From Candidatus Latescibacterota bacterium (GTDB taxonomy: Bacteria; Latescibacterota; UBA2968; UBA8231): a stretch of DNA of 64,000 bases. The translations under genes were made by a program, and so were the position numbers. Positions 1 through 64,000 of the stretch are shown in pieces. The number at the start of each line of letters is the position of its first letter. Positions within the stretch are counted from its first letter, which is position 1. The notes under the pieces are model-generated. The model worked only from the letters and a program-made list of their open reading frames with translations. It made no database searches and was not told where the DNA came from. The stretch lies in contig OZ241867.1 of NCBI GenBank assembly GCA_965203175.1, forward strand, positions 6,240,001 to 6,304,000, given 5' to 3'.

Positions 1-546
1 TCCGACGGTCTTCTGCCCGTGCAGGATGTGACCCAATGGCGAGAAGACATACGGAGAAAGCTCCTTTACAATCAGGACTTGGTAGCCGACCTGCCAGAAG
101 ATTGTCAAGCCAAGTTGCCCATTATCGAAGATCTTCTGGACAAGATTGATGTCGTGCCGAATCCGAGTCCTCAAGGGCTTCTATGGGGAGATGCAACTAT
201 ACACAATCTTTTGGTTGATGATGATGGCCATATCGTCGGCATTTACGATTTTGAGAACGGAGCGACTGGCGACCTTCTACATGACCAACTGCATGTCGCA
301 GCAGAGTTTACCCGAAAACCCCAAGAAATTTATGGTCGCGATCACTATCCGCAGGAGTTTTGGTCTGGGTATGCGGAGGCAGGTGGAGTGCGGATAGAAC
401 CAGATGAGACGTACCTTAAAGTCAGACAAGCCACCATGGGTGCTGGTTTGTGCTGGTTCTGGGAAGTGCTGGGAGCCTTTCATCCCAAAACGCCGCAATG
501 GCTGGATGACTTGGAAAGTGGATTAAAAAGCCTTGTGGATTCCTGA
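1..546 (+). CDS. Aminoglycoside phosphotransferase (APH)/choline-kinase-like protein, 5' truncated by window edge
   Basis: Frame is open from base 1. Brenner-like motif LWGDATIHNLL and metal-binding GIYDFE. Confidence 0.8.
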   Translation, partial: SDGLLPVQDVTQWREDIRRKLLYNQDLVADLPEDCQAKLPIIEDLLDKIDVVPNPSPQGLLWGDATIHNLLVDDDGHIVGIYDFENGATGDLLHDQLHVAAEFTRKPQEIYGRDHYPQEFWSGYAEAGGVRIEPDETYLKVRQATMGAGLCWFWEVLGAFHPKTPQWLDDLESGLKSLVDS

Positions 547-835
547 GGTTCGGGTGCGCATAAACGTGGAACTCCGTCCCAAACTGACTTCTAAATTTGA
601 GCTTCGGCAAATGACAGAGTCGTTTGTTGATATTGGAAATCTCCGTCTGTGGACAATCGTGTATGGCAGACAGGATATCAGGCCGAGTTGGCCAGTCGAG
701 CAACTTGCTCAACTGTTGCCGAACGCGCGTTTGGAGTTTCTTGAGAATGCCCATCACCAAATTTGGCTTGAGCATGAAGAATTGCTCCAAGGTTTCTTGA
801 GGGAATTTGTAAAGAAATTTGCCCACAGCACATAA
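533..835 (+). pseudogene. C-terminal fragment of an alpha/beta hydrolase
   Basis: IVYGRQDIRP...LPNARLEFLENAHHQIWLE matches the acid/His end of the a/b hydrolase fold. The nucleophile region is absent. The stop TAA lies within an attC-like R'' box (ACATAAC). Confidence 0.55.
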
Positions 836-895
836 CACGTCCGTGCCCAGCTTCGGCGCTGGCGCGCCTTTGCCCAACCGCTACGCGGTTCGGAT
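830..895 (+). mobile_element. Left half of an attC-like site (R'' ACATAAC plus L arm CCGTGCCC)
   Basis: ACATAAC-ACGT-CCGTGCCCAGCTTCG is complementary to 1416-1443. Confidence 0.55.
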
Positions 896-929
896 ACGCC
901 ATCCGGATGAAGATGGAAAGGACGAGAAC

Positions 930-1412
930 GTGGCGAAATCCTGTCCTGAATGCTTAAGTGATGTTCCTGAGAGCGCATTTGTATGTCACGCTTGCGGCCG
1001 AAGGATCGTGGGCAAGGAGTGCCCCGAGTGTTGTGAAGTTTCGAAAGAGACTGCAAAACGGTGCGCCTATTGCGGCCACAACTTTGAGCGCAAGGAGAAG
1101 ATTGCCAAAATTGAACCATTTAGTGCAAAGGCCTCATTGCTGGCCACGCTCTTCCTCCGGATGCGTTTGATCCCACAGGAGATTTTGCTAACTCCAGAGA
1201 AGATCATCATCCAAACGTGGGGATTCTTTTGGCTTAGCAGGTCGGACGAAGACATCCCTTGGGAGAAAATCGCCGGCTATCACTACCACGCAGGATGGTT
1301 CTGGGACAGTCTTGAAATCCAGACACGCGGCCAGACAGCCAATAGAATACGATGCCTTCAGAAACCAGACGGTCTAAGAATCAAGGAAATACTCGAGCAA
1401 ATGAAAGAGTAG
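930..1412 (+). CDS. Double zinc-ribbon protein with C-terminal PH-like (bPH) domain
   Basis: Four CxxC pairs (CPEC, CHAC, CPEC, CAYC), then a bPH-like region (EDIPWEKI...LEIQTRG). GTG start at 930 chosen over the ORF-track start at 819, which runs through the attC half. Confidence 0.7.
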   Translation: MAKSCPECLSDVPESAFVCHACGRRIVGKECPECCEVSKETAKRCAYCGHNFERKEKIAKIEPFSAKASLLATLFLRMRLIPQEILLTPEKIIIQTWGFFWLSRSDEDIPWEKIAGYHYHAGWFWDSLEIQTRGQTANRIRCLQKPDGLRIKEILEQMKE

Positions 1413-1415
1413 AAA

Positions 1416-1443
1416 CGAAGAGGGCACGGCGGGAACGTTATAG
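1416..1443 (+). mobile_element. Right half of an attC-like site (L' GGGCACGG plus R' GTTATAG)
   Basis: CGAAGAGGGCACGGCGGGAACGTTATAG pairs with 830-855. Confidence 0.55.
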
Positions 1444-1478
1444 GAAATTCCAGCCCAAGGAATTTTGCTCTTCAAGGA

Positions 1479-2399
1479 TTGCCGAGGATGGCGACGGATA
1501 AATTGCCCACATGGTTGGAGTTGTTTGCGGACGCTCTCAAACCCGCCCAAGTTGTGGGTATAGATCCTCTTCGCAAATGGTCATTGTCGCAAGTGTTTCG
1601 GCTGACCTTGGATGAAGGTCGCACTCTAATCGCCAAGCGAGGCATTCCCACAAAGGGGCCCACGGAGTTGGAAATATACCAAGAATGCCTGATCCCTCTC
1701 GAAATAGACGCGCCGACCGTTGTTGCAAGCTTCTCAAGTGAAACCGAGTATGCTTTCCTGATGGAGGATTTTCAAGGCGCAGACCTTGAACAACGGCCTT
1801 CCAATTCAGATTTCTTTGATACGGCCCGCCGACTTGCTGAAATTCGGACATCTGCAGAGAAGATCGCAGAATTCAACACTTCAAAGATCGAAAAGCACCT
1901 GCTGACCAAAGAGCAACTTCTTCTCGACCTTGAATATGTACTTGAGCACGCGGGTCGGGAGCATCAGGAGATGATCAGTTCCGTAGCGAGGCAGGCGAGA
2001 TCGGTTGCACAACACCTGGACCGTTTATACGAAGAGACGCCACCCACACTGAACCACAACGACTACCACGCAAAGAACTTACTCAATGTCGGGGGACGTG
2101 TTGTGCCCATCGACTGGGCAAATGCTAGAATCAGCCCACACCTTGGAGATCTTTGCTGCCTCATTGCTGAAGGAAGGGATCAAGGAATTCCCCAGCAAGC
2201 ATTTGTTGATACCTACACATCCACTGGGACTCAGGAGGAAGTCACAGATTGGCACCTTGATGTGGGCTCTCTTTGCTGGCATGTCCACAGTCTACAGTGG
2301 ATTCTTGAATTCGGACTGGACGCCATTCCTTCATCGAAGAATTGGGTGGCAAACTACCTAGCGGACATATCGGCCACCGTCGCTCGACTGGAACCGTAG
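1479..2399 (+). CDS. APH-family phosphotransferase
   Basis: TLNHNDYHAKNLL and IDW motifs. The start may be ATG 1488. Confidence 0.85.
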   Translation: MPRMATDKLPTWLELFADALKPAQVVGIDPLRKWSLSQVFRLTLDEGRTLIAKRGIPTKGPTELEIYQECLIPLEIDAPTVVASFSSETEYAFLMEDFQGADLEQRPSNSDFFDTARRLAEIRTSAEKIAEFNTSKIEKHLLTKEQLLLDLEYVLEHAGREHQEMISSVARQARSVAQHLDRLYEETPPTLNHNDYHAKNLLNVGGRVVPIDWANARISPHLGDLCCLIAEGRDQGIPQQAFVDTYTSTGTQEEVTDWHLDVGSLCWHVHSLQWILEFGLDAIPSSKNWVANYLADISATVARLEP

Positions 2400-2550
2400 G
2401 CTGACTCAGCCTTTGAGGGCTTCACTGCCTTGCAGCATGTCCACGCCCAATTCGCTGCCAGCAACTCCCCTTGGGCCGAGAAGATTGAAGACGTACCTGA
2501 TTTGCTCCAGTTAGGCTGAGACTATTTCTTACCCGCTAAGAAACAGTCTG

Positions 2551-4713
2551 ATGAAGCAGAAACAACATGAGCCTAAGAAAGTGGCGATTTTGGCCTTTGC
2601 CGTGCTGGGTGGGATTGCAGGGTTTTGCAGCCATGGGGCGGCCCAAGAAAATTGGTGGCGGCTCGGAGGAGAGGGCGGCGTTTCCTGGACGGAAGTAGCG
2701 GATTTCGGCCTGATGACGGACGACTCGACCGCCGCCGGGGCGCTCCAGCCTTTCGAACTCAAGCCGGACGAGAACCTCTTGCCTCGGTTGGGACCCTGGC
2801 AGCCCTTCAGGTTCACCTTCGACCCGGTTTACCACCCGGGTCATCCGCGTTTGTGGCTGGGACACGGCAACTTTCTATTGAAGAGCCGCGACGAGAACCT
2901 GGGGAATTATGGCATTTTGTACCAGGCCAACCTCCTCGTCTTCGTCGACGGCAATCCCGCCACCTACGTCGAGCGCAGGGACGAGGTCGCCGACCCGCGC
3001 AGCCGCCCACCATTGGGGTCGTCTTTCTATTACACGATAGATATGGGCGCGCAGGTGCCGGTGGAGCGCTTCGTGTTCTACCCTCCCGAGGGGATAAGCT
3101 CCGACAGCGACCAGCCCTTTCGTCCCAACTATGTCCTCAAATCATTCAGCCTGACAGCCCGCCAGGACGGGGGAGGTATAATGGAAGAGGAGATGAAGCA
3201 GGGCTTCAGATGGCGCGGGGCGGGCTTCTGCTGCCCGCTGGAAAATCAGCTGGCCTACCGCGAAGCCAACCGCGACAGCGTCACCGAGGTCCGCTTCCCG
3301 CTACAGAATTTGCGCTATTTGCGCCTGCTGGAAGTCCCCGACGGACTCACTTTGGACGGTCAGCCGATCGTCGTCCAGTCGGCTTATGCGGAGATGGAGG
3401 TCTACGGCCGGGGTTTTGCGCCTACGGCGACCTGGGAGTCGCAGATAGTGGACCTGGAGCGGGAGGTCAACTTCGGGCGAGTGGTCTTTCAGGTGAGCAA
3501 GTGGCGCAAGGACGGGGAGCAGTTGGTCGCCCTCGGGGACGGTCCGGTTCGCGTCCAAGTGGAGATCAGGACGGGTCGCGACGACACGCCGATGGCCTAC
3601 TTCGGCTTTGACGATCTGGGAGCCCACGTGGAGGTGACCCAGAAACAGTGGGAACGGCTGACTTCCTCCGTGCCGAGGGCGACCTTGATCAGTTCCATAT
3701 CTAGACTGGAGGCGCGCGGCGCCACGGTGCCGACGGTGGGATTCCGCGGTCCGGTAGTCGAGGATCTGAAAAACTGGAGTTCCTGGTCGGTGCCACTTGA
3801 GGAGTCGGGGCAGCACCCGCGCCTGCCGTGGGGGCGCTACTTTCAGCTGCGGGTGCAACTGGAGACGGATGCGTTCTTTGACTTTGCCCGGCTGGATTCG
3901 CTGCAGATCGAGATTGCGCCGCTGTTGGCGGATCGGGTCGTCGGCGAGGTGGTCCTAGAGGAAGATCACCAGCCGCAGGGCGGGCGAGTGCGCGTGCCAA
4001 CGGGCGAGAAAAAGTCCTTTGTATACGATATTGGCGTTGAATTTTCCAGCGCGGATCGCACCGGCTTCGACGTCGTGCGGATCATGACGCCGGCGGAAGC
4101 GGAGTTCGGCTGGCTGGAGATAGGTGAGCCCCTAAGCACCGTGGAACCGGACAGCATCGTGAACGAGGAAAGCGGTTTTGTTGTATTTTTGCCCCGCCGC
4201 CTGAGTCCAGAGGGCGATCAGCGGCTGCGCATTGGGCTGGAAACGGTGCTCTACGACGAGGCCGGCGAGTTCGGAGGGGAGGTCTTCAACCGCGGGGAAC
4301 AGAGCTTGTTGCAGCGGGTCGAAGGCGGTGATGTCAGCGAGGAGCTTGGTTCCAACCAGTTGGTGGTGGTGGCGGCGGCCTCCTCGGCAAGGGGAGTTCT
4401 GGGGGATCTCGAGGTGGGGAGCCACGCTTTTACCCCTCAGGGGGACGGCGTCAACGACCAGTTATCCATCCAGTATACCTTGTTCCGGGTGCAGCAGGCG
4501 TCCGCAGTAAAGGTCGGCATCTATGCCCTGGACGGACGGCGGGTATGGCAGGCGCAGCCAGAGGCTCAGGCCGCGGGGCGCCATACGGCCCGCTGGGACG
4601 GTCGGGATGGGGCCGGACAGCTAGTCGGCCCAGGCATCTATCTGACGCGGGTGGAAGTAGAGACGGATAAGGGCAGTGAGATCCGCCTGCAGCCCGTCGC
4701 TGTAGCATACTGA
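2551..4713 (+). CDS. Secreted protein with discoidin-like region and C-terminal FlgD Ig-like domain
   Basis: Signal peptide, then C-terminal FTPQGDGVND...IYALDGRRV...WDGRDGAGQLVGPGIYL. Visibly more GC-rich than its neighbours. Confidence 0.75.
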   Translation: MKQKQHEPKKVAILAFAVLGGIAGFCSHGAAQENWWRLGGEGGVSWTEVADFGLMTDDSTAAGALQPFELKPDENLLPRLGPWQPFRFTFDPVYHPGHPRLWLGHGNFLLKSRDENLGNYGILYQANLLVFVDGNPATYVERRDEVADPRSRPPLGSSFYYTIDMGAQVPVERFVFYPPEGISSDSDQPFRPNYVLKSFSLTARQDGGGIMEEEMKQGFRWRGAGFCCPLENQLAYREANRDSVTEVRFPLQNLRYLRLLEVPDGLTLDGQPIVVQSAYAEMEVYGRGFAPTATWESQIVDLEREVNFGRVVFQVSKWRKDGEQLVALGDGPVRVQVEIRTGRDDTPMAYFGFDDLGAHVEVTQKQWERLTSSVPRATLISSISRLEARGATVPTVGFRGPVVEDLKNWSSWSVPLEESGQHPRLPWGRYFQLRVQLETDAFFDFARLDSLQIEIAPLLADRVVGEVVLEEDHQPQGGRVRVPTGEKKSFVYDIGVEFSSADRTGFDVVRIMTPAEAEFGWLEIGEPLSTVEPDSIVNEESGFVVFLPRRLSPEGDQRLRIGLETVLYDEAGEFGGEVFNRGEQSLLQRVEGGDVSEELGSNQLVVVAAASSARGVLGDLEVGSHAFTPQGDGVNDQLSIQYTLFRVQQASAVKVGIYALDGRRVWQAQPEAQAAGRHTARWDGRDGAGQLVGPGIYLTRVEVETDKGSEIRLQPVAVAY

Positions 4714-4781
4714 ACGGGGAATATCAGACCAGTCACCCTCCCCTCGCCGACTTTCCTATTCCCGACAAAAACGACTGGGTT

Positions 4782-5612
4782 ATGAAAGCCATGATACTCG
4801 AAAACGATATGATAGCAAATCATCCATTTCCCCTGACAAGGCCCGATGTCACAATACTCGAGAGTTCTGAGAAGATAGACGAAATCGATTGCCCAGAGCT
4901 GCAGTGGTGGTTCGCCATCCCGAGACTGGGCGAACACTGCCTTTGGGCACTCTATGAGTCCGACACGTTGGAGTTAACCGGGGTAGTCGAGATTGTGTCC
5001 ACTGCTCCTGCAACGATCCAAGGCACCGACTGCGTCGAACTCCGATTGAGAGAATGGTCGGCTCGGGACGATTGGCCGATGGATTTTAACCCTGGGCTCA
5101 TGTACGCACTGCTGGACGAACAGCAGGCCAAATGGCTTTCCGTCGTCAAGACACTAGATGGAAGACGGGTTTTCGAAACCGTGGGTGACAAATGGTTTGA
5201 GCACAACTGGGGGGGAAGGATGAGGCGCCGAATCGTTGATGATGGTCGCTACCAACGCCAACCCGATGGCTCGTATAAAACTGCCAATGGTACAGGGCTG
5301 GGTGCAGGCACCTACGATGTAACGATCGGCGATAATACTTTCTGTTGTCTCCGTGTTTTGGACGCCATTCCCGGCCTTTCTACACCGAATGGCGGCGAAC
5401 TTGTGGAAGCTTTCATTGAACGCGGAGGGCGGACCGTTTTCTTTAGACGATACGATGGGAGGTTTTTCCGCGACCGGGACTTGGTCGTCAAGTATCCAGA
5501 CAATCGCCGAATCGTCATCAACGACACGGTGTATGTGCATCACGACTGCACCGGGCGAGCTCACGACACAATCACGCAATTTGCACTGCAACCTGCTTCA
5601 CAGGTTCAGTAA
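4782..5612 (+). CDS. Hypothetical protein resembling the C-terminal extension of some ECF sigma factors
   Basis: 276-aa ORF. GRTVFFRRY...YPDNRRIVINDTVYVH recalls such extensions (from memory). Confidence 0.5.
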   Translation: MKAMILENDMIANHPFPLTRPDVTILESSEKIDEIDCPELQWWFAIPRLGEHCLWALYESDTLELTGVVEIVSTAPATIQGTDCVELRLREWSARDDWPMDFNPGLMYALLDEQQAKWLSVVKTLDGRRVFETVGDKWFEHNWGGRMRRRIVDDGRYQRQPDGSYKTANGTGLGAGTYDVTIGDNTFCCLRVLDAIPGLSTPNGGELVEAFIERGGRTVFFRRYDGRFFRDRDLVVKYPDNRRIVINDTVYVHHDCTGRAHDTITQFALQPASQVQ

Positions 5613-5809
5613 CTGCAAGACGTTGGCCGCAAGCACCCCGTAATGGACACTGCCCATTACGATAGAATTTCACACTACAAAAAACTTGACTGGGTTGCAT
5701 CTATCTCCTTGCTTGGCGTTAAAACGCCAGAAATTCCCGAGGATTCAAAGCTCCCCCGCCGCAGGTGCGGATATGAGTTCGCTGGACATCCAACCCCAAA
5801 GGAGTAGAA

Positions 5810-6823
5810 ATGACAGCAGAAGCAAGACCGGACGAGAGCACCCATGGAAAGGTAATGCATGCGGCTATTCAAAGCGGTGAGCGCGAGGCAATTGCGCGTT
5901 ACCGTAACGCGTTCCCGATTCTCGAGCCCTTCAGCGATGCGGCTATCCAAGAAGGTGCGACGCCACACAACTGTTCCATCGCCCTTGCCCGGGAACGTGG
6001 TTTTGAGGGTCCGTATCATCTTAATCGATGCTTTTCAGAGAACATCTCTGTCGCACCCCGCGAGACGTTTGCAGCGCTTAAAGAAGCGGTAAAGGCGTTG
6101 GATCTCAGCACGGCCGCCGAGATCCTCGATGCGTTTCCCTATCTCGCGAGGGCACGGGTCTACAACAAGGATCTTGGCGTCGAGCGTGGGGCGTCACTTC
6201 TCCATCTGGCGATGCCACGATGGGCAAAGGACGGCGGTGATCAGACGACCGACCAGCACATTGCGATGGCGTCACTCCTGATCGATCGCGGCACCCCAAT
6301 AAACACGATTGGGGATGGCGGCGAGACACCGCTCGGTTACGTCGGCTGGTTGGGCATGAAACGATTCGCCCGGTATCTGTTCGAACGCGGCGCAGACCCC
6401 ACCGTGACTACTGAGTGGGGTTTCGACGCGCTCGGCACCATCGCCGACCACGGTCACGTCGATCTCATGGAGATCTTCGCAGAGGCGGGCGTCTCGTTGA
6501 CGCCCAGGCATCTCGTTCAAGCGCAGATGACCGAACGCCTAGATGCGCTGGAGGACGCGGATCTACATGCGAGATGCGATATCGGCCATTTTGATGGCGA
6601 GCGGGGCACGTTGATGCACGTTGCGGCAAACGAGAACCTCCCGGCGATGATCGAGTACCTGCACAAGCGGGGCGTTTCGCTTGACGACCTGGACAACTTC
6701 GGTCGCTCACCAGCGCAGTTCGCCGTCGAACGAGGCAGGCTCGAAGCCCTACGCGCGTTAGCGGACTGTGGTGCGACGCTCGATGCCGAGGCAACCCAGT
6801 TCCTTGATGATCGACGGTCTTGA
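5810..6823 (+). CDS. Ankyrin repeat protein
   Basis: RBS AAGGAG. Repeats GASLLHLA, GETPLGY...GADP, GTLMHVAA, GRSPAQFA. Confidence 0.85.
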   Translation: MTAEARPDESTHGKVMHAAIQSGEREAIARYRNAFPILEPFSDAAIQEGATPHNCSIALARERGFEGPYHLNRCFSENISVAPRETFAALKEAVKALDLSTAAEILDAFPYLARARVYNKDLGVERGASLLHLAMPRWAKDGGDQTTDQHIAMASLLIDRGTPINTIGDGGETPLGYVGWLGMKRFARYLFERGADPTVTTEWGFDALGTIADHGHVDLMEIFAEAGVSLTPRHLVQAQMTERLDALEDADLHARCDIGHFDGERGTLMHVAANENLPAMIEYLHKRGVSLDDLDNFGRSPAQFAVERGRLEALRALADCGATLDAEATQFLDDRRS

Positions 6824-6906
6824 GTTTGGTACAAGATTGACAATCGAAACTGCTCCCTAACCGGTGTGTCCGGCAACACCCGTGCAGCTTGAGCCGATAT
6901 GTAGTT

Positions 6907-9003
6907 ATGAACGCACTGAAACCAGCTAAGATCCAAGCCGCGCTCGAAGCCGTCGAAGCCGGTGACGCCAAGAGGCTCGAGCCACTTCTGAAAACGAACC
7001 CGGCACTCGTCCATCAGATCCTTGAGCACGACGACCACAGCGTAATGCTCAGGCCGACACTGTTGCACCGGACCAACGCCAAGGCCGATCGGGAGCGACG
7101 GCCCCGCAGAAGGAACAAGGGTGACCTGGACTGCGCCCAACTGCTCATCGACTACGGTGCCGACATCAACAGCCGGGTCCTGGACTCTCCGCCGCCACTG
7201 GAGATGGCAGCGTGGACGCGCCATCACGATCTCTTCGAGCTGCTGCTGGCCAACGGGGCCGACGTAGAATGCTACACCGAACTGCCCCCGATCGAGGCTG
7301 CGGTCGCCACGGCTTACGGCAGGGACATGTTCAAAAGCCTAGTGTCCACTGGCGCGCAGTACGACATCTCTCATACGCTTCGACTCGGACTGCTTCGGGA
7401 GACGCGGACACTCCTCGAGGCCGACCCTAGTCTCGCTAACATCGAGACGGACCACGGTCTCCCGCTCAATCTGGCGGTCAGCAAGCCGGGCAGCTACAAG
7501 CCAAGTCCGGGATTATTCAAGCTGCTGATCCGGTTTGGCGCCGACATCCACGCCGAGGATCGGTTCGGCCTGACGCCGCTGAAGGCAGCCCGCCTGCCCG
7601 GCAACGACAAAATCGTGCTGGCTTTACTCGACATGGGCGTAGAGGACGACATTTACGGCGCCCTCCTGGCGCGCGACGAGGATAGGGCCAGGGCAATCCT
7701 GCGGGCTGATCCCTCACAGGCACACCCGGTCGCCACTTGGCCCGATCGGGGGCCAACGCCCCCCATCGTCTGGGCGGTCTGGTCCGGCTCGACGCGCCTC
7801 GTGGAGATGATTCTCGAGCACGATGTCGTCCTGAACTTGTCGGGGAATCCGCTCGGGATCGCCATCGAATACGGTTACGACGAGATCGTCCGTCTCCTGC
7901 TCGATCACGGCGCTTCGCCCGAATGCGTCGACTGCAGCGGCTGGGCGGGCGTTCGCACCGGCAAGTTCTGGGACCGGGTCCCGGGGGGCGGTCCTGCACC
8001 CGATGACGATCCGCCGGTCTCCGTGCCGCTCTACACGGCGCTACGCAACGGCACGACCGCCGCCGTGGAGATGCTGCTGGAGGCGGGCGCCGATCCGAAC
8101 TCCACGCTGACCATGTGGTCGGGCCTGCAATGGCCGGCGCGCTCCGGCGACCTGGACAGGGTCCGGTTGCTGCTGAAGCGGGGAGGAAATCCGGCGAGCC
8201 ACTGCGCTCGGCGGGCGCTTCGACTCGCCACTCGACTCAGCCAGGGAGCTATGGTGGAGCTGCTCGTCACGCATGGTGTCGACGTCGAGGCGGCGACGGA
8301 CTCGGAACTCGACGAGGAGAAGATCCAGCGGACAGCGAACGAGTCGACGCGTGGCCTCCTGGAGGAGCTCCGCGGGATCCTCGGTCTACCCAAGCGGGAA
8401 CGCGCCCGCATCCTGCGGCTGCGGGCACAGCTCATCAATGCGGTCATCGACGGAGACGCGCGAAGCCTGCGCGACGTGCAACAGCAGGCACCTGAGCTCC
8501 TTGAGCGACCTATGGTCAAGCACGACCTGCTGCGCCACGCCGCCATGGCGGGTCACGGCGACATCGTCGACGTCCTGGTCGAGCACGGGGCGCCCATGAC
8601 GATCCAGACCGCCTCGGCCCTCGGACGCCTCGATCTCGTCGCATCGATGCTCGACTCAGACCCGACACTCGCCAACGACGACCCGCCGGCACTCAAGATC
8701 GCCGCGCAAAAAAACCACCGGGCCGTCGCTGAGCTGCTTCTAGACAGAGGTGCGGACATCGACCGAGTGTCGAGTAACTATCAGCCTACTGCCCTTCATG
8801 TGGCGGTCCGCAGTCGTTCGATCGATGTGCTCAAACTGCTTCTGTCGCGGGGTGCGGACGTGACCATCCGCGAGACGGGCGACCACCACCACACGCCGCT
8901 TGGCGTGAACTGGCCCCTCACGGTACCGGAGGGCGAAGAGATTCGCGATCTTCTGATCGCGCATGGGGCGAAACCCGAGGAGCAGCACTCCTATGACGCT
9001 TGA
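6907..9003 (+). CDS. Large multi-ankyrin repeat protein
   Basis: More than 10 ankyrin-like repeats (LLIDYGADIN, GLTPLKAA, PTALHVAV, LLSRGADV). Start is ATG 6907 or TTG 6889. Confidence 0.9.
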   Translation: MNALKPAKIQAALEAVEAGDAKRLEPLLKTNPALVHQILEHDDHSVMLRPTLLHRTNAKADRERRPRRRNKGDLDCAQLLIDYGADINSRVLDSPPPLEMAAWTRHHDLFELLLANGADVECYTELPPIEAAVATAYGRDMFKSLVSTGAQYDISHTLRLGLLRETRTLLEADPSLANIETDHGLPLNLAVSKPGSYKPSPGLFKLLIRFGADIHAEDRFGLTPLKAARLPGNDKIVLALLDMGVEDDIYGALLARDEDRARAILRADPSQAHPVATWPDRGPTPPIVWAVWSGSTRLVEMILEHDVVLNLSGNPLGIAIEYGYDEIVRLLLDHGASPECVDCSGWAGVRTGKFWDRVPGGGPAPDDDPPVSVPLYTALRNGTTAAVEMLLEAGADPNSTLTMWSGLQWPARSGDLDRVRLLLKRGGNPASHCARRALRLATRLSQGAMVELLVTHGVDVEAATDSELDEEKIQRTANESTRGLLEELRGILGLPKRERARILRLRAQLINAVIDGDARSLRDVQQQAPELLERPMVKHDLLRHAAMAGHGDIVDVLVEHGAPMTIQTASALGRLDLVASMLDSDPTLANDDPPALKIAAQKNHRAVAELLLDRGADIDRVSSNYQPTALHVAVRSRSIDVLKLLLSRGADVTIRETGDHHHTPLGVNWPLTVPEGEEIRDLLIAHGAKPEEQHSYDA

Positions 9004-9012
9004 TGGATGGAT

Positions 9013-9066
9013 CTGTGGCTTCCCCTCCGCTTCGCTCCGGGCTCACAAACCGGCGAACCGTTAGCA
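9013..9066 (+). mobile_element. Truncated attC-like site (centre, L' and R' GTTAGCA)
   Basis: CTCCGCTTCGCTCCGGGCTCACAAACCGGCGAACCGTTAGCAG directly after a stop codon. No adjacent R'' box. Confidence 0.55.
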
Positions 9067-9100
9067 GACATAAATAACGGCTATAAAAGGAACAAAGACG

Positions 9101-9781
9101 ATGAGTACGCCGCCGGACGACCACGGATAGGGCCCTGAAGTTAAGCCTCGCTCAGGACACAGCGGCCGCCCCCGTATCGACAAGATCCTGAAAGAGGCAC
9201 GACGCGGAGATTTAGAGTCCGTTAAACGACACCTGAACCAGGATCCGACGCTGCTGCTGGCCAAGAGTGGCGGGCACAACAGGACGTTTCTGTGGGAAGC
9301 AACACGCGGCAATCGGGTTGAAGTCGTGCAGTTTTTATTACAAGCGGGAGCCGATCCCAATGTCCCGGGGCGGACCCGGTCGGAGATACCGGTGCTCCTA
9401 AAGCCCTACTGTATTGCACGACGCTATCGCCGATTAGAAATTGCCGAGCTGTTAGTAAAAGCAGGTTCCGTACTGGATATCTACTCGGCGTGCTTTCTGG
9501 GTGACACTGACTGCGTGCAACATAGCCTTAAGAGTGAGCCATGCTTGTTGACCAAGGAACAGGAAGACGACTCCGTCTGGCGTGTGACCCCCTTACACTA
9601 CGCCGTGGCGGGAGGCCACGAGCAACTCGCCCGATGGCTGATCAGGGAAGGCGCACTAGTGAAGCCCTATACCCGGCTGTTATGTAATACGGCCGTGCGA
9701 ATGAAACACGCGGACCTGATACCCGTGCTGGTACAGGGGGGTGCGGACCGAGATTTGGTCAAAAGCTGGGGCAAGATTTGA
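9101..9781 (+). pseudogene. Ankyrin repeat protein with an in-frame TAG at codon 10
   Basis: AAGGA RBS and ATG at 9101, TAG at 9128-9130. The same frame continues with ankyrin sequence (ARRGDLESVKRHL...TFLWEATRGNRVEVVQFLLQAGADPN) into the 9326-9781 ORF. Confidence 0.7.
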
Positions 9782-9858
9782 CGCAGTTCCTACCCCAGCA
9801 ATCCATTTACAGTGCATACTGGACAGCTTGTAGAACTCTCCTCATGGGAAGAGTCGCC

Positions 9859-10665
9859 ATGTCTGAAGAAGATATCAAACAGCTATCCTCAATGATCGAG
9901 GCGAGAAGGAAAAACGACACTAATTCAAGCTTTTTTTATCACGCATGGGTAGTGCCAGAATACAAGTGCCTGTGCATGACGATACCAAAGGTAGCCTGTA
10001 CGACGGTCAAGACCGTGCTTTATCACTTAGCAGGAAATCCCGTTCCGACGGATGGGAGCGATATACACGATCACGATATCGGGATGTTTTTAGGTCAGTA
10101 CAGCGTTGCTGATATCGTAGAGATCATCTCGTCGCCTGATTGGGTAAGATTCTGTTTTGTGCGCAATCCGTATCATCGGTTGTTTTCGGCTTACAAGTCG
10201 AAGATTGGAAACACGTGGGATACCCAATATGATTGGCTACGAGATGCGATACGAAAGAAGTATGACTACCCCATCCGGGACGGACGTCGGTCAGGTATGG
10301 TAGCCTTCGCTGATTTCGTTCGGTTTCTAGTGGATTCAGATGCAAACGTGCGTTACGAGCTACATCCAGATGCTGTTTTTGACGGTCACTACAATGTTCA
10401 GTCCCGCATTCTGATGCAAGACTTGATTCCGTACGACTTTGTCGGCCGCTTTGAAAAGCTGGAAGGTGGATTACGACAGATCTTGACACACCTAGGTGCA
10501 CCCGAGGAAACCATCGCGCTTTCCTCTGAAGTTCGCAACCCAACGATCAAAGTACCACTTGCTACGGCCTATAGTAGTGAGTTAGCAGATCTTGCCTATG
10601 AACTCTACAGAGAAGACTTCGAGGCTTTTAGCTATGATAGGGATAGCTGGCTGTTTGATTCATGA
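9859..10665 (+). CDS. Sulfotransferase (Sulfotransfer_2 family)
   Basis: 5'-PSB TIPKVACTT, 3'-PB FVRNPYHRLFSAY, YDFVGRFE, and C-terminal YREDFEAFSY. Confidence 0.85.
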   Translation: MSEEDIKQLSSMIEARRKNDTNSSFFYHAWVVPEYKCLCMTIPKVACTTVKTVLYHLAGNPVPTDGSDIHDHDIGMFLGQYSVADIVEIISSPDWVRFCFVRNPYHRLFSAYKSKIGNTWDTQYDWLRDAIRKKYDYPIRDGRRSGMVAFADFVRFLVDSDANVRYELHPDAVFDGHYNVQSRILMQDLIPYDFVGRFEKLEGGLRQILTHLGAPEETIALSSEVRNPTIKVPLATAYSSELADLAYELYREDFEAFSYDRDSWLFDS

Positions 10666-10733
10666 AGCCATACAACTGACGAACAGCAGGAGAATCGGAT
10701 TCTGACTTCTTGCGTGGATCAGAGCGCAACGCC

Positions 10734-10820
10734 ACATAACAGCAGCACTTGTGGCCTGGGGCCGACGCCCTTCGACCGAACTTGCCTCCGGCAAATTCAC
10801 AAGTGCGCGACCCGTTATAT
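10734..10820 (+). mobile_element. Intact attC-like recombination site (87 bp)
   Basis: R'' ACATAAC (10734-40), perfect inner arms GCACTTGTG/CACAAGTGC, R' GTTATAT (10814-20). Lies between two co-oriented genes. Confidence 0.75.
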
Positions 10821-10857
10821 GCAATTATTTTGGTAATCCTATATAGCGAGACTCGAA

Positions 10858-11469
10858 ATGATCTGTTCAAATTGCGGTTATTCATCGCGCCACCAAGAGA
10901 TTGTTGGAGAGAATTCCACAGTAGTCTGCCCCTCATGCAAGCTAGAGAATGGGGTATTTCACCTCCCTCTCTTTGTAGTGACAGGAGGCGGTGGATCTGG
11001 AAAATCCACCGTGGCGTGTGGGCTGAGAGGTCGGCTTGATACGTGTTTGGTGCTTGAAGCAGATCTTTTCTACCCAATTCAAGAGAGCACCAAGTCCAAT
11101 GATGACTATTGGAGCTACTTGATCTTTCTCTGCCGAGAGCTCATGCAGAACGGAAAGCCGGTGGTTCTTTTTGGCTGGGTGAATCCACGGCAGTGCGAAG
11201 CAAGTGAAGACATCGGCTACTTTTCATCTGTACACTACTTGGTGCTCGTCTCTGACAAGCACACACAAGAGGCTCGAATTCGAGGTCGATATCCCACATC
11301 AAGAGAGGAACCTCCAACAGACGAATTCATCGCGATGGCACTAGAGGCTACTCAAATCCTGAGAGATGAGGCTGACGAGAGGAGCCGAGTGACTATATTG
11401 GATACTACCGGTATGAGCGTCGATGACACGCTGGCAGAGACCGCTTCTTGGATCTCAGCCAGCCTCTAA
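10858..11469 (+). CDS. P-loop kinase (AAA_33-like) with N-terminal zinc ribbon
   Basis: CSNC...CPSC, Walker A GGGGSGKST, C-terminal LDTT. Confidence 0.8.
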   Translation: MICSNCGYSSRHQEIVGENSTVVCPSCKLENGVFHLPLFVVTGGGGSGKSTVACGLRGRLDTCLVLEADLFYPIQESTKSNDDYWSYLIFLCRELMQNGKPVVLFGWVNPRQCEASEDIGYFSSVHYLVLVSDKHTQEARIRGRYPTSREEPPTDEFIAMALEATQILRDEADERSRVTILDTTGMSVDDTLAETASWISASL

Positions 11470-11568
11470 TCTGCGCAAATTCCTTTCATTCTGGATATAT
11501 CGCGTTTCCGCTATTCAATTATTGATTGGATTAGCGACAAGGTGACGTCTGAATTGGAACTCCCCTAG

Positions 11569-12477
11569 ATGCAGTATGAGATCTACTTCCGCACCAGCCG
11601 TGGAGGAATTGGCATTCCGTACGAGCTGGCGAAGACGGAGTTCTTGGCCGTCTACCACCGGTTTGGTCTAGAACTCAAGAAGGACCTGCGGGCACGGCAT
11701 CGGATGTCGATCGAACTGCCACTCATTCCCGATCAAGTCGCAGCACTCGCAGGCGACCTCGGGTTTACTGAAGCAATCGTCGGCCAACACTACGAGCCCT
11801 TCCGTGGAGAGGAGATCTCTGCCGTTCGGAGTGGACGGTGGCTTCTTGGTTGGATTCGCCTTGGTGACTACAAGGTGCACCAGACAGAGGTTTACGTTCA
11901 AGACAAGCAAGCGCTACTGGAGGATGCCCCGAGCAACCGCCAGTTCGAGATCGTCCAGAATGGAGACAGGCGTGTTGTGTCAGGACAGAACTGGCATCGA
12001 GCCGTGTCTATTCTAGATGCCCGGTTTCTGTACAACATTGCTGATCCAAAACCAACGGATGTCGTCTTGGATCCATTTGCCGGATTTGGCGGGCTCGCCC
12101 TTGAAGGGAGACGTCGGGGACTCACAGTCTTCGCATCCGACATCGATGATAGCCTGTCTCCAGGTCTCTCAGTGAACTTTCCGAACTCGTATGTAGTTGC
12201 CGATGCCAGCCATCTGCCAATACGAACCGACCACTTCGATCTGATCGTCACAGAACCGCCCTTCCGGAGTTCCTGCCGTCAGGCCGTCATGGACTCGTTG
12301 CCTGAGCTGTTGCGCGTCGTGAAGCACACGGGACAACTCATTCTACTAATTGCCATGGATATGTGCGATAGGATTCATGGGCAGTTCGAGCAGATGGGAG
12401 CGAAAGTCGATGTCGTCGGTATCATGCCCCGCGGAGCTCGACGGAAGTGTCCAGTATTGAAGATCACTCTCGGCTGA
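11569..12477 (+). CDS. SAM-dependent methyltransferase (Trm11/N2-N6-like)
   Basis: VLDPFAGFGG motif I and DLIVTEPPF motif IV. Confidence 0.8.
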   Translation: MQYEIYFRTSRGGIGIPYELAKTEFLAVYHRFGLELKKDLRARHRMSIELPLIPDQVAALAGDLGFTEAIVGQHYEPFRGEEISAVRSGRWLLGWIRLGDYKVHQTEVYVQDKQALLEDAPSNRQFEIVQNGDRRVVSGQNWHRAVSILDARFLYNIADPKPTDVVLDPFAGFGGLALEGRRRGLTVFASDIDDSLSPGLSVNFPNSYVVADASHLPIRTDHFDLIVTEPPFRSSCRQAVMDSLPELLRVVKHTGQLILLIAMDMCDRIHGQFEQMGAKVDVVGIMPRGARRKCPVLKITLG

Positions 12478-12700
12478 ATGATCCCGTTGCGGGTGGGATC
12501 GCGATGAGTAAACCAACCTAAAGTGAAGGGAAACATCAGATGCCTACACGCCACATCGAAGCAGTTACGATCAACCAAGACACATCTTGTTTCGTTGAGC
12601 TTTTGCGGAGGCGGAAAAGTGTACGACACGATGGGGCTGGCGACCCAAGTCATGAAGACTCATGGTCTCTAATTGGTACCAAGATTGGAACTGACACACC

Positions 12701-13675
12701 ATGGAACAGACCAGAATCGGCCTGATCGGAGTGGGACGTTTCTGTCCTAATTATCACATTCCGAATCTCATCCAGCGGAGGGACGTGGAGATCACAGCAG
12801 TCTGTGACATCTCGCAGGATCGTCTGGACAACCTGCCGGAGAGTCTGTGCGCAAGCCAGACCAGTCGGGATTACCGCGACCTGCTTGACCCCAATCTCGT
12901 GGACGGTGTCGTCGTCAGCACCCCAAATCAATATCACTATGAACAATGTAAGCTCGCGCTGGAAAGGCGCATACCCGTTCTCGTCGACAAGCCGACGACA
13001 GTCACAGTAGCACACGCCAAAGAATTGACCACTCTCAGCCAGTCACAAGAATGTCTATTAATGACAGCTTTCACGCGGCGTTTCATGGCGAGCACAGAGT
13101 ATGTACGCAGCCAGTTAGCCTCTAGTTCCGATGATATTCAGTACATGACGGCGGTTCAGCGCAGAGCCGGCGGTAACCTAGCAGACGGCGGTATGCTGCA
13201 TACGCGGACGGTACATATCCTTGATGTACTGCCCTGGCTCGTCGGACAGCGTATCGTGGCCGTCGCTGGGACCGTCGCCTATGAAGAGGCAGGTGGAGTT
13301 GAGGATTTTGTCGACGTGCGGCTGGATTTTTCTGGCGGATTGTGCGCGCACCTGCTGTGTATCAAAAACTGTGACGAATACGAGGATGAGGTCACGGTTT
13401 ACAGCGCACGAAAGAGCTTCCGCCTTGAACGCGACCTGCTTTTCACAATGGCGCAGCCCTCTGGATGGGAACCTGTCGACCCCCCCCCTCACCAAGGATC
13501 GTTGACGGGTTACTTCGTCGATGTGATCCAGGGGGAGAAGGTCATCGAGAGCGCGCCCGGTGTGGACCCGCACAGCCGCGACGGACTACAGGCTCTAAGA
13601 GTGGTCGAGGCGATTCACGAGGCAGGAAGGACCGGCAGGTTGGTTGCCGTACCTCTGTCGGAGAGCTCGAAATGA
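12701..13675 (+). CDS. Gfo/Idh/MocA family oxidoreductase
   Basis: IGLIGVG, VSTPNQYH, VLVDKP, and GGML...HILD. Confidence 0.9.
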   Translation: MEQTRIGLIGVGRFCPNYHIPNLIQRRDVEITAVCDISQDRLDNLPESLCASQTSRDYRDLLDPNLVDGVVVSTPNQYHYEQCKLALERRIPVLVDKPTTVTVAHAKELTTLSQSQECLLMTAFTRRFMASTEYVRSQLASSSDDIQYMTAVQRRAGGNLADGGMLHTRTVHILDVLPWLVGQRIVAVAGTVAYEEAGGVEDFVDVRLDFSGGLCAHLLCIKNCDEYEDEVTVYSARKSFRLERDLLFTMAQPSGWEPVDPPPHQGSLTGYFVDVIQGEKVIESAPGVDPHSRDGLQALRVVEAIHEAGRTGRLVAVPLSESSK

Positions 13676-13797
13676 ATAAAACAGCCCAAAGATCGCGTTA
13701 AGGTGAGGGGGCTGCGTTGCGGCCGATTTCTGGTTTTGGGCGGTTTAAAGAGACCCTACATCCCCAGACAAGGTTTACAAAGCCGCGAGACATTAAT

Positions 13798-14847
13798 TCA
13801 GACGAGCGTCAAGTCGGCCCGATGGCCCTCTTCGAGAAAGGCGGTCAGCAGATCCACGGCTGCTTGCAAGTCGCCTTTGTCAACCAGCTCGACCGAAGTG
13901 TGAATGTAGCGCGTCGGCACTGAAATCGTCGCCACCGGCACACCGGACCGCACCCTTTGCATGGCCCCAGCGTCCGTGCCGCCGAGAGGGAGGATTTCCA
14001 ATTGGCACTTGATTTTTCTCTTCTTCGCCAGCCCTCTGAGTTGGGCCACCAAGCCCGGATGCGAGATCGCCGACGAGTCCAGCAGTTTGATCGCCGCACC
14101 CTGTCCCAGGCGCGTTACCTGCTCGTGCTCGGCTATCCCCGGAATATCGGCCGCCAGCGTCACGTCGAGAGCCACCCCTAGGTCTGGCTCAACTCCAAAC
14201 GCGCTTACTTGCGCACCCCGCAAGCCGACCTCCTCCTGCACGGTGGCCACCGCATAGGTCTCGCAACCAAAGGTCTTGGCCTGCTGCATGGCGCGGATCA
14301 TCACGTAGAGTGCGACGCGGTCGTCCATGGCCTTGCAAGAAACCCCGTCGCCGATCTCAGCGAAATCCCGCTGCAACGTCACCATCGCGCCAAGCTCGAC
14401 CTCGCGCCTGACTTTGGCTGGCGACAGGTAGAGATCGACGATAAAGTCGCTGATGGCCAGCTTGGCGTTGCGGTCGGCCTCCGTCTGGATGTGCGGCGGT
14501 TTGATACCTGGGTAGAGCAGGCCCGGCAGATCGCGCTTCTTGCCCCTGACGACGACCCTTTGGGCCACCATATTGCGCGGGTCGTGCCCGCCTAGGGGCA
14601 CTAGGCGCAAAAGGCCCCGCTCGTCGATGTGCGAAACCACGAAACCGATCTCGTCCATGTGCGCGGCGATCATCAGCTTCTTGGCCTTTTTTCCCTTGCT
14701 CGCCTTCTTCACGGCGATCAGATTGCCCAAGGCATCCACCCGCATCTCGTCGGTCAGGGGCGCAAGCTCCCGCCGCACGATCTCGCGCAGCCGATCCTCC
14801 CGGCCGGGAACCCCCGCGCTTTCACATAGCTCTTTGAGCAGCTTCAC
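13798..14847 (-). CDS. M42 family metallopeptidase
   Basis: AAHMDEIG, KAMDDR, VQEEVGLRGA, GGTDA, RYIH. GTG start at 14847 follows a GGAG RBS. Confidence 0.92.
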   Translation of the reverse strand: MKLLKELCESAGVPGREDRLREIVRRELAPLTDEMRVDALGNLIAVKKASKGKKAKKLMIAAHMDEIGFVVSHIDERGLLRLVPLGGHDPRNMVAQRVVVRGKKRDLPGLLYPGIKPPHIQTEADRNAKLAISDFIVDLYLSPAKVRREVELGAMVTLQRDFAEIGDGVSCKAMDDRVALYVMIRAMQQAKTFGCETYAVATVQEEVGLRGAQVSAFGVEPDLGVALDVTLAADIPGIAEHEQVTRLGQGAAIKLLDSSAISHPGLVAQLRGLAKKRKIKCQLEILPLGGTDAGAMQRVRSGVPVATISVPTRYIHTSVELVDKGDLQAAVDLLTAFLEEGHRADLTLV

Positions 14848-14863
14848 TTGGTACTCCTTATAA

Positions 14864-15415
14864 TCAGGGCTTGACGAGTCTGAAGGACGAAAAAAATCGC
14901 TCGATATCCGAGGTGTCGTCAAACGCGTAGGGTGCTCCGACCGCCATCAAGCTGTAGAGCCGCTGGCCCACCTGTAGGCTCTGCAACCGCAACAGGCTTT
15001 CGTCGGCAGCTTGTATCTGCGTCTGCCGTGTGGGATGCCCGTCCATCTCAACGGCGGTCTCTGACAGGATTGTTCCCTCCACCTTCTGCAAGATGGCATC
15101 TCGACGCGCAGCAATCGCACTATCAGCTTGGACGGCCTCGGGCACATCCCCGTAGGCAATGGCGTATTGCACGTCGGCGCGCTCAAACATCAGGTATTGG
15201 AACTCTACCTCGCCAAAGGACAACGGCTCGCGCAGCTTGCGCAGATTGGGCCGGCCGGCCGTCTGCACTGTGAAGGCCCCCGGCTCATAGGTTCGCTCCT
15301 CCCATTCCGGCGCGCCGCGCACCCAATTGACGACATTGTAGGCGGCAATAGCCCCTAGGACGACGAAGAAGAGCTTGACGGACAATAGGTCCGTTTTTTT
15401 AGGCGCTTGGCCCAT
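14864..15415 (-). CDS. Membrane-anchored hypothetical protein (PsbP/Mog1-like fold possible)
   Basis: N-terminal TM helix, C-terminal ERFFSSFRL, operon-like spacing. Confidence 0.6.
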   Translation of the reverse strand: MGQAPKKTDLLSVKLFFVVLGAIAAYNVVNWVRGAPEWEERTYEPGAFTVQTAGRPNLRKLREPLSFGEVEFQYLMFERADVQYAIAYGDVPEAVQADSAIAARRDAILQKVEGTILSETAVEMDGHPTRQTQIQAADESLLRLQSLQVGQRLYSLMAVGAPYAFDDTSDIERFFSSFRLVKP

Positions 15416-15419
15416 TAGC

Positions 15420-16238
15420 TCAGGCCAGCCCCAACTTCTCTTCGGCGCTGTCTACGGGGATATAGCCCAAGACCTGGCGCGGATGGTCGATATCGACCCA
15501 GCGCCAGCGATTGTTGGACACTCCGTAAAAAATATCAAAGCGCAAGTCCGCGGGAGCTTCTATTGCGCGCTGCACGAGTTGCACTACGTCGCGCTGGCTG
15601 CACCAGATGGGGGCCCCCCGCTCGTCGCGCGGGTGGTCCTCGGCATTGACCCAGCCGATGCGCAGGCAGGGCACCGACATATTGTGTACGTCGGCGTAGT
15701 AGCGCGCTAGTGCTTCGCCCCAAATCTTGGTCGCCGGATAGAGGCCGGTCGGCCGATGCGGCCATTCGTGCGTCACGATCTGTACCTGACCGGTATCGAT
15801 CGCGTCAAAGCGCCCTTCGGAGATGGCCTTGTACGGGTCCTCCTGCTGGTAGCCCCAAGACACCATGATCGAGCTGGCGAAGACCACGCGCCCGACGCCA
15901 GCACGGCGCGCAGTCTCCAGCACATTGCGCGGCCCGACGATATTGCTGCCAAGCAGGCTCTCCCAACTAGCATCCGGCCGCGGGTCGGCCGCCAGTTGCA
16001 CGACCACGTCCATACCCTCGACGGCCTTTGCTATCGCGTTGTAGTCGGTCAGGTCTGCGAGGATGAATTTCTCTTCGGAAATTCCCAAATCTGCGTCTTT
16101 GGGTGTCCGCTCCGAAAGCTGGGACCGCCGCGCCAAGCCATAGAGGTCATAGCGATCAGGTTGGGTGCGCAAATGCCGATACACAGCTCCGGCGATCAAT
16201 CCGCAAACGCCGGTAATTAAGACTTTCTTGGGGGCCAT
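15420..16238 (-). CDS. NAD-dependent epimerase/dehydratase (uronate dehydrogenase-like)
   Basis: ITGVCGLIA, VFASS, YPATK, LRIG. Confidence 0.85.
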   Translation of the reverse strand: MAPKKVLITGVCGLIAGAVYRHLRTQPDRYDLYGLARRSQLSERTPKDADLGISEEKFILADLTDYNAIAKAVEGMDVVVQLAADPRPDASWESLLGSNIVGPRNVLETARRAGVGRVVFASSIMVSWGYQQEDPYKAISEGRFDAIDTGQVQIVTHEWPHRPTGLYPATKIWGEALARYYADVHNMSVPCLRIGWVNAEDHPRDERGAPIWCSQRDVVQLVQRAIEAPADLRFDIFYGVSNNRWRWVDIDHPRQVLGYIPVDSAEEKLGLA

Positions 16239-16258
16239 GGCTCCTCTTCTCCTCTATA

Positions 16259-16804
16259 TCATCCAATGGCGGCGATGTGGCGCAGGGCGCGGTAGCGCTG
16301 GTCGCAATCCATGCCGTAGCCAACGACGAACGTGTCTGCAATTTCAAAACCACAGTAATCTATCGGCACTGGAAACTCCCTGCGGGCAGATTTGTTGAGC
16401 AACGTACACGCTCTGAGCGAAAGAGGTCGCCGCGACTCTATCATGGTCATCACAAAATCTAGAGATCGGCCGGTATCGACAATGCCATCGACGACGAGTA
16501 CGTCCCGTCCGGTCACGGCGACAACGAGGTCTTTGGTCAGCTCGATCCGACCGGTGTTTTCCGTGCCCTGATAGCTCGAAACACCGACGAAGTCGTAGTC
16601 CAACCGCGCCAACAGCTCCTCAGGCAAGCGGTCCATCAGGGCCATCATAAACTGTACGGCTCCGTTGAGGAGGCCGATAAATAAGGGGGCTGACCCAGCG
16701 TAGTCATCGGCTATCATCCGAGCCAACTCGCCGATGCGCTGCTCCACTTGCTGGCGCTCAATTAGCACTCTTAAGGCGGGAGTGTCCAACGGACTGCGAG
16801 GCAT
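16259..16804 (-). CDS. hpt: Hypoxanthine phosphoribosyltransferase
   Basis: VSSY, VLVVDGIVDTGRSL PRPP loop, FVVGYGMD...YRAL. Confidence 0.9.
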   Translation of the reverse strand: MPRSPLDTPALRVLIERQQVEQRIGELARMIADDYAGSAPLFIGLLNGAVQFMMALMDRLPEELLARLDYDFVGVSSYQGTENTGRIELTKDLVVAVTGRDVLVVDGIVDTGRSLDFVMTMIESRRPLSLRACTLLNKSARREFPVPIDYCGFEIADTFVVGYGMDCDQRYRALRHIAAIG

Positions 16805-16811
16805 GCCCTTG

Positions 16812-16841
16812 ATTATACGGCTTATGGGCTATTCTTTGCAA
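16812..16841 (-). promoter_or_regulatory. Sigma70 promoter for hpt, probably leaderless
   Basis: TTGCAA-18-TATAAT with the ATG 7 nt after the -10 and no SD. Confidence 0.6.
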
Positions 16842-16844
16842 ACG

Positions 16845-16874
16845 AAAGGCGCCGGAGCAAAAACTCCGACGCCC
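16845..16874 (-). terminator. Probable intrinsic terminator after recA and the small ORF
   Basis: GGCGTCGGAG/CTCCGGCGCC stem followed by TTTCGTTT on the minus strand. Confidence 0.5.
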
Positions 16875-16914
16875 ATGTTGGCCCACCCTAAAGGCGGGCT
16901 GTGTCGCGGCTTGG

Positions 16915-17178
16915 TCAGGCAGCTTGACGGGTGTTGTGCAGCACTTCCCGTTTCCGGTCTAAGAGCGCCTCGGCGGGGATGCTGGGTTGCTCGGGCACCT
17001 TCAGGGCTGCCGCCGCAGCCAAGGCACTCAGTTCGTCGACGCTGGACAGGTCGAGCTCGCCGCGCTGATAGGCGGCATCGATGTGCTCGCACAACAACTC
17101 TAAGTCGGCCCAAGATCGGGCTTGCCCAATACGCGCCTGCAAGGGGATGGCCGCGGGGCTTAGTCTGGCAGTCTGCAT
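16915..17178 (-). CDS. Small hypothetical protein downstream of recA
   Basis: Strong SD AAGGAGGT ahead of the ATG; 87 aa, predicted helical. Confidence 0.7.
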   Translation of the reverse strand: MQTARLSPAAIPLQARIGQARSWADLELLCEHIDAAYQRGELDLSSVDELSALAAAAALKVPEQPSIPAEALLDRKREVLHNTRQAA

Positions 17179-17290
17179 AATTACCTCCTTGGGGGAGTTA
17201 AGGAGTACGCGCGGGTGCGAGGCGCTCCGGCCGCCTTGGCGTGGGGGCTCCAGAGCAGCCTTGGCACCTCGACCCGCGAGAGCGCAGAGG

Positions 17291-18373
17291 CTAAGCCAGT
17301 TCGGCCTCTGCTTCTTCGTGTTCAGGCACTTCTGCGACCTGCATGTTGAGGGCTTGGCGCACCTCGGTCTCTAGGCGCGTGCGGACCTCGTAGTTGTCGC
17401 GGAGGAAGATGCGCGCGTTCTCGCGCCCCTGACCCAGCCGCTCGTCGCCGTAGGAAAACCAAGTGCCGCTTTTGGCGACGAAACCGCTGTCAACGCCCAA
17501 GTCGAGCAGATCACCCTCGTGCGATATGCCTACGTCGTCGCCGCGGAACATGATGTCGAACTCGGCCTCGCGGAAGGGCGGGGCGACCTTGTTCTTGACG
17601 ACCTTGACGCGGGTGCGCCGGCCGATGATCTCGTCGCCGTCCTTGATCGCGCCAATGCCGCGGATGTCGAGGCGAACCGAGGAATAGAAGTTTAGGGCGC
17701 GACCGCCGGTGGTGGTCTCGGGGCTGCCAAACATCACGCCGATTTTCATCCGCAACTGGTTGATAAAAATCACCGTGGTCCCGGACTTCTGCGACGATCC
17801 GGTGAGCTTGCGCAGGGCTTGGGACATCAGCCGCGCTTGCAAGCCTACATGGGAGTCTCCCATATCGCCTTCGAGCTCGGCCTTGGGCACGAGCGCAGCT
17901 ACCGAATCGATCACCACGAGGTCGAGGGCACCGCTGCGCACCAGCGTATCCGTGATCTCTAGGGCTTCTTCGCCCGAATCCGGCTGCGAGACGAGCAAAT
18001 TGTCGATATCAACGCCCAGCCGACGGGCAAAATTCACGTCGAGCGCGTGTTCGGCGTCGATGAAAGCCGCGGTGCCGGTCTTTTGCGCCTGGGAGACGAT
18101 GTGCAATGCCAGCATGGTCTTACCCGCGGCTTCAGGCCCGAAAAGCTCGATGACTCGACCCCTGGGCACCCCGCCGACCCCAAGGGCCGCGTCTAGTGAA
18201 ATGGCACCCGTGGAAATGACGTCGACGTCCATTGCAGCTGACTCACCTAACCGCATGATGGCCCCTTTGCCAAACTGCCGTTCGATCTGAGCGAGCGCCA
18301 AGCCGATCGCCTTGTCCTTGTCCTCGCCCAAGGGCTTGCCGTTAGCACTGGCCCTGTCTTTGCCTGCTATCAT
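17291..18373 (-). CDS. recA: Recombinase A
   Basis: [37 protein letters not shown]. Confidence 0.99.
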
Positions 18374-18417
18374 GATTTCCTCCTCGCGCGTTCTATAGAG
18401 ACGTTCATTAACACCGC

Positions 18418-18458
18418 CACCTGAACAAAAAAATAGTGAATCAATGTTCAGGTGTCAA
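18418..18458 (-). promoter_or_regulatory. recA sigma70 promoter with overlapping LexA-type box
   Basis: TTGACA-17-TATTTT. TGAATCAATGTTCA (18437-18450) resembles GAAC-N4-GTTC. 10-bp inverted repeat CACCTGAACA/TGTTCAGGTG. Confidence 0.75.
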
Positions 18459-18630
18459 GCATTTTTTAATTGAAGCGGATTAAGCTGCCTTACCCGTTTA
18501 TAACAAATGCCGTGCCAAGCGGAAAGAATCTGCACAATTTATTGTTTAATAATAGGTTAGAAGAGCGAAAGGGATACTGCGAAAAGCAGAAATTGGCAAC
18601 TGCGGGAAACAGCTCTGTGAAGAAAAGGGG

Positions 18631-20004
18631 CTAGCCTGAGCCAAGTGCGAGGGCTTCGACCGCCTCCATCCCCCCTACCCCGACCACCTCCATCCCCTCC
18701 GGCCGCTTCCACCCCTGCAGGTTGCTCCGCGCCACCAAACACCGTTCAAACCCCAAACTCCGCGCCTCGGCCACCCGCCGGTCAATCTGGTTCACCGGCC
18801 GGATCTCTCCCCCCAACCCGATCTCGCCAATGGCCACGGTCTGCGCTTCGATGGGCTTGTTGCGGAAGCTCGAGACAATCGCCATCCCCACCCCCATATC
18901 CACCGCCGGCTCGTCGAGGCGAATGCCCCCTACGACATTGACGAAAATATCCTCGCTCGACAGGTCGTGGCCGCAGCGCTTTTCGAGCACCGCGATAATA
19001 ATCGAGAGCCGCTTGGCGTCGATGCCGGTGGCAACCCGCTGCGGATAACCAAAACTGGAGCGCGAGACGAGAGCCTGAATTTCGATCAGGAGCGGCCGCG
19101 TACCCTCCATGCTACAGACAATGGCCGAACCCGACACGCCCTCGGCGCGCTCGGCCAACAGAATTTTGGAGGGGTTGGCGACCTCGATCAGCCCTTGGTC
19201 CCGCATCTCAAAAATCCCAATCTCGTTGGTCGAACCAAAGCGATTTTTGGCGGCGCGCAGGATGCGGAAGTGGTGGTGCCGCTCACCCTCTAAATAGAGC
19301 ACGGTATCGACCAAGTGCTCCAGTACCCGCGGCCCAGCGACCGTGCCCTCTTTCGTCACATGCCCCACCAAAAACGTGGGAATGCCGCTCTCTTTGGCCA
19401 GATAGACGAGCCGCGCCGCGCATTCGCGCACTTGGGTCACGCTGCCGGGCGCGCTCTCCAGCTCGGGCATGTAAATGGTCTGGATCGAGTCGATAATGAT
19501 GGCCAGCGGGCTAGCAGATTGCAGCTGGTCGAGAATAGCTGTAAGGCTGGTCTCGGCCATCACGTGCAGGCTTTCGCACAACGCGCCTAAGCGCCCGGCG
19601 CGCAGGCGAATCTGCGCGGCCGATTCCTCGGCGGAAATGTACGCGATGCGAAAATCAGAGGCCGCTAGCTGTCCGGCCATCTGCAACAGGAGCGTCGATT
19701 TGCCAATGCCGGGATCGCCGCCGACTAAGACGACTGAACCGGGCATGATGCCACCGCCCAAAACCCGGTCAAACTCGGAGGTGCCGATTTGCAGCCGCTC
19801 GTGGTCTTGGTCATCAACTTGCGTAATGGGCTGCAATTGGGAGCGGGGCGATACCGTTAGATGTTCGCGCCGGCTGTCGGTTGCTTGGGGCCGTTCTTCG
19901 ACGCAGGTGTTCCACTCGCCGCAGGCCACGCAGCGCCCAAACCAGCGCGCAGCACTGTGGCCGCAGGACTGACAGACGTAAGCGGAACGATTCTTTTTGG
20001 CCAT
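18631..20004 (-). CDS. radA: DNA repair protein RadA/Sms
   Basis: N-terminal CxxC...CxxC, GDPGIGKST, KNRFG, Lon-like C-terminus. Confidence 0.97.
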   Translation of the reverse strand: MAKKNRSAYVCQSCGHSAARWFGRCVACGEWNTCVEERPQATDSRREHLTVSPRSQLQPITQVDDQDHERLQIGTSEFDRVLGGGIMPGSVVLVGGDPGIGKSTLLLQMAGQLAASDFRIAYISAEESAAQIRLRAGRLGALCESLHVMAETSLTAILDQLQSASPLAIIIDSIQTIYMPELESAPGSVTQVRECAARLVYLAKESGIPTFLVGHVTKEGTVAGPRVLEHLVDTVLYLEGERHHHFRILRAAKNRFGSTNEIGIFEMRDQGLIEVANPSKILLAERAEGVSGSAIVCSMEGTRPLLIEIQALVSRSSFGYPQRVATGIDAKRLSIIIAVLEKRCGHDLSSEDIFVNVVGGIRLDEPAVDMGVGMAIVSSFRNKPIEAQTVAIGEIGLGGEIRPVNQIDRRVAEARSLGFERCLVARSNLQGWKRPEGMEVVGVGGMEAVEALALGSG

Positions 20005-20007
20005 GCC

Positions 20008-20880
20008 TCAATTCGTCTGAGTAGTCGCACGTGCGACAACGACTCGGGGAATCTGGTTTAAGTCCGATCTTATCTGAACCTCAGTCAAGCGTGCAGACCG
20101 CGCAAGTAGGCCCTCCACGGCCGCGCTTTGGCCCTCTCCTACTTCTAGTAGTAGATAGCCTCCAGGGCGAATAAAGTCCGCTGCCTCCTGCGCGATGCGG
20201 CGGTAATACGCCAAACCGTCTTCGCCCCCATCTAGCGCGAGATGAGGCTCGTAATCGCGTACTTCCGGTGCCAGTTGCGCCAAGTCGCTGCGGCGCACAT
20301 ACGGCGGGTTGGCCGCGACGAGGTCAAAAGGCTCGGTGCCGCGGAGAGGCGTAAACAGATCGCCGCAGTGCCACTCGACGCGCTCGGCTAGTCCGCAGCA
20401 CTGGCCGTTAGCCTTCGCTACTTCTAACGCTGCGGCCGATACGTCGGCCGCCACCACTTCGGCCGCAGCCGCCTCTTGGGCCAGCGACAGGGCGACCGCA
20501 CCTGAGCCGCAACACAGGTCGAGAATTCGGCCACCTGCGGGCAAAAGCTCCAAGGCCACATCGACGAGTACTTCGGTCTCAGGGCGCGGGATCAACACCG
20601 CAGGCGTCACGGTCAACTCTAGATGACGAAAGGCGGCCACGCCCGTAATGTACTGCACGGGCACGCGCTGCAATCGCTGACGCACGTATTCCCGATAGCG
20701 GTCCACTTCACTGCTGTGCAAGGGGCGTTCAAATTGCAGGTAGAGATCGAGGCGTTTGACGCCGAGCACTGCGGCTAGCAGCAACTCTGCTTGCAGGCGG
20801 GCGTTTTCCAACCCCTTTGACGCGAAGAAACGGCTCGTGTTTTCGAGGATATCGAGCAGCCGCCAAGAGCGTCCGCTCAT
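20008..20880 (-). CDS. prmC: Release factor glutamine methyltransferase
   Basis: LIPRPETE, DLCCGSG, NPPY; adjacent to prfA. Confidence 0.96.
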   Translation of the reverse strand: MSGRSWRLLDILENTSRFFASKGLENARLQAELLLAAVLGVKRLDLYLQFERPLHSSEVDRYREYVRQRLQRVPVQYITGVAAFRHLELTVTPAVLIPRPETEVLVDVALELLPAGGRILDLCCGSGAVALSLAQEAAAAEVVAADVSAAALEVAKANGQCCGLAERVEWHCGDLFTPLRGTEPFDLVAANPPYVRRSDLAQLAPEVRDYEPHLALDGGEDGLAYYRRIAQEAADFIRPGGYLLLEVGEGQSAAVEGLLARSARLTEVQIRSDLNQIPRVVVARATTQTN

Positions 20881-21944
20881 AGGTCTGCCGCCAGCGCGTC
20901 CTGCTGCGATGCAAGAGCCAATTGCTCTATGAATTTCTCAAAATCGCCGTCGAGAATCTCTTCCAAGCGATAGAGGGACAATCCTATGCGGTGATCGGTA
21001 ACCCGGCCCTGAGGGAAGTTGTAGGTGCGAATTTTCGCGCTGCGGTCGCCGGAGCCGATCTGGCCGGCGCGGGCGGCGTCGCGCTCGGCCTTTTGCTCGG
21101 CCTGCAATTTGTCGTAGAGCCGAGCGCGCAGGACCTTCAATGCTTTGTTCTTGTTTTTTAGCTGCGACTTCTCGTCTTGGCAGGAGACGACAATGCCCGT
21201 TGGGACATGGGTGATTTTCACGGCCGAATCCGTGGTATTGACGCTCTGGCCGCCAGGCCCGCTAGAGCGGTACACTTCGATTTTCAAATCCTCGGAGGCG
21301 ATTTCCACCTCCACTTCCTCGGCTTCGGGCAAAACCGCTACTGAAGCCGCCGATGTGTGAATCCGGCCCGACGCCTCGGTTTTAGGAACCCGCTGCACGC
21401 GGTGCACCCCGCTCTCGAACTTGAGCTGACCAAAGGCGTCCGCGCCTGAAACCACAAACACCACTTCCTTAAAGCCACCGGCTGGATTCTGACTGGAGGA
21501 AAGCTCCTCGGTCTTCAAGCCCTTGCGCTCGGCGAAGCGGTGGTACATGCGGTATAGATCGCTGGCGAAAAGCCCGGCTTCGTCGCCGCCCGTGCCGGCG
21601 CGGATCTCGACGATGGCGTTGCGGCCGTCGTTGGGGTCCTTGGGAATCAGCAGCACTTTGAGTGTTTCTTCCAGCTGCGCCACTTTTTCCCGTAGTTGGT
21701 CGCGTTCGGCCGCGGCCAACTCGACTAGCTCTGCATCGCTGCCATCGGCGATAATCTCCTCGGCCTCTGCGAACTGTTCCAGCGCGGCGCGGTACTGGCC
21801 CGCTAAATCCACCACTTCCTGCAAGTCGCCCATTTCCCGCGCCAGCTTCTGGTACTGAGTCGGGTTTTGGCTGGTGGCCAGATCGGCCATAAGCGCGCTT
21901 AGCTCCTCGTAGCGCTGCTCGTATTCGTTCAACTTATCTAACAC
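20877..21944 (-). CDS. prfA: Peptide chain release factor 1
   Basis: GGQ motif, PxT (VPKTE), RTYNFPQGRVTDHR. Confidence 0.98.
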   Translation of the reverse strand: MLDKLNEYEQRYEELSALMADLATSQNPTQYQKLAREMGDLQEVVDLAGQYRAALEQFAEAEEIIADGSDAELVELAAAERDQLREKVAQLEETLKVLLIPKDPNDGRNAIVEIRAGTGGDEAGLFASDLYRMYHRFAERKGLKTEELSSSQNPAGGFKEVVFVVSGADAFGQLKFESGVHRVQRVPKTEASGRIHTSAASVAVLPEAEEVEVEIASEDLKIEVYRSSGPGGQSVNTTDSAVKITHVPTGIVVSCQDEKSQLKNKNKALKVLRARLYDKLQAEQKAERDAARAGQIGSGDRSAKIRTYNFPQGRVTDHRIGLSLYRLEEILDGDFEKFIEQLALASQQDALAADL

Positions 21945-22885
21945 GATGGGTTGGCCTCGACTTTTTCATCTAGGGCGCGGCGCAGTGCGTATAGGGCGAC
22001 CTCTAATTGGTCGTCATCCGGCTCACGGGTCGTAATGCGCTGCAACCACAGCCCCGGGGCACTCAGCAACCGGACCAGCGGGGCATTGCGCTTCTTGCCC
22101 GACAACTTGAGCAATTCAAAGCTCGTCCCCGCGATAAAAGGCAGAACCGCAAAATGGGTGGCAAAGCGCTCAAAAAGGCTCTGCGTGTGCCCAAAAACGA
22201 GCGGGAACAGCGAATCCACACAGGCGAAGATCAAGATCGCAAAAAGCACTACGATCAGCATGAAGCTGGTTCCACAGCGCGGATGCAGCCGACCGAAGCC
22301 CCGCGCGGTTGCCACCGTTAGCTCGGCACCGGCCTCTAAGGTGAAGATGCTTTTGTGCTCGGCACCGTGATATTGAAAGACTCGCTGGATTTCGCGCCAC
22401 TGACTTATCGCCCAAAGATAGAGGATCAAAAGCGTCGCCCGCACGGTACCGGCCACTAGGTTGAATTCGAGGGCATTCTCCTGCAAGCCGACAAGCTGGG
22501 CAGCTAACAGTGGTAAAAAAAAGAACAGTCCCACGCCCAGCCCCACGGAAAAAATCATCGTCGCCCACAAGGCCAATTGCTCCCGCCAACTCTCCTCCCG
22601 CTGCTCGACCTGCCCCTCTTCCTGGCTGGCGACGTCGGCCGAGAAATTGAGGGCCTTCAGCCCGATGAGCATCATTTCAAAAAAAGAGAGGGCACCGCGC
22701 AGTACGGGCAGACCCAACAGGCGATAGCGCTGCGCCAGAGGATCGTACGCTTCCTCGCGCACCACGATTTGGTGGTCAGCCGCTCGCACTGCGGTGACGA
22801 TTTTGCCGGGCACGCGCATCATGACCCCTTCGATGACGGCTTGGCCGCCGACGGGTAGATCTTGCGTGAGTTGTTCTCTGTCCAT
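21938..22885 (-). CDS. DUF1385 domain membrane protein
   Basis: GGQAVIEGVMM, YHGAEHK, HPRCGTSF, TTREP; usual position between rpmE and prfA. Confidence 0.9.
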   Translation of the reverse strand: MDREQLTQDLPVGGQAVIEGVMMRVPGKIVTAVRAADHQIVVREEAYDPLAQRYRLLGLPVLRGALSFFEMMLIGLKALNFSADVASQEEGQVEQREESWREQLALWATMIFSVGLGVGLFFFLPLLAAQLVGLQENALEFNLVAGTVRATLLILYLWAISQWREIQRVFQYHGAEHKSIFTLEAGAELTVATARGFGRLHPRCGTSFMLIVVLFAILIFACVDSLFPLVFGHTQSLFERFATHFAVLPFIAGTSFELLKLSGKKRNAPLVRLLSAPGLWLQRITTREPDDDQLEVALYALRRALDEKVEANPSC

Positions 22886-22900
22886 GGACTTGCGTACACG

Positions 22901-22946
22901 AAAAAGGCGATACGATCGCCCTCAGGAGGGCGTCCTACCACCTCTT
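22901..22946 (-). terminator. Intrinsic terminator after rpmE
   Basis: Long G-U-containing hairpin (core CGCCCTC/GAGGGCG) followed by TTTTT on the minus strand. Confidence 0.55.
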
Positions 22947-22962
22947 CGCGCGGAACGGATTG

Positions 22963-23223
22963 CTAGGCTTGCTGTTCGCTTGTGCCGTAGCGGCGATTGA
23001 ACTGGTCGATGCGCCCACCGCGATCCATGATCTGCTGGCGCTTGCCCGTGTAGAAAGGATGCGAAGCCGAGCTGATTTCGACCCGAATCACCGGATAGGA
23101 ATTCCCGTCTTCCCACTCCATCGTCTCTTCGGACTTCATCGTCGAACGCGACAGTATCTTGTAGTCACAGCTAGTGTCGAGAAAGATAACCGTTTGGTAC
23201 GGGGGATGCATGTCTTTTTGCAC
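22963..23223 (-). CDS. rpmE2: 50S ribosomal protein L31 type B (Zn-free)
   Basis: HPPY...[14 protein letters not shown]...[11 protein letters not shown], with no CxC/CxxC pairs. Confidence 0.92.
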
Positions 23224-23307
23224 CTTTGCACTCCTCTGTTTTCTTGGCGGTGAAATTCGCTACCGAATCAATAAAAATAGAGGCTTGACGCTCAAAAAAC
23301 AAGGAAC

Positions 23308-24582
23308 CTAGTCGTTCATGGCCTTGAGGAATTCCTCGTTGGATTCCGTGCCCTGCATGCGTTCTTGGAGGAACTCCATGCCCTCAATGACTCCCATCTG
23401 ATTGAGTATGCGGCGCAGTACCCACGAGCGGTTCAATTCAAACTCCGTGAGCAGTAGCTCTTCTTTGCGGGTGCTCGTCGCCGTCACGTCAACGGCCGGA
23501 TAGACACGGCGGTTGCTCAGCCGGCGGTCTAGCTGCACCTGCATGTTGCCCGTGCCTTTGAACTCTTCAAAGATCACTTCGTCCATGCGGCTCCCAGTCT
23601 CAACCAAGGCCGTGGCGATAATCGTCAGGCTGCCGCCCTCTTCGAGGTTGCGGGCAGCGGCAAAAAAGCGGCGCGGCCACTGCAAAGCTGTTGAGTCAAC
23701 ACCGCCGGTGAGGATCCGGCCCGAGTGCGGCGTCACCGTATTGTAGGCCCGCGCCAAGCGCGTGATGCTGTCGAGCAACACGACCACATCTCGCTTGTGC
23801 TCGACTAGACGCCGGGCCTTTTCGATCACCATATCCGCTACCTGCACGTGCCGCGTAGCAGACTCGTCAAAGGTCGAACTGACGACTTCGCCCTGGACCG
23901 AACGCAGCATATCGGTGACTTCCTCAGGGCGCTCGTCGATGAGCAAGACGATGAGAATCGCTTCGGGATGGTTGGTGGTAATGGCGTTGGCGACCTTTTG
24001 CAGGAGCATAGTTTTGCCGGTGAAGGGCGGCGCTACGATTAGGCCGCGCTGTCCCTTGCCGATAGGCGAGAGCAAGTCGAGAATCCGCGTCGTCATGTCC
24101 TTGGGATTGTGCTCCAATCTGAAGCGATCCGTGGGATGTAAGGCCGTCAGGTTTTCGAAGATCGTCTTGTTTTTGGTGACTTCTGGATCGTCGAAGTTGA
24201 TCGCCTCGACTCGCAGCAACGCAAAGTATTTCTCGTCATTTTTGGGCGGGCGGATCTGACCAGAGATCGTGTCGCCCGTGCGCAGGCTAAACCGCTTAAT
24301 CTGCGAGTGGGAAACGTAAATATCGTCGGGGCCAGGCAAGTAGTTATAGCTTGGCGAGCGGAGGAAGCCGAACCCCTCTTCCAGCACCTCTAAAGTGCCT
24401 TGGGCAAAAATCAGCCCACTGCGCTCAGTCTGATGCTTGAGGATGGAAAAGATCAACTCCTGCTTGCGCAGAGAAGTGCTATCTACAACTTCCAATTTCT
24501 TGGCCAGCTCTTGGAGATCCAAGATATTCATGCGCTGGAGTTCGACAATATTCATTTTCTGCGTTCTATTGACAGGCGGCAT
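23308..24582 (-). CDS. rho: Transcription termination factor Rho
   Basis: [37 protein letters not shown]. Confidence 0.99.
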
Positions 24583-24864
24583 CTCTTCCTTGCGACCTTT
24601 CTTGCGGTTAAAGTGCAGGAACTCGGAGCAGATATTTAGAATGCGCTGGGGCGCTAGAAGCGCCTAGTTATTGCGAGGATTGGATTGTTAAAAGCGGTAG
24701 TACCGCTAAGACACTAAAACCTGGGGTATGCCGAACCTTGACAAAATTCTTTAATCGCTACAGGAGGTCTATTGCGAGAGAATATCTAAAGGGAGAGTGG
24801 AAGTTCAAGCGGAATAAACCGCTGAGGTATTTACTTGGAAAAGGAGAGGTGCGAAAGAGACTAA

Positions 24865-24893
24865 AGAATACAGAGAACTTCTTTGTTTGTCAA
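24865..24893 (-). promoter_or_regulatory. Sigma70 promoter of rho with long leader
   Basis: TTGACA-17-TATTCT about 280 nt upstream of the rho ATG. Confidence 0.7.
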
Positions 24894-24901
24894 GGAGTAC
24901 T

Positions 24902-24951
24902 AAAAAAAAAACAAAAAATAGGACGCTCGCTCGTCGAGTGAGCGTCCTATT
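24902..24951 (-). terminator. Intrinsic terminator
   Basis: AATAGGACGCTC.../...GAGCGTCCTATT stem followed by a long T tract on the minus strand. Confidence 0.85.
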
Positions 24952-24991
24952 CTCTGCGGCTTCGCGTTCCCTTATTGATCGACACCGACGG

Positions 24992-25669
24992 TCATCGCCG
25001 TCCGACCGTCCGGGCTAGATCTTCATTGGAAGCAAAAGGTGCGACAACACCTGTTTCGTTATCTCCGTCAAAGGCTCTTACGTCATAGACATAGGAAGCT
25101 CCACTGGCACTGGCAACGTCACCGTCGACGAATTCGGAGACACCCGACCCCAGCGTGGCGATCAGCTCTTCAGTGCCGTGTTCCTGAGTTGCGGTCTTGC
25201 CGAAATCATCGGCGAAACGGAGAAAATCATCGACGTCAATTTGGCCATTGGGCACTATGTCGAAGAACAACTCAAAATTCGCATCGGCATCGGAAGAGCC
25301 GTAGCGATCGGCTAAGAGAAAGAAGTCGTCGAAGTCAACCCTGTTCCCCTCGCGCGTAAACCAGCCGAGCACCACCTCGCCGCTATCGTCCACTGGCGGA
25401 AAGAAATCCGTGCGGTACACGCGATAGCCTTGTACATCACCTGTGGGCACCACCTGGCCACCAAAGGTCGTAAACGAACGAGCGTCATCTGTTGATAGCG
25501 CCCAAGAGAGCGACACGGATGAATCATCGCCGGCTGTGGCTTGTAGATTGGTCACAGGTGCAGGAGGAATATTATCGACGGAAGCTACGGGCCCGGTGGT
25601 GGTTAACTGAGCGGCCGCGGGAACAGCGCAAAAAGCGGCTAGCGCGACGATGCGGATATACTCTTTCAT
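24992..25669 (-). CDS. Secreted FN3-like protein with internal dockerin/EF-hand-like module
   Basis: Signal peptide AAA|Q, PAPVTNL..VSLSW..GYRVYR..YVYDVRAFD, and VDFDDFFLLAD/NGQIDVDDFLRFADDFG. Confidence 0.7.
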   Translation of the reverse strand: MKEYIRIVALAAFCAVPAAAQLTTTGPVASVDNIPPAPVTNLQATAGDDSSVSLSWALSTDDARSFTTFGGQVVPTGDVQGYRVYRTDFFPPVDDSGEVVLGWFTREGNRVDFDDFFLLADRYGSSDADANFELFFDIVPNGQIDVDDFLRFADDFGKTATQEHGTEELIATLGSGVSEFVDGDVASASGASYVYDVRAFDGDNETGVVAPFASNEDLARTVGRR

Positions 25670-25723
25670 CGAACTATACTCCTTGTGAAAAGATGAAATA
25701 CACAGCCATATTGCGGCCGGTAC

Positions 25724-26389
25724 TTACTCGTACAAATCGGCACCGAGATTATCGGCCCACAGGAAAAAATCCTCAAGATCGACCATGCCATTGCCATCCA
25801 TATCTGTAGCTGGATAGAAGTCGGCCTTGCCGAAGTTGGCTTGGAAAATGCTGTAGTCTAAAAGGTCCACATCGCCATCGTAGTCGAAGTCGCCAAGGAG
25901 CAACATGTTCTTGACTTCGGCGGACTCGATGGGAGCGCTCTCGTTGCCGCTTTCATCGACGACCGAAACCATATAAACATATCGCCTGCTCCCCGCGCTC
26001 ACGTCGATCGAGGCATCAACTAAGGACGTCACGCCGGTACCAACGGTGCCGACTATTGCCAAGCTGCCGGAGCCATCGGCGAAACGACGCCATATATTGT
26101 AACCAGCCACATCGTTGACTTCTCTAAAGGTGCCGCCCGTCGTAAAGTCGCTACTCGTCGGGACCTGGCGCACGCCATCGTCGTCGGACAAGGGCCAAGT
26201 GACGGTGATGCTCCTTCCACCTTCGTTGAATTCAGCCTGTACTGCGCCGACAGGACTAGGTGCAAGATCGTCTGTATCCGCCGTAGACCCAGAGACCGCC
26301 AACTGCGCTGCAGCCGGACTCGCGCACAGAAAAACGCCGAGTCCCAACAAGGCCAAACTCGCGATAGCTCCCTTTATGCCTTTCGACAT
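25724..26389 (-). CDS. Secreted FN3-like protein with C-terminal dockerin-like double EF-hand
   Basis: Signal peptide, GYNIWR..YVYMVSVVDESGNES, and GDFDYDGDVDLLDY/DMDGNGMVDLEDFF. Paralog of the neighbouring gene. Confidence 0.75.
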   Translation of the reverse strand: MSKGIKGAIASLALLGLGVFLCASPAAAQLAVSGSTADTDDLAPSPVGAVQAEFNEGGRSITVTWPLSDDDGVRQVPTSSDFTTGGTFREVNDVAGYNIWRRFADGSGSLAIVGTVGTGVTSLVDASIDVSAGSRRYVYMVSVVDESGNESAPIESAEVKNMLLLGDFDYDGDVDLLDYSIFQANFGKADFYPATDMDGNGMVDLEDFFLWADNLGADLYE

Positions 26390-26537
26390 ATCTGATCTCC
26401 TCCTCTTAACTCAATGGGTCAAAATTCTGATTTGGCCCCAGTATAGGCCATAAATAAGCGTTTAACTTATCAATAATACCAACAGTTTGCTGTAAACTCA
26501 AGGAATTAACGCAAATTAGCGTCGCTAATTGACTTTC

Positions 26538-26566
26538 TTGACCCGGTTAATGGGCCGCCATATCTT
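26538..26566 (+). promoter_or_regulatory. Putative sigma70 promoter of dnaG
   Basis: TTGACC-17-TATCTT. Confidence 0.5.
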
Positions 26567-26610
26567 GCTCAATAGCGCTGTGAATATAGAGAAAAAGCCC
26601 CCTGCTAGCA

Positions 26611-28437
26611 ATGCCACGCATCCCCGAAGACATCCTCCAACGCATCCGCGACGCCACCGACATCGTCGACTTGATCTCCGAACACGTCCAGCTCGTCAAG
26701 AAGGGCCGCAACTACTCCGGCCTCTGCCCTTTTCACGACGAAAAAACCCCCTCTTTCAGCGTTGATCCCGACCGCCAATTCTACCACTGCTTCGGCTGTG
26801 GTGTCGGGGGCAATGTATTCAAGTTCGTCCAAGAGATCGACCGCGTCACTTTTGTCGAAGCAGTCAAATTCCTCGCCGAGCGCGCTGGCGTCGCTCTGCC
26901 CGAGCGTTCGGGGCCATCGCGCGAGGAGGCTGCAGCCGACGACGAACTCTACCGGGCCAACGACCTAGCGCAAAAGTACTTTCACCATCTGCTGCTTAAC
27001 GACGATGCCGGCGCTACTGCCCGCACGTATCTACAGACCCGTGGCCTCACAGGCGAAACCATCGCGCGCTTCGGCTTGGGCTACGCGCCGCCAGAGTGGG
27101 ACGCCTTGCTCAAAGTGGCCGGTCGCCGAGGCTTGAGTCCCCAGATCTTGGAGCGGGCGGGGTTGGCTCTGCCGCGCTCCACAGGCAGCGGCCACTACGA
27201 CCGCTTTCGCGACCGAGTCACCTTTCCCATTGCCAATCTCTCCGATCGAACCATCGCCTTCGGCGCCCGTGCCCTCCAGCCCGACCAAGAGCCTAAATAC
27301 CTGAACTCGCCCGAAACGCCCATCTACCACAAGGGCCGGGTGCTCTATGGGCTATCTATCACCCGCGACGCCATCCGCCGCCAGGATGCCGTACTAGTCG
27401 TCGAGGGCTACATGGATCTCATCAGCCTAGCACAGGCTGGTATCCAGCACGTAGTCGCCACCTCCGGCACGGCCCTGACCGAGGACCACGGCCGCCTGTT
27501 GGCCCGCTTTGCCCGCCAAGTAGTGCTGCTGTTCGACGGCGACGCAGCCGGTTCCACGGCCGCTATGCGAGCCTGCGAAGCTCTCTTAGGTACTGGCCTA
27601 GACGCCCGCGTCGTTTCGCTGCCCGCGGAGCACGATCCCGATACCTTCGTCCAAGAGCACGGCGCGGACGTGCTGCTCAAACGAGCCGAAAATGCCCAGT
27701 CAGTTCTCGATTTCTACCTCGAACAACTCGCCCAGCAGCACGATCTTTCCAGCGTCGAAGGCAAAGCGCGCGCCGTCGAAAGGCTCAAACCGCTCCTAGC
27801 TAAGCCCCGCGATGCGGTCCGCCGCGACCTGCTGCTGCGCGAAGTCGCAGAGCGTCTCTCGGTTGACGAGCAATCCCTGCGCCACGACCTGCAAGCCTCC
27901 ATGCGCCGCCCCCAACGACCGCACATGGCCGTTGCCGACGGACAGACGACCTCCTTGACCCTTACGGCCAGCCGAGCAGAAGGCCAGACGACGGCCTCGC
28001 CCGACCCGCCGCGTCACGAACTTGAATTCATGGGGCTGTTGCTCAACTTCCCGCAGCTCATACCCGAAACTGTCCGCGAATTCGCCCCCGATTCGCTAAG
28101 CGACGCCCGCATTCAGGCCCTGTGCCGCGCGCTCTTCGACCACCATGCCCACGGCAAAGCCATCGACCTTGGCATGATCATCAGCGAGCTAGAGGACGAC
28201 GCACTCGCACGCCTAGCCGCCCAATGCGCGGCCCAAGGTTTCGACGAGGAACAAGTCGAGCGGCAATGGCGTGACTATCTGCTTTACTTTCAGAAAAATG
28301 CGCTGCAAAAGCGCATCGACAATGCGCGGCAAGCCCTTGCAACGGCATCCGACGACAGCGAAATTGCCCGCATCAGCACCGAACTCGTCGCGCTCAACCA
28401 AGAGCGCCAAGCGGTCGCGGCCCAACAAAGCTCTTGA
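26611..28437 (+). CDS. dnaG: DNA primase
   Basis: CPFH..CFGC zinc finger, KYLNSPET, VEGYMD, FDGDAAG TOPRIM. Confidence 0.98.
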   Translation: MPRIPEDILQRIRDATDIVDLISEHVQLVKKGRNYSGLCPFHDEKTPSFSVDPDRQFYHCFGCGVGGNVFKFVQEIDRVTFVEAVKFLAERAGVALPERSGPSREEAAADDELYRANDLAQKYFHHLLLNDDAGATARTYLQTRGLTGETIARFGLGYAPPEWDALLKVAGRRGLSPQILERAGLALPRSTGSGHYDRFRDRVTFPIANLSDRTIAFGARALQPDQEPKYLNSPETPIYHKGRVLYGLSITRDAIRRQDAVLVVEGYMDLISLAQAGIQHVVATSGTALTEDHGRLLARFARQVVLLFDGDAAGSTAAMRACEALLGTGLDARVVSLPAEHDPDTFVQEHGADVLLKRAENAQSVLDFYLEQLAQQHDLSSVEGKARAVERLKPLLAKPRDAVRRDLLLREVAERLSVDEQSLRHDLQASMRRPQRPHMAVADGQTTSLTLTASRAEGQTTASPDPPRHELEFMGLLLNFPQLIPETVREFAPDSLSDARIQALCRALFDHHAHGKAIDLGMIISELEDDALARLAAQCAAQGFDEEQVERQWRDYLLYFQKNALQKRIDNARQALATASDDSEIARISTELVALNQERQAVAAQQSS

Positions 28438-28476
28438 CCTACTTGGGAAAAATCCTAGGTTTTTAACTACTTTACG

Positions 28477-28553
<77 letters not shown>

Positions 28554-28619
28554 TTATTTTTTCACATGTGCGGTTACGAGGATTGGGCAGCCAATTTTTG
28601 TAGCCGTTTTTTATTTCTC

Positions 28620-30815
28620 ATGCAGAGCATTATAGCCGTCCTTCTATGGGCCACAGCCGCCTTGGGGCAAGAAGACGCCGACGTTGATCGCGCAGATTCG
28701 CGTTTTATGGCGACGGTGCTGGCGCGCCTCGCCCAGCGGGCCGATCCCATTGCCAACATCTATCTGAACCAAGCCCGCGTCGAGGGCCTCAGTTCCCTGC
28801 TGGGGCAACCGATGAGCGCGGTCAAGCGGCTGAACATGCGCCTGCGGATTGCCCAAGAGCGGGTGAGAGCCGGGGATTTGCGCGCGGGCATCGAAGAGAT
28901 GCAAGGCGTTCTGGTGGCCGTAGAGGCTGGGCAGGTACCGGCGACCGAGGGCTTCGTCTACATGCTGCACGACCAGCTCGCCATCGCCTATCTGCGCCTC
29001 GGAGAGCAGGAGAACTGCCTGCGCAACCACACCACGAATTCCTGCTTGCTGCCGATCCGCGACGACGGCGTCCACACCTTGCAGGAAGGCTCCCGCCGCG
29101 CCATCGAGCACTACACCATAAACCTGAACAAGCGCCCAAGTGACTTGGGGACGCGCTGGCTGTTGAACTTGGCGTATATGACCTTGGGCGAATACCCAGA
29201 AGGGGTGCCAAAGCCCTGGCGCATTCCCCCGCGTGTATTCGACGGCGACAGCGGCGGGATCCAGCGCTTCCGCGACGTGGCACCGGCGGCTGGAGTCGCG
29301 GCCGTTGGCCTAGCGGGCGGTAGCGCGGTCGAGGACTTCGACGGCGACGGTCTGCTCGATATCGCGGTCTCCTCGTGGGGACTGCGCGATCCGCTGCGCT
29401 ACTTCCACAACGAGGGCGACGGCACATTTACCGAAGCCACGACAGCGGCCGGGCTAGACGGTCAGATAGGGGGGATCAATCTCGAACAGGCCGACTACGA
29501 CAACGACGGCGACGTCGATCTGTTCGTTTTGCGCGGTGCCTGGATGGGGGAAGAGGGCCGCATGCCCAACTCTCTGTTGCGCAACAACGGCGACGGCAGC
29601 TTTGCGGACGTGACGCGGCGCGCTGGCTTGTTTTCCTTGCACCCGACCCACGCCGCGGCCTTTGCCGACTACGACAACGACGGCTGGTTGGATCTGTTCG
29701 TCGGCAATGAGTCCGGCAAGCAGCCCCACCCATGCCAGTTGTTTCGCAACCAAGGGGACGGCCGTTTTGTCGATGTGGCCCCCGCAGTCGGCGTCAATCA
29801 CGTGGGCTTTGTCAAGGGCGTTGCCTGGGGCGATATAGACAACGACGGTTTGATCGACCTATACGTATCTCAGTTTTACCGAGAAAACGTTCTCTACCGC
29901 AACCTCGGCGACACACCAGAGGGCTGGCGCTTTGCGGCAACGGTCGTCGCACCGGGGCCGAACGAGAGCTTTCCCACTTGGTTTTGGGACTACGACAACG
30001 ACGGCTGGCTCGACTTGTTTACCGGCGGCTACAACATGAACGACCTCGGCGATATGGCGCGCGCGTACCTCGGCGAGGAATTTGCCGCCGATCGCGCACA
30101 CGTGTATCGCAACGACGGCGACGGCACCTTCACCGAGGTCACCGAATCGCTGGGAAGCTTTGGGCAAGTCATACTAGCTATGGGTGCTAACTACGGCGAC
30201 TTGGACAACGATGGGTTTCCCGACTGCTACGTGGGCACCGGGATTCCCGATCTGCGCTCCCTCACGCCCAATCGCATGTTGCGCAACGACGGTGGCGCGC
30301 GGTTTTTGGACGTCACCACAACAGGCGGTTTTGGCAACGTACAGAAAGGGCACGGCGTATCCTTTGCAGACCTCGACAACGATGGAGACCAAGACGTCTT
30401 TGAGGTCATGGGCGGAGCCTTTGCAGGCGACCTCTACCAGAACGTGCTCTACGAAAATCCCGGACACGGCAATCGCTGGCTGCGGCTGTTTCCCCAAGGC
30501 GTGCAGTCGAACCGAGGTGCTATTGGCGGCCGCGTGCGCGTGCGCGTGCGGCAACCAGACGGCAGTACCCGCGACATCCACCACCTCATCGGCTCGGGCG
30601 GCAGCTTTGGGGCCAACCCGCTCGCGCCGCACCTCGGGCTGGGGGACGCCACGGAATTGGTCTTCGTGGAAATCACTTGGCCGGCGACCCATCAGGCGCA
30701 GCGCTGGCAGGGACTGAAGCTCGACCGAGCGTACCGCTTGCGCGAGGGCCACCCGTCGGCAACTGAAGTAGCCCTGACTAAATTCCACTTTGCCGCCGAG
30801 CACAACGGACATTGA
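28620..30815 (+). CDS. CRTAC1-like FG-GAP/VCBS repeat protein with C-terminal ASPIC/UnbV domain
   Basis: About 7 DxDNDGxxD repeats, SNRGAIGGRV..GSF..HLGLG..ITWP, and a signal peptide from ATG 28620. Confidence 0.9.
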   Translation: MQSIIAVLLWATAALGQEDADVDRADSRFMATVLARLAQRADPIANIYLNQARVEGLSSLLGQPMSAVKRLNMRLRIAQERVRAGDLRAGIEEMQGVLVAVEAGQVPATEGFVYMLHDQLAIAYLRLGEQENCLRNHTTNSCLLPIRDDGVHTLQEGSRRAIEHYTINLNKRPSDLGTRWLLNLAYMTLGEYPEGVPKPWRIPPRVFDGDSGGIQRFRDVAPAAGVAAVGLAGGSAVEDFDGDGLLDIAVSSWGLRDPLRYFHNEGDGTFTEATTAAGLDGQIGGINLEQADYDNDGDVDLFVLRGAWMGEEGRMPNSLLRNNGDGSFADVTRRAGLFSLHPTHAAAFADYDNDGWLDLFVGNESGKQPHPCQLFRNQGDGRFVDVAPAVGVNHVGFVKGVAWGDIDNDGLIDLYVSQFYRENVLYRNLGDTPEGWRFAATVVAPGPNESFPTWFWDYDNDGWLDLFTGGYNMNDLGDMARAYLGEEFAADRAHVYRNDGDGTFTEVTESLGSFGQVILAMGANYGDLDNDGFPDCYVGTGIPDLRSLTPNRMLRNDGGARFLDVTTTGGFGNVQKGHGVSFADLDNDGDQDVFEVMGGAFAGDLYQNVLYENPGHGNRWLRLFPQGVQSNRGAIGGRVRVRVRQPDGSTRDIHHLIGSGGSFGANPLAPHLGLGDATELVFVEITWPATHQAQRWQGLKLDRAYRLREGHPSATEVALTKFHFAAEHNGH

Positions 30816-30840
30816 CTCCGTAGCCGTTGGAGGCTAATTT
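30812..30840 (+). promoter_or_regulatory. Promoter of tRNA-Val
   Basis: TTGACT-17-TAATTT, with the -35 overlapping the upstream TGA stop. Confidence 0.55.
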
Positions 30841-30852
30841 AAAAATGCTCTT

Positions 30853-30929
30853 GGGCGATTAGCTCAGTTGGTTAGAGCGCCGGTCTCACATACCGGAGGT
30901 CCGCAGTTCAAATCTGCGATTGCCCACCA
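30853..30929 (+). tRNA. tRNA-Val(CAC)
   Basis: GGGCGAT/ATTGCCC acceptor, anticodon arm CCGGT-CTCACAT-ACCGG, CCA end. Confidence 0.93.
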
Positions 30930-30934
30930 TAAAT

Positions 30935-30980
30935 AAAGGCTGTGCAAAGCGCATCTCAGCTTCGCACAGCCTTTTTCTTT
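30935..30980 (+). terminator. Terminator after tRNA-Val (possibly bidirectional)
   Basis: AAAGGCTGTGC/GCACAGCCTTT followed by a T tract. Confidence 0.7.
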
Positions 30981-30987
30981 ATTCATA

Positions 30988-31029
30988 TAAAAGGCACCTA
31001 TAAAAGACACCTACCCGAAGTAGGCACCT
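30988..31029. repeat. 13-bp tandem direct repeat plus partial third copy
   Basis: TAAAAGGCACCTA, TAAAAGACACCTA, then AGGCACCT. Confidence 0.7.
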
Positions 31030-31046
31030 TTGTTCTCTAATCCGCG

Positions 31047-31721
31047 CTATGGATATAGACGCTCTTTTACTGAGGCCCAAGGCATCAGTGAAATGTTCGT
31101 TCCCAAGACGGGTTCGGGCGCTTCTCCCCCTTCCGAGAGCAGATACGCGGGAATGGACCCTGGCGTACCCAACTCGCTGGCACCCGCATCCCAGCCGCTT
31201 TGTTCGGTTGCCGTCGCCCAGCTTTCAGGCTGGTCACCGGGCTGGTCGAAAGCAATGCGCACCATGGCGCTTTTGCTGGTTGAATCCCCGGCAAAAGGGG
31301 CTCCGCGACCATCGTCGGCCACATCGATGAGTTGGCCTCCAGCTTGCGGGTCGCCATCGTATAGATGTAAGAGCAGCTTGGTGTTGGGCAGCGAAACGGC
31401 AGAGTCAACGCGCTGAGGCTCGACGGCGAGGAGGGAGTTTTTGTGATCGGCGGCGTAGTTGGCGATGAGAAAGGTCTGTCTGGCGGGGATCGCAGCAGCG
31501 TCGAGGACGAGCATTACCTTGTCCTCGAAGCCACTGCGGTAAGTCAAAGTCCAGCCGGCTATATCAACCGTTGCGTCGCTGGAGTTATAGAGTTCGATCC
31601 ACTCGTCGGCAGTAGATGCCGTACTACCCGGCCACATCAGTTCGGAGATGATGATCGGGCCAGGTTGGGCCGAGAGGGAAGTAGCGAGGGCGAAAAAGAC
31701 AAGGGCGATAAAAGGGCGCAT
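31047..31721 (-). CDS. Secreted lamin-tail-domain (LTD) protein
   Basis: Signal peptide, IIISELMW..DEWIELYN..VDIAGWTL, GTPG, C-terminal WASVK. Confidence 0.85.
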   Translation of the reverse strand: MRPFIALVFFALATSLSAQPGPIIISELMWPGSTASTADEWIELYNSSDATVDIAGWTLTYRSGFEDKVMLVLDAAAIPARQTFLIANYAADHKNSLLAVEPQRVDSAVSLPNTKLLLHLYDGDPQAGGQLIDVADDGRGAPFAGDSTSKSAMVRIAFDQPGDQPESWATATEQSGWDAGASELGTPGSIPAYLLSEGGEAPEPVLGTNISLMPWASVKERLYP

Positions 31722-31766
31722 GGCAGCCTCCAGGTTGGGGTAAAATGGCGATTGCCATGCGTTTAA

Positions 31767-31782
31767 TGCAATATGCGTGCCT
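31767..31782 (-). promoter_or_regulatory. Sigma54 (-24/-12) promoter
   Basis: AGGCAC-GCATA-TTGCA matches TGGCAC-N5-TTGCA, with an AT-rich tract upstream. Confidence 0.7.
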
Positions 31783-31885
31783 AGGATTTTATTTTTTGTA
31801 ACATATTGTAAAATATATAAATATAGAATTCATACTGCGCGTCTTATCCGCGCTCAGCGCATCTATTCGACAACAGTTCTGACAC

Positions 31886-33313
31886 CTAGTCGATACAGGG
31901 CGCGCGGGCTGTGAGTGCCGCGCACAGCTTCTGTTGCAGGCCGCCGAAACCGCCATTACTCATAAAAACTACCAAATCGCCTGGGCGTGCTTCCGCAGCC
32001 AAAAAAGCGGCCATTGCTTCGGCGTCGGGCAGATAGTGTGCCGGCTTGCCAGTAGCGCGGAGACGCTCTACTAAACGCTCGGGTGAGAAAGGCTCGTCTC
32101 CCCGGGCGCGTTCGGGACGGGGGACCGCGGTTGCAACGAAAGCGTCTGCCAAGGCGAATGCCTCGACATAGCGATCCTCAAAGATAGCGCGAGCGTTGGT
32201 TGCGCTGGCCGGTTCAAAAACCGCGATGAGCCTGCGTTCGGAATGGGATCGGCGCAGTCCCTCTAGAGTATGGGCAACCGCAGTGGGATGGTGGGCGAAA
32301 TCGTCGATGAGGAGAACGTCATCGATGAGACCAATCTGCTCCTGCCGGCGCTTGACGCCGGCAAAGCTAGCCAAGGCCGCGCGCAGATCGCCGGCAGTCA
32401 GGCCAGCGTGAAAACCAGCAGCTAGGCTGGCGAGCGCATTGCAGACGTTGTAATCGCCGCTCAGCGGCAAGTCGAAGGCCCCCATCTCTCGTCCCGCTCG
32501 GCACAAGGTAAAGCGCGTGCCCTCAGCACTGGCCTGGAGATTGGTAGCGCGCCAAAACGCGCCCTCTTCGAGGCCAAAGGTCTCCACCGGTGTCGGCGCG
32601 CCGGGGAGGAGTTCGGCGATATTGGGATCGGTGCCGTTGGCTAGAATCAGGCCGTTTTGCGGCACCATGTTGATGAGTTGGCGGAAGGCTTTGACGATTT
32701 CGGCAAGGTCTTGGTAGATGTCGGCGTGGTCGAATTCAATGTTGTTGACGATTAGCACATCGGGTAGGTAGTAGAAAAACTTCGCCCACTTGGCAAAGAA
32801 GGCGCTGTCGTATTCATCGCCTTCGACGATGAAGTGCACGCCTTGGCCAAGCCGGTAGGAGCGGTCGAAGTTTTGCGGCACCCCGGCGACGAGGAAGGAA
32901 GGATCCAGGTCACAAGCGGTGAAGAGGTGGGCAATGAGCGCAGTAGTGGTGGTCTTGCCGTGGGTTCCGGTTACCACCACTGAGCGCTTGCCGCGGATGA
33001 AGAAATCGCGCAGCACTTCCGGTAGCGACAGGTACGGGATCCGGCGCGAGAGTACGGCCTCGGCCTCTGGGTTGCCGCGCGAGATTGCGTTGCCAATGAC
33101 GGCCAAATCCGGCGTTGGCACTAGGTGATCCGCCGAGAAGCCGACCCGCACATCGATCCCCAACTCTTCGAGCATGGTACTCATCGGAGGATAGACGTGG
33201 CTGTCCGACCCGGTGACGCGATACCCCTGCTCGCGCAACATGCCGGCCAAAGACCCCATAGCCGTACCGCAAGCAGCGATCAAGTGAATGTGGGAACCCA
33301 ATGGAAGCTGCAT
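31886..33313 (-). CDS. mpl: Murein peptide ligase (UDP-MurNAc:L-Ala-gamma-D-Glu-mDAP ligase)
   Basis: CGTAMGSLA, GTHGKTTT, EGDEYDSAFF, NIEFDHADI, DDFAHHPTA, MSNGGFGG. Confidence 0.92.
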   Translation of the reverse strand: MQLPLGSHIHLIAACGTAMGSLAGMLREQGYRVTGSDSHVYPPMSTMLEELGIDVRVGFSADHLVPTPDLAVIGNAISRGNPEAEAVLSRRIPYLSLPEVLRDFFIRGKRSVVVTGTHGKTTTTALIAHLFTACDLDPSFLVAGVPQNFDRSYRLGQGVHFIVEGDEYDSAFFAKWAKFFYYLPDVLIVNNIEFDHADIYQDLAEIVKAFRQLINMVPQNGLILANGTDPNIAELLPGAPTPVETFGLEEGAFWRATNLQASAEGTRFTLCRAGREMGAFDLPLSGDYNVCNALASLAAGFHAGLTAGDLRAALASFAGVKRRQEQIGLIDDVLLIDDFAHHPTAVAHTLEGLRRSHSERRLIAVFEPASATNARAIFEDRYVEAFALADAFVATAVPRPERARGDEPFSPERLVERLRATGKPAHYLPDAEAMAAFLAAEARPGDLVVFMSNGGFGGLQQKLCAALTARAPCID

Positions 33314-33423
33314 GACCGTATATACCGTTGGAGGAACGCAAGTGTCAAGGGAATCGGCCGGTTTGTGTTCAGCAATCGGCGATTGTTTTATTGTGGAGGC
33401 ACTTGCTTGCAAGAGAGGAGACT

Positions 33424-34392
33424 ATGGTCCAAGAGAAAGAAGCGGCAGGGGATGTTTTTCTGTCCCTCGTCATTCCCGTTTTCAACGAAGAGGAAAGCCT
33501 GCCTCATCTGTGGGACCAGATCGACAGCGCTCTGGCGACTGTGGAATGGGTTTGGGAAGCCATTTTCGTGGACGACGGGAGTACGGATACCTCGTTTGCG
33601 GTCTTGGGGAAATTGGCCAAACAGCATCCACAGGTGTGCGCCTTGCGTTTCCGCCGCAACTACCGCAAGGCCGCGGCCCTCGCCGCTGGCTTCAAGCAGG
33701 CGCGCGGCCAAGTCATCGTCACCATGGATGCTGACCTGCAAGACGACCCCCGAGAAATCCCCCGGCTGCTGGACGAATTAAACCGCGATTGTGACTTGGT
33801 CTCGGGCTGGAAGGCCAAACGCCGCGACCCTTTGAGCAAGACCCTCCCCTCCCGCTTGTTCAACTGGATCACCTCGCTGGTCTCCGGGGTTCGCCTGCGC
33901 GATTTCAACTGCGGCCTCAAGGCGTATCGGCGCGAGGTGGCCGAAGATGTGCTGCCTTATCTCTACGGAGAATTGTATCGGTTTTTGCCCGCCGTTGCCC
34001 ACTGGATGGGCTATCGAGTCGGCGAAATCCCAGTACAGCACCATCCCCGTCGCTTCGGCCATTCCAAATTCGGGGCCAAGCGGTTGCTAAACGGGTTCTT
34101 GGATCTGCTGACCGTGACCTTCGTCGTGCGCTTTATGACCATGCCTATGCACGTCTTCGGTAGCTTGGGGCTGGGCTCCACGCTGTGCGGATCGGTCATT
34201 TGTGCCTATGTGGCCTTGCTGCGCTACGAGCACGGCAACATCCAAAACCGCCATCCCCTCCTCATGCTGGGCATCCTGCTGATCATCGTCGGCATTCAGT
34301 GCTTCTCCATTGGCTTTTTGGGAGACATGATCGCCAGTATGCACCAGCGCGGCGGGCGCACCCCGCGCATTGCCGAGCGCTTAAACGGGTGA
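33424..34392 (+). CDS. GT2 polyprenol-phosphate glycosyltransferase (DPM1/ArnC-like)
   Basis: IPVFNEEE, DDGSTD, MDADLQDDP, DFNCGLKAY, two C-terminal TM helices. SD GAGGAG precedes ATG 33424. Confidence 0.9.
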   Translation: MVQEKEAAGDVFLSLVIPVFNEEESLPHLWDQIDSALATVEWVWEAIFVDDGSTDTSFAVLGKLAKQHPQVCALRFRRNYRKAAALAAGFKQARGQVIVTMDADLQDDPREIPRLLDELNRDCDLVSGWKAKRRDPLSKTLPSRLFNWITSLVSGVRLRDFNCGLKAYRREVAEDVLPYLYGELYRFLPAVAHWMGYRVGEIPVQHHPRRFGHSKFGAKRLLNGFLDLLTVTFVVRFMTMPMHVFGSLGLGSTLCGSVICAYVALLRYEHGNIQNRHPLLMLGILLIIVGIQCFSIGFLGDMIASMHQRGGRTPRIAERLNG

Positions 34393-35445
34393 TAGCTCTT
34401 TTAGGGCCGCCAACAGCGCGTCTATCTCTGCATCCGTACCCACCGAGATTCGCAGACAGTCCGCTAAGCGCGGCGGTGTGGCAAAGTAGCGCACCAAGAT
34501 CCGGCGCTCTTTGAGTTCCGCGTAGAGTTCGGCAGCGGCGCAGCTAACCCAGCGTTCGCCGAGCCTAGCGAGCACGAAGTTTGCCTGCGAATCCCACACG
34601 TAAAAACCCAACGTCCGCAGCTCAGCACACAGGCGTGCACGCGTCGCGCAGACGCGGGCGGCGTTTGCGCGCATTGCGTCGATATCTTCTAGGGCCGCCT
34701 CAGCGGCCACTAAGCTCAGCCGATTGAGATTGTAGTGGTCCTTGACCTTCCACATCCCCTCAATTAGCGCAGCCGGAGCAAAAGCAAAGCCAATGCGCAT
34801 ACCAGCGAGAGAAAAGGACTTGGACATGGTGCGCACTACAATGGCATTGGAATGTTCTTCGATCAGCGGAACGCAGCCGCCCTGGGAAAAATCGACATAC
34901 GCTTCATCCACGACCAAAACACCGTCAACCCGCGCACAGAGCGCGGTGACCTCATCGTAGGGCACGAGGGTGCCCGAGGGCGCATTGGGATTGGCGAGAA
35001 AGGTGACGCGGGCCCCGGGCACGGCTAGGCTCTCGGGCAGGGAGAAATTCTCGCCGAACTCGACCGGGACTGCCTCCGCTCCCTGGATGTCGATCAGCGG
35101 CTTGTAGTAGCCGTACGTGGGATGGGGATAGGCAATTTTGTCGCCCTCGCCGGCGAAGCTGCGGATGATGACGTTGAGCAGCTCGTCCGAGCCGTTGCCG
35201 GCCATGATTTGTTGGGGAGCAATGGCGAATATCTCGCCCAACTTGCGGCGCAGAGCCCAAGCGTCTGGGTCTGGATAGAGGCGCAAATCAGCGGAGCATG
35301 CATCGCGCAACCGCGCTAGCACTAAGGAGGAAGGCGGATAGGGGTTTTCGTTGGTATTGAGCTTGATGTAACCCTTCTCGCGGGGCTGTTCCCCTGGGAC
35401 GTACCCGCGCAGACGAGCGATGTTGGGGCGAAACAGATCCGACAC
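34381..35445 (-). CDS. hisC: Histidinol-phosphate aminotransferase
   Basis: YVPGEQP, KLNTNENPY, GNGSDE, DEAY, RTMSKSFSLAGMRIG. Confidence 0.93.
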   Translation of the reverse strand: MSDLFRPNIARLRGYVPGEQPREKGYIKLNTNENPYPPSSLVLARLRDACSADLRLYPDPDAWALRRKLGEIFAIAPQQIMAGNGSDELLNVIIRSFAGEGDKIAYPHPTYGYYKPLIDIQGAEAVPVEFGENFSLPESLAVPGARVTFLANPNAPSGTLVPYDEVTALCARVDGVLVVDEAYVDFSQGGCVPLIEEHSNAIVVRTMSKSFSLAGMRIGFAFAPAALIEGMWKVKDHYNLNRLSLVAAEAALEDIDAMRANAARVCATRARLCAELRTLGFYVWDSQANFVLARLGERWVSCAAAELYAELKERRILVRYFATPPRLADCLRISVGTDAEIDALLAALKELSPV

Positions 35446-35447
35446 GA

Positions 35448-37637
35448 CTAACTGCTTGCCGGCTCATCCACGCGCTGTACTTCCAAAACGCCCTCAATCT
35501 GCTCGATTTGGTCTATGGCCTGGCGCAACTGCTCATTGTCGGCAACGTCGATCCAGAAGTCCTGTTCGGCGATGTGACCATCGGCACGGGTAGTAGAGTC
35601 GCGGATGTTAGAGCCAGCGTCGCTGATCGCCCGCGCGATGTCCGCGAGCAAGTACGTGCGGTCCCAACTGCGGGTGCGCAATTGAACGGTAAAGGCCGGT
35701 TCGTCCTCCAACTCCCACTCGACCGCGAGCAGACGGTCCGGCTCGGCGGAAATCCGGCCGATGTTGGGGCAGTCGGTGCGGTGGACCGTGACGCCGCGGC
35801 CTCGGGTGACTAGACCGACAATCTCATCTCCCGGGATGGGACCACAGCACTTGCCAAAGCGAATCATCAGGTTTTGCATGCCTTGGATGCGGATGTCTCT
35901 GCGGTCTTGGGGCCGGAGCGCGCGCCGCTTGGGCTTGGGTGGGGCTATTCGGCTGATGACCTTGCCGATTGACAGGTCTCCGTTGCCCAAGGCTGCGTAG
36001 AGATGCTCGGCGTCGCTGAACCCGAATTCCTCCGCCACAGCGTCGAGGTTGGGTGAGTCATCGGCCCGATAGGTCCTCAGCCCCCTGTCGAGCGCCTCCT
36101 TGCCGAGGCGCACGTTGTGGTCGTATTGCTCCTCTCGCAGCCAGCGGCGAATGGCTTGGCGGGCCTTGGCAGTCTTGACTTGGTCCAGCCAAGCGAGTTT
36201 GGGCTTTTGCTGTGGCGCCGTGACGATCTCCACGGTTTGGCCACTGCTCAAAGCCGCGCTTAGCGGCACGACGTGGTCGTTTACTTTGGCCGTCGCGCAG
36301 TGCAGCCCGATGTCGGTGTGGATGGCAAAGGCAAAATCAATCGGCGTGGCCCCCTTGGGCAATTGGTGTAGGTGGCCTTTGGGGGTGAAGACAAAGATCT
36401 CGTCCTGGGAAGCGAGCTCGGTCTTCAGGTTTTCCATGAACTCGACCGGGTCGGTCGCCTCCTGTTGCCAGTCGATGACTTGGTGCAGCCAACTCATGTG
36501 TTGGTTTAAATCGCCGGGAGCCATGTCGTTGGATTTGTAGCGCCAGTGAGCGGCGATGCCGATTTCAGCCGTGTGGTGCATCTGTGCGGTGCGGATTTGC
36601 ACTTCGACGTATTGGCCTTTGGGACCAATCACCGACGTGTGCAGCGACTGGTACATGTTGCTCTTAGGAGTCGATATATAGTCTTTGATACGTCCGGGGA
36701 TGGGGGTGTAAATGTGGTGGACCCAGCCGAGGATTTGATAGCATTCGCGCACGGTGCCAGTGATGATGCGCATAGCTAGCAGATCGTAAATTTCCTCAAA
36801 GGGCTTACTGCGCGCCTTCATCTTATTGTAGATGCTGTAGAAATTCTTAGCGCGGCTTGTAAATTCGGCCTTAATGCCATTGGCGTGCAGGCACTCCTCG
36901 ATCGGGACCTTGAATTCCTTTATATAGTCTTCGCGCTCTTGGCGCGTCATAGCCACGCTTTCGCGCAACTCTTGGTAAATTTTGGGTTCGAGGAACTTGA
37001 GGCTTTGGTCCTCCAACTGCCAGCGGATCCGCGCCAGCCCAAAGCGGTGGGCTAGCGGTGCGTACACTTCGAGCGTTTCGCTCGCGGTCCGCTCGCGGGA
37101 TTCGGGGCTTAGGTATTGGAGCGTGCGCATGTTGTGCAGGCGGTCGGCCAGCTTGATGAGCATGACGCGGATGTCCTTGACCATGGAGATCAGCATCTTG
37201 CGGTAGGTCTCGGCTTGGCGCGCCTCGCGGCTTTCGTAGGTTATCTGATCGATTTTGGTAACCCCGGCGATCAGTTCGGCGATCTTGTCGCCAAATTGCT
37301 CGGCGACCTCCGCATCCGTGGCCGGTGTATCCTCGATGACGTCGTGCAAAAGCCCAGCTGCAACCGTCGTGTGATCCAAGCCCAACTGGGCGAGAAGCCG
37401 AGCCACTTCGACGCAGTGGGCTATGAACGGTTCGCCGGACTTGCGGATCTGGCCCTTGTGATGCTCCTTGGCGAAGTAGTAGGCGCGGTTGAGCAACTCG
37501 AAATCGGCTTGGTCATTGCAGGAGGAGACCTCGATCAGCAGCATTGACAGCCGCAGTTCGTCGCCCCCCTGCTCGACGAGTTCGTCCAAGTAGGTGTTAG
37601 GAAGGGCCGAAAGATGTGTGAGAGAGGTTTCGGTCAT
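35448..37637 (-). CDS. spoT: Bifunctional (p)ppGpp synthetase/hydrolase Rel
   Basis: HD hydrolase (LLHDVIED), synthetase (YQSLHT, EVQIRT), TGS and ACT domains. Confidence 0.95.
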   Translation of the reverse strand: MTETSLTHLSALPNTYLDELVEQGGDELRLSMLLIEVSSCNDQADFELLNRAYYFAKEHHKGQIRKSGEPFIAHCVEVARLLAQLGLDHTTVAAGLLHDVIEDTPATDAEVAEQFGDKIAELIAGVTKIDQITYESREARQAETYRKMLISMVKDIRVMLIKLADRLHNMRTLQYLSPESRERTASETLEVYAPLAHRFGLARIRWQLEDQSLKFLEPKIYQELRESVAMTRQEREDYIKEFKVPIEECLHANGIKAEFTSRAKNFYSIYNKMKARSKPFEEIYDLLAMRIITGTVRECYQILGWVHHIYTPIPGRIKDYISTPKSNMYQSLHTSVIGPKGQYVEVQIRTAQMHHTAEIGIAAHWRYKSNDMAPGDLNQHMSWLHQVIDWQQEATDPVEFMENLKTELASQDEIFVFTPKGHLHQLPKGATPIDFAFAIHTDIGLHCATAKVNDHVVPLSAALSSGQTVEIVTAPQQKPKLAWLDQVKTAKARQAIRRWLREEQYDHNVRLGKEALDRGLRTYRADDSPNLDAVAEEFGFSDAEHLYAALGNGDLSIGKVISRIAPPKPKRRALRPQDRRDIRIQGMQNLMIRFGKCCGPIPGDEIVGLVTRGRGVTVHRTDCPNIGRISAEPDRLLAVEWELEDEPAFTVQLRTRSWDRTYLLADIARAISDAGSNIRDSTTRADGHIAEQDFWIDVADNEQLRQAIDQIEQIEGVLEVQRVDEPASS

Positions 37638-37775
37638 GGGATCGTTCGCTATCTACTCGCTCGTCAATATAAACAAGCATATAAAAAAAAAACAAGTACA
37701 TACAAGCAGAAGTTCCGCGCTCGTTTTCACGCGCGGTAAAAGTTAAATTAAAATGGGCACAGAAAAGGACGCAGA

Positions 37776-38165
37776 ATGTGGCGGCTAAATACCGAAAACG
37801 CACCAGCGCTGACGCGAGCGGATAAAATTCTCGCACTCGTGGTGGGCTTGAGTGCGATCGGGCTGGTACTCTACGGCCGCTATACGGCCGAAGCCGGCGA
37901 CGTGCTCATTGTCGAGTTGGCGGGAGCCGCGCCCGCCACACATGCCCTCTCCAACTACGGGGTCTTGCCGGTTGCGGGATCTTTGGGAGTGAGCGAGATC
38001 GAGATCGGCCCCAAGGGTGCGCGCGTGCTTTCCGCGCCCTGCGTCCACAAAATCTGCATGCGGCAGGGTTGGATGCAGCGGGCGGGTGACGTGACCGCGT
38101 GCGTGCCCAACGGCTTAGTGCTGAGGATCGCTGGAGCCGCACCCATAGATGCGATGATTCGCTGA
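37776..38165 (+). CDS. NusG domain II-containing (DUF1312-like) membrane-anchored protein
   Basis: N-terminal TM helix and CVHKICMRQGW...ACVPN cysteine motif. Confidence 0.85.
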   Translation: MWRLNTENAPALTRADKILALVVGLSAIGLVLYGRYTAEAGDVLIVELAGAAPATHALSNYGVLPVAGSLGVSEIEIGPKGARVLSAPCVHKICMRQGWMQRAGDVTACVPNGLVLRIAGAAPIDAMIR

Positions 38166-38686
38166 TGTTTGCACACCCTAGAGATGTGGCCCGTTTGGGG
38201 CTTATGGCCAGTGCGGCAATCGTGCTCTTCGCCTTTGAATCGCTGGTGCCCAAACCCTTGCCTTGGATGAAGCTGGGTCTCGGCAATCTGCCAGTTTTGG
38301 TCGCGCTGGTGAGCTTTGGCGGCGGTCCGGCGCTGGCCGTCAGTGCCATCAAGCTCGTAGTTGGCGGCTTGCTCAGCGGCGGATTTGCCGGTCCGGCCTT
38401 TGTTATTGGCGGTGGAGCTGGCTTGGCAAGTTGGCTGGTCATGGTTGCGATCCGCCGCATAGGGGCACGGCTTTTCAGCGTCGTGGGCCTGAGCATTTGG
38501 GGCGCGTTGACGCACCAGCTCAGCCAGCTCGCTCTCGCCGCTGGCTATATCGGCCACAGCGGTCTGTTCGCGCTCTTGCCGCTGGCCTTGTTCAGCGCTT
38601 TGGTGAGCGGGGGGGCTATCGGCCTGGTGGCCTGGTGGACCTTGGAACAACTAGAGAAAATAGGCTGGTTGGACCAAGGACAGTGA
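38165..38686 (+). CDS. Gx transporter family protein (so-called heptaprenyl-PP synthase component I)
   Basis: ESLVPKPLPWMKLGLGN and VGLSIWGALTHQLSQL. TGATG overlap with the upstream gene. Confidence 0.85.
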   Translation: MFAHPRDVARLGLMASAAIVLFAFESLVPKPLPWMKLGLGNLPVLVALVSFGGGPALAVSAIKLVVGGLLSGGFAGPAFVIGGGAGLASWLVMVAIRRIGARLFSVVGLSIWGALTHQLSQLALAAGYIGHSGLFALLPLALFSALVSGGAIGLVAWWTLEQLEKIGWLDQGQ

Positions 38687-38725
38687 TAGATATAAATGTA
38701 TAGACCTTCTCTATAGATCGTCTCA

Positions 38726-40693
38726 ATGGATTTGCCTAAAGAGTCTAGCTTTCAGATTCCAGTACGAGCCGAGCCGGTCTTCAGCGCCAAAGCGCTGTTG
38801 GCAGGCACCCTAGGGTCGCTGTGCATCGCCGTGGGAGCACCTTACGGCAACATGGTCATCCGCGGCTCCTACATGTCCATTGATTTCAGCGCCGCGGGTG
38901 CCCTGTTCCTCTTCTTCTTGCTAACGGGCTTGTTCAACGCCTTGCTGACGCGCTTCGCCGCTCCTGTGGCCCTCGGGCGTTGCGAGCTTATCGTCGCGTA
39001 CATTATGATGCTCACGGCCTCGGCCATTCCCACGATGGGCCTCAGCGAGTACTGGCTGACGATCATCACTGGTGCCCAGTACTACGCCACCCCGGAAAAC
39101 GAGTGGGCCCTACTCATCCTGCCGCACCTTCCCGAGTGGATCACACCGCAGGATCCCGAGGCGATCAAGTGGTTTTACGAAGGAGCACCGCGCACCACTG
39201 GGGTGCCTTGGGCCGCCTGGAGCGGCTCGCTGTGCTATTGGACTATTCTGATCGTAGCCCTGTACTTGGTCATGATCTCGTCTATGGTCATTATGCGCCG
39301 CCAGTGGGTGGAGCGAGAGCGGCTAGTTTATCCGCTGGTGCAGGTACCCCTGGCCATGGTGCAGAGCGGGGGCCGCGGAGAAGCCCTAGGCCCTTTCTTC
39401 AAAAATCCAATCATGTGGGTCGGCTTTGCCCTGCCCGTACTCGTCAGTAGCCTCAACGCCCTACACGCGTACTTCAACTTCATCCCCGCCATCCAACTCG
39501 TCTCTTCGATTCCGATCCTGCGCAACACCGTCAGCCTAATTTTTCGCCTGAGCTTTCCCATGATCGGATTCGCCTATCTAATCAACCTCGACATCGCCTT
39601 CAGCCTGTGGTTTTTCAACACCATTGCCAAGTTGATCCGAGGAGGGCTGGGAGTTTTAGGGGTTGGTAGCACTGAAAAGCTCGTTTACGGCGCTGCTAGC
39701 GAGCCAATTCTCGCCCATCAGGGACAGGGCGCGATGATCGTCCTAGTGGCCTTCGGCCTGTGGGTCGGCCGCGAGCACCTGCGCGACGTGCTGCGCAAGG
39801 CATTCCGAGGCGACAACCGCATCGACGACAGCGGCGAGATGCTCTCCTATCGGGCAGCGGTCTTAACTTGGCTCTCCGGCGTCGCAGTAATGACCATCTG
39901 GCTGTGGCAGTCTGGCTTGCCGCTGTGGGCGGCCTTTTTGACCCTGATGCTGGCCATCCTTATCTTCGTCGGCCTAACTCGAGTGGTAGTAGAAGGAGGC
40001 GTGGCCGCGGCAGTCGGGCCGATGATTTCTCCAACGGTCTTGGTCTCGGCCGTAGGCTCTTCGGCGATCGGCCCGGCCGGCATCGTCGGCCTCGCATACA
40101 CATTCGTGTGGGCGGCGGATATCCGCACCTTTGTCATGGCCTCCTGCGCACATGGCCTCAAGTTGGGTGAAGGACTAGGGTCGCGGCTGCGCCCGCTTTT
40201 TTGGTACATACTGCTGGCGATTGTCGTTAGCATCATCGGTTCGGTCGCAACGATTTTGTACCTCGCCTACGAATACGGCGGCATCAACCTCAACCCGTGG
40301 TTTTTTGGAGGTGGAACTCGCGCCCCTTTTGATTATATTACCACCAAGTTAAGCGCACCCACCGAGCCGAATATCAATGGCTGGATTCACACTTTTGTCG
40401 GCGGGGGCATCATGGCCCTGCTCATGTGGGCGCGCCAGCGGCTCTTGTGGTGGCCTCTGCATCCTATCGGCTACCCGATTGGTGCCGTATGGCTGATGGA
40501 CCAGTTATGGTTTAGCATTGCCATCGCTTGGCTCTTAAAGTTGTTGGCGATGAAATACGGCGGCCCCAGCCTTTTTCGTCGGGCGCGTCCTTTCTTTTTA
40601 GGCCTAATCATAGGCCAGTTTTTTATCGCGGGGCTCTGGTTGATTATCGATTTTTTTACGGGCATGACCGACAATGTGGTCTTCTGGATCTGA
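38726..40693 (+). CDS. DUF6785/DUF6784-type polytopic membrane protein (OPT-like)
   Basis: About 16 TM helices, RRQWVERERLVYPLVQVP, and WWPLHPIGY...KYGGPSLFRRARPFFLGLIIG. Confidence 0.75.
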   Translation: MDLPKESSFQIPVRAEPVFSAKALLAGTLGSLCIAVGAPYGNMVIRGSYMSIDFSAAGALFLFFLLTGLFNALLTRFAAPVALGRCELIVAYIMMLTASAIPTMGLSEYWLTIITGAQYYATPENEWALLILPHLPEWITPQDPEAIKWFYEGAPRTTGVPWAAWSGSLCYWTILIVALYLVMISSMVIMRRQWVERERLVYPLVQVPLAMVQSGGRGEALGPFFKNPIMWVGFALPVLVSSLNALHAYFNFIPAIQLVSSIPILRNTVSLIFRLSFPMIGFAYLINLDIAFSLWFFNTIAKLIRGGLGVLGVGSTEKLVYGAASEPILAHQGQGAMIVLVAFGLWVGREHLRDVLRKAFRGDNRIDDSGEMLSYRAAVLTWLSGVAVMTIWLWQSGLPLWAAFLTLMLAILIFVGLTRVVVEGGVAAAVGPMISPTVLVSAVGSSAIGPAGIVGLAYTFVWAADIRTFVMASCAHGLKLGEGLGSRLRPLFWYILLAIVVSIIGSVATILYLAYEYGGINLNPWFFGGGTRAPFDYITTKLSAPTEPNINGWIHTFVGGGIMALLMWARQRLLWWPLHPIGYPIGAVWLMDQLWFSIAIAWLLKLLAMKYGGPSLFRRARPFFLGLIIGQFFIAGLWLIIDFFTGMTDNVVFWI

Positions 40694-40710
40694 GAAAGGC
40701 ACTTACAATT

Positions 40711-43700
40711 ATGCCTAAATTCGCGGTGAAGTGGATGGCCCTCGGCTGGATTTTGGCCAGCGTGGCACCGGCCTGGACCGAGGTCGATTTTGCCGAGTTG
40801 GCACGGACGACCCCAGTCGAGCGCGTGCAGCAGACGATGGACACCTTTGCCAGCATGGGATCTAGAGTCGCTGGCTATCCAGGTGCCGACCAAGCGGCCC
40901 AGATCGTGCAGGAGCGCTTCCGCGCAATCGGCCTCGACGATATCGCAATCCACGAATACGATGTCTCGATTCCGGTCGATAAGGGTGGATTCCTGCAAGT
41001 CGTCGGCAACGGCGAACAAGTGCCAATCCACGGCCTCTGGCCCAACCTCGTCAAAACCTCGACGTTGCCCGAAGGCGGGATGACCGGGCGCCTGATAGAC
41101 GCTGGCGCGGGTGAGTACGCGGATATGGACGGCAAACAAGTCGAAGGGGCCGTAGCCCTGATGGACTTTAATTCGGGCGACGCCTGGCTCAATGCCGCCT
41201 ATCTCGGAGCGCAGGCCATCATCTTTATCGAGCCGGATTCCACCGTGTACTTGGAGGGCGAAAAGAAATTCCTCACCATGCCGCTCGACCTGCCGAGGTT
41301 CTGGGTCAATCGCCAAGCCGGCCAGCACTTGCGCCGCCAGTTAGCCGCAGGGGGCGAGCAGACGCTCCACTTGGAGTACCGCATGGATTGGGAGCGGTGC
41401 CCCGCTTGGAATATCCTCGGCACGATTCCCGGATACGACCCCTTGCTGAAAGAAGACGTGATCGTGCTGGAGGCGTACTACGACGCCATGTCGGTCGTGC
41501 CAGCCCTAGCCCCGGGTGCCGAGCAGGCCTCCAGCATTACTGCGCTGTTAGAGCTGGCGCGCTATTTTCGCGCGAACCCGCCAGCGCGCACGATCGTCTT
41601 TCTCGCCACCTCGGCCCACCACTTGGGCTTGCGCGGGGTCGATGATTTCATCCAGCGCTATTTGCGCAAAGAGGATCCCTTTATCGAACACATGCTGGTG
41701 CGGCGGGTCGTCGATGCCGCACTCGCGCAAAACATGATCGCCCAAGACGGCATCCACTACGCCATCGGCGAGGAGGAGTTTACCGGCAAGGAAGCCCTCG
41801 TGCGGAGCGTTGCTGAAGGACGCACCGACTTGGCCGCGCACATTGCCGACGCCGCTCTCGCCGAAGGGCTGCTGAGCCAAGAGCAAGGCGCACTGCACCT
41901 CGCCGACGAGCAATTCAAAAACCGCGACGAACTAGTTGATGAACTGCACTCGGATGACGACTTGCGCCTCGCGCTCTACAAAACTTGGGCCGACCCCAAA
42001 GTCGATTCGCTCGCGGTCAAACTCTTTATCAGTCTCGACCTTTCGTCGCAAACCGACGAGCTCGGAGTCTGGAACAGCAATACCAGCTTTTACTACAAGC
42101 GCTACTTCGCGCCCTTCGGCAAGAACTTTATGGGTTATGCGCGCAAGATCAGCCGCGAATTGGGCTACCAGCAGCGCGACGTGCTGGTCAATGGCATCAG
42201 CCCCGAAGGCGGGATGAGCTGGCAGACTTTTGTACCGGGCGAAATATCGGTCAACAGCGAATTGGTGTTGGCGACTGGCACGCCAGCGTTGGCCTTTGTC
42301 ACAGTCAACGACGCGCGCTTCCTCGTCGATACGCCCTTAGACCGAGCCGAGCGCGTCAACCACGCCAATCTCGCCAAACAGATTCGGGTGCTCGCCGGTA
42401 TGTTCGAGATGGCCTTTGAAGACCCAGAGCTTTTCCCGGACTTCAAGATGCGCCTGCGCGACAATCTGCGCTCTCTGCGCGGCCGGACCATGGTCTTTCC
42501 GCGCCGCAGCATCATCCCCGACCTGCCGCGCGCAGACGCAGTAGCCGTCGTGCGCAACGGCAAGAAAAAGTCGTATAAAGGCGTGCGCGGCGAGTACTAC
42601 GAGGTTGTCGATGATAAGGGGGCCTTCTACGTAAATCGAGTGCGAGTCAACAACGTGCAGATCGAGGGCTATTACATGGACCCGATCACCGGCCGCATCA
42701 CCTACGCCCCGGACCGCGGCGTGCAAGGCGACGAGAGTTACCCGATGAGGGTATCCATGGACTGGCGCGATAAGCAGTGGATGGTCATTCTCTTCCCCTG
42801 CGTGCCCTACAACTTCTTCGACATCGTTGATCCGCGCTATCTCACCAAGCTGTCCAACGTGTCGGTCTTCGATGAGACAAACGGCGCGCCCGTGGAGTAC
42901 GGTTACACTATTGGCGAAGGCCCCTCGGCCCAGAACGAGCCGGTTGGAGTGCTGTTTGCGCGGCCCGGCTCGCACATAAAAATGGGTTTTGGTGCGGGCC
43001 TGCTGGGATTCCGCTCGCTGCTGCTCAACTCCACCAGCGTCACTGACAAAGACAAGGCCGAGGGTGAGGGCTTTGAGATCCGCCCCGGCACCTCTTTTGC
43101 CCGCACGACCTTCCAAGCCGCCCAAGACATGTGGAATCTCGACGAGTCGCGGATGCGCGAACTGCGGAGCTTTGCCATTGAGAATCAGCGTCTCAACGAC
43201 CTCCACTACCGAGCTGAAACCGAGTTAAACCAAGCCGCAGCGGCTGGTACTGAGCAACGCTGGGGAGATTTCGTGCGTCACACGCGCGCGGCCTTCGGGC
43301 TAGAATCGCGCGCCTATCCAGACGTCAAATCCACCCAAAACGACGTCGTTCAGGGCATTATCTTCTTCATGGCCCTCGTCCTTCCCTGCGCCTTTTTTAC
43401 CGAGCGGCTCATTTTTACTGCCGCCACGATCCGCAATCAAATCATCGGGTTTGCCGGGGTTTTCCTAGTGATCTGGATCGTGCTGTGGTTGGTGCATCCA
43501 GCCTTTCAGTTATCCAATCCCTTCGTCATCCTGCTCGCTTTCATCATCATCGTGCTAGCCGTTCTCGTGATGTCGATCATTTCCGGCCGCTTCAACGAAC
43601 AGATGAAAAAGCTGCGCACCGAGGTGGCAGTGATCCACGACACGGACGTCAGCCGCTCTTCGGCCTCGCTGACCGCCTTCCAGCTCGGGATTTCCAACAT

Positions 43701-45462
43701 GAAGCGGCGCAAGACGCGCACGGTCCTCACCTTTACCACGCTCTTGCTGCTGACCTTTACGGTTCTCTCCTTCACCTCCATCCGCACGGGCCTGCGGTTC
43801 AACCAAATCAGCCGCGACAACGAGGGGCTCTACGAGGGCATCCTAATCCGCAGCAAGGCGTGGAATCCGATGGAGGATTCAGTCCTCGAATACGCCCGCA
43901 GCAATTTCGGTGATCGGGCTGCGGTCGCGCCGCGTAGCTGGTACAGCAATAAGGCTAAAGCGCACATCAAAATAAAACACGGAGAAAACGCCCATAACGC
44001 GCTCGGCGTCCTTGGGTTGACCCCTGAGGAGACCCAAGTCACCAGGCTGAATCAAGCCCTAGTCGCCGGGCGGTGGTTCGAGCCGGGCGAGGACAAGGTC
44101 TGCATCCTGCCCATCGACATGGTCAAAGAAGATCATCTCGACATCGACCTCGCTAAAGTTGGCCAGGAGCAGGTTCGCATCTTCGGCGACTTGTTCACGG
44201 TCGTTGGCGTCCTCGACTCCAAGCGGATGAAGGATCTCAAAGACCTCGACGACGAAATCTTGACGCCAGCCGACTTCGCCGTCACCGGCGGCCAAGCTGT
44301 GCAGGAGATCGCCGAGGAAGAAAAGCGCGAGAAGCAGGGCTTGGAGGACGCCAAGGTCGTCATCAAGCCCTTTGTCCATATAGAGCCGGCCAACATCCTA
44401 ATCGTGCCTTACCACACGCTGCGCAACGTCGGTAGCGGCAATCCCCTGCAATCCGTGGCCGTGCGCTTCCCCGCGGGCAGCGACGTGCGGGGCGAGGTCG
44501 AGGAATTCCTCTCGCGCCTCGCGGTGACCCTGTTCGCCGGAGTCAAGGAGGCTGGCGACGAATACATCAAGGTGTCGATCTACTCATCGCTGGGGATGAC
44601 CTCCTTTTCCGGGATCAGCAACTTGTTTATCCCCATGCTGATCGCCTCGCTGATCGTGCTCAACACCATGATGGGCAGCGTGTACGAGCGCTTCCGCGAA
44701 ATCGGCATCTACTCTTCGGTGGGCTTAGCCCCCGGCCACATCTCTTGGCTCTTTATCGCCGAAAGCTGCGTCTATTCGGTGCTGGGCGTCGTCGCCGGTT
44801 ATCTCAGCGGCCAAGTAATCGCCAAAGTACTCATCGAATTCGAACTGCTGGGCGGCTTCACGCTCAACTACTCTTCAGTGGCCGCGGTGCTCTCCTGTAT
44901 GCTGGTGATGGCCGTGGTCATGCTCTCGACGATCTATCCAGCGCGCAAGGCTTCGCAGATGGCCGTGCCGGACGTGACCCGCAAGTGGAAACTGCCACCG
45001 CCCGACGGCGATCAGTGGGATTTCGAGTTTCCCTTTACGGTCAGCGGCCACGAGGTCTTGGGTTTGAGCGTATTCCTCATCGGCTACTTCGACTCCTATA
45101 GCGAAGAGTCCATCGGCACTTTCTACACCGACGGTGCCCAGCTAAGCCGCGAAGAAACGCCCAACGGCGAAGGATACATCATCGACATGAATATCTGGCT
45201 GGCTCCTTTCGACTTGGGCGTCAGCCAACACGTCACCGTGCGGGCCATGCCAGAGGCCGAGCACAACATTTACGCAGTCAGCCTACAAATTAAGCGACTC
45301 AGCGGCGAGGACGCCTCGTGGCGGAGGGTCAATCAGCGCTTTATGAACGTCATCCGCAAACAGTTCCTCATCTGGCGCACGGTGGATGCCGAGGCCAAAG
45401 AAGGCTACCGCCAACAGGGCGCGGAAATTCTGCAAGGGCTGCGCAGCGAAGTTTCGGCGTAA
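40711..45462 (+). CDS. 1583-aa fusion: signal peptide, PA/M28-like domain, TM bundle and FtsX/MacB-type permease
   Basis: SRVAGYPGADQAA, AYYD..APGAEQASS..LLELAR, SNMKRRKTRTVLT, and SVYERFREIGIYSSVGL..YPARKAS. Confidence 0.8.
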   Translation: MPKFAVKWMALGWILASVAPAWTEVDFAELARTTPVERVQQTMDTFASMGSRVAGYPGADQAAQIVQERFRAIGLDDIAIHEYDVSIPVDKGGFLQVVGNGEQVPIHGLWPNLVKTSTLPEGGMTGRLIDAGAGEYADMDGKQVEGAVALMDFNSGDAWLNAAYLGAQAIIFIEPDSTVYLEGEKKFLTMPLDLPRFWVNRQAGQHLRRQLAAGGEQTLHLEYRMDWERCPAWNILGTIPGYDPLLKEDVIVLEAYYDAMSVVPALAPGAEQASSITALLELARYFRANPPARTIVFLATSAHHLGLRGVDDFIQRYLRKEDPFIEHMLVRRVVDAALAQNMIAQDGIHYAIGEEEFTGKEALVRSVAEGRTDLAAHIADAALAEGLLSQEQGALHLADEQFKNRDELVDELHSDDDLRLALYKTWADPKVDSLAVKLFISLDLSSQTDELGVWNSNTSFYYKRYFAPFGKNFMGYARKISRELGYQQRDVLVNGISPEGGMSWQTFVPGEISVNSELVLATGTPALAFVTVNDARFLVDTPLDRAERVNHANLAKQIRVLAGMFEMAFEDPELFPDFKMRLRDNLRSLRGRTMVFPRRSIIPDLPRADAVAVVRNGKKKSYKGVRGEYYEVVDDKGAFYVNRVRVNNVQIEGYYMDPITGRITYAPDRGVQGDESYPMRVSMDWRDKQWMVILFPCVPYNFFDIVDPRYLTKLSNVSVFDETNGAPVEYGYTIGEGPSAQNEPVGVLFARPGSHIKMGFGAGLLGFRSLLLNSTSVTDKDKAEGEGFEIRPGTSFARTTFQAAQDMWNLDESRMRELRSFAIENQRLNDLHYRAETELNQAAAAGTEQRWGDFVRHTRAAFGLESRAYPDVKSTQNDVVQGIIFFMALVLPCAFFTERLIFTAATIRNQIIGFAGVFLVIWIVLWLVHPAFQLSNPFVILLAFIIIVLAVLVMSIISGRFNEQMKKLRTEVAVIHDTDVSRSSASLTAFQLGISNMKRRKTRTVLTFTTLLLLTFTVLSFTSIRTGLRFNQISRDNEGLYEGILIRSKAWNPMEDSVLEYARSNFGDRAAVAPRSWYSNKAKAHIKIKHGENAHNALGVLGLTPEETQVTRLNQALVAGRWFEPGEDKVCILPIDMVKEDHLDIDLAKVGQEQVRIFGDLFTVVGVLDSKRMKDLKDLDDEILTPADFAVTGGQAVQEIAEEEKREKQGLEDAKVVIKPFVHIEPANILIVPYHTLRNVGSGNPLQSVAVRFPAGSDVRGEVEEFLSRLAVTLFAGVKEAGDEYIKVSIYSSLGMTSFSGISNLFIPMLIASLIVLNTMMGSVYERFREIGIYSSVGLAPGHISWLFIAESCVYSVLGVVAGYLSGQVIAKVLIEFELLGGFTLNYSSVAAVLSCMLVMAVVMLSTIYPARKASQMAVPDVTRKWKLPPPDGDQWDFEFPFTVSGHEVLGLSVFLIGYFDSYSEESIGTFYTDGAQLSREETPNGEGYIIDMNIWLAPFDLGVSQHVTVRAMPEAEHNIYAVSLQIKRLSGEDASWRRVNQRFMNVIRKQFLIWRTVDAEAKEGYRQQGAEILQGLRSEVSA

Positions 45463-45475
45463 GGGAGGATAGCGA

Positions 45476-47896
45476 GTGCTCGGAAGCAAAAATAGAAACC
45501 CGAACCAAGAGATCGAAGAATATCGGGATTTAATGCAGGTCCCGGACCGCTTCGAGAACGGCTTTACGATCAAGGCCATCCTCGGCGTGCTCTTCGTCGC
45601 CTTCATCATGGTGCCGGGCAATATGTACTTGAGCCTGATGATCGGCGGCTCTTTGGGGGCGGCGGCCGAGTGGGTGACCATCATCCTCTTCGCCGAAATC
45701 ACCAAGCGTTCCTTCTCCTCCCTCCGGCGCCAAGAAGTCTATGTGCTGTTCTACGTGGCCGGCTCGCTGATTGCCGCTGAGACTGGTGCCTTTGAGGGCT
45801 TGCTCTACAACCAGTACTTGGTGCAATCGCCAGCGGCCAAGCAGTTCGGCATCACCAAGCTGATTCCCACTTGGGTGGCTCCGCCGCTCGACTCCTCCGC
45901 CATCATCGAGCGTACCTTCCTACACTCGGATTGGACGATGCCGATCATCCTCCTAGTCTTGGGGATGATCATCTCGCGCATCAACTGGTTCACTATGTCA
46001 TACGCGCTCTTCCGGCTCAGCTCCGACTACGAGCGCCTGCCCTTTCCCTTCGCGCCCGTAAACGCCCAAGGTGCTACGGCGCTGGCCGAGACTACCCAAG
46101 GACTTGAGACGTGGCGCTGGCGGGTCTTCTCGGCGGGGGCGATGATCGGCTTGGTCTTTGGCACGATCTACGTGGCCCTACCGGCGATTACTGACGCGCT
46201 GCTGACCGAGCCGATCCAACTCATACCCATTCCCTTTGTCGACTTCACGCAAGTTACCGGCAACTTTATCCCGGCCACTCCGCTGGGATTTACCGCGCAC
46301 TTAGGGCCGATCTTCGTCGGTCTAGTGGTGCCGTTCTGGGGCGTGATTGGCACCTTTATCGGCGTGGCCGTCACCTCCATTGCCAGTCCGCTGCTCTATA
46401 CCTGGACGCCTTCGTGGCGCGAGGAGCCTTACCTGAACTTGTGGCAGCAAGGCATGGGCACGATCGAGACCTACTTCGTCAACTACGTCGATTTCTGGAT
46501 GAGTTTCGGCCTCGGCACCACTGTCGCCATCGCCGTCATCGGCATCTATCAGATATCTCAGAGCGTGCGCAGTGCTAGGGCTAACAAGAGGGATGATGAC
46601 AGTCCCAAGCGCAGCTTCGCCCCCCCCGCTGGCCGAGGCGATTTCCCCATCTGGGTGGCGTTGGCACTATACGCTTTAGCCACGGCCGGCCTGATCGGCA
46701 TCGCCGCTTGGCTGCTGCCGGGCATTGCCCAATTTATATGGTTTTTCCTCTTCTTTGGTTTCGTATTTACGCCCTTTCAATCCTTCGTCAACGCCCGCCT
46801 AGTCGGGATGGTGGGGCAGACGGTGGACATCCCCTTCGTGCGCGAGGCCACGATTATCTTCTCTGGGTATCGCGGTGTTGACATCTGGTTCATTCCGTTT
46901 CCCTTGGGCAACTACGGTGCCCAGACCCAGAAGTTCCGCGAAATCGAATTGACCGGAACCCAGTTTACCAGCATTATCCGCGCCGAGATTTTCATGGTAC
47001 CCATCGTGCTCTTTACCAGTTTTCTCTACGGCTCCTACATCTGGAAACTAGCACCGATCCCGTCGGCCTCCTACCCCTATGCCCAGCTCATGTGGCGGCT
47101 GCGCGCCTATCAGCAATGCCTCTACATCACCGGCACTATGCGCAGCGAACTGGCCATAGACAAAGACCGGGCGGGATGGACCCCGGCTAACCTAATCGAA
47201 AACGAGTGGTGGTACTGGCGGGTGCGGCTAGTGGATCAAGAATGGCTGGACTCCAACGGCAATCTCGGTCAAGTCGGCCCGTGGATGCCGACCCAAGTTT
47301 TCTACTCGTACTTCGATCAGGGGGCACCCGACATTGTCGCCGAGCGCTACCTGCGCGACGAGCAGCTAGCCGAAGAGGAAATTGTCGAGGGCCTGCCGGC
47401 AGTTGTCCCGCTAAGGCCGGCCATGGACACCATCATTCGCGCGCCCCGTCCGACCCTCGAAGTGAAGGCCGAGCGAGCCGTGCCGGCGGGGTGGTCTTTC
47501 TACTTTGAGGTCGATACTGATCCGCTCTTTACAAGCTCTTGGATCCAGCGGTCCACCGACGTGCCTTGGCTCTTTAGAGCGCTGAAACCAGAGGTCATCG
47601 CCTTTGGTGCCGGCTTAGGGCTGGTGAGTTTCTTTCTGCTGTCCATCCTCGGGCTGCCAATCCTGCTGATCTTTGGCTTCGTGCGCTCGCTGGCGTCCAT
47701 ACCACATTACGTGGTGACCGAGATCATCGGCGCGCTCTTGGCTCGCTACTACTTTTGGAACAAGTACGGGCGGCAGGAATGGCGGCAATTTGCCCCGGTT
47801 CTGGCGGTGGGCTTCTCCTGCGGCATGGCATTGATAGGGATGGCGGCGGTGGGGATCGCCCTGATCCAGAGATCAGTCTCCGTGCTGATCTTCTAG
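45476..47896 (+). CDS. OPT-superfamily-like peptide transporter with inserted soluble domain
   Basis: FENGFTIKAILG, LRRQE, ERLPFPFAPV, APIPSASYPY, many TM helices. Confidence 0.75.
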   Translation: MLGSKNRNPNQEIEEYRDLMQVPDRFENGFTIKAILGVLFVAFIMVPGNMYLSLMIGGSLGAAAEWVTIILFAEITKRSFSSLRRQEVYVLFYVAGSLIAAETGAFEGLLYNQYLVQSPAAKQFGITKLIPTWVAPPLDSSAIIERTFLHSDWTMPIILLVLGMIISRINWFTMSYALFRLSSDYERLPFPFAPVNAQGATALAETTQGLETWRWRVFSAGAMIGLVFGTIYVALPAITDALLTEPIQLIPIPFVDFTQVTGNFIPATPLGFTAHLGPIFVGLVVPFWGVIGTFIGVAVTSIASPLLYTWTPSWREEPYLNLWQQGMGTIETYFVNYVDFWMSFGLGTTVAIAVIGIYQISQSVRSARANKRDDDSPKRSFAPPAGRGDFPIWVALALYALATAGLIGIAAWLLPGIAQFIWFFLFFGFVFTPFQSFVNARLVGMVGQTVDIPFVREATIIFSGYRGVDIWFIPFPLGNYGAQTQKFREIELTGTQFTSIIRAEIFMVPIVLFTSFLYGSYIWKLAPIPSASYPYAQLMWRLRAYQQCLYITGTMRSELAIDKDRAGWTPANLIENEWWYWRVRLVDQEWLDSNGNLGQVGPWMPTQVFYSYFDQGAPDIVAERYLRDEQLAEEEIVEGLPAVVPLRPAMDTIIRAPRPTLEVKAERAVPAGWSFYFEVDTDPLFTSSWIQRSTDVPWLFRALKPEVIAFGAGLGLVSFFLLSILGLPILLIFGFVRSLASIPHYVVTEIIGALLARYYFWNKYGRQEWRQFAPVLAVGFSCGMALIGMAAVGIALIQRSVSVLIF

Positions 47897-47897
47897 C

Positions 47898-48890
47898 ATG
47901 AGCGCTTGGGTAGATTTCGCTTGGCAGGGACTACAGTTGTCCGTGCCGGACGACTGGAATCTCGGTCGGGTTGACGGGGATTTTGAAAAGGGCTATGCCC
48001 GCCTCGACGACGCCGAAATCGTGCGCGCCGAGATCGAATGGCGGCGTCTCAAAGGCCGCGGCGAGGCCCTGCGTCTGACCGAGTTGGTAGATCGCTACTT
48101 AGCCAATCTGCAAAAGAAGGCCCAAAAGGTCGATGCTCCCTTTGAGGTCCAGCGCCGCGCTCGCTTCCTCAAGAACAAGAAATTCCTCGAAGGCCGAGAA
48201 TACGAAGTCTTCATCTGGGAGGCCGACTTCCGCGCGTACAACCTAGCGCTCGCCTTGAAGTCCGGGCGGGTTGTGCTCCTGCGAGTGCTGGCCAAGCCAG
48301 ACGAATTTTTGCCCGAGCAAGCCGAGGCCGTGTTCAGCTCGCTCGTCGATCAAGAAGGCGAGGACGCTCATCTGTGGAGCGTGTACGGCTTGCGGTTTTT
48401 CGCGCCTAGCGACCTCAAGCTACAGAGCCATTCCCTCAAGTCGGGCCATATTGAATTAGAGTTCTCCCTCGGCAAACAAGTTCTAAAGGTGCATCGGTTG
48501 AGCATGGCCCGGATCATGCTCAAAGACGCACACATCCAAGACTGGTATCCGGTTTTTTTTAAAAAGCAATTGCGCGACTTCGTGGTGGACATTGTTCCAG
48601 AAGCCGTGCAGGAACACGAGGGCATTCGCGTCGAGGGGCGGCCGCGCAGCCGCTGGCGTCAGCTTTTGCGTCCCTTGCCCTTTATAAACCCGAGGCCGCG
48701 CCTGTATATGCGGGGGCGCATCTGGCGCGATACCGGGATCGACAAAATCGCCATGGTCGAGCACCTCTACCGCAAGAAAGACGCACAGGACGATCTAGTC
48801 GCCAAGGTAGTAGATGGGCATTTTATCGAAAAACAAGGGACCCAAGCTGAGCCGGGCCGCCATGCTGGCGTCGCGGCCAACGCGCAATGA
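47898..48890 (+). CDS. Hypothetical soluble protein
   Basis: 330 aa, starts 1 nt after the previous stop. Two similar segments, FAWQGLQLSVPDDW and WSVYGLRFFAPSDL. Confidence 0.7.
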   Translation: MSAWVDFAWQGLQLSVPDDWNLGRVDGDFEKGYARLDDAEIVRAEIEWRRLKGRGEALRLTELVDRYLANLQKKAQKVDAPFEVQRRARFLKNKKFLEGREYEVFIWEADFRAYNLALALKSGRVVLLRVLAKPDEFLPEQAEAVFSSLVDQEGEDAHLWSVYGLRFFAPSDLKLQSHSLKSGHIELEFSLGKQVLKVHRLSMARIMLKDAHIQDWYPVFFKKQLRDFVVDIVPEAVQEHEGIRVEGRPRSRWRQLLRPLPFINPRPRLYMRGRIWRDTGIDKIAMVEHLYRKKDAQDDLVAKVVDGHFIEKQGTQAEPGRHAGVAANAQ

Positions 48891-49263
48891 GTCCCTGCGC
48901 TGGGAAAACAACGACAACGACGAGGTCCAGGTCTTCATAACGCGCCAAGAGACCTGGAGGGTGCGGCTGTTGTCGAAGTTTTTCTACATACCCAAGCAGC
49001 GCAAAATCACCCTCGACGAGGTCGGCAGTGAGGTCTGGCGAATGTGCAATGGCCGCAACTCGGTCGGCAGGATGATCGAAGAGCTCAGCGACAAGTACCA
49101 GCTCAATCGCAAAGAGGCCGAGGTCTCCCTGCTCCAGTATTTGAAGACCCTTGGGCAGAAGCGCTTCATCGGCTTTGTGCTAGAGGGCGACGAGAGACCA
49201 CCTGGGCGCGGCGCGGCCAGCGGAAAAAAATGGCAAAAGAAACAAACAGGGGCGAGCAATTAG
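48814..49263 (+). CDS. PqqD family (RRE-like) protein
   Basis: ITLDEVGSEVWRMCNGRNSVGRMIEELSDKYQLNRKEAEVSLLQYLKTL winged-helix signature. Confidence 0.85.
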   Translation: MGILSKNKGPKLSRAAMLASRPTRNESLRWENNDNDEVQVFITRQETWRVRLLSKFFYIPKQRKITLDEVGSEVWRMCNGRNSVGRMIEELSDKYQLNRKEAEVSLLQYLKTLGQKRFIGFVLEGDERPPGRGAASGKKWQKKQTGASN

Positions 49264-49850
49264 CTCGTCCCTGTTTTCGTCTACACCCGCACCACGTCGC
49301 ACACTTCTTCTCCCACTTGCTCAATCCCGCGCTGTTGGCACTCTTGGTCTTCGGCGTCCAAGCGCACGTGCTGGGCGACTGGCTCGCCGGCTCAGTGGCG
49401 ATCGGCACCTTCTCCTTGGTACCTGGGCTGCTTCTCTGGCACTTCGTGCGCTCGGGGTATCTCGACAAAGCCTATACAGACGACCGCAACAAGCGCGCTA
49501 CCCTGCTCTTGCTGGGCGCTCTTTGCTACACCTTAGGGAGTGCAGGTCTCTACGGGATCGGTGCTCCGCCCCTAATGCTGGTCACGGCCGCGTCCGGTGT
49601 CGTCAACACGCTCTTGGTCTGGTGGATCAATCGCTCCTATAAAATCAGCATTCACGCGGCTGGTGTCGGAGGGGCGACCTGTGTATTGTTGATCAGCGTC
49701 GGCAGCGCGGCGTGGCCCTTTTTGCTCAGTTGGCCGGCCGTCGCTTGGGCGCGGCTTTACTTGCGGGCGCACACTCCCATGCAGATCGGCGCGGGCGGCG
49801 CGCTGGGCGCGGGGAGTATGGCCCTGCTGTACAGTGCTTTCATATGGTGA
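49230..49850 (+). CDS. PAP2-like membrane protein
   Basis: KISIHAAG and WARLYLRAHTPMQIGAG (C2/C3 motifs), about 6 TM helices. Confidence 0.75.
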   Translation: MAKETNRGEQLARPCFRLHPHHVAHFFSHLLNPALLALLVFGVQAHVLGDWLAGSVAIGTFSLVPGLLLWHFVRSGYLDKAYTDDRNKRATLLLLGALCYTLGSAGLYGIGAPPLMLVTAASGVVNTLLVWWINRSYKISIHAAGVGGATCVLLISVGSAAWPFLLSWPAVAWARLYLRAHTPMQIGAGGALGAGSMALLYSAFIW

Positions 49851-49859
49851 ACACGGCAC

Positions 49860-52082
49860 ATGAACCAATCGTATAAGGGTTTTATAGATCGCCTGACTTA
49901 CCACAACCCGGAAAACGGCTATACCATTGCGCGCTTAGTCGTCGAGGGGCAGCGCGAGCGGATCGCCATCGTGGGGACGCTTGCCTCCATCCAAGAGGGC
50001 GAGAGCGTCGAAATCGCAGGCGTGTGGACCAATCACCCCAAATACGGCAAACAGTTCAAGGTGGAGCACTATAAGGCCGTTTATCCCTCGACCCTCGAAG
50101 GCATACAAAAGTACCTCGGCTCCGGTCTGATCAAAGGCGTCGGAACGAAATCGGCCAAGCGTATCGTCGATCACTTTGGCGCGGAAACGCTCGACATCAT
50201 CGACGCGGATCCCCAACGGCTAGCTGAAGTACCCAAGCTGGGCAAAAAGAGAGTCGAGCTGATTGCCGCGGCTTGGGACGAGCAGCGGCAAATCAAGGAC
50301 GTGATGGTCTTTTTGCAGTCGCACGGGATTACCACTGGCTATGCGGTGAAAATTTTTAAGACCTACGGCCAAGAGGCCATTCAAAAGGTGCGCAGCGATC
50401 CCTATCGCTTGGAGCGCGATGTGGATGGGATCGGCTTCCGCATCGCCGATCGCATTGCCCAGCGCTTGGGCCTGGGCCGCGACGCCCCCGAGCGCGTACA
50501 GGCTGGCATCCGCTACTTGCTCTCCGAAGCAGCCGACGAGGGCCACGTGTACCTGCCGACCGCTAGAACGATGAAGCTGCCGGCCGTTGGAATGGTGGAG
50601 TTGCCGGCCGTTGGAATGATGGAACGGGCCGTCGAAATTTTGGACATTGACGCCGAGCTGTTGCCGCCGGCATTAGAGGCCCTGCGCGCCAACGACGGCG
50701 TAGTCACCGAAGACCTGCGCTGCTATTTGCCGCCACTCCACCGCGCCGAAGTGGGTGCCGCATCGTCGCTAAAGCGGCTCTTGCGAGCGCCGGCCGAAGA
50801 GTTGGCCGTGCCCGCAGAAGCTGAGGACGGGCTGGAATTGGCTTCGGCGCAAAAACAAGCCGTGGAACTGGTCGCCACCAGCAAGGTACTAGTGCTAACT
50901 GGCGGGCCGGGCACCGGCAAGACCACGGTCACGCGGCGCATCTTGCATCTCTTGGAGAAAGGCGGCCTCAAGGTCGCGCTGTGCTCGCCTACGGGCCGCG
51001 CCGCCAAGCGGCTGAGCGAGGCCAGCGGGCGCGAGGCCAAGACCATTCATCGACTGCTGGGATTTCAGCCGGGCGAGCGGCAATTCAAAAAGGGCTACGA
51101 CGACCGCCTCGAAATCGACGCGCTGATCGTCGATGAGGCTTCCATGATCGACGTGGTGCTGCTCAACGCGCTCCTGCGCGCCCTGCCCGACCACGTTCGG
51201 CTAGTGCTAGTCGGCGACATCGATCAGTTGCCCTCGGTAGGGCCAGGCAACGTGCTCCGCGACATCATCGACTCCGCCGAAGTGCCGGTGGTGCGCCTGA
51301 CGCAGATTTTTCGCCAAGCCCAAAAAAGCCACATCATCCGCAACGCGCACCGCATCAACAGCGGCGAAATGCCCATCGTCGAGAACGACGCGGCCGCGGA
51401 TTTCTACTTCATCCAAGAAGGCGACCCAGAGCGGGTGGTCGAGCTAGTCGAGGAGTTGTGCGCCGCGCGGCTGCCCAGCTATCGGGGGTGGGATCGGCGC
51501 AACGACATCCAAGTGCTTTCGCCCATGTACCGCGGCGAAACCGGTGCGCTCAATCTAAACCAGCGGCTGCAACAGCGCCTCAACCCGCACGGGCAGGCAC
51601 ATAGCCATCGCGGGGCCGAGTTCCGGGTGGGCGACAAGGTCATGCAGGTCAAAAACAACTACGACAAGGGCGTTTTTAACGGCGACATCGGCACGATCGA
51701 GCGGCGCGATGCGGAAAAGCAGGTACTCTACGTGCGCTTTGACTACACCTTGGAATACGATCAGGTCGATCTCGACCAGCTCACCCTCGCCTACGCCATC
51801 AGCATCCACCGCTCTCAGGGGTCGGAATTTCCCGTGGTAGTGCTACCGCTGACGACGCAGCACTACGTGATGCTCCAGCGCAACCTGCTCTACACGGCAA
51901 TTACCCGCGCCAAGCAAATGATCGTCATCATCGGCACCTCCAAGGCCCTCAAGCTGGCCATTGCCAACGACAAGGTCGCCCAGCGCTACACCACGCTCAA
52001 ACAGCGGCTGCGCGGCGAGGTCGGCGAGGTAATGGAAGCGGGACAAGCCATCCCACTAGAATCAACACTGCCGAGCGATTAA
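49860..52082 (+). CDS. recD2: ATP-dependent RecD2-like helicase
   Basis: YLGSGLIKGVG HhH, TGGPGTGKTT, DEASM, GDIDQLPSVG, AYAISIHRSQGSEF. Confidence 0.95.
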   Translation: MNQSYKGFIDRLTYHNPENGYTIARLVVEGQRERIAIVGTLASIQEGESVEIAGVWTNHPKYGKQFKVEHYKAVYPSTLEGIQKYLGSGLIKGVGTKSAKRIVDHFGAETLDIIDADPQRLAEVPKLGKKRVELIAAAWDEQRQIKDVMVFLQSHGITTGYAVKIFKTYGQEAIQKVRSDPYRLERDVDGIGFRIADRIAQRLGLGRDAPERVQAGIRYLLSEAADEGHVYLPTARTMKLPAVGMVELPAVGMMERAVEILDIDAELLPPALEALRANDGVVTEDLRCYLPPLHRAEVGAASSLKRLLRAPAEELAVPAEAEDGLELASAQKQAVELVATSKVLVLTGGPGTGKTTVTRRILHLLEKGGLKVALCSPTGRAAKRLSEASGREAKTIHRLLGFQPGERQFKKGYDDRLEIDALIVDEASMIDVVLLNALLRALPDHVRLVLVGDIDQLPSVGPGNVLRDIIDSAEVPVVRLTQIFRQAQKSHIIRNAHRINSGEMPIVENDAAADFYFIQEGDPERVVELVEELCAARLPSYRGWDRRNDIQVLSPMYRGETGALNLNQRLQQRLNPHGQAHSHRGAEFRVGDKVMQVKNNYDKGVFNGDIGTIERRDAEKQVLYVRFDYTLEYDQVDLDQLTLAYAISIHRSQGSEFPVVVLPLTTQHYVMLQRNLLYTAITRAKQMIVIIGTSKALKLAIANDKVAQRYTTLKQRLRGEVGEVMEAGQAIPLESTLPSD
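50553..50624 (+). repeat. In-frame 24-bp tandem repeat, three copies, within recD2
   Basis: CTGCCGACCGCTAGAACGATGAAG / CTGCCGGCCGTTGGAATGGTGGAG / TTGCCGGCCGTTGGAATGATGGAA. Confidence 0.85.
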
Positions 52083-52085
52083 TTT

Positions 52086-52814
52086 CTACAAGTCATCGCG
52101 CAGCAGCCAGCGCACGGCGTTTTGCTGCAACTTCTCGTAGGCCGGATTCCACAGCGCGGGGATGGTGTGTCCCGGTGATAAATAACATACGCGGCCCGCG
52201 CCGTAATCGTACGCCCAAGCCGCCTCGCACGTGGTGCCCAAGTCCTGCCAAGTGTGCCCGTCGTCGTTGACGCTGACGGCCAAGACATGGGCCGGGTCCT
52301 TGTCGTACTGCATGAAGTGCTGCTCGTCCTCAACGACAAAGTCCTCCACGCCGCGCGTTATGGGATGGTTTGTACGCGTGATGTGCACGCGGTAGGGACG
52401 CACCGGCGGGTGGCCTTGCGTAGCAGCGCCTAGCACGTGGCGGAAGTCGCTGCTGCCCGGAGCGATATACGTGGAATTGTGGTAGAAAAGAGCCGCGCCA
52501 CCTGCCTCCACAAAGCTCCGCACGGCGCGGCCCTGATCCTCGGTAATCCACTGCACGGGATGGGATCCCTCAGCCTGGACGGGCGGCTCGCTAACGGACG
52601 CAGCCTCTATGCCGTAGCCATTGGGCCAGATCATGCCGTCGCGGAAGGTGATCAGTAGTCGGTAGTTCGACAGATGTTGGGCGTTGAGTAGGGTAATCTC
52701 GTCAGTAAAGTCAACGGATAATCCCATGCCTTGGATCAAGGTGCGGCCCAAAGCCGTGCGGATGTAATCAGACGTGTGATAGCGGTCGCCCACTAGGGCA
52801 AAAGCCGTAGCCAT
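52086..52814 (-). CDS. ThuA-like domain protein
   Basis: HPITRGVEDF..DEQH, AWAYDYGAGRVCYLSPGH, NAVRW. Confidence 0.85.
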   Translation of the reverse strand: MATAFALVGDRYHTSDYIRTALGRTLIQGMGLSVDFTDEITLLNAQHLSNYRLLITFRDGMIWPNGYGIEAASVSEPPVQAEGSHPVQWITEDQGRAVRSFVEAGGAALFYHNSTYIAPGSSDFRHVLGAATQGHPPVRPYRVHITRTNHPITRGVEDFVVEDEQHFMQYDKDPAHVLAVSVNDDGHTWQDLGTTCEAAWAYDYGAGRVCYLSPGHTIPALWNPAYEKLQQNAVRWLLRDDL

Positions 52815-52825
52815 GAATCCCCTCC

Positions 52826-54313
52826 TCAGAACCGTTCCAACTCTGGAAACTTTTCCTCGCCGCTGTGCACGTGCATGGCCCCGCCCTCAGCGCACCGCCG
52901 CAAGGTGGGGAACACCTTGCCCGGATTCAATACCTGCTGCGGGTCAAATTCGGCTTTGACTCGTTCTTGGGCGTCCAAATCCGCGTCCTTGAACATGCAC
53001 GGCATCAAATCCCGCTTTTCAATGCCAACCCCGTGCTCCCCGCTCAACACGCCCCCTACTTCGACGCAGAGCTTCAGGATCTCGGCCCCTAGCGACTCGG
53101 CTTTCTCCAGATCGCCCTCGACATTGCTGTCATACAATACGAGTGGGTGCAGGTTGCCATCGCCCGCGTGGAAGACGTTGGCCACCCGCAGGCCATACGC
53201 GGCCGACAGCTCGCCGATTCTCTCTAGCACCTGCGGCAGCGCGCCGCGCGGAATGGTTCCGTCCATGCAGTAGTAGTCGGGACTAATCCGGCCCATCGCT
53301 GGGAAAGCTGCTTTACGGCCAGCCCACAACTTTTGCCGCTCGGCCTCGGTTGTGGCGCGGGAAAGCTCGGTCGCACCCGTCTGCAGCAAGAGCGATTCCA
53401 GCACGCGGCTTTGGCACTCGACCTCGCTTTGCGGCCCGTCCAATTCGACCAGCAAGAGCGCCGCAACCCCGAGCGGATAGCCCGCTCCGACAAACCCCTC
53501 CACCGCTTCCACAGATAGCTGATCCATGATTTCCATACCGGCTGGTACCATGCCCGCAGCGATGATCTCGGCCACCGCCTGTCCGGCCGCGGCGACCGAA
53601 TCGTACACGGCCATCACAGCCTGCGCCACTTCTGGCTTGGGTAAGATCCGCAGCGTGGCCTCCGTGGTAATGGCCAACAACCCTTCCGAACCCGTCAGCA
53701 GCCCGAGCAAATCGTAGCCCGCTTGGTCCATGCCCTTGCCCCCAACCCGCACGACCTCGCCATCGGCCAACACTACCTCCAAGCCAAGCAGATTGTTGGT
53801 CGTCGTGCCGTACTTGAGGCAGTGTACTCCGCCCGAATTTTCGGCGATATTGCCGCCGATTGAGCAGGCGATCTGACTCGAAGGATCGGGCGCGTAGTAG
53901 AAGCCGCTCCGCTCCACCGCTTCGGTTACGGCTCGGTTGGTCACGCCCGGCTGCACTGTCACCGCGCGGTTTTCTAAATCGATGTCGAGTACCGCTCGCA
54001 TCCGCGCCGTGCTCAACACTACTCCATCTTCTCTCGGCAGGGCACCGCCCGAAAGCCCGGTGCCAGCGCCCCAAGGGACGATGGGAATATCGAGTTGGGA
54101 GCACGTCCTGAGTACGGCCGCGACCTGCTCGGTGCTATCCGGTAAGGCGATCAGCATGGGCCGCTGGCGATACGCCGACAGGCCGTCGCATTCATAGGCG
54201 ACTACGTCCTCGCGGCGGTGAATAATCTGATCGGCGCGCAAGTGTTCGAGCAGGAGGCTGATGAGGTCTCCGCGCCGCTTGAAGCGGGTGGGATCGGGTG
54301 TGGGAAGTTGCAT
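52826..54313 (-). CDS. glcD: Glycolate oxidase subunit GlcD (FAD-linked)
   Basis: YECDGLSAY, GAGTGLSGG, PDPSSQIACSIGGN, HAGDGNLHP, GEHGVG, C-terminal FPELERF. Confidence 0.9.
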   Translation of the reverse strand: MQLPTPDPTRFKRRGDLISLLLEHLRADQIIHRREDVVAYECDGLSAYRQRPMLIALPDSTEQVAAVLRTCSQLDIPIVPWGAGTGLSGGALPREDGVVLSTARMRAVLDIDLENRAVTVQPGVTNRAVTEAVERSGFYYAPDPSSQIACSIGGNIAENSGGVHCLKYGTTTNNLLGLEVVLADGEVVRVGGKGMDQAGYDLLGLLTGSEGLLAITTEATLRILPKPEVAQAVMAVYDSVAAAGQAVAEIIAAGMVPAGMEIMDQLSVEAVEGFVGAGYPLGVAALLLVELDGPQSEVECQSRVLESLLLQTGATELSRATTEAERQKLWAGRKAAFPAMGRISPDYYCMDGTIPRGALPQVLERIGELSAAYGLRVANVFHAGDGNLHPLVLYDSNVEGDLEKAESLGAEILKLCVEVGGVLSGEHGVGIEKRDLMPCMFKDADLDAQERVKAEFDPQQVLNPGKVFPTLRRCAEGGAMHVHSGEEKFPELERF

Positions 54314-54316
54314 TAG

Positions 54317-55321
54317 TTAGTAGCCCAAGTCTTTGGCGTAAGCAAAAAGCGCGGGCGTGCCGCCGGTATGGAGAAAGATAAGACTCTGCTCGGGATGCCA
54401 CCAACCGGCGCGCACGTGTGCCAAAAGCCCGGCCATGGCCTTGCTGGTGTAAGACGGATCGAGCAACAGTCCTTCCTGCTGCGCCACCAAGTGCAGAGCT
54501 TCGCAACTTTCTGGAGTAACCACGCCGTAGTCCGGGCCAACAAACGCGGCATAGCTTTCGAAATCCTCCACCTTCAGCGAGAGGTCTATTCCTAGAATCT
54601 CGGCGCATTCCCGCCCCAGCGCGAGATGTCCCTGGGCCGCCTGCTGGTCGTCGCGCGGCGAGGGGCTGATGCCCACTACCCGCATATCGATGCCCAGCGC
54701 CTTGAACGCCACCACCAGCCCCACGTGGGTATGCGCCCCCGAACACAGGTAGATCGCCGCTGGCTCAACGTCTTGTTCCTCGCATTGGGCCAAAAGTTCT
54801 AGCGCCCCATCGACGTACGCTACACTCCGGAAGATGCGCGCGTCCGAGCTAGTGTGGAAGGGGCGATGGCCAGCCGCAGCCAGCGCGGCCATCTTCGCGG
54901 TTACGGCCGGGGCCTGCTCCTCGGGAGCGGGCAGGTCCACCTCTGCGCCAAAGAGGCGAGTCAACAGCAGATTTCCCTGCGTCTGTGCATGGGCATCGTC
55001 GCGACCGACTACTACCGCAGACAGCCCCAATTTTGCGGCCACTGCAGCCGTCTGCCGCGATTGATTCGACTGGGCAGCGGCTGAGTGTACCAGCACGTCA
55101 CAGCCCTGCTCTACGGCTTGGGCGATCTGGTATTCAAACTCGCGGATCTTGTTGCCGCCGAAGGCCAAACCGGTCAAATCGTCGCGCTTGACCCAAATCT
55201 GCGGGCCGGCCAAGTGGGCGCTGAGGCGCTTTAATTCCTCCAGGGGCGTGGGCAAGGACGCTAGCTGCAACCGCGGCAAGGCGGCCAACCGCTCTTTCAG
55301 TTCCTCTCGGCTGATAGTCAT
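54317..55321 (-). CDS. D-cysteine desulfhydrase/ACC deaminase family PLP enzyme
   Basis: PTPL, KRDDLTGLAFGGNKIR, QSN, LLDPSYTSKA, FLHTGG. Confidence 0.88.
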   Translation of the reverse strand: MTISREELKERLAALPRLQLASLPTPLEELKRLSAHLAGPQIWVKRDDLTGLAFGGNKIREFEYQIAQAVEQGCDVLVHSAAAQSNQSRQTAAVAAKLGLSAVVVGRDDAHAQTQGNLLLTRLFGAEVDLPAPEEQAPAVTAKMAALAAAGHRPFHTSSDARIFRSVAYVDGALELLAQCEEQDVEPAAIYLCSGAHTHVGLVVAFKALGIDMRVVGISPSPRDDQQAAQGHLALGRECAEILGIDLSLKVEDFESYAAFVGPDYGVVTPESCEALHLVAQQEGLLLDPSYTSKAMAGLLAHVRAGWWHPEQSLIFLHTGGTPALFAYAKDLGY

Positions 55322-55525
55322 AGTTTTCCTCTTTTTGTTTGCTTTCAATACAATCATTAAACAACCACCGGGCAAACCTATCATTCACTTCGGCCGTGCC
55401 GAATTTGCCCTTTTGCTAAAATCCCTTAACTTTTACGTAGTGAGACCCACACAACTTTCTGCCCTTCCTTGGAGCCTCACTTCTCCCCAATACAAATCGC
55501 TGTTTAACAAATATATAGGGCCGTT

Positions 55526-57817
55526 TTGGATCTAGTCGAACCTATACCCGAACGCCTACTGCCCCACATCCGCGGCGAATTACAACCCGGCGAGCTGCTC
55601 ATAGTCCTGCTCGCCGCCGACATTCGCCCCGACGGGCAGTACGGCGACTCTTGGTTTGCTCTCACCGACGAGCGGATGCTCGTCTTTCACCCCAATGGCG
55701 CAGATAAGCCCGATACTGTGCGCCTCGGCTTGGACGAAGTGCAAGGCATCCAGACCCGCAACTACGTGGGCAGCGGTGCACTCGTCGTCGAGCTAGAGGA
55801 TGAGACCGTCGAGCTGCTGCGCTTTTCGCAGAGTGCGTATTACAAATTCTCCGGCGTGCCCCAAGCCATCGAGGGCGCTGGCTTGGTCGAGGAAGAAGAC
55901 GCAGACGAGGACGGGGCGCTGCATGTCGATCCGGTCAAAGTAGTAGAACACTGCCCCACCTGCGGACTCGCCCTCCGCTCTGGCTCCAAAATCTGCCCCA
56001 ACTGCCTGCGCCAGACCGAGACCTTCTGGCGATTGTTTTCCTACATTAAGCCCTATAAAAGACAAGCACTACTCGGGTTCACGCTGACGATTGTGCTGAC
56101 GGCCATTGGTCTGCTGCCGCCTCAGCTCAACCGCATCCTCATCGACGATGTCATCATCCCGGTTCTCGCCCAATACGAAGCTGCGGGCATCGTCGAGGGC
56201 GAGGCGACCACGCCCCCTGCCGCGAGCGTCCAACTCCTGCTGTGGGTCGTGCTCGGCCTGCTCGGTATCTATATCGGCCGCGGCATCATCAGCGGCGTGC
56301 GAATGTACGCCCTAGGGTGGCTCGGCCAGCACATTGTGTACGATTTACAGAGGCAAATTTTCCAACATTTGCAATTGTTGTCGCTGACTTTTTACAACAA
56401 GCTCAGCACCGGTCGGATCATGACCCGAGTCACCAGCGACACCGAGCGCATGCGCAGCTTTATCACCTCGGGGTTCCAAGACATCGTCATCGACGGGCTG
56501 ACCATCATTGGCATCTGCACAATGCTATTTGTAATGAATTGGGAATTGGCGCTTTTGTCGCTGATCCCCATCCCCTTCATGATCATCGGCACCATCATCT
56601 ACCGCAACCGCATCCACTGGGTTTTCCACCGGATATGGCGCCGCATCGCCGAACTCAACGCCATGCTCGCCGACTCCATCCCCGGCGTCAAGGTCGTCAA
56701 GGCCTTTGCCCAAGAAAGCCGCGAGGTCGAGCGCTTCACCGAGCGCAATATCGATGTGCGCGAATCGCAGATGACCTCGTTCAAGATGCGGTCCTACTAC
56801 ATTCCGACGGTCGCCTTTACCACCTCAGTCGGCTCGATCATCCTGTGGTGGTTTGGCGGCAATCGGGTGCTCAGCAACGCCCTGACCTTGGGCGAGTTGC
56901 AGGCTTTTATCTCGTACATGGTCATGTTCTACGCGCCGGTGCGCTCGCTGTGCACCCTCACCGAGCAGCTAGAGACCGCAGCGACAACCGCCGAGCGCGT
57001 CTTTGAGATCATCGACACCGAGCCCGAAGTCCAAGACGACCCCGACGCCATCGACCCCGGCCCACTTACCGGCGAAGTAGAATTCCGCAACGTCAGCTTC
57101 ACGTACGACGGCTCGGCGAGGATTCTCGACCGCATCCACTTTAAGACCACACCCGGCGAGATGATCGGCATCGTCGGCCCCAGCGGCGCTGGCAAGTCAA
57201 CTCTGGTCAACCTCATTTCGCGGTTCTACGACGCCACCGACGGCCAAGTCCGCATCGATGGCCAGCCCATTACCCGGCTCAAACAGCAGGCACTGCGCAA
57301 CCAAATCGGCGTGGTTTTGCAAGAGCCGCTGCTGTTCCAAGGATCCATCGCCAGCAACATTGCCTATGGCCATCCCGAGGCCACGCGCCAAGAGGTCATC
57401 GAGGCGGCCCGCGCAGCCAACGCCCACAAGTTCATCATGAATTTTCCCGATGGCTACGACACCCAAGTCGGCGAGCGCGGCGGTCGGCTCTCCGGCGGCG
57501 AGCGCCAGCGCATTTCCATTGCCCGCGCCTTGATCGGCAACCCACGTATCCTGATCCTCGACGAGGCCACCGCCTCAGTCGATACCCAGACCGAATACGA
57601 AATCCAAGAGGCGCTCGAGCGATTAGTCGCCGGCCGCACCACCTTTGCCATCGCCCACCGGCTCTCGACCCTCAAAAATGCCGACCGACTGCTGGTGTTG
57701 GAAAGAGGACGCGTCGCTGAAGTCGGCACCCACGAAGAGTTGCTCAATAAGGAGGACGGCGTCTATCGCCGACTGGTCGATATGCAAACCGAAATGGCGA
57801 AAGTGCGGGCGCTATGA
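55526..57817 (+). CDS. ABC exporter (TMD plus NBD) with N-terminal PH-like and zinc-ribbon extension
   Basis: CPTC..CPNC, GPSGAGKST, LSGGERQR, DEATASVD, AHRLST. Confidence 0.9.
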   Translation: MDLVEPIPERLLPHIRGELQPGELLIVLLAADIRPDGQYGDSWFALTDERMLVFHPNGADKPDTVRLGLDEVQGIQTRNYVGSGALVVELEDETVELLRFSQSAYYKFSGVPQAIEGAGLVEEEDADEDGALHVDPVKVVEHCPTCGLALRSGSKICPNCLRQTETFWRLFSYIKPYKRQALLGFTLTIVLTAIGLLPPQLNRILIDDVIIPVLAQYEAAGIVEGEATTPPAASVQLLLWVVLGLLGIYIGRGIISGVRMYALGWLGQHIVYDLQRQIFQHLQLLSLTFYNKLSTGRIMTRVTSDTERMRSFITSGFQDIVIDGLTIIGICTMLFVMNWELALLSLIPIPFMIIGTIIYRNRIHWVFHRIWRRIAELNAMLADSIPGVKVVKAFAQESREVERFTERNIDVRESQMTSFKMRSYYIPTVAFTTSVGSIILWWFGGNRVLSNALTLGELQAFISYMVMFYAPVRSLCTLTEQLETAATTAERVFEIIDTEPEVQDDPDAIDPGPLTGEVEFRNVSFTYDGSARILDRIHFKTTPGEMIGIVGPSGAGKSTLVNLISRFYDATDGQVRIDGQPITRLKQQALRNQIGVVLQEPLLFQGSIASNIAYGHPEATRQEVIEAARAANAHKFIMNFPDGYDTQVGERGGRLSGGERQRISIARALIGNPRILILDEATASVDTQTEYEIQEALERLVAGRTTFAIAHRLSTLKNADRLLVLERGRVAEVGTHEELLNKEDGVYRRLVDMQTEMAKVRAL

Positions 57818-58317
57818 GCGAGACACGCGGTTATTCGTACGGGGATTTTGTGCTCGACCCGCAAAAGATGCGTTTCAGCCGCTCCGAGCGCGGCAGCTTG
57901 ATCCTCACGGTCGACGGCGAGGAACACACCGACCTCAAGATCCGCCGCGCCTTCCCATTAGAAGAGTCCGACCGCTACATCGGCGTCTTTGCCGCCGAAG
58001 ACCAAGAACTCGGCATAATCGAAGACCCGCAGCAACTCGACGACCAAAGCCGTCAAGTGCTCCTAGACGAGCTCAACAAGATTTACTTCCAACCGCAGGT
58101 CCTCGCTTTCGATAGCCTCGACGAAGAATTCGGAGTACTGCGCGGCCAGATCGAAACCACCAGCGGCCCTCGTCGACTCGAAATCCGCAGCTACCGCACC
58201 AATGTGCGCATGCTCTCTGGTGGCCGAGCTATCATTGAGGACGTCGATGGCAATCGCTATCTGATCGCCAACTGGCGGGCGCTGCCACAAAAAACGCGCG
58301 AGATTCTGGGGCTGTAG
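57814..58317 (+). CDS. DUF1854 domain protein
   Basis: RAFPL..YI..ELGII..YFQPQV..IEDVDGNRYLI. ATGA overlap with the ABC gene. Confidence 0.8.
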   Translation: MSETRGYSYGDFVLDPQKMRFSRSERGSLILTVDGEEHTDLKIRRAFPLEESDRYIGVFAAEDQELGIIEDPQQLDDQSRQVLLDELNKIYFQPQVLAFDSLDEEFGVLRGQIETTSGPRRLEIRSYRTNVRMLSGGRAIIEDVDGNRYLIANWRALPQKTREILGL

Positions 58318-58335
58318 AGCGAGGACGGACTGCGG

Positions 58336-59145
58336 TTAGCCGGCAAAATACGCCCGCATCTTCTCCAGACCAATCCGGGCGACTTCCGCCGGATCCTGCT
58401 CCCATAGCCCCGGATTAAACAACTCCAACGACACAAACCCCTCGTATCCCTGCGCCTGAGCCAGCCGCTCGATCTCGCGCAACGGCCCGACTCCGTCGCC
58501 CGGCATCACTCGGTCGGCGTCGCTTTGTTCGGCAAACGGCTTGTCGCCGGGGGCATCGTTCCAGTGCCAGACCGCAACCTTGTCGCCGGGCACCTTGGCG
58601 ATGCTTTCGATAGGACCGCCACCGCGCACTATGTGGAACGGGTCCATGATCAAACTCGCATCTGGATGGTCGGCGTCTTCGGCGATCTGCCAAGCTTGGT
58701 CAATGGTGTACACGCTTTGCACGAAGCCTAGGTATTCCATCGCCGGCCGCACGCCGATTTCTTTGCCGATTTCCAGCAATTCGCGGTAATCGGCTCCGCC
58801 TCGGCTCAGGTCGCAGGGATCTCGCGGCGGACTGGCGACGATAAATTCGGCCCCCACTGCTACTGCCTGCGCCATCCGCCGCCGCACCTCCTCCAATGCC
58901 TGCTCCCGCGCTGCGCCCTCAGCCCCCAACCAACCGTGAAGTGCAATGACGGTCGGCACCGCTAACCCGTAGTCGGCCAGTGCCAGCCGCACATCCGCGA
59001 GCAAACCGCCCTGCTGCTCGTGCGCGGTCAAGTCGTCGTTCCACAGCTCAATGCCCTGGTAGCCGGTCTGTCCGGCGATGTGGATTTTATCCATCAGCGA
59101 CGCCGGGCGGATCGTCGATGTGTTGAGCGCGTATTGCACCGTCAT
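58336..59145 (-). CDS. Sugar phosphate isomerase/epimerase (TIM barrel)
   Basis: ALNTSTI, GYQGIELW, DPFH, HWND, DRVMPGDG, SLELFN. Confidence 0.88.
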   Translation of the reverse strand: MTVQYALNTSTIRPASLMDKIHIAGQTGYQGIELWNDDLTAHEQQGGLLADVRLALADYGLAVPTVIALHGWLGAEGAAREQALEEVRRRMAQAVAVGAEFIVASPPRDPCDLSRGGADYRELLEIGKEIGVRPAMEYLGFVQSVYTIDQAWQIAEDADHPDASLIMDPFHIVRGGGPIESIAKVPGDKVAVWHWNDAPGDKPFAEQSDADRVMPGDGVGPLREIERLAQAQGYEGFVSLELFNPGLWEQDPAEVARIGLEKMRAYFAG

Positions 59146-59167
59146 GTTGCTTCCTTTCTCGTTTTTG

Positions 59168-60190
59168 TTAAGCGACGCATAAAAAATCATTCCCCTCTAC
59201 CATCCCCAATTCACCCAACGCCTCTCGAATCAGCGCCCGCGCTCCCCGCGACGCCACGGCCGCCAATAGAATCGGCCGCTCGTGACTCGTCCACCACATC
59301 GATAAGTCATCCGGCCCAACTACGGGCTTGCGCCGCAAGGTGCCGCCGATTCTCTTGGGCGCGATATCGACAAATACATCGGGAGCGCGGCCTTCGCGCT
59401 CCAAGTGTTTGGCGAGTCGACGACCGGTCTTGCCCGCGCCCCAGACGGCCAACCCATCCCGCTCTTGCAGCGGCCCGGCGCAAAGATAATGCGCTTTGGC
59501 GCGGAGAAAATTCTCCACTGAGTAGCGACCCTGCACGTGTGTGGCCCGCCGCGGATGCTCGCGCCAGTAGTGCAAGACCTCCGGCACCTTGGCAAAGCGC
59601 CGTCCCGCCGCCCGATAGCGCAACCACAGATCGTAGTCTTCTGGCCATCCCCGGTCTTGGTATCCCCCCAAGGCCACCAACTCCTCGCGGCGCATCATGG
59701 CCGATGGATTGGCGATGGGACTCTCAATAAAAAACTCTCGTTCAATCGCCGCGCTATCCACCAAGCCGTTCAACCAAGCCTCGTACACCAACATCCCCTC
59801 TCCGGTCTCCTCGCGCGGAAAGATCTCTACCAAACAGCTCACAACACTCAAGTTAGGATCCCCTTCCAACCACGCGAGTTGTTTTTCCAAGCGCTCGGGG
59901 TGCATCCGGTCGTCGGCGTCCATGCGCGCCACGTACGCGCCCCGACACAGGGCCAAGCCCCGATTAGGTGCCTCGACAATGCCTTGGTGGTCGGATAGCA
60001 ATGCCTTAAAGCGGCGGTCGCGGCGATTCCATTCCAAGAGCATGTCCCCACTCCCGTCCTCCGAGCCGTCGTCTATGGCCACTACCTCAAAGTCGTCGCA
60101 ACTCTGCGCTTGGATACTCTCTAGCGTTTCCGCTAGTGTAGCGGCCGCATTGAACACGGGCAATAGAACCGATACGCGGGGCGTTTTCAT
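59168..60190 (-). CDS. GT2 glycosyltransferase
   Basis: VSVLLPVFN, DDGS, ARMDADD, EDYDLWLR. Confidence 0.9.
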   Translation of the reverse strand: MKTPRVSVLLPVFNAAATLAETLESIQAQSCDDFEVVAIDDGSEDGSGDMLLEWNRRDRRFKALLSDHQGIVEAPNRGLALCRGAYVARMDADDRMHPERLEKQLAWLEGDPNLSVVSCLVEIFPREETGEGMLVYEAWLNGLVDSAAIEREFFIESPIANPSAMMRREELVALGGYQDRGWPEDYDLWLRYRAAGRRFAKVPEVLHYWREHPRRATHVQGRYSVENFLRAKAHYLCAGPLQERDGLAVWGAGKTGRRLAKHLEREGRAPDVFVDIAPKRIGGTLRRKPVVGPDDLSMWWTSHERPILLAAVASRGARALIREALGELGMVEGNDFLCVA

Positions 60191-60247
60191 AATTGCAAGT
60201 TATAAGAGCTTGACATTTTTTCGCTCAATGCCCGATTTTTAATTCCT

Positions 60248-61009
60248 ATGATACATCTCAAATCGCCCTTGGAAATCGACCGCATCCGCGCCAGTTGCCG
60301 CATCGCCGCCGAAGCCATGCTCCGCGTCGAAGAAGCCCTCGCGCCCGGGGTCACCACCCTTCACCTCGACCAAATAGCGGACCGCTACATCCGCAGCCAA
60401 GGGGCCGTCGCCAGTGCCTTGGGCTACCGCGGCTTCCCCCGCAGCATTTGCGTCTCGGTCAATGACGAAGTCGTCCACGGCATCCCCGGAGACCGCGTCC
60501 TGCAAGAGGGAGATATCCTCGCCGTTGACATTGCTGTTAAAAAGGATGGCTTTCACGGCGATATGAACGTCACCATGAAAGCCGGCTGCGTGACCTCTGA
60601 GGCTCAGCGCCTGCTCGACGCTACGCGTCAAAGCTTGGAGGAGGGATTGGCTGCCTGCACACCAGGACGCCGCCTCGGCGACATTGGCCACGCCATCCAA
60701 AGCTATGTCGAAGCGCGCGGCTTTTCCATCGTGCGCGAATACTGCGGCCACGGCATTGGCCGCAATTTCCACGAGGAACCGCAACTGCTCCACTACGGCA
60801 AGGCCGGCACGGGCCGCCGCCTGCAAAACGGCATGGTCTTCACCATCGAGCCAATGGTCAACGAAGGCGCGCACGACACGCGCGTGCTCGACGACGACTG
60901 GACGGCTGTCACCGCCGACGGCAAGCTCTCGGCTCAATACGAGCACACCGTGGCCGTCACCAACGACGGGCCGGCCGTGCTGTCGCGCTTTGACGATTTG
61001 CCGTACTGA
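60248..61009 (+). CDS. map: Methionine aminopeptidase type I
   Basis: SVNDEVVHGIP, GHGIG..FHE, FTIEPM, AQYEHT. Confidence 0.97.
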   Translation: MIHLKSPLEIDRIRASCRIAAEAMLRVEEALAPGVTTLHLDQIADRYIRSQGAVASALGYRGFPRSICVSVNDEVVHGIPGDRVLQEGDILAVDIAVKKDGFHGDMNVTMKAGCVTSEAQRLLDATRQSLEEGLAACTPGRRLGDIGHAIQSYVEARGFSIVREYCGHGIGRNFHEEPQLLHYGKAGTGRRLQNGMVFTIEPMVNEGAHDTRVLDDDWTAVTADGKLSAQYEHTVAVTNDGPAVLSRFDDLPY

Positions 61010-61066
61010 GCTTGCTCAGCGGCGGCATTTTCTTATTTTTTGAGTCCATTTCACAAGGAGAACAAC

Positions 61067-61360
61067 ATGGCAAGACCAAAAAAAGTCCAATCCAACGGCG
61101 ACGACGACAACGCTGAATTTTCGTTTGACCCCGGCACGCAGATCGAGCTAGAGATGGAAGACACCTGCTGCATCACTGGCGAGCCCGTCGGATTCAGCTT
61201 TTGTCGCTTCCCCGACTACAAAAATGGCACTATGATGGTCATGTCCAAAAGCGTGATGCTTGAGCACCTACGCGCTGGCGACTCCATCGCTACGTTCAAA
61301 GAAGTGCTAGTCAAGCGTCACGGCAAGACAGTCTTAAAAGAGCACTACTCAAACCACTAG
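61067..61360 (+). CDS. Small hypothetical protein
   Basis: SD AAGGAG before the ATG and a terminator after the stop. Confidence 0.7.
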   Translation: MARPKKVQSNGDDDNAEFSFDPGTQIELEMEDTCCITGEPVGFSFCRFPDYKNGTMMVMSKSVMLEHLRAGDSIATFKEVLVKRHGKTVLKEHYSNH

Positions 61361-61382
61361 GCAACGCGCAACACCTACCTGT

Positions 61383-61422
61383 AAAAGAAGGGATGGTCCT
61401 ACTGCGGACCATCCCTTCTTTT
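61383..61422. terminator. Bidirectional intrinsic terminator
   Basis: AAAAGAAGGGATGGTCC/GGACCATCCCTTCTTTT between convergent genes. Confidence 0.9.
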
Positions 61423-61438
61423 GCTATGTGCCGACGTC

Positions 61439-62020
61439 TTACGAGCGGGCCAACAGGGTCTCGATATCCTCGCCTAATACCCCGCGGGGATTGGGCCGGC
61501 CGCTCCTATCGCGCGGTACGCCTAAGTGCGTCTTGTACACGCGGCCTTCGCGATCAAAAATAAAGGTGAGTGGCACGGGCACAGTCGCCAAATTCTCTTT
61601 GTAAAAGGCGCGGAGCAACTCGTATTGGCCGTCGTGAACCACTGGGTAGTTGATAGCCAAGCGCTCGACGAACTCGCCTATTAGGGGTAGGACGCGCTCG
61701 GTGGGGCCTTGATCTAGGGAAATGCCAATGATCGCTACCTGCTCGGGATCGTAATCATTGCTCATCTCGACCAAGGCTGGGATCTCGTAGCGGCACGGGC
61801 CGCACCAAGTCGCCCAAAAGTTAACCAAGACGATCTTGCCCTCGTAATCGCGCAAATCCACGCTCCGGCCCTGATAGTCGCTCCACTTAGTAGACTGCGG
61901 GGGGAAAAGCTTGTCTCCTCGCGGCTCGGGGGAGTCACAGCTCAGCGCTAGGAATGCCAACCCACTCACAAACCCTTTGATCGCCATTGCGCGCATAGCA
62001 GCAGTACGTCTTGTATTCAA
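61439..62020 (-). CDS. TlpA-family thiol-disulfide oxidoreductase (lipoprotein)
   Basis: Lipobox LALSC, NFWATWCGPC, cis-Pro VPLTF. Confidence 0.9.
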   Translation of the reverse strand: MNTRRTAAMRAMAIKGFVSGLAFLALSCDSPEPRGDKLFPPQSTKWSDYQGRSVDLRDYEGKIVLVNFWATWCGPCRYEIPALVEMSNDYDPEQVAIIGISLDQGPTERVLPLIGEFVERLAINYPVVHDGQYELLRAFYKENLATVPVPLTFIFDREGRVYKTHLGVPRDRSGRPNPRGVLGEDIETLLARS

Positions 62021-64000
62021 CTGGAACGGCGTAAACCCACGGGCGCTTGCACCTTGGGCGTTAGCTGGGTGGATCGGGGGCCGATCAACTCCTCAATGCC
62101 GCGCAGCAAATCGTCACAGGGATCGACGCGAATCGTCTTCGAGCGCACCATTTTGTCCTGCTCGTCGCCGTTTTTGAGCTGGAGCCACAGCTCGCAATCG
62201 CCCATGTGACGCTCGCAGAGGCGGCGCAGTCGGCTGAGCAGGGGGTCGCCCACTTTCTGGTAGGGCAGCGACAAGGTGACGGATTTGGTCAGTTCCGCTC
62301 GCGCCGATTTGAGGGGTAGGGCGCGGTCGGCCTGCAGACTAAGGCGTCCGTTGCGCTCGCAGACGCGGCCCTCTACGAGGATGGTTTCGCCTTCCACGAG
62401 TAACTGTTGGTGATTGGCGAAGGCTTCGGCGAAAAACGCGATATCGCCCGTGTCGTTGAGGTCTTTGAGCGTGACAAAGGCAAAGGAATTGCCGCGGCGG
62501 TCGAAGAGCTTGCGCACCTCCTCGACTAGGCCGCCGACCCGCAGTGGCGTGCCATCGTGCTGCCCCTCTATCTCGCTTAAGGGCTGAGCAAAGTTTTTTA
62601 GGTCGCGGGCGTAGGGCTTGAGCGGATGGCTGGAAATATAGAAGCCCAACAGGTCGCGTTCCTTGGCCAGTTTCTCGCGCTCGGACCACTCCTCGACTTC
62701 GGGCAGTTCCTGCACCACCAACTCGGACGAGTCGCCGCCGTCGAAGAGGCTGATCTGCCCCTTCTCGCGGTCTTCCTGGGCCTTGCCTGCGGCCTTTAAC
62801 GCCAGCTCTAGTGCCTCCATTTTCTGTGCGCGATGACCTTCAAGACCGTCCAATGCCCCAGCAGCAATCAGACTCTCGACCACGCGCCGGTTGACTGCGC
62901 GCAAGTCGATGCGCTCGCAGAATTCGAACAGGGTAGTAAAAGGCCCATCGGCAATCCGCGTATCGACCATGCTCTGCGCCGCACCCTCGCCGACGTTTTT
63001 GATTGCCGCCAAGCCATAGCGAATGCCCTCGTCCGTCGGCGTAAAGTTGAGCGTACTCTGGTTGACGTCCGGCGGCAGGACGGGGATGCCCATGCGGTGG
63101 CATTCGTCGAGCAAGACGGTCAGCCGATCCGTATCTTTGCGTTCAAGAGTCAGGCTGGCGGCCATGTACTCTTGGGGGTGATGGGTCTTGAGATACGCAT
63201 TTTTGTACGCGCCCTCGGCATAGCAGGCCGCGTGCGCCTTGTTGAAGCCATAGCCGGCAAAAATCTCGATCTCGCCAAACAGCTTGTTGGCCAATGCCCT
63301 TTCTACCCCGTGTGCGACGCAGCCGCCGACGAAGTCTTTTTTCACCTTGGCCATTTCCTCGGGTTTTTTCTTGCCCATTGCCTTGCGCAAAATATCGGCT
63401 TGGCCGAGGGTAAAACCGGCCAACTCTTGGGCAATGCGCATGACCTGCTCCTGATAGACCATGACCCCATAGGTCGGCTCCAAAATCGACTCTAACTTGG
63501 GGTGGTCGTAGGAGACGGCCTCTTCGCCGTGCTTGCGGGCGATGAAGGTCGGGATCTTGTCCATCGGCCCCGGGCGATAGAGGGCATTCATGGCGATAAT
63601 GTCTTCGATGGTGTCCGGCTTAAACTTGCTCAGATATTCGCGCATCCCCGCGGATTCAAACTGGAAAACGCCAATCGTCTCGCCGCGGCCGAACAAGTCG
63701 AAAGTGGCCCGGTCGTCCCACGGAATGGCTTCCAAATCAAAGTCCGGCTCCTCGAGTTGAATCAGCCGCACGGCCTCCTCGACCAGTGACAGCTCCTTCA
63801 AGCCCAAGATGTCCATCTTCAGCAGGCCGATGTCCATACAAGTCTCGCCGACGAACTGGGTGGTTATTCTACCGTCTTTGGGGGAGCGATAGAGCGGCAC
63901 GTAGTCGGTCAGTTCACCGGGAGCGATGATGACCGCGCAGGCGTGGACCGAGGCGTGACGCGCCATGCCCTCCAACCTGCGGGCGTATTCGATCAGCTTG
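62017..64000 (-). CDS. dnaE: DNA polymerase III alpha subunit, 5' part outside window
   Basis: GLLKMDILG, VFQFES, ALYRPGP, YGFNKAH, PDVN, OB fold. Confidence 0.97.
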   Translation of the reverse strand, partial: KLIEYARRLEGMARHASVHACAVIIAPGELTDYVPLYRSPKDGRITTQFVGETCMDIGLLKMDILGLKELSLVEEAVRLIQLEEPDFDLEAIPWDDRATFDLFGRGETIGVFQFESAGMREYLSKFKPDTIEDIIAMNALYRPGPMDKIPTFIARKHGEEAVSYDHPKLESILEPTYGVMVYQEQVMRIAQELAGFTLGQADILRKAMGKKKPEEMAKVKKDFVGGCVAHGVERALANKLFGEIEIFAGYGFNKAHAACYAEGAYKNAYLKTHHPQEYMAASLTLERKDTDRLTVLLDECHRMGIPVLPPDVNQSTLNFTPTDEGIRYGLAAIKNVGEGAAQSMVDTRIADGPFTTLFEFCERIDLRAVNRRVVESLIAAGALDGLEGHRAQKMEALELALKAAGKAQEDREKGQISLFDGGDSSELVVQELPEVEEWSEREKLAKERDLLGFYISSHPLKPYARDLKNFAQPLSEIEGQHDGTPLRVGGLVEEVRKLFDRRGNSFAFVTLKDLNDTGDIAFFAEAFANHQQLLVEGETILVEGRVCERNGRLSLQADRALPLKSARAELTKSVTLSLPYQKVGDPLLSRLRRLCERHMGDCELWLQLKNGDEQDKMVRSKTIRVDPCDDLLRGIEELIGPRSTQLTPKVQAPVGLRRSS

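Follow-up and report, generated by a model that had tools for sequence, protein, structure and literature searches.

The window analyzed in this study is a 64,000-nt stretch of the chromosome of a Candidatus Latescibacterota bacterium (C1:6,240,001-6,304,000), and the 17 kb upstream of it were read as well (L006; an L006 position minus 17,000 gives the window position). Positions 1-2418 of the window are the tail of a chromosomal cassette array of about 15 kb in total, which starts about 90 nt 3' of a tRNA-Val(GAC) gene (L006 3967-4043), 13 kb upstream of the window, and ends near window position 2418. The array genes are co-oriented and low in G+C (about 50%, vs 59% for the genome), and the intergenic spaces in the upstream 17 kb carry canonical attC sites, with R'' boxes of the type ..TAAC and R' boxes of the type GTTA... 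The tail (Table 1) carries two APH-family phosphotransferase genes, the remnant of a hydrolase cassette and a zinc-ribbon gene, and is followed by a flank that adjoins the arrays of same-genus genomes wherever the positions are comparable. The stretch of the first phosphotransferase gene is 97.9% identical to positions 1-700 of L017, a same-genus MAG contig (G065) with 96% protein identity. Positions 547-575 (GGTTCGGGTGCGC..), which follow the stop codon of this gene, were considered as the 3' half of an attC site and dropped, there being no covariance model match at that place. What is left of the hydrolase cassette includes the ORF 533..835 (100 codons), a leftover frame of the remnant; Pfam gave no match for the remnant, and L017 has the full 242-aa hydrolase ORF (PF00561, 83.3 bits). 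The zinc-ribbon protein matched the Pfam families DZR (31.1 bits) and UPF0547 (32.6 bits), with a bPH_3 match of 20.6 bits that lies below the cut-off. Homologues of its gene with 62-72% identity occur in ordinary chromosomal contexts, and the scan of metagenome contigs for gene homologues likewise returned only sequences at 62-72%, with no close relative among them.

Table 1. Features of the array tail and attC sites compared with it (window positions unless L006 is given; R1, covariance model of the attC class)
Feature	Position	Strand	Details
APH-family phosphotransferase cassette gene, 3' part	1..546	+	PF01636 64.9 bits; full ORF L006 16401-17546
Alpha/beta-hydrolase cassette remnant	595..829	+	about 500-bp internal deletion near 656/657, common to copy A
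Hydrolase attC, 5' two thirds (left arm and loop)	827..893	+	R'' ACATAAC 830-836, L'' about 841-848, both loop hairpins
Deletion junction GGTTCGG/ATACGCC	893..894	+	15-16 nt with L' and GTT of R' missing vs copy A and L017
Cassette 5' leader	894..929	+	R'-box tail ATAC, RBS-like GGAAAGGA before GTG 930
Double-zinc-ribbon and bacterial-PH-like protein gene, 160 aa	930..1412	+	GTG 930 to TAG 1412
Conserved 3' UTR of the zinc-ribbon cassette	1413..1423	+	AAACGAAGAGG; as AGACGAAGAGG in L017, upstream of its own R''
3' end of a different attC	1424..1446	+	L' GCACGG.. 1424-1431, R' GTTATAG 1437-1443, expected crossover G/TT 1437/1438
Last array cassette, second APH-family phosphotransferase	1438..2418	+	gene 1479-2399, PF01636 37.7 bits
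Conserved chromosomal flank, distal array end	2419-2490 (72 nt)	+	96-99% identity in 6 same-genus genomes
Copy A attC	L006 8422-8510		R1 81.1 bits
Other array attC sites			R1 36-65 bits
Studied site as it stands	827-911		R1 53.6 bits, R''/R' pairs broken

Among the ORFs scanned beside the tRNA-Val gene, no integrase of any kind was seen. In a six-frame search of the whole genome with TIGR02249, no match exceeded the 265-bit cut-off for an integron integrase; the best of the six matches had 84 bits (at 5.48 Mb), and none of them lay less than 700 kb from the array. IntI over the cut-off was likewise found in 0 of the 30 other genomes of the genus, and in 9 of the 76 family genomes searched. A CALIN has been defined as at least two attC sites with co-oriented cassettes and no intI or intI pseudogene nearby, and the definition comes with the statements that CALIN cassettes are mostly of unknown or accessory function and with the proposal that CALINs originate by integrase loss (2016, PMC4889954). 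In the array studied here, eight covariance model matches at E≤0.001 are clustered within 12 kb, with more at weaker scores, and no integron integrase gene or pseudogene is found near it. The array fits the published definition and can, from its sequence, be classed as a CALIN. At the gathering scores of Rfam, the window gave no attC and no intron, and only two tRNAs.

Elsewhere in the genome, a 97-codon open frame on the minus strand (G000:C1:1293790-1293981), some 5 Mb away from the array, gave a 75.7-bit match to the integron-integrase model (model positions 1-64) and may be an N-terminal remnant of IntI; no attC match was reported near it. Within the upstream part of the array, two attC sites (L006 7140-7232, 36.1 bits, and L006 7244-7339, 39.9 bits) lie 11 nt apart with no gene between them, and this pair may represent an empty cassette or what the deletion of a cassette has left behind. 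One more attC of this class (window 10731-10823, + strand, R1 33.1 bits, E 3e-7) is located 8 kb past the conserved flank of the array, between the ORFs 9778-10665 and 10858-11469 in another low-G+C stretch, and may be a stray cassette or belong to a second small cluster.

The attC sites were scored with the covariance model R1, which was built from 28 aligned sibling attC sites, none of them orthologous to the left arm of the studied site. RNAalifold predicted 17 pairs for the 28 sites, 12 of which are accompanied by compensatory changes; R1 consists of these pairs and four added R''/R' pairs, and scoring was carried out with the filters off. Over the whole genome, R1 gave 11 matches at E≤0.001, eight of which fall at 6,229,227-6,240,911 (scores cover 150 of the 3786 first-look candidates). 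In a DNA search, 25 of the 76 family genomes had matches to the attC portion of the query, often with many matches each, which points to an attC class that is shared by many genomes of this bacterial family. The attC sites found here are 76-145 nt long, and their L'' (ACGTCCGTGCCC) and L'-R' (GGGCACGGCGAAAACGTTA) parts are nearly invariant among the class members, so that 5' halves pair with 3' halves regardless of which members they come from.

The original prediction drew attention to the complementarity of positions 830-855 and 1416-1443, and this is indeed present in the letters, with a duplex energy of −19.4 kcal/mol (DNA parameters). As it had also noted, the left arm includes the TAA (833-835) of the upstream frame, the ORF 533..835, and the right arm begins at 1416, shortly after the zinc-ribbon ORF has ended at 1412. 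The pairing is gapped and consists of about 5 bp of ATAAC/GTTAT, 8 bp of CCGTGCCC/GGGCACGG, and 5 bp of CTTCG/CGAAG. The pair is absent from the 25 longest of the 88 inverted pairs reported by a gapless repeat finder, because the pairing needs gaps. When the left arm was compared with all 127,944 28-mers of both window strands (mean −7.6, sd 2.3 kcal/mol), the arm duplex lay about five sd beyond the mean, and 50 of the 28-mers were as good or better; among the matches listed, these were the right arm itself (starts 1404-1416), the unrelated positions 27645-27656, and the complement of the left arm on the minus strand. When the 622-nt bottom strand is folded in isolation as DNA, the MFE and centroid structures agree in pairing the two arms with each other as the outermost helix (z −2.47, 20 shuffles). 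The complementarity of the arms is beyond chance, and it arises because the two arms both fit the consensus that is conserved within a single attC class. Of the right arm, positions 1424-1443 were confirmed as attC sequence, and positions 1416-1423 (CGAAGAGG) were not, being part of the conserved 3' UTR of the zinc-ribbon cassette, which is also found in L017. The CGAAG of this UTR contributes the innermost 5 bp of the arm pairing by chance.

In integron cassettes the attC boxes follow the consensus RYYYAAC for R'' and GTTRRRY for R'. The composite 830-1443 has an R''/R' inverted repeat, made of ACATAAC and GTTATAG with 5 bp of ATAAC/GTTAT between them, and each of the two boxes deviates from the consensus at one position. 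It is 614 nt long, about 530 nt of which separate the loop from L', and so lacks the compact size of an attC. It also lacks a single origin, its left half being orthologous to the hydrolase attC and its right half to a site with another loop in a metagenome contig (X3).

The left arm belongs to the attC of the hydrolase cassette. Positions 827-893 correspond to positions 1-65 of R1 (58.7 bits, E 8e-16, a 3'-truncated match) and are contiguously homologous to intact sites in three other places. The block 595-1411 is duplicated 9.4 kb upstream (L006 8190-9021, hereafter copy A; the studied block is copy B) with 97.7% identity over 832 columns, and copy A has an intact attC with the zinc-ribbon gene located after its R' box. 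L017 also has an intact attC (92.1 bits), followed by the same leader and gene. The same-genus genome G022 has the same hydrolase end and an intact attC, after which comes a different cassette, the zinc-ribbon gene being absent. Compared with copy A, 15 nt are absent from copy B after GGTTCGG, and the next two letters are different; the ATAC behind the junction is the tail of the R'-box consensus (AuacGAA after GUU in the covariance model). The same ungapped junction occurs in a 110-nt contig of metagenome run X2 (record 6, 824-933), and as this contig crosses 824-933 without gaps, the junction is not an assembly error. The ends of the deletion share no microhomology.

Copies A and B and L017 were compared at homologous columns, where L017 is the odd one out at 12 sites, B at three, and A at four; columns that were misaligned or non-homologous were left out (24 of 36, 1 of 4, and 6 of 10, respectively). 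This pattern and the shared deletion in the hydrolase gene make A and B sisters, ((A,B),L017), and the intact attC ancestral. By this comparison, copy B lost L'-R' secondarily through a derived deletion of 15-16 nt. Copies A and B differ at four positions in 595-893 (619, 729, 771, and 849), all of them G>A on the + strand, and at none of the 516 nt of 896-1411 (binomial P of about 0.02). The uneven distribution suggests a later homogenisation or conversion of the gene segment and not a simple duplication, and the uniform direction of the changes suggests a strand-biased mutation process. The A at 849 is unique to copy B among the genomes, with copy A, L017 and most contigs differing from it; it recurs in the X3 contig in which the downstream cassette is preceded by the intact site, and may have arisen by a fortuitous G>A mutation or by conversion over a short stretch. 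In both copies, a frame with a TTG start extends across the hydrolase remnant and the attC and on into the zinc-ribbon gene (window 819-1412; L006 8414-9022), and the 15-nt deletion does not shift it. This frame was taken as chance because the homologues start at the position of GTG 930.

The gene between the arms appears as an ordinary cassette in its relatives. The leader 894-929 is found in identical form after the intact R' of copy A and of L017. After the stop codon, L017 continues with AGACGAAGAGGACCCGGCGGC and then GTGTAAC ACGTCCGTGCGC, an R''-L'' of the same class whose R'' (GTGTAAC) is exactly complementary to the R' (GTTACAC) of this very cassette; an R''-L'' at this place means that the gene forms an ordinary cassette and comes with an attC that belongs to it. 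A deletion into the next (GNAT) gene has cut this attC in L017, and only its 5' half is left. The zinc-ribbon gene of L017 also has a premature stop (CAG>TAG at L017 2901-2903, the position of window 1332), and this copy is probably a pseudogene. The distant homologues (those in metagenome contigs and seven genome loci) gave no R1 match and showed no R''/R' pattern by eye, and having no attC match, they say nothing about the attC of the cassette.

The right arm is the end of another site. Positions 1424-1446 correspond to positions 66-88 of R1 (13.5 bits, E 5e-4, a 5'-truncated match), and Logan contigs were compared for four metagenome runs, labelled sponge or marine and each from a different study (X1-X4). 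An intact version of this site was found in one of the runs: record 18 of X3 has an intact attC with a different 36-nt loop, which ends in the letters of the right arm and runs on into the same downstream cassette with 98.5% identity over 479 nt (seven differences). Within the 76 family genomes, relatives of the downstream APH cassette reach about 72% identity at most, and no orthologous upstream site is readable there. The first 26 nt of this cassette (window 1433-1460) recur with 96% identity at G030:C2:4225674 and 4233927, in a genome of another family, and this recurrence may reflect a shared cassette leader.

Other contigs join the same parts in other ways. Record 1 of X1 has the gene, the right arm and the downstream cassette contiguously (896-1617, no gaps), with 107 other letters in place of 595-895, and the left arm is absent from it; the zero depth of X1 in bins 604-858 carries no weight by itself, and the joining contig was relied on. 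In X3 and X4, the gene is followed by an R''-L'' of the L017 type and 141-142 nt more (first 30 letters read), and in X2 by an end of the copy A type. Contigs of X2 and X4 begin at 1437 and 1440. X3 also contains an intact hydrolase attC followed by yet another cassette, and in a variant of X2 and X3 the hydrolase gene is fused to GTTAC and the leader. Judged from these contigs, natural sponge-associated populations contain several alternative junction types.

We consider it likely that the apparent gene within an attC represents two neighbouring sites of a decaying array, each of which has lost the half opposite to the one retained. The original prediction had offered this as one of two readings, and it is borne out by the intact versions of both sites elsewhere. 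The other, that a gene was captured into the loop of one attC in a snapshot of cassette genesis, is not supported on either side: the attC of the left arm is complete before the same gene in copy A and L017, and the right arm derives from a second attC, found in X3 in intact form and carrying a different loop there. A search of relatives had been proposed, with two complete attC sites around the gene as the observation that would speak against a split site; the first of them was found, as an intact attC before the gene, and of the second, after the gene, only the 5' half. It had further been proposed that the letters left after deletion of 856-1415 in silico would score as one attC, which did not hold, as they gave two HMM fragments of 13.6 and 7.1 bits. 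With an HMM of the same 28 sites, the homology-guided join 893/1424 scored 69.2 bits, compared with 69.0 bits for the intact hydrolase attC of L017, 58.3 bits for that of copy A, and 47.8 bits for the site as it stands, and the bottom strand of the join folds at −26.1 kcal/mol (copy A, −24.8 kcal/mol). The high score of the join does not discriminate between the readings, since a join of whichever two siblings of the class would do equally well. The two remnants are complementary in the model, as positions 1-65 and 66-88 without gap or overlap, and an exact abutment at 65/66 from two independent deletions would be a coincidence of, by a rough estimate, a few percent.

The abutment is the chief point on the side of a truly nested gene, in which one event would have placed 894-1423 inside a single attC between the loop and L', or have moved the 16-nt L'-R' block past the gene. 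Such an event would also agree with the score and fold of the join, which are on par with those of intact sites, with the A849 that is common to the uninterrupted X3 site, and with the gene segment being identical in A and B while the hydrolase and attC part is not, as if the segment had been copied or converted more recently. However, the start of the insert would have to coincide exactly with the R'-box tail and the leader that are seen after the intact R' in copy A and L017, and the tree ((A,B),L017), together with the shared hydrolase deletion, makes the intact site ancestral. In its R'' and in both flanks, the left arm corresponds to the hydrolase attC, whereas the X3 site differs in the loop, and the final six letters of that site do not align to the left-arm flank; X1 has the right junction without the left arm, and the insert contains no transposase or reverse transcriptase. 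We know of no mechanism that inserts a promoterless ORF between the loop and L' of an attC, and we regard a nested gene as unlikely by a wide measure. It is hardly to be expected that the 614-nt composite works at present, with the arms folding on ssDNA and an IntI acting in trans at 1437/1438. The predicted fold, with the arms as its outermost helix in the MFE and centroid structures, and the presence of all attC model positions, each exactly once, would suit such a site, as would the IntI genes in 9 of the 76 family genomes searched and the observation that sites delivered as ssDNA recombine at similar rates whatever their loop length, as given in PMC8946536. However, the same source puts the cost of long loops under replicative conditions at up to 4 logs, the insert lies between the loop and L' and not at the loop tip, with about 530 nt to bridge, the genome has no IntI and none of the 30 other genomes of the genus has one over the cut-off, and the contig of X1 without the left arm indicates that the pair is not conserved. 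A chance complementarity of unrelated sequences, with no attC involved, might be argued from the equally good pairing of the unrelated positions 27645-27656 with the left arm and from the fortuitous innermost 5 bp (CTTCG/CGAAG), but this reading is refuted and has next to no probability left, since both arms match the attC model in order and register (E 8e-16 and 5e-4) and both have intact orthologues.

For the two neighbouring sites, each minus its opposite half, the following history is proposed. The ancestral order would have been the hydrolase cassette with its intact attC, the zinc-ribbon cassette and the attC belonging to it, further cassettes if there were any, and the attC before the APH cassette. 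One deletion, of 15-16 nt, would have removed L' and the GTT of R' from the hydrolase attC. A second deletion would have joined the 3' UTR of the zinc-ribbon cassette, which supplies 8 nt of the right arm, to the L'-R' of the last attC, taking out the gene's own attC and perhaps more. Its endpoints probably lay in the UTR motif, which reads GGACCCGGCGG in L017, and in the similar L' motif, GGGCACGGCGG. These motifs match at 9 of 11 positions, which makes a slipped or microhomology-mediated deletion plausible, and this microhomology accounts for the right breakpoint only. The microhomology mechanism, like the number and order of the deletions, is presumed in this scheme, and recombination presumably does not take place at this locus at present. 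Three mechanisms acting in one step were considered as well, namely, an IntI crossover at G/TT, an unequal exchange between UTR and L', and a palindrome-stimulated deletion, and none of them yields both junctions. Deletions are frequent in this region: at least five others are found in the same few kb across the compared sequences, that is, the 500-bp hydrolase deletion, the loss of a PD40 cassette before copy B, the loss of UTR and attC in copy A, the fusion into the GNAT gene in L017, and the fusion of the hydrolase gene to R' in X2 and X3. Hairpin-forming sites have been described as prone to deletion via slippage or SbcCD (PMC8946536). In the absence of IntI, nothing maintains the sites.

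According to its composition, the array can be compared with several known systems. Sedentary chromosomal integrons have species-specific, uniform attC classes, for example, the Vibrio cholerae repeats. The array studied here resembles them in that the attC sites of one lineage are highly alike and the halves of different sites are interchangeable in pairing; it differs from the V. cholerae repeats in belonging to another sequence class and to a family of sponge-associated bacteria, with most genomes of the genus being without IntI. The array behaves like a sedentary chromosomal array minus the integrase. Insertion sequences of the IS1111-attC group and group IIC-attC introns are known to nest in attC sites, which they target specifically, and such inserts encode their own transposase or reverse transcriptase. 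In these cases, as in the present one, an attC is parted by several hundred bases or more of foreign DNA. However, the insert here is a cassette leader with a zinc-ribbon/PH-like gene, and the parts of the attC come from two different sites. The intervening DNA was found to contain no transposase, whether of the DDE type or another, and no reverse transcriptase or maturase; its sole ORF is the one with DZR, UPF0547, and weak bPH_3 matches. An association of group IIC introns with integrons has been reported (PMC7923331). With the CALINs as outlined in PMC4889954, the array has in common the clustered attC sites, the co-orientation of the array, cassette functions that are mostly unknown or accessory, and the lack of intI nearby, while it spans about 15 kb with at least nine model matches, keeps the same chromosomal flank in several same-genus genomes, and contains half-sites, which are not part of the CALIN description given there.

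If the composite site did work, the hydrolase remnant and the gene would be mobilised together as a unit by recombination in trans, and array decay would offer a way for a gene to end up within a functional attC, with the cassette boundaries redrawn; a recombinogenic composite would also be a natural test of how much DNA is tolerated between the loop of an attC and its L'. With two neighbouring sites each minus its opposite half as the preferred reading, the locus is a further example of known array decay and not a snapshot of cassette birth. Above all, it calls for caution: where the attC sites of an array share one conserved sequence, the remnants of different sites mimic a split site, and such a picture should not be taken for cassette genesis. 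The locus also documents how an array decays when it has no integrase, through many small and large deletions whose ends often lie in or at the attC hairpins.

Follow-up and report, generated by a model that had tools for sequence, protein, structure and literature searches.

The window analysed here, 64,000 nucleotides from the genome of a Candidatus Latescibacterota bacterium, carries an open reading frame (40528-45462, plus strand) whose likely start, the ATG at 40711, gives a protein of 1,583 amino acids (40711..45462) in which an M28-like domain is fused to a MacB/FtsX-type permease, with Pfam matches to Peptidase_M28, MacB_PCD and FtsX that all exceed their cut-offs. The orthologs P0006, P0007 and P0009 have the same length of 1,583 residues, within an ortholog range of 1,580 to 1,611; all coordinates below likewise refer to the plus strand. 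Residues 1-22 (40711..40776) form a putative signal peptide or signal anchor, recognised by inspection as a hydrophobic stretch with an Ala-Pro-Ala motif. Residues 2-17 are helical in the AF2 model (pLDDT 64-71), the sequence of the region showed no conservation in the alignment of relatives, and cleavage is predicted. The M28-fold ectodomain that follows (residues 23-575, 40777..42435; sub-domain boundaries in the AF2 model are approximate) includes a PA-type insert at about residues 96-231 and a lineage-specific insert at residues 321-435 (41671..42015). According to the secondary structure of the model, the latter, about 115 residues long, consists of two helix-plus-three-strand units, and its two halves are weakly alike (E 0.016); it marks this ortholog group, being absent from five of the six other paralogs of the genome and partial in one. 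For the later part of the protein, a second model (pLDDT 83) suggests a beta sandwich of the transthyretin or carboxypeptidase-regulatory-like type at residues 586-697 (42466..42801), for which the VIA matches are weak (Z 8-10). Hydropathy and the modelled helices then place three extra transmembrane helices at residues 879-957 (43345..43581), ahead of the MacB/FtsX-type unit at residues 979-1421 (43645..44973), which comprises an amphipathic helix, TM1, a periplasmic core domain and TM2-4, and is supported by Pfam, PDB profile, Foldseek and VIA searches. The chain ends in a cytoplasmic alpha+beta tail domain (residues 1433-1559, 45007..45387; second model), which is conserved in the family consensus and gives weak VIA matches (Z 8-9) to Aha1/START/KA1-like folds. 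The M28-like head faces the periplasm, behind the putative signal peptide, and the body lies in the inner membrane.

The gene belongs to a cluster that opens with a small membrane protein of 195 residues (38099..38686; Pfam Hpre_diP_synt_I, 7.3e-32), whose gene is present in 55 of 58 ortholog loci and absent from 24 other paralog loci. The upstream partner is a multi-pass membrane protein of 655 residues with DUF6785 and DUF6784 domains (38726..40693; Pfam 1.7e-123 and 1.6e-31). Downstream lies a second multi-pass membrane protein of 806 residues (45476..47896) that has no Pfam match and is distantly homologous to the DUF6785 family by hhalign (probability 92%, E 6.4e-7); this type occurs in 49 of the 58 ortholog loci and adjoins four of the six other paralogs of the genome. 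A soluble protein of 330 residues follows (47898..48890), without a match in Pfam, NCBIfam or PDB; it is peculiar to this ortholog group, occurring in 46 of the 58 ortholog loci and in none of the 24 other paralog loci.

At E≤1e-30 the family comprises 703 sequence clusters and was found in 108 of the 121 sampled genomes of the phylum, with seven copies in the present genome, while our literature searches returned nothing on this M28-like/MacB-type family. LysM repeats stand ahead of the M28-like domain in 2 of 13 long relatives examined, and Ig-like domains do so in some relatives. Nearly every member of the family adjoins a DUF6785-type membrane protein or is fused to one: all seven paralogs of the genome adjoin DUF6785, the related 806-residue type or both, one of them being a single 2,132-residue fusion with a DUF6785-type protein; the fused form of about 2,120 residues accounts for 56 cluster members, and another fusion was found in L090. 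In other genera, a DUF6785-type neighbour or fusion was seen for 17 of the 19 family genes at 18 hand-picked loci. As to the nature of these partners, DUF6785-type proteins gave no Pfam OPT match and no PDB match; the OPT model TIGR00728 matched one of five members over 63 residues at E 7e-5 and 21.6 bits, below its cut-off of 128, and Atlas neighbours named 'peptide transporter' or OPT lie at 0.77-0.79, under the 0.9 level. Some paralogs also adjoin M42, M55 or M24 peptidases, PDZ fusions or TonB-dependent receptors, and the other neighbours of the family are heterogeneous, including spermidine synthase-AdoMet decarboxylase fusions and oxidoreductases.

The Pfam Peptidase_M28 (PF04389) match of the head covers residues 234-319, reaches over positions 1-79 of the 193 in the profile and scores 36.0 bits (cut-off 21.3), and the AF2 model of the ectodomain (pLDDT 91.9, pTM 0.91) predicts a complete M28 fold with a PA-type domain. 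In VIA, model residues 22-573 superpose on the Aeromonas aminopeptidase 1amp with Z 28.6 and an rmsd of 2.5 A over 268 of 291 residues, and BSAP reaches Z 28.3 (388 aligned), BSAP and 2ek8 together spanning Z 28.0-28.3 over 386-389 residues; 1rtq scored Z 28.4 in a structure search without Foldseek, and Foldseek itself gave 1.6e-23 for 2ek8 and 2.2e-21 for BSAP/YwaD (6hc6). TfR1 and GCPII are among the best structural matches alongside the active M28 enzymes, and M28-fold glutaminyl cyclases, which are single-zinc enzymes, score Z 24-26. In PDB profile searches with the whole N-terminal region, 2ek8 (E 2.4e-21) and YwaD (E 1.9e-20) were the best matches, and a tree separates the family, as one clade with support 100, from two canonical M28 proteins encoded in this genome. 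The head therefore descends from active PA-domain aminopeptidases, its closest relatives being active bacterial aminopeptidases. In the sequence searches the E151H variant 2anp was the best-scoring Aeromonas form, owing to its His, which matches His303 of our protein; this variant is reportedly functional.

The first-pass annotation had reported that the canonical M28 sites are altered, and this is borne out, the domain having an M28 fold without the canonical two-zinc ligand set. All four motifs lie within positions 41473-42342 of this single gene: AYYD (residues 255-258, 41473-41484), GAEQ (269-272, 41515-41526), SAHHLG (301-306, 41611-41628) and VDTPLD (539-544, 42325-42342). They were mapped onto canonical positions with HMMER alignments to YwaD/BSAP, 2ek8 and the Aeromonas aminopeptidase, and with a MAFFT alignment that included two canonical M28 proteins encoded in this genome. 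Tyr256-Tyr257-Asp258 (41476..41484) replaces His-x-Asp, so that the first His becomes Tyr256 and Asp258 is kept. For Glu271-Gln272 (41521..41526), the alignments put Glu271 at or next to the position of the bridging Asp, a conservative change; MAFFT pairs Glu271 with the ligand Asp of the two canonical proteins, and the HMMER alignments are ambiguous by one residue. The change from GADD to GAEQ was thus correctly noticed, but by the MAFFT pairing it is Glu and not Gln that stands at the ligand Asp. His303-His304 (41617..41622) replaces the Glu-Glu pair, with His303 in place of the general base Glu of the two-zinc aminopeptidases, and His304 in place of the ligand Glu. Asp540-Thr-Pro-Leu-Asp544 (42328..42342; 2ek8 and YwaD domain-2 alignments and MAFFT) replaces His-Thr-x-x-Asp, the last His becoming Asp540 and Asp544 being retained. 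The list of altered ligands had overlooked one that is kept, Asp443 in the motif LDLSS (42037..42039), which MAFFT aligns with the canonical ligand Asp and which the nicalin alignment pairs with the LD motif of nicalin, although HMMER against the Aeromonas aminopeptidase placed it elsewhere. Of the canonical His/Asp/Glu/Asp/His ligands, one is hence identical (Asp443), one conservatively changed (Glu271) and three replaced (Tyr256, His304 and Asp540). As read from these alignments, the remodelled pocket would consist of Tyr256, Asp258, Glu271, His303, Asp443 and Asp540, and cannot be a canonical aminopeptidase centre.

Across 150 cluster representatives at 50% identity, the canonical His/Asp/Glu-Glu/Asp/His set occurs in none. 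Position 256 is Tyr in 118, His in 11 and Phe in 10; Asp258 is present in 150/150 and His303 in 145/146, and these two rank third and fourth in conservation among 467 scored positions. Position 271 is Glu in 108 and Asp in 24 of 149 (Glu/Asp 132/149), Asp540 is found in 118/136, Pro542 in 135/136 and Asp544 in 134/136, and Asp443, counted separately with the query left out, in 109/115 as well as in all seven paralogs of the genome. Two positions vary: residue 272 is never Asp (Gln in 55, Ser in 40, Ala in 16, Asn in 15), and residue 304 is Phe in 85 of 146, His in 17 and Tyr in 15, the commonest signature of the family being Tyr at 256 with Phe at 304. Among the seven paralogs of the genome, Phe replaces His304 in six and His256 occurs in two. 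On this distribution the suggested His-His metal site is no feature of the family, as only its first member is near-invariant; His304 appears derived on the tree, and the pair would be a local, derived feature. To judge from the alignment, the replacements are fixed and the site is not decaying. Because the substituted residues rank with the best-conserved positions, they point to a working pocket rather than a relic, and the strong constraint on them leaves the earlier description of the domain as inactive or non-catalytic unsupported and makes room for a remodelled metal or catalytic site.

The C-terminal half contains a permease unit of the MacB/FtsX type. Pfam MacB_PCD matches residues 1004-1190 (34.9 bits, cut-off 27) and FtsX residues 1306-1417 (56.9 bits, cut-off 25.5); PDB profile searches retrieved MacB (1.1e-14) and also YtrF, LolF and LolC, and Foldseek retrieved MacB (4.4e-10). 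In VIA, with matches covering model residues 418-863, YtrF (Z 17.2, 346 aligned) and MacB (Z 16.3) were followed by FtsX structures (Z 13-15; the best, Z 15.3, had 164 residues aligned at 3.0 A). The four-helix unit with a periplasmic domain between TM1 and TM2 is present, one FtsX unit was detected per chain, and the first three-helix bundle (residues 879-957) showed no profile similarity to TM2-4 of FtsX. None of the 92 ABC_tran matches of the genome lies within 10 kb of the seven paralogs and none was seen among the scanned neighbours; in other genomes ABC_tran was nearby for one of 19 family genes, and an ABC ATPase domain was present in none of the 13 long variants examined. The motif YERxREIG in the TM2-TM3 loop, which we take to be the site where FtsX-type permeases dock their ATPase, is nearly invariant in the family consensus. 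The best NCBIfam match of the C-terminal part is ADOP (TIGR03434; E 2.3e-9), but membership was rejected, given 36 bits against a cut-off of 622 and a single FtsX unit per gene. An array of ADOP-type 800-residue permeases is present elsewhere in this genome.

The first-pass annotation had further proposed that the domain may be a prokaryotic counterpart of the eukaryotic membrane-complex subunits nicalin and nicastrin. The AYYD...LLELARYF stretch does resemble nicalin, as that annotation had noted: with residues 240-292 alone nicalin is the best of all PDB sequences (E 1.1e-3), and the loop between the YD and GA(D/E) motifs has the same length in nicalin. Nicalin leads over this 53-residue segment only. 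A profile of the catalytic-type domain only ties nicalin (2.5e-6) with the Aeromonas aminopeptidase (1.8e-6 to 9e-5), and the family profile matches nicalin with E 1.2e-8 over positions 253-578 and nicastrin with E 0.3-0.65, whereas over the N-terminal region as a whole the active aminopeptidases 2ek8 and YwaD are far ahead. Neither nicalin nor nicastrin was among the best 50 matches listed in each of three structure searches (lowest Z 24.9 and 17.9), where active M28 enzymes, TfR1 and GCPII score best. In addition, the alignment shows that nicalin retains His and the Asp of GAD at the positions of Tyr and Glu in the family, and that its Gly-Lys stands opposite the His-Phe or His-His which the family has for Glu-Glu, so that the substitutions are not common to the two, and domain architecture and partners are unrelated. 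The idea that the protein is a counterpart, ortholog or ancestor of nicalin or nicastrin, or an inactive receptor subunit specifically related to them, is therefore very improbable, and we conclude that the family is not a bacterial version of either.

Most likely, the M28-like domain serves an uncharacterised transport machine of the envelope as a non-canonical head, for either recognition or catalysis. Here we tentatively lean, with somewhat less than even confidence, towards a rebuilt head that acts as the substrate-recognition module of a mechanotransmission-type machine, possibly binding metal, in the service of DUF6785-type partners. The two-zinc site of a PA-domain aminopeptidase ancestor would have been rebuilt into a different conserved pocket, and the head would be tethered through the beta sandwich and a helical stalk to the three transmembrane helices, followed by the MacB/FtsX-type unit and the cytoplasmic tail. 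The pocket may bind its ligand, in all likelihood a peptide or amino-terminal group, rather than hydrolyse it. Motion of the MacB-type unit, with an ABC ATPase from elsewhere in the genome as its probable motor, may present this ligand or let it go, and the ligand might then be handed over to the DUF6785-type multi-pass proteins, which may be OPT-like importers. The high conservation of the new site residues favours such a working pocket; the partial OPT match, the Atlas neighbours and the nearby peptidases hint weakly at a peptide theme, and the near-invariant YERxREIG motif, together with the lack of ABC_tran genes close to the paralogs, fits an ATPase supplied in trans. Against the recognition module it must be said that the peptide and OPT links fall below every significance threshold used and that the remaining neighbours are heterogeneous. 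Moreover, from the residues present, the invariant His at the general-base position and four conserved carboxylates would suit a catalytic or metal centre no less than a passive binding site. A less likely possibility is that the domain has remained an enzyme and is now a neo-functionalised peptidase, amidase or similar hydrolase with a rebuilt single-metal or carboxylate/His centre, in which Glu271, Asp443 and Asp540, plus Tyr/His256 or His304, would hold a metal, His303 would be the general base, and periplasmic substrates would be processed ahead of the neighbouring transporters. The conservation of His303, Asp258, Asp443, Asp540 and Glu/Asp271 agrees with this, as do the alignment of Glu271 with the bridging Asp, the scores of the glutaminyl cyclases and the members with His256 (11/150 representatives, 2/7 paralogs), which combine His, Glu and Asp much as canonical site 2 does. 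In the present ortholog group, His304 stands for the canonical Glu and Asp540 for the canonical His, so that former site 1 still consists of one His and two carboxylates (Glu271, His304, Asp540), and, going by the titles of PDB 2anp and Bzymek et al. 2005, a general-base His is compatible with activity in the Aeromonas enzyme. However, the canonical set is seen in no member, Tyr256 with Phe304, the most frequent signature, leaves at most three carboxylates and one His, and the literature searches offered nothing on the family.

Short peptides, stem peptides among them, are substrates of M28-fold and related enzymes, and the FtsX structures among the matches of the permease unit suggest a regulator of cell-envelope remodelling of the FtsEX type, in which the head would read peptidoglycan peptides and the MacB/FtsX unit would pass conformational changes on to this ectodomain, which would recognise stem peptides or else regulate a hydrolase. 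LysM or Ig-like domains in some relatives do point to the cell wall rather than to nutrients, but LysM is confined to a minority, seven paralogs per genome and constant DUF6785 linkage suit nutrient handling better than division, and neither an FtsE-type ATPase nor a hydrolase partner is nearby, which makes this reading improbable. Returning to a transport role, we also speculate, as an unlikely extension, that the family forms a new envelope machine with an ATPase-less MacB-type body, whose M28 pocket (Tyr/Glu/His/Asp/Asp) captures periplasmic cargo, either the amino terminus of a peptide or a metal ion bound by a tyrosine-carboxylate-histidine cluster, and feeds it to DUF6785-type channels. 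If true, Latescibacterota and allied phyla would have a third way to import nutrients, beside binding-protein ABC importers and TonB-coupled systems, and the local resemblance to nicalin would go back to an old M28 lineage that had specialised in docking onto multi-pass membrane complexes.

Whichever role applies, the domain marks a large, unstudied protein family and is no one-off degenerate domain. The family links M28 folds with altered or lost zinc sites, ATPase-less FtsX/MacB-type permeases and the uncharacterised DUF6785/DUF6784 proteins, and its constant gene linkage and recurrent fusions provide a concrete hypothesis for the function of DUF6785. The conservation of the substituted residues makes the site amenable to experiment, and it offers pseudo-enzyme biology a bacterial case of a former active site rebuilt instead of decayed.

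Among known systems, the type VII ABC permeases MacB, LolC, YtrF and FtsX share the FtsX domain, the MacB periplasmic core and the four-helix unit with the C-terminal half of our protein, which differs from them in the lack of a fused or adjoining ATPase, in three additional transmembrane helices, and in an ectodomain of about 850 residues ahead of the unit and a cytoplasmic tail of 165 residues. ADOP duplicated orphan permeases, 'orphan' in having no ATPase gene alongside, are likewise FtsX-type and occur in large paralogous sets, but our protein has a single unit and an M28-like head. Nicalin (7tm3 chain 7; 6w6l chain 5) similarly places an M28-like ectodomain without the Glu-Glu pair on a membrane machine; it resides in the eukaryotic ER, has a single anchor and associates with other partners. 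With the gamma-secretase and BOS complexes, whose partner subunits are eukaryotic, the only common point is an M28-like ectodomain on a membrane machine. The core of the Aeromonas (Vibrio) proteolytica aminopeptidase (1amp/1rtq) superposes well (2.5 A, Z 28.4-28.6), but that enzyme has no PA domain and a full set of zinc ligands, whereas our protein has a PA-type insert and an altered set. The PA-domain M28 aminopeptidases BSAP/YwaD of Bacillus subtilis (6hc6) and 2ek8 of Aneurinibacillus have, as here, an M28 core with an inserted PA-type domain; these enzymes are secreted in soluble form and hold two zinc ions by the His/Asp/Glu-Glu/Asp/His set, of which three ligands and the general base are replaced in our protein, and to this shared plan the latter adds the 115-residue insert and the fusion to a permease body of seven transmembrane helices.

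The four motifs named in the first-pass annotation as altered M28 sites, AYYD (aa 255-258, bases 41473-41484), GAEQ (aa 269-272, bases 41515-41526), SAHHLG (aa 301-306, bases 41611-41628) and VDTPLD (aa 539-544, bases 42325-42342), are all present in frame on the forward strand within one open frame at 40528-45462. It is probably translated from the ATG at 40711, 18 bases past the stop of the upstream gene, which gives the M28-permease protein 1,583 residues, the same length as its closest orthologs. Pfam places Peptidase_M28, above cut-off, at aa 234-319, a match confined to positions 1-79 of the 193-position model. To map the site, the protein was aligned by HMMER with the Aeromonas aminopeptidase (site residues presumably 97, 117, 151, 152, 179 and 256), the Aneurinibacillus aminopeptidase 2ek8 and Bacillus YwaD/BSAP, and by MAFFT with two canonical M28s encoded in the same genome, both bearing the full His/Asp/Glu-Glu/Asp/His set. 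According to these alignments, the first His is replaced by Tyr256 while its partner Asp is kept as Asp258, the bridging Asp corresponds to Glu271, the general-base Glu to His303, the ligand Glu to His304 and the last His to Asp540, with the second ligand Asp kept as Asp443 in 'LDLSS' and the Asp following the last His kept as Asp544. The placement of Glu271 carries a one-residue ambiguity, as it lies opposite the ligand Asp in the MAFFT alignment and the ligand Asp lies opposite a gap in the HMMER alignments, because the loop is one residue shorter there than in the solved enzymes. The pairing of Asp443 is based on the MAFFT alignment with the canonical M28s, the nicalin alignment and the strand pattern of the predicted model, and is at odds with HMMER, whose alignment of the Aeromonas enzyme puts the 'LDLSS' motif elsewhere. 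Asn494 was considered as the fourth-ligand equivalent and dropped for Asp443 on the representative counts, the paralogs and the MAFFT alignment.

A search with aa 1-650 against 1.84 billion cluster representatives returned a family of 2,984 proteins at E≤1e-3 (1,400 at ≤1e-10 and 703 at ≤1e-30), and the canonical His/Asp/Glu-Glu/Asp/His set is absent from all of its best 150 representatives, in which the most frequent signature is Tyr-Asp-Glu-x-His-Phe-Asp-Asp-Asp. Position 256 is Tyr in 118 of these, His in 11 and Phe in 10. Asp258 is present throughout (150/150), and position 271 holds Glu in 108/149 and Asp in 24/149, with no Asp at position 272. His303 occurs in 145/146; the next residue, 304, is Phe in 85, His in 17 and Tyr in 15; and Asp occupies positions 540 (118/136) and 544 (134/136). 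Asp443 is kept in 109/115 in a separate count that left out the query. By entropy, among 467 well-covered columns, Asp258 ranks 3rd, His303 4th, Pro542 6th, Asp544 7th, Asp443 30th and Asp540 58th. The His-His pair, proposed at the outset as a possible metal site, is retained in close relatives (His304 in 117 of 121 found by a word-indexed search) but not across the family, since six of the seven own-genome paralogs carry Phe304. In a FastTree tree (138 of 153 rows kept, <25% gaps, two outgroup sequences, midpoint root), the family forms a single clade against two canonical M28s (support 100), all of the earliest branches carry Phe304, and His304 requires 11 changes, at least seven of them forced by well-supported branches; the pair thus seems to be a derived, local state. 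The invariant feature of the family is the single His303, not the His-His pair.

The AlphaFold2 model of aa 1-650, built on a 40-row alignment (mean pLDDT 91.9, pTM 0.91), predicts that the M28 core is complete and carries a PA-type insert, as it does in BSAP and 2ek8. Foldseek against the PDB ranked 2ek8 (1.6e-23) first, then BSAP (2.2e-21), Pseudomonas PaAP and 3iib, followed by transferrin receptor 1 and GCPII. VIA-align gave the Aeromonas aminopeptidase a Z of 28.6 (rmsd 2.5 A, 268/291 residues, model 22-573), BSAP 28.0-28.3 over 388-389 residues and 2ek8 28.2 over 386, with the transferrin receptor at ~25.7, GCPII at ~25 and glutaminyl cyclases at 24-26, and a Foldseek-independent search of 48,161 representatives returned the same ranking, with the GPI-transamidase chains 7w72_A and 7wld_G at Z 18.2-18.9. 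Neither nicalin nor nicastrin is among the matches listed in these three comparisons (best 50 of each). A lineage-specific insert of ~115 residues (aa 321-435, window 41671-42015, forward strand) separates the His-His helix from the LDLSS strand and is composed of two similar units, each a helix and three short strands; it is missing in five of the six other paralogs, and the remaining one has a different partial insert.

The likeness to nicalin noted in the first-pass annotation holds for a short segment, as aa 240-292 alone have nicalin as their top match among all PDB sequences (E 1.1e-3), with YDA, V-x-P-x-L and LLELAR-x-F in common and a loop of equal length. In a profile of the catalytic-type domain from the seven paralogs, nicalin (2.5e-6) is tied with the Aeromonas enzyme (E151H variant 1.8e-6, other forms 5e-5 to 9e-5) and ahead of YwaD (2.7e-4). 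Over the whole N-terminal region, however, the PDB profile order is 2ek8 (2.4e-21), YwaD (1.9e-20), nicalin (1.2e-8), transferrin receptor (~3e-4) and nicastrin (0.3-0.65). Moreover, in the printed alignments nicalin retains the His and the Asp, and Gly-Lys stands in place of Glu-Glu, so that its substitutions are not those of the family. Because 2ek8 and YwaD lie far ahead overall and the substitutions are not shared, the sequence comparisons, the local match at aa 240-292 excepted, speak against a closer kinship to nicalin and nicastrin than to generic M28 enzymes, and we regard a specific relationship to nicalin as very improbable.

Hydropathy analysis indicated an N-terminal hydrophobic stretch (aa 5-22, then Ala-Pro-Ala), probably a signal peptide, and seven transmembrane (TM) helices, namely three extra ones at aa 879-957, also seen in a second structure model, one at aa 1006-1024 and three at aa 1299-1408. 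Pfam places MacB_PCD at aa 1004-1190 and FtsX at aa 1306-1417, both above cut-off. The second model (aa 560-1583, pLDDT 83.1, pTM 0.72) predicts a beta-sandwich after the M28-like domain (aa 586-697, window 42466-42801), weakly similar (Z 8-10) to transthyretin-like domains, then a helical stalk ahead of the three extra TM helices, a MacB-type unit at aa 979-1421 and, past the last TM helix, a conserved cytoplasmic alpha+beta tail (aa 1433-1559, window 45007-45387). For the MacB-type unit, the structural matches are YtrF (Z 17.2), the 5xu1 transporter (16.5), MacB (16.3; Foldseek 4.4e-10), FtsX (15.3 at 3.0 A) and LolC (14.5). TM helix parity, together with a MacB core domain that lies in the periplasm, places the M28-like head on the periplasmic side. 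The tail, which has weak matches (Z 8-9) to Aha1/START/KA1-like folds, is located at about the site expected for an ATPase partner. One weak match of the beta-sandwich is 9c7v_B (Z 8.0) of the human BOS complex, to which nicalin belongs; we treat it as a coincidence, since many unrelated Ig-like and transthyretin-like domains score equally. The idea that the N-terminal anchor, ectodomain and three TM helices form a second FtsX unit found no sequence support (hhalign probability of the three-TM bundle against TM2-4 0.2%; one FtsX match per gene).

In the own genome, ABC_tran is matched 92 times and FtsX 49 times, and none of the 92 ABC_tran matches lies within 10 kb of any of the seven paralogs. 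An ATPase is nearby in 1 of 19 family genes from other genomes, and none of 13 long relatives contains an ATPase domain. The TM2-TM3 loop carries a nearly invariant YERxREIG motif, which we take to be the ATPase docking helix of FtsX-type permeases, and from which we infer that the ATPase may act in trans. A trans-acting ATPase has been suggested for 'orphan' ADOP permeases. Elsewhere on the same contig, at ~2,060,000-2,111,000, about 15 duplicated FtsX-type permeases of ~800 aa each form an ADOP-like 'orphan permease' arrangement accompanied by just two ABC ATPase genes, both small, at 2,060,393 and 2,074,024. At 55526-58317 the window itself contains an ABC exporter of 763 aa (ABC_membrane + ABC_tran) and, behind it, a DUF1854 gene; the exporter is 10 kb off and of a type unrelated to the MacB-like protein.

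The M28-permease gene (40711-45462) sits in a tight cluster of five genes on the forward strand, preceded by a small membrane protein with Pfam Hpre_diP_synt_I (38099-38686) and a DUF6785 + DUF6784 protein (38726-40693), and followed by an 806-aa multi-pass protein without a Pfam match (45476-47896) and a soluble protein of 330 aa (47898-48890) that belongs to no known family and for which an Atlas look-up returned unnamed clusters only. By hhalign, the 806-aa family and DUF6785 are homologous (probability 92%, E 6.4e-7; ERLPFP-type motif in both), and PDB searches found no solved-structure relatives for either family or for the 330-aa protein. Across 58 ortholog loci, found with a single-protein query that retrieves close orthologs only (63-97% identity over the M28-permease protein; Latescibacterota or 'Gemmatimonadetes'-labelled MAGs and one labelled Planctomycetota, several cut by contig ends), the small membrane protein is a neighbour in 55, DUF6785 in 37, the 806-aa type in 49 and the 330-aa protein in 46. 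Two of these neighbours, the small membrane protein and that of 330 aa, are restricted to this ortholog group. A predicted complex of the DUF6785 protein with the TM2-4 and tail segment scored 0.23 against a mark of 0.32, and gave no verdict. For the partners, a relationship to OPT peptide transporters is no more than a lead, suggested by an OPT-superfamily match of 63 residues (E 7e-5) in one of five members and Atlas scores of 0.77-0.79, with no Pfam or PDB match.

All seven own-genome paralogs, on one contig of 6.58 Mb, adjoin DUF6785 and/or the 806-aa type, and in 18 loci from other genera, hand-picked on long contigs, 17 of the 19 family genes have such a neighbour or fusion. The fusion joins M28-permease and DUF6785+DUF6784 in a single chain of 2,132 aa in paralog 5 (L012:9405-15803, followed by a TonB-dependent receptor gene) and of 2,287 aa at L090:6491-13354, and a fused form of ~2,120 aa has 56 cluster members. 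TonB-dependent receptors lie beside two of the seven own-genome paralogs, and further variable neighbours include M42, M55 and M24 peptidases, a PDZ-bearing 806-aa type and oxidoreductases. At E≤1e-30, the family occurs in 108 of 121 genomes and 13 of 14 families of the phylum (one family 0/13), and is thus near-universal in the sampled phylum. Some of the 13 long relatives have Big_5 Ig-like or LysM domains ahead of the M28-like domain; distant members with LysM repeats or Big_5 domains in this position (P0231 and P0252; P0203, P0237, P0271 and P0204) reach up to 3,053 aa. In one lineage, the M28-permease gene is immediately followed by an AdoMet decarboxylase-spermidine synthase fusion gene (L074:11452-12738, L076:18040-19317), and L083 and L087 have ORFs of equal size in the corresponding place; a polyamine link is possible.

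The most economical reading is that the periplasmic M28/PA head was derived from an active aminopeptidase, that its two-zinc centre was rebuilt as a conserved Tyr/Asp/Glu/His/Asp/Asp pocket, and that the head sits on a mechanotransmission body of MacB type, which would work with the DUF6785-type membrane proteins. Here we tentatively favour, at somewhat less than even chances, a head that recognises a peptide-like ligand and hands it over to the partners. A serious rival, albeit one we consider rather unlikely, is that the head is a rebuilt metal-dependent hydrolase: His303 takes the place of the general base, Glu271 could replace the bridging Asp, four carboxylates are conserved, and some members retain His256. 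In addition, the E151H Aeromonas enzyme is termed functional in the title of PDB 2anp and, likewise by title, in Bzymek et al. 2005 (reference list of PMC3426542). A cell-wall role of the FtsEX type is more doubtful still, and we give it little weight beside ligand recognition by the head.

Source annotations name the family and its partners 'M28 family peptidase', 'FtsX-like permease family protein' and 'DUF6785 family protein', and we found no literature on either (including DUF6785, DUF6784, PF20581 and PF20580) in full text, supplementary files aside. The family appears to combine known kinds, namely a non-canonical domain of M28 fold and a MacB-type permease.
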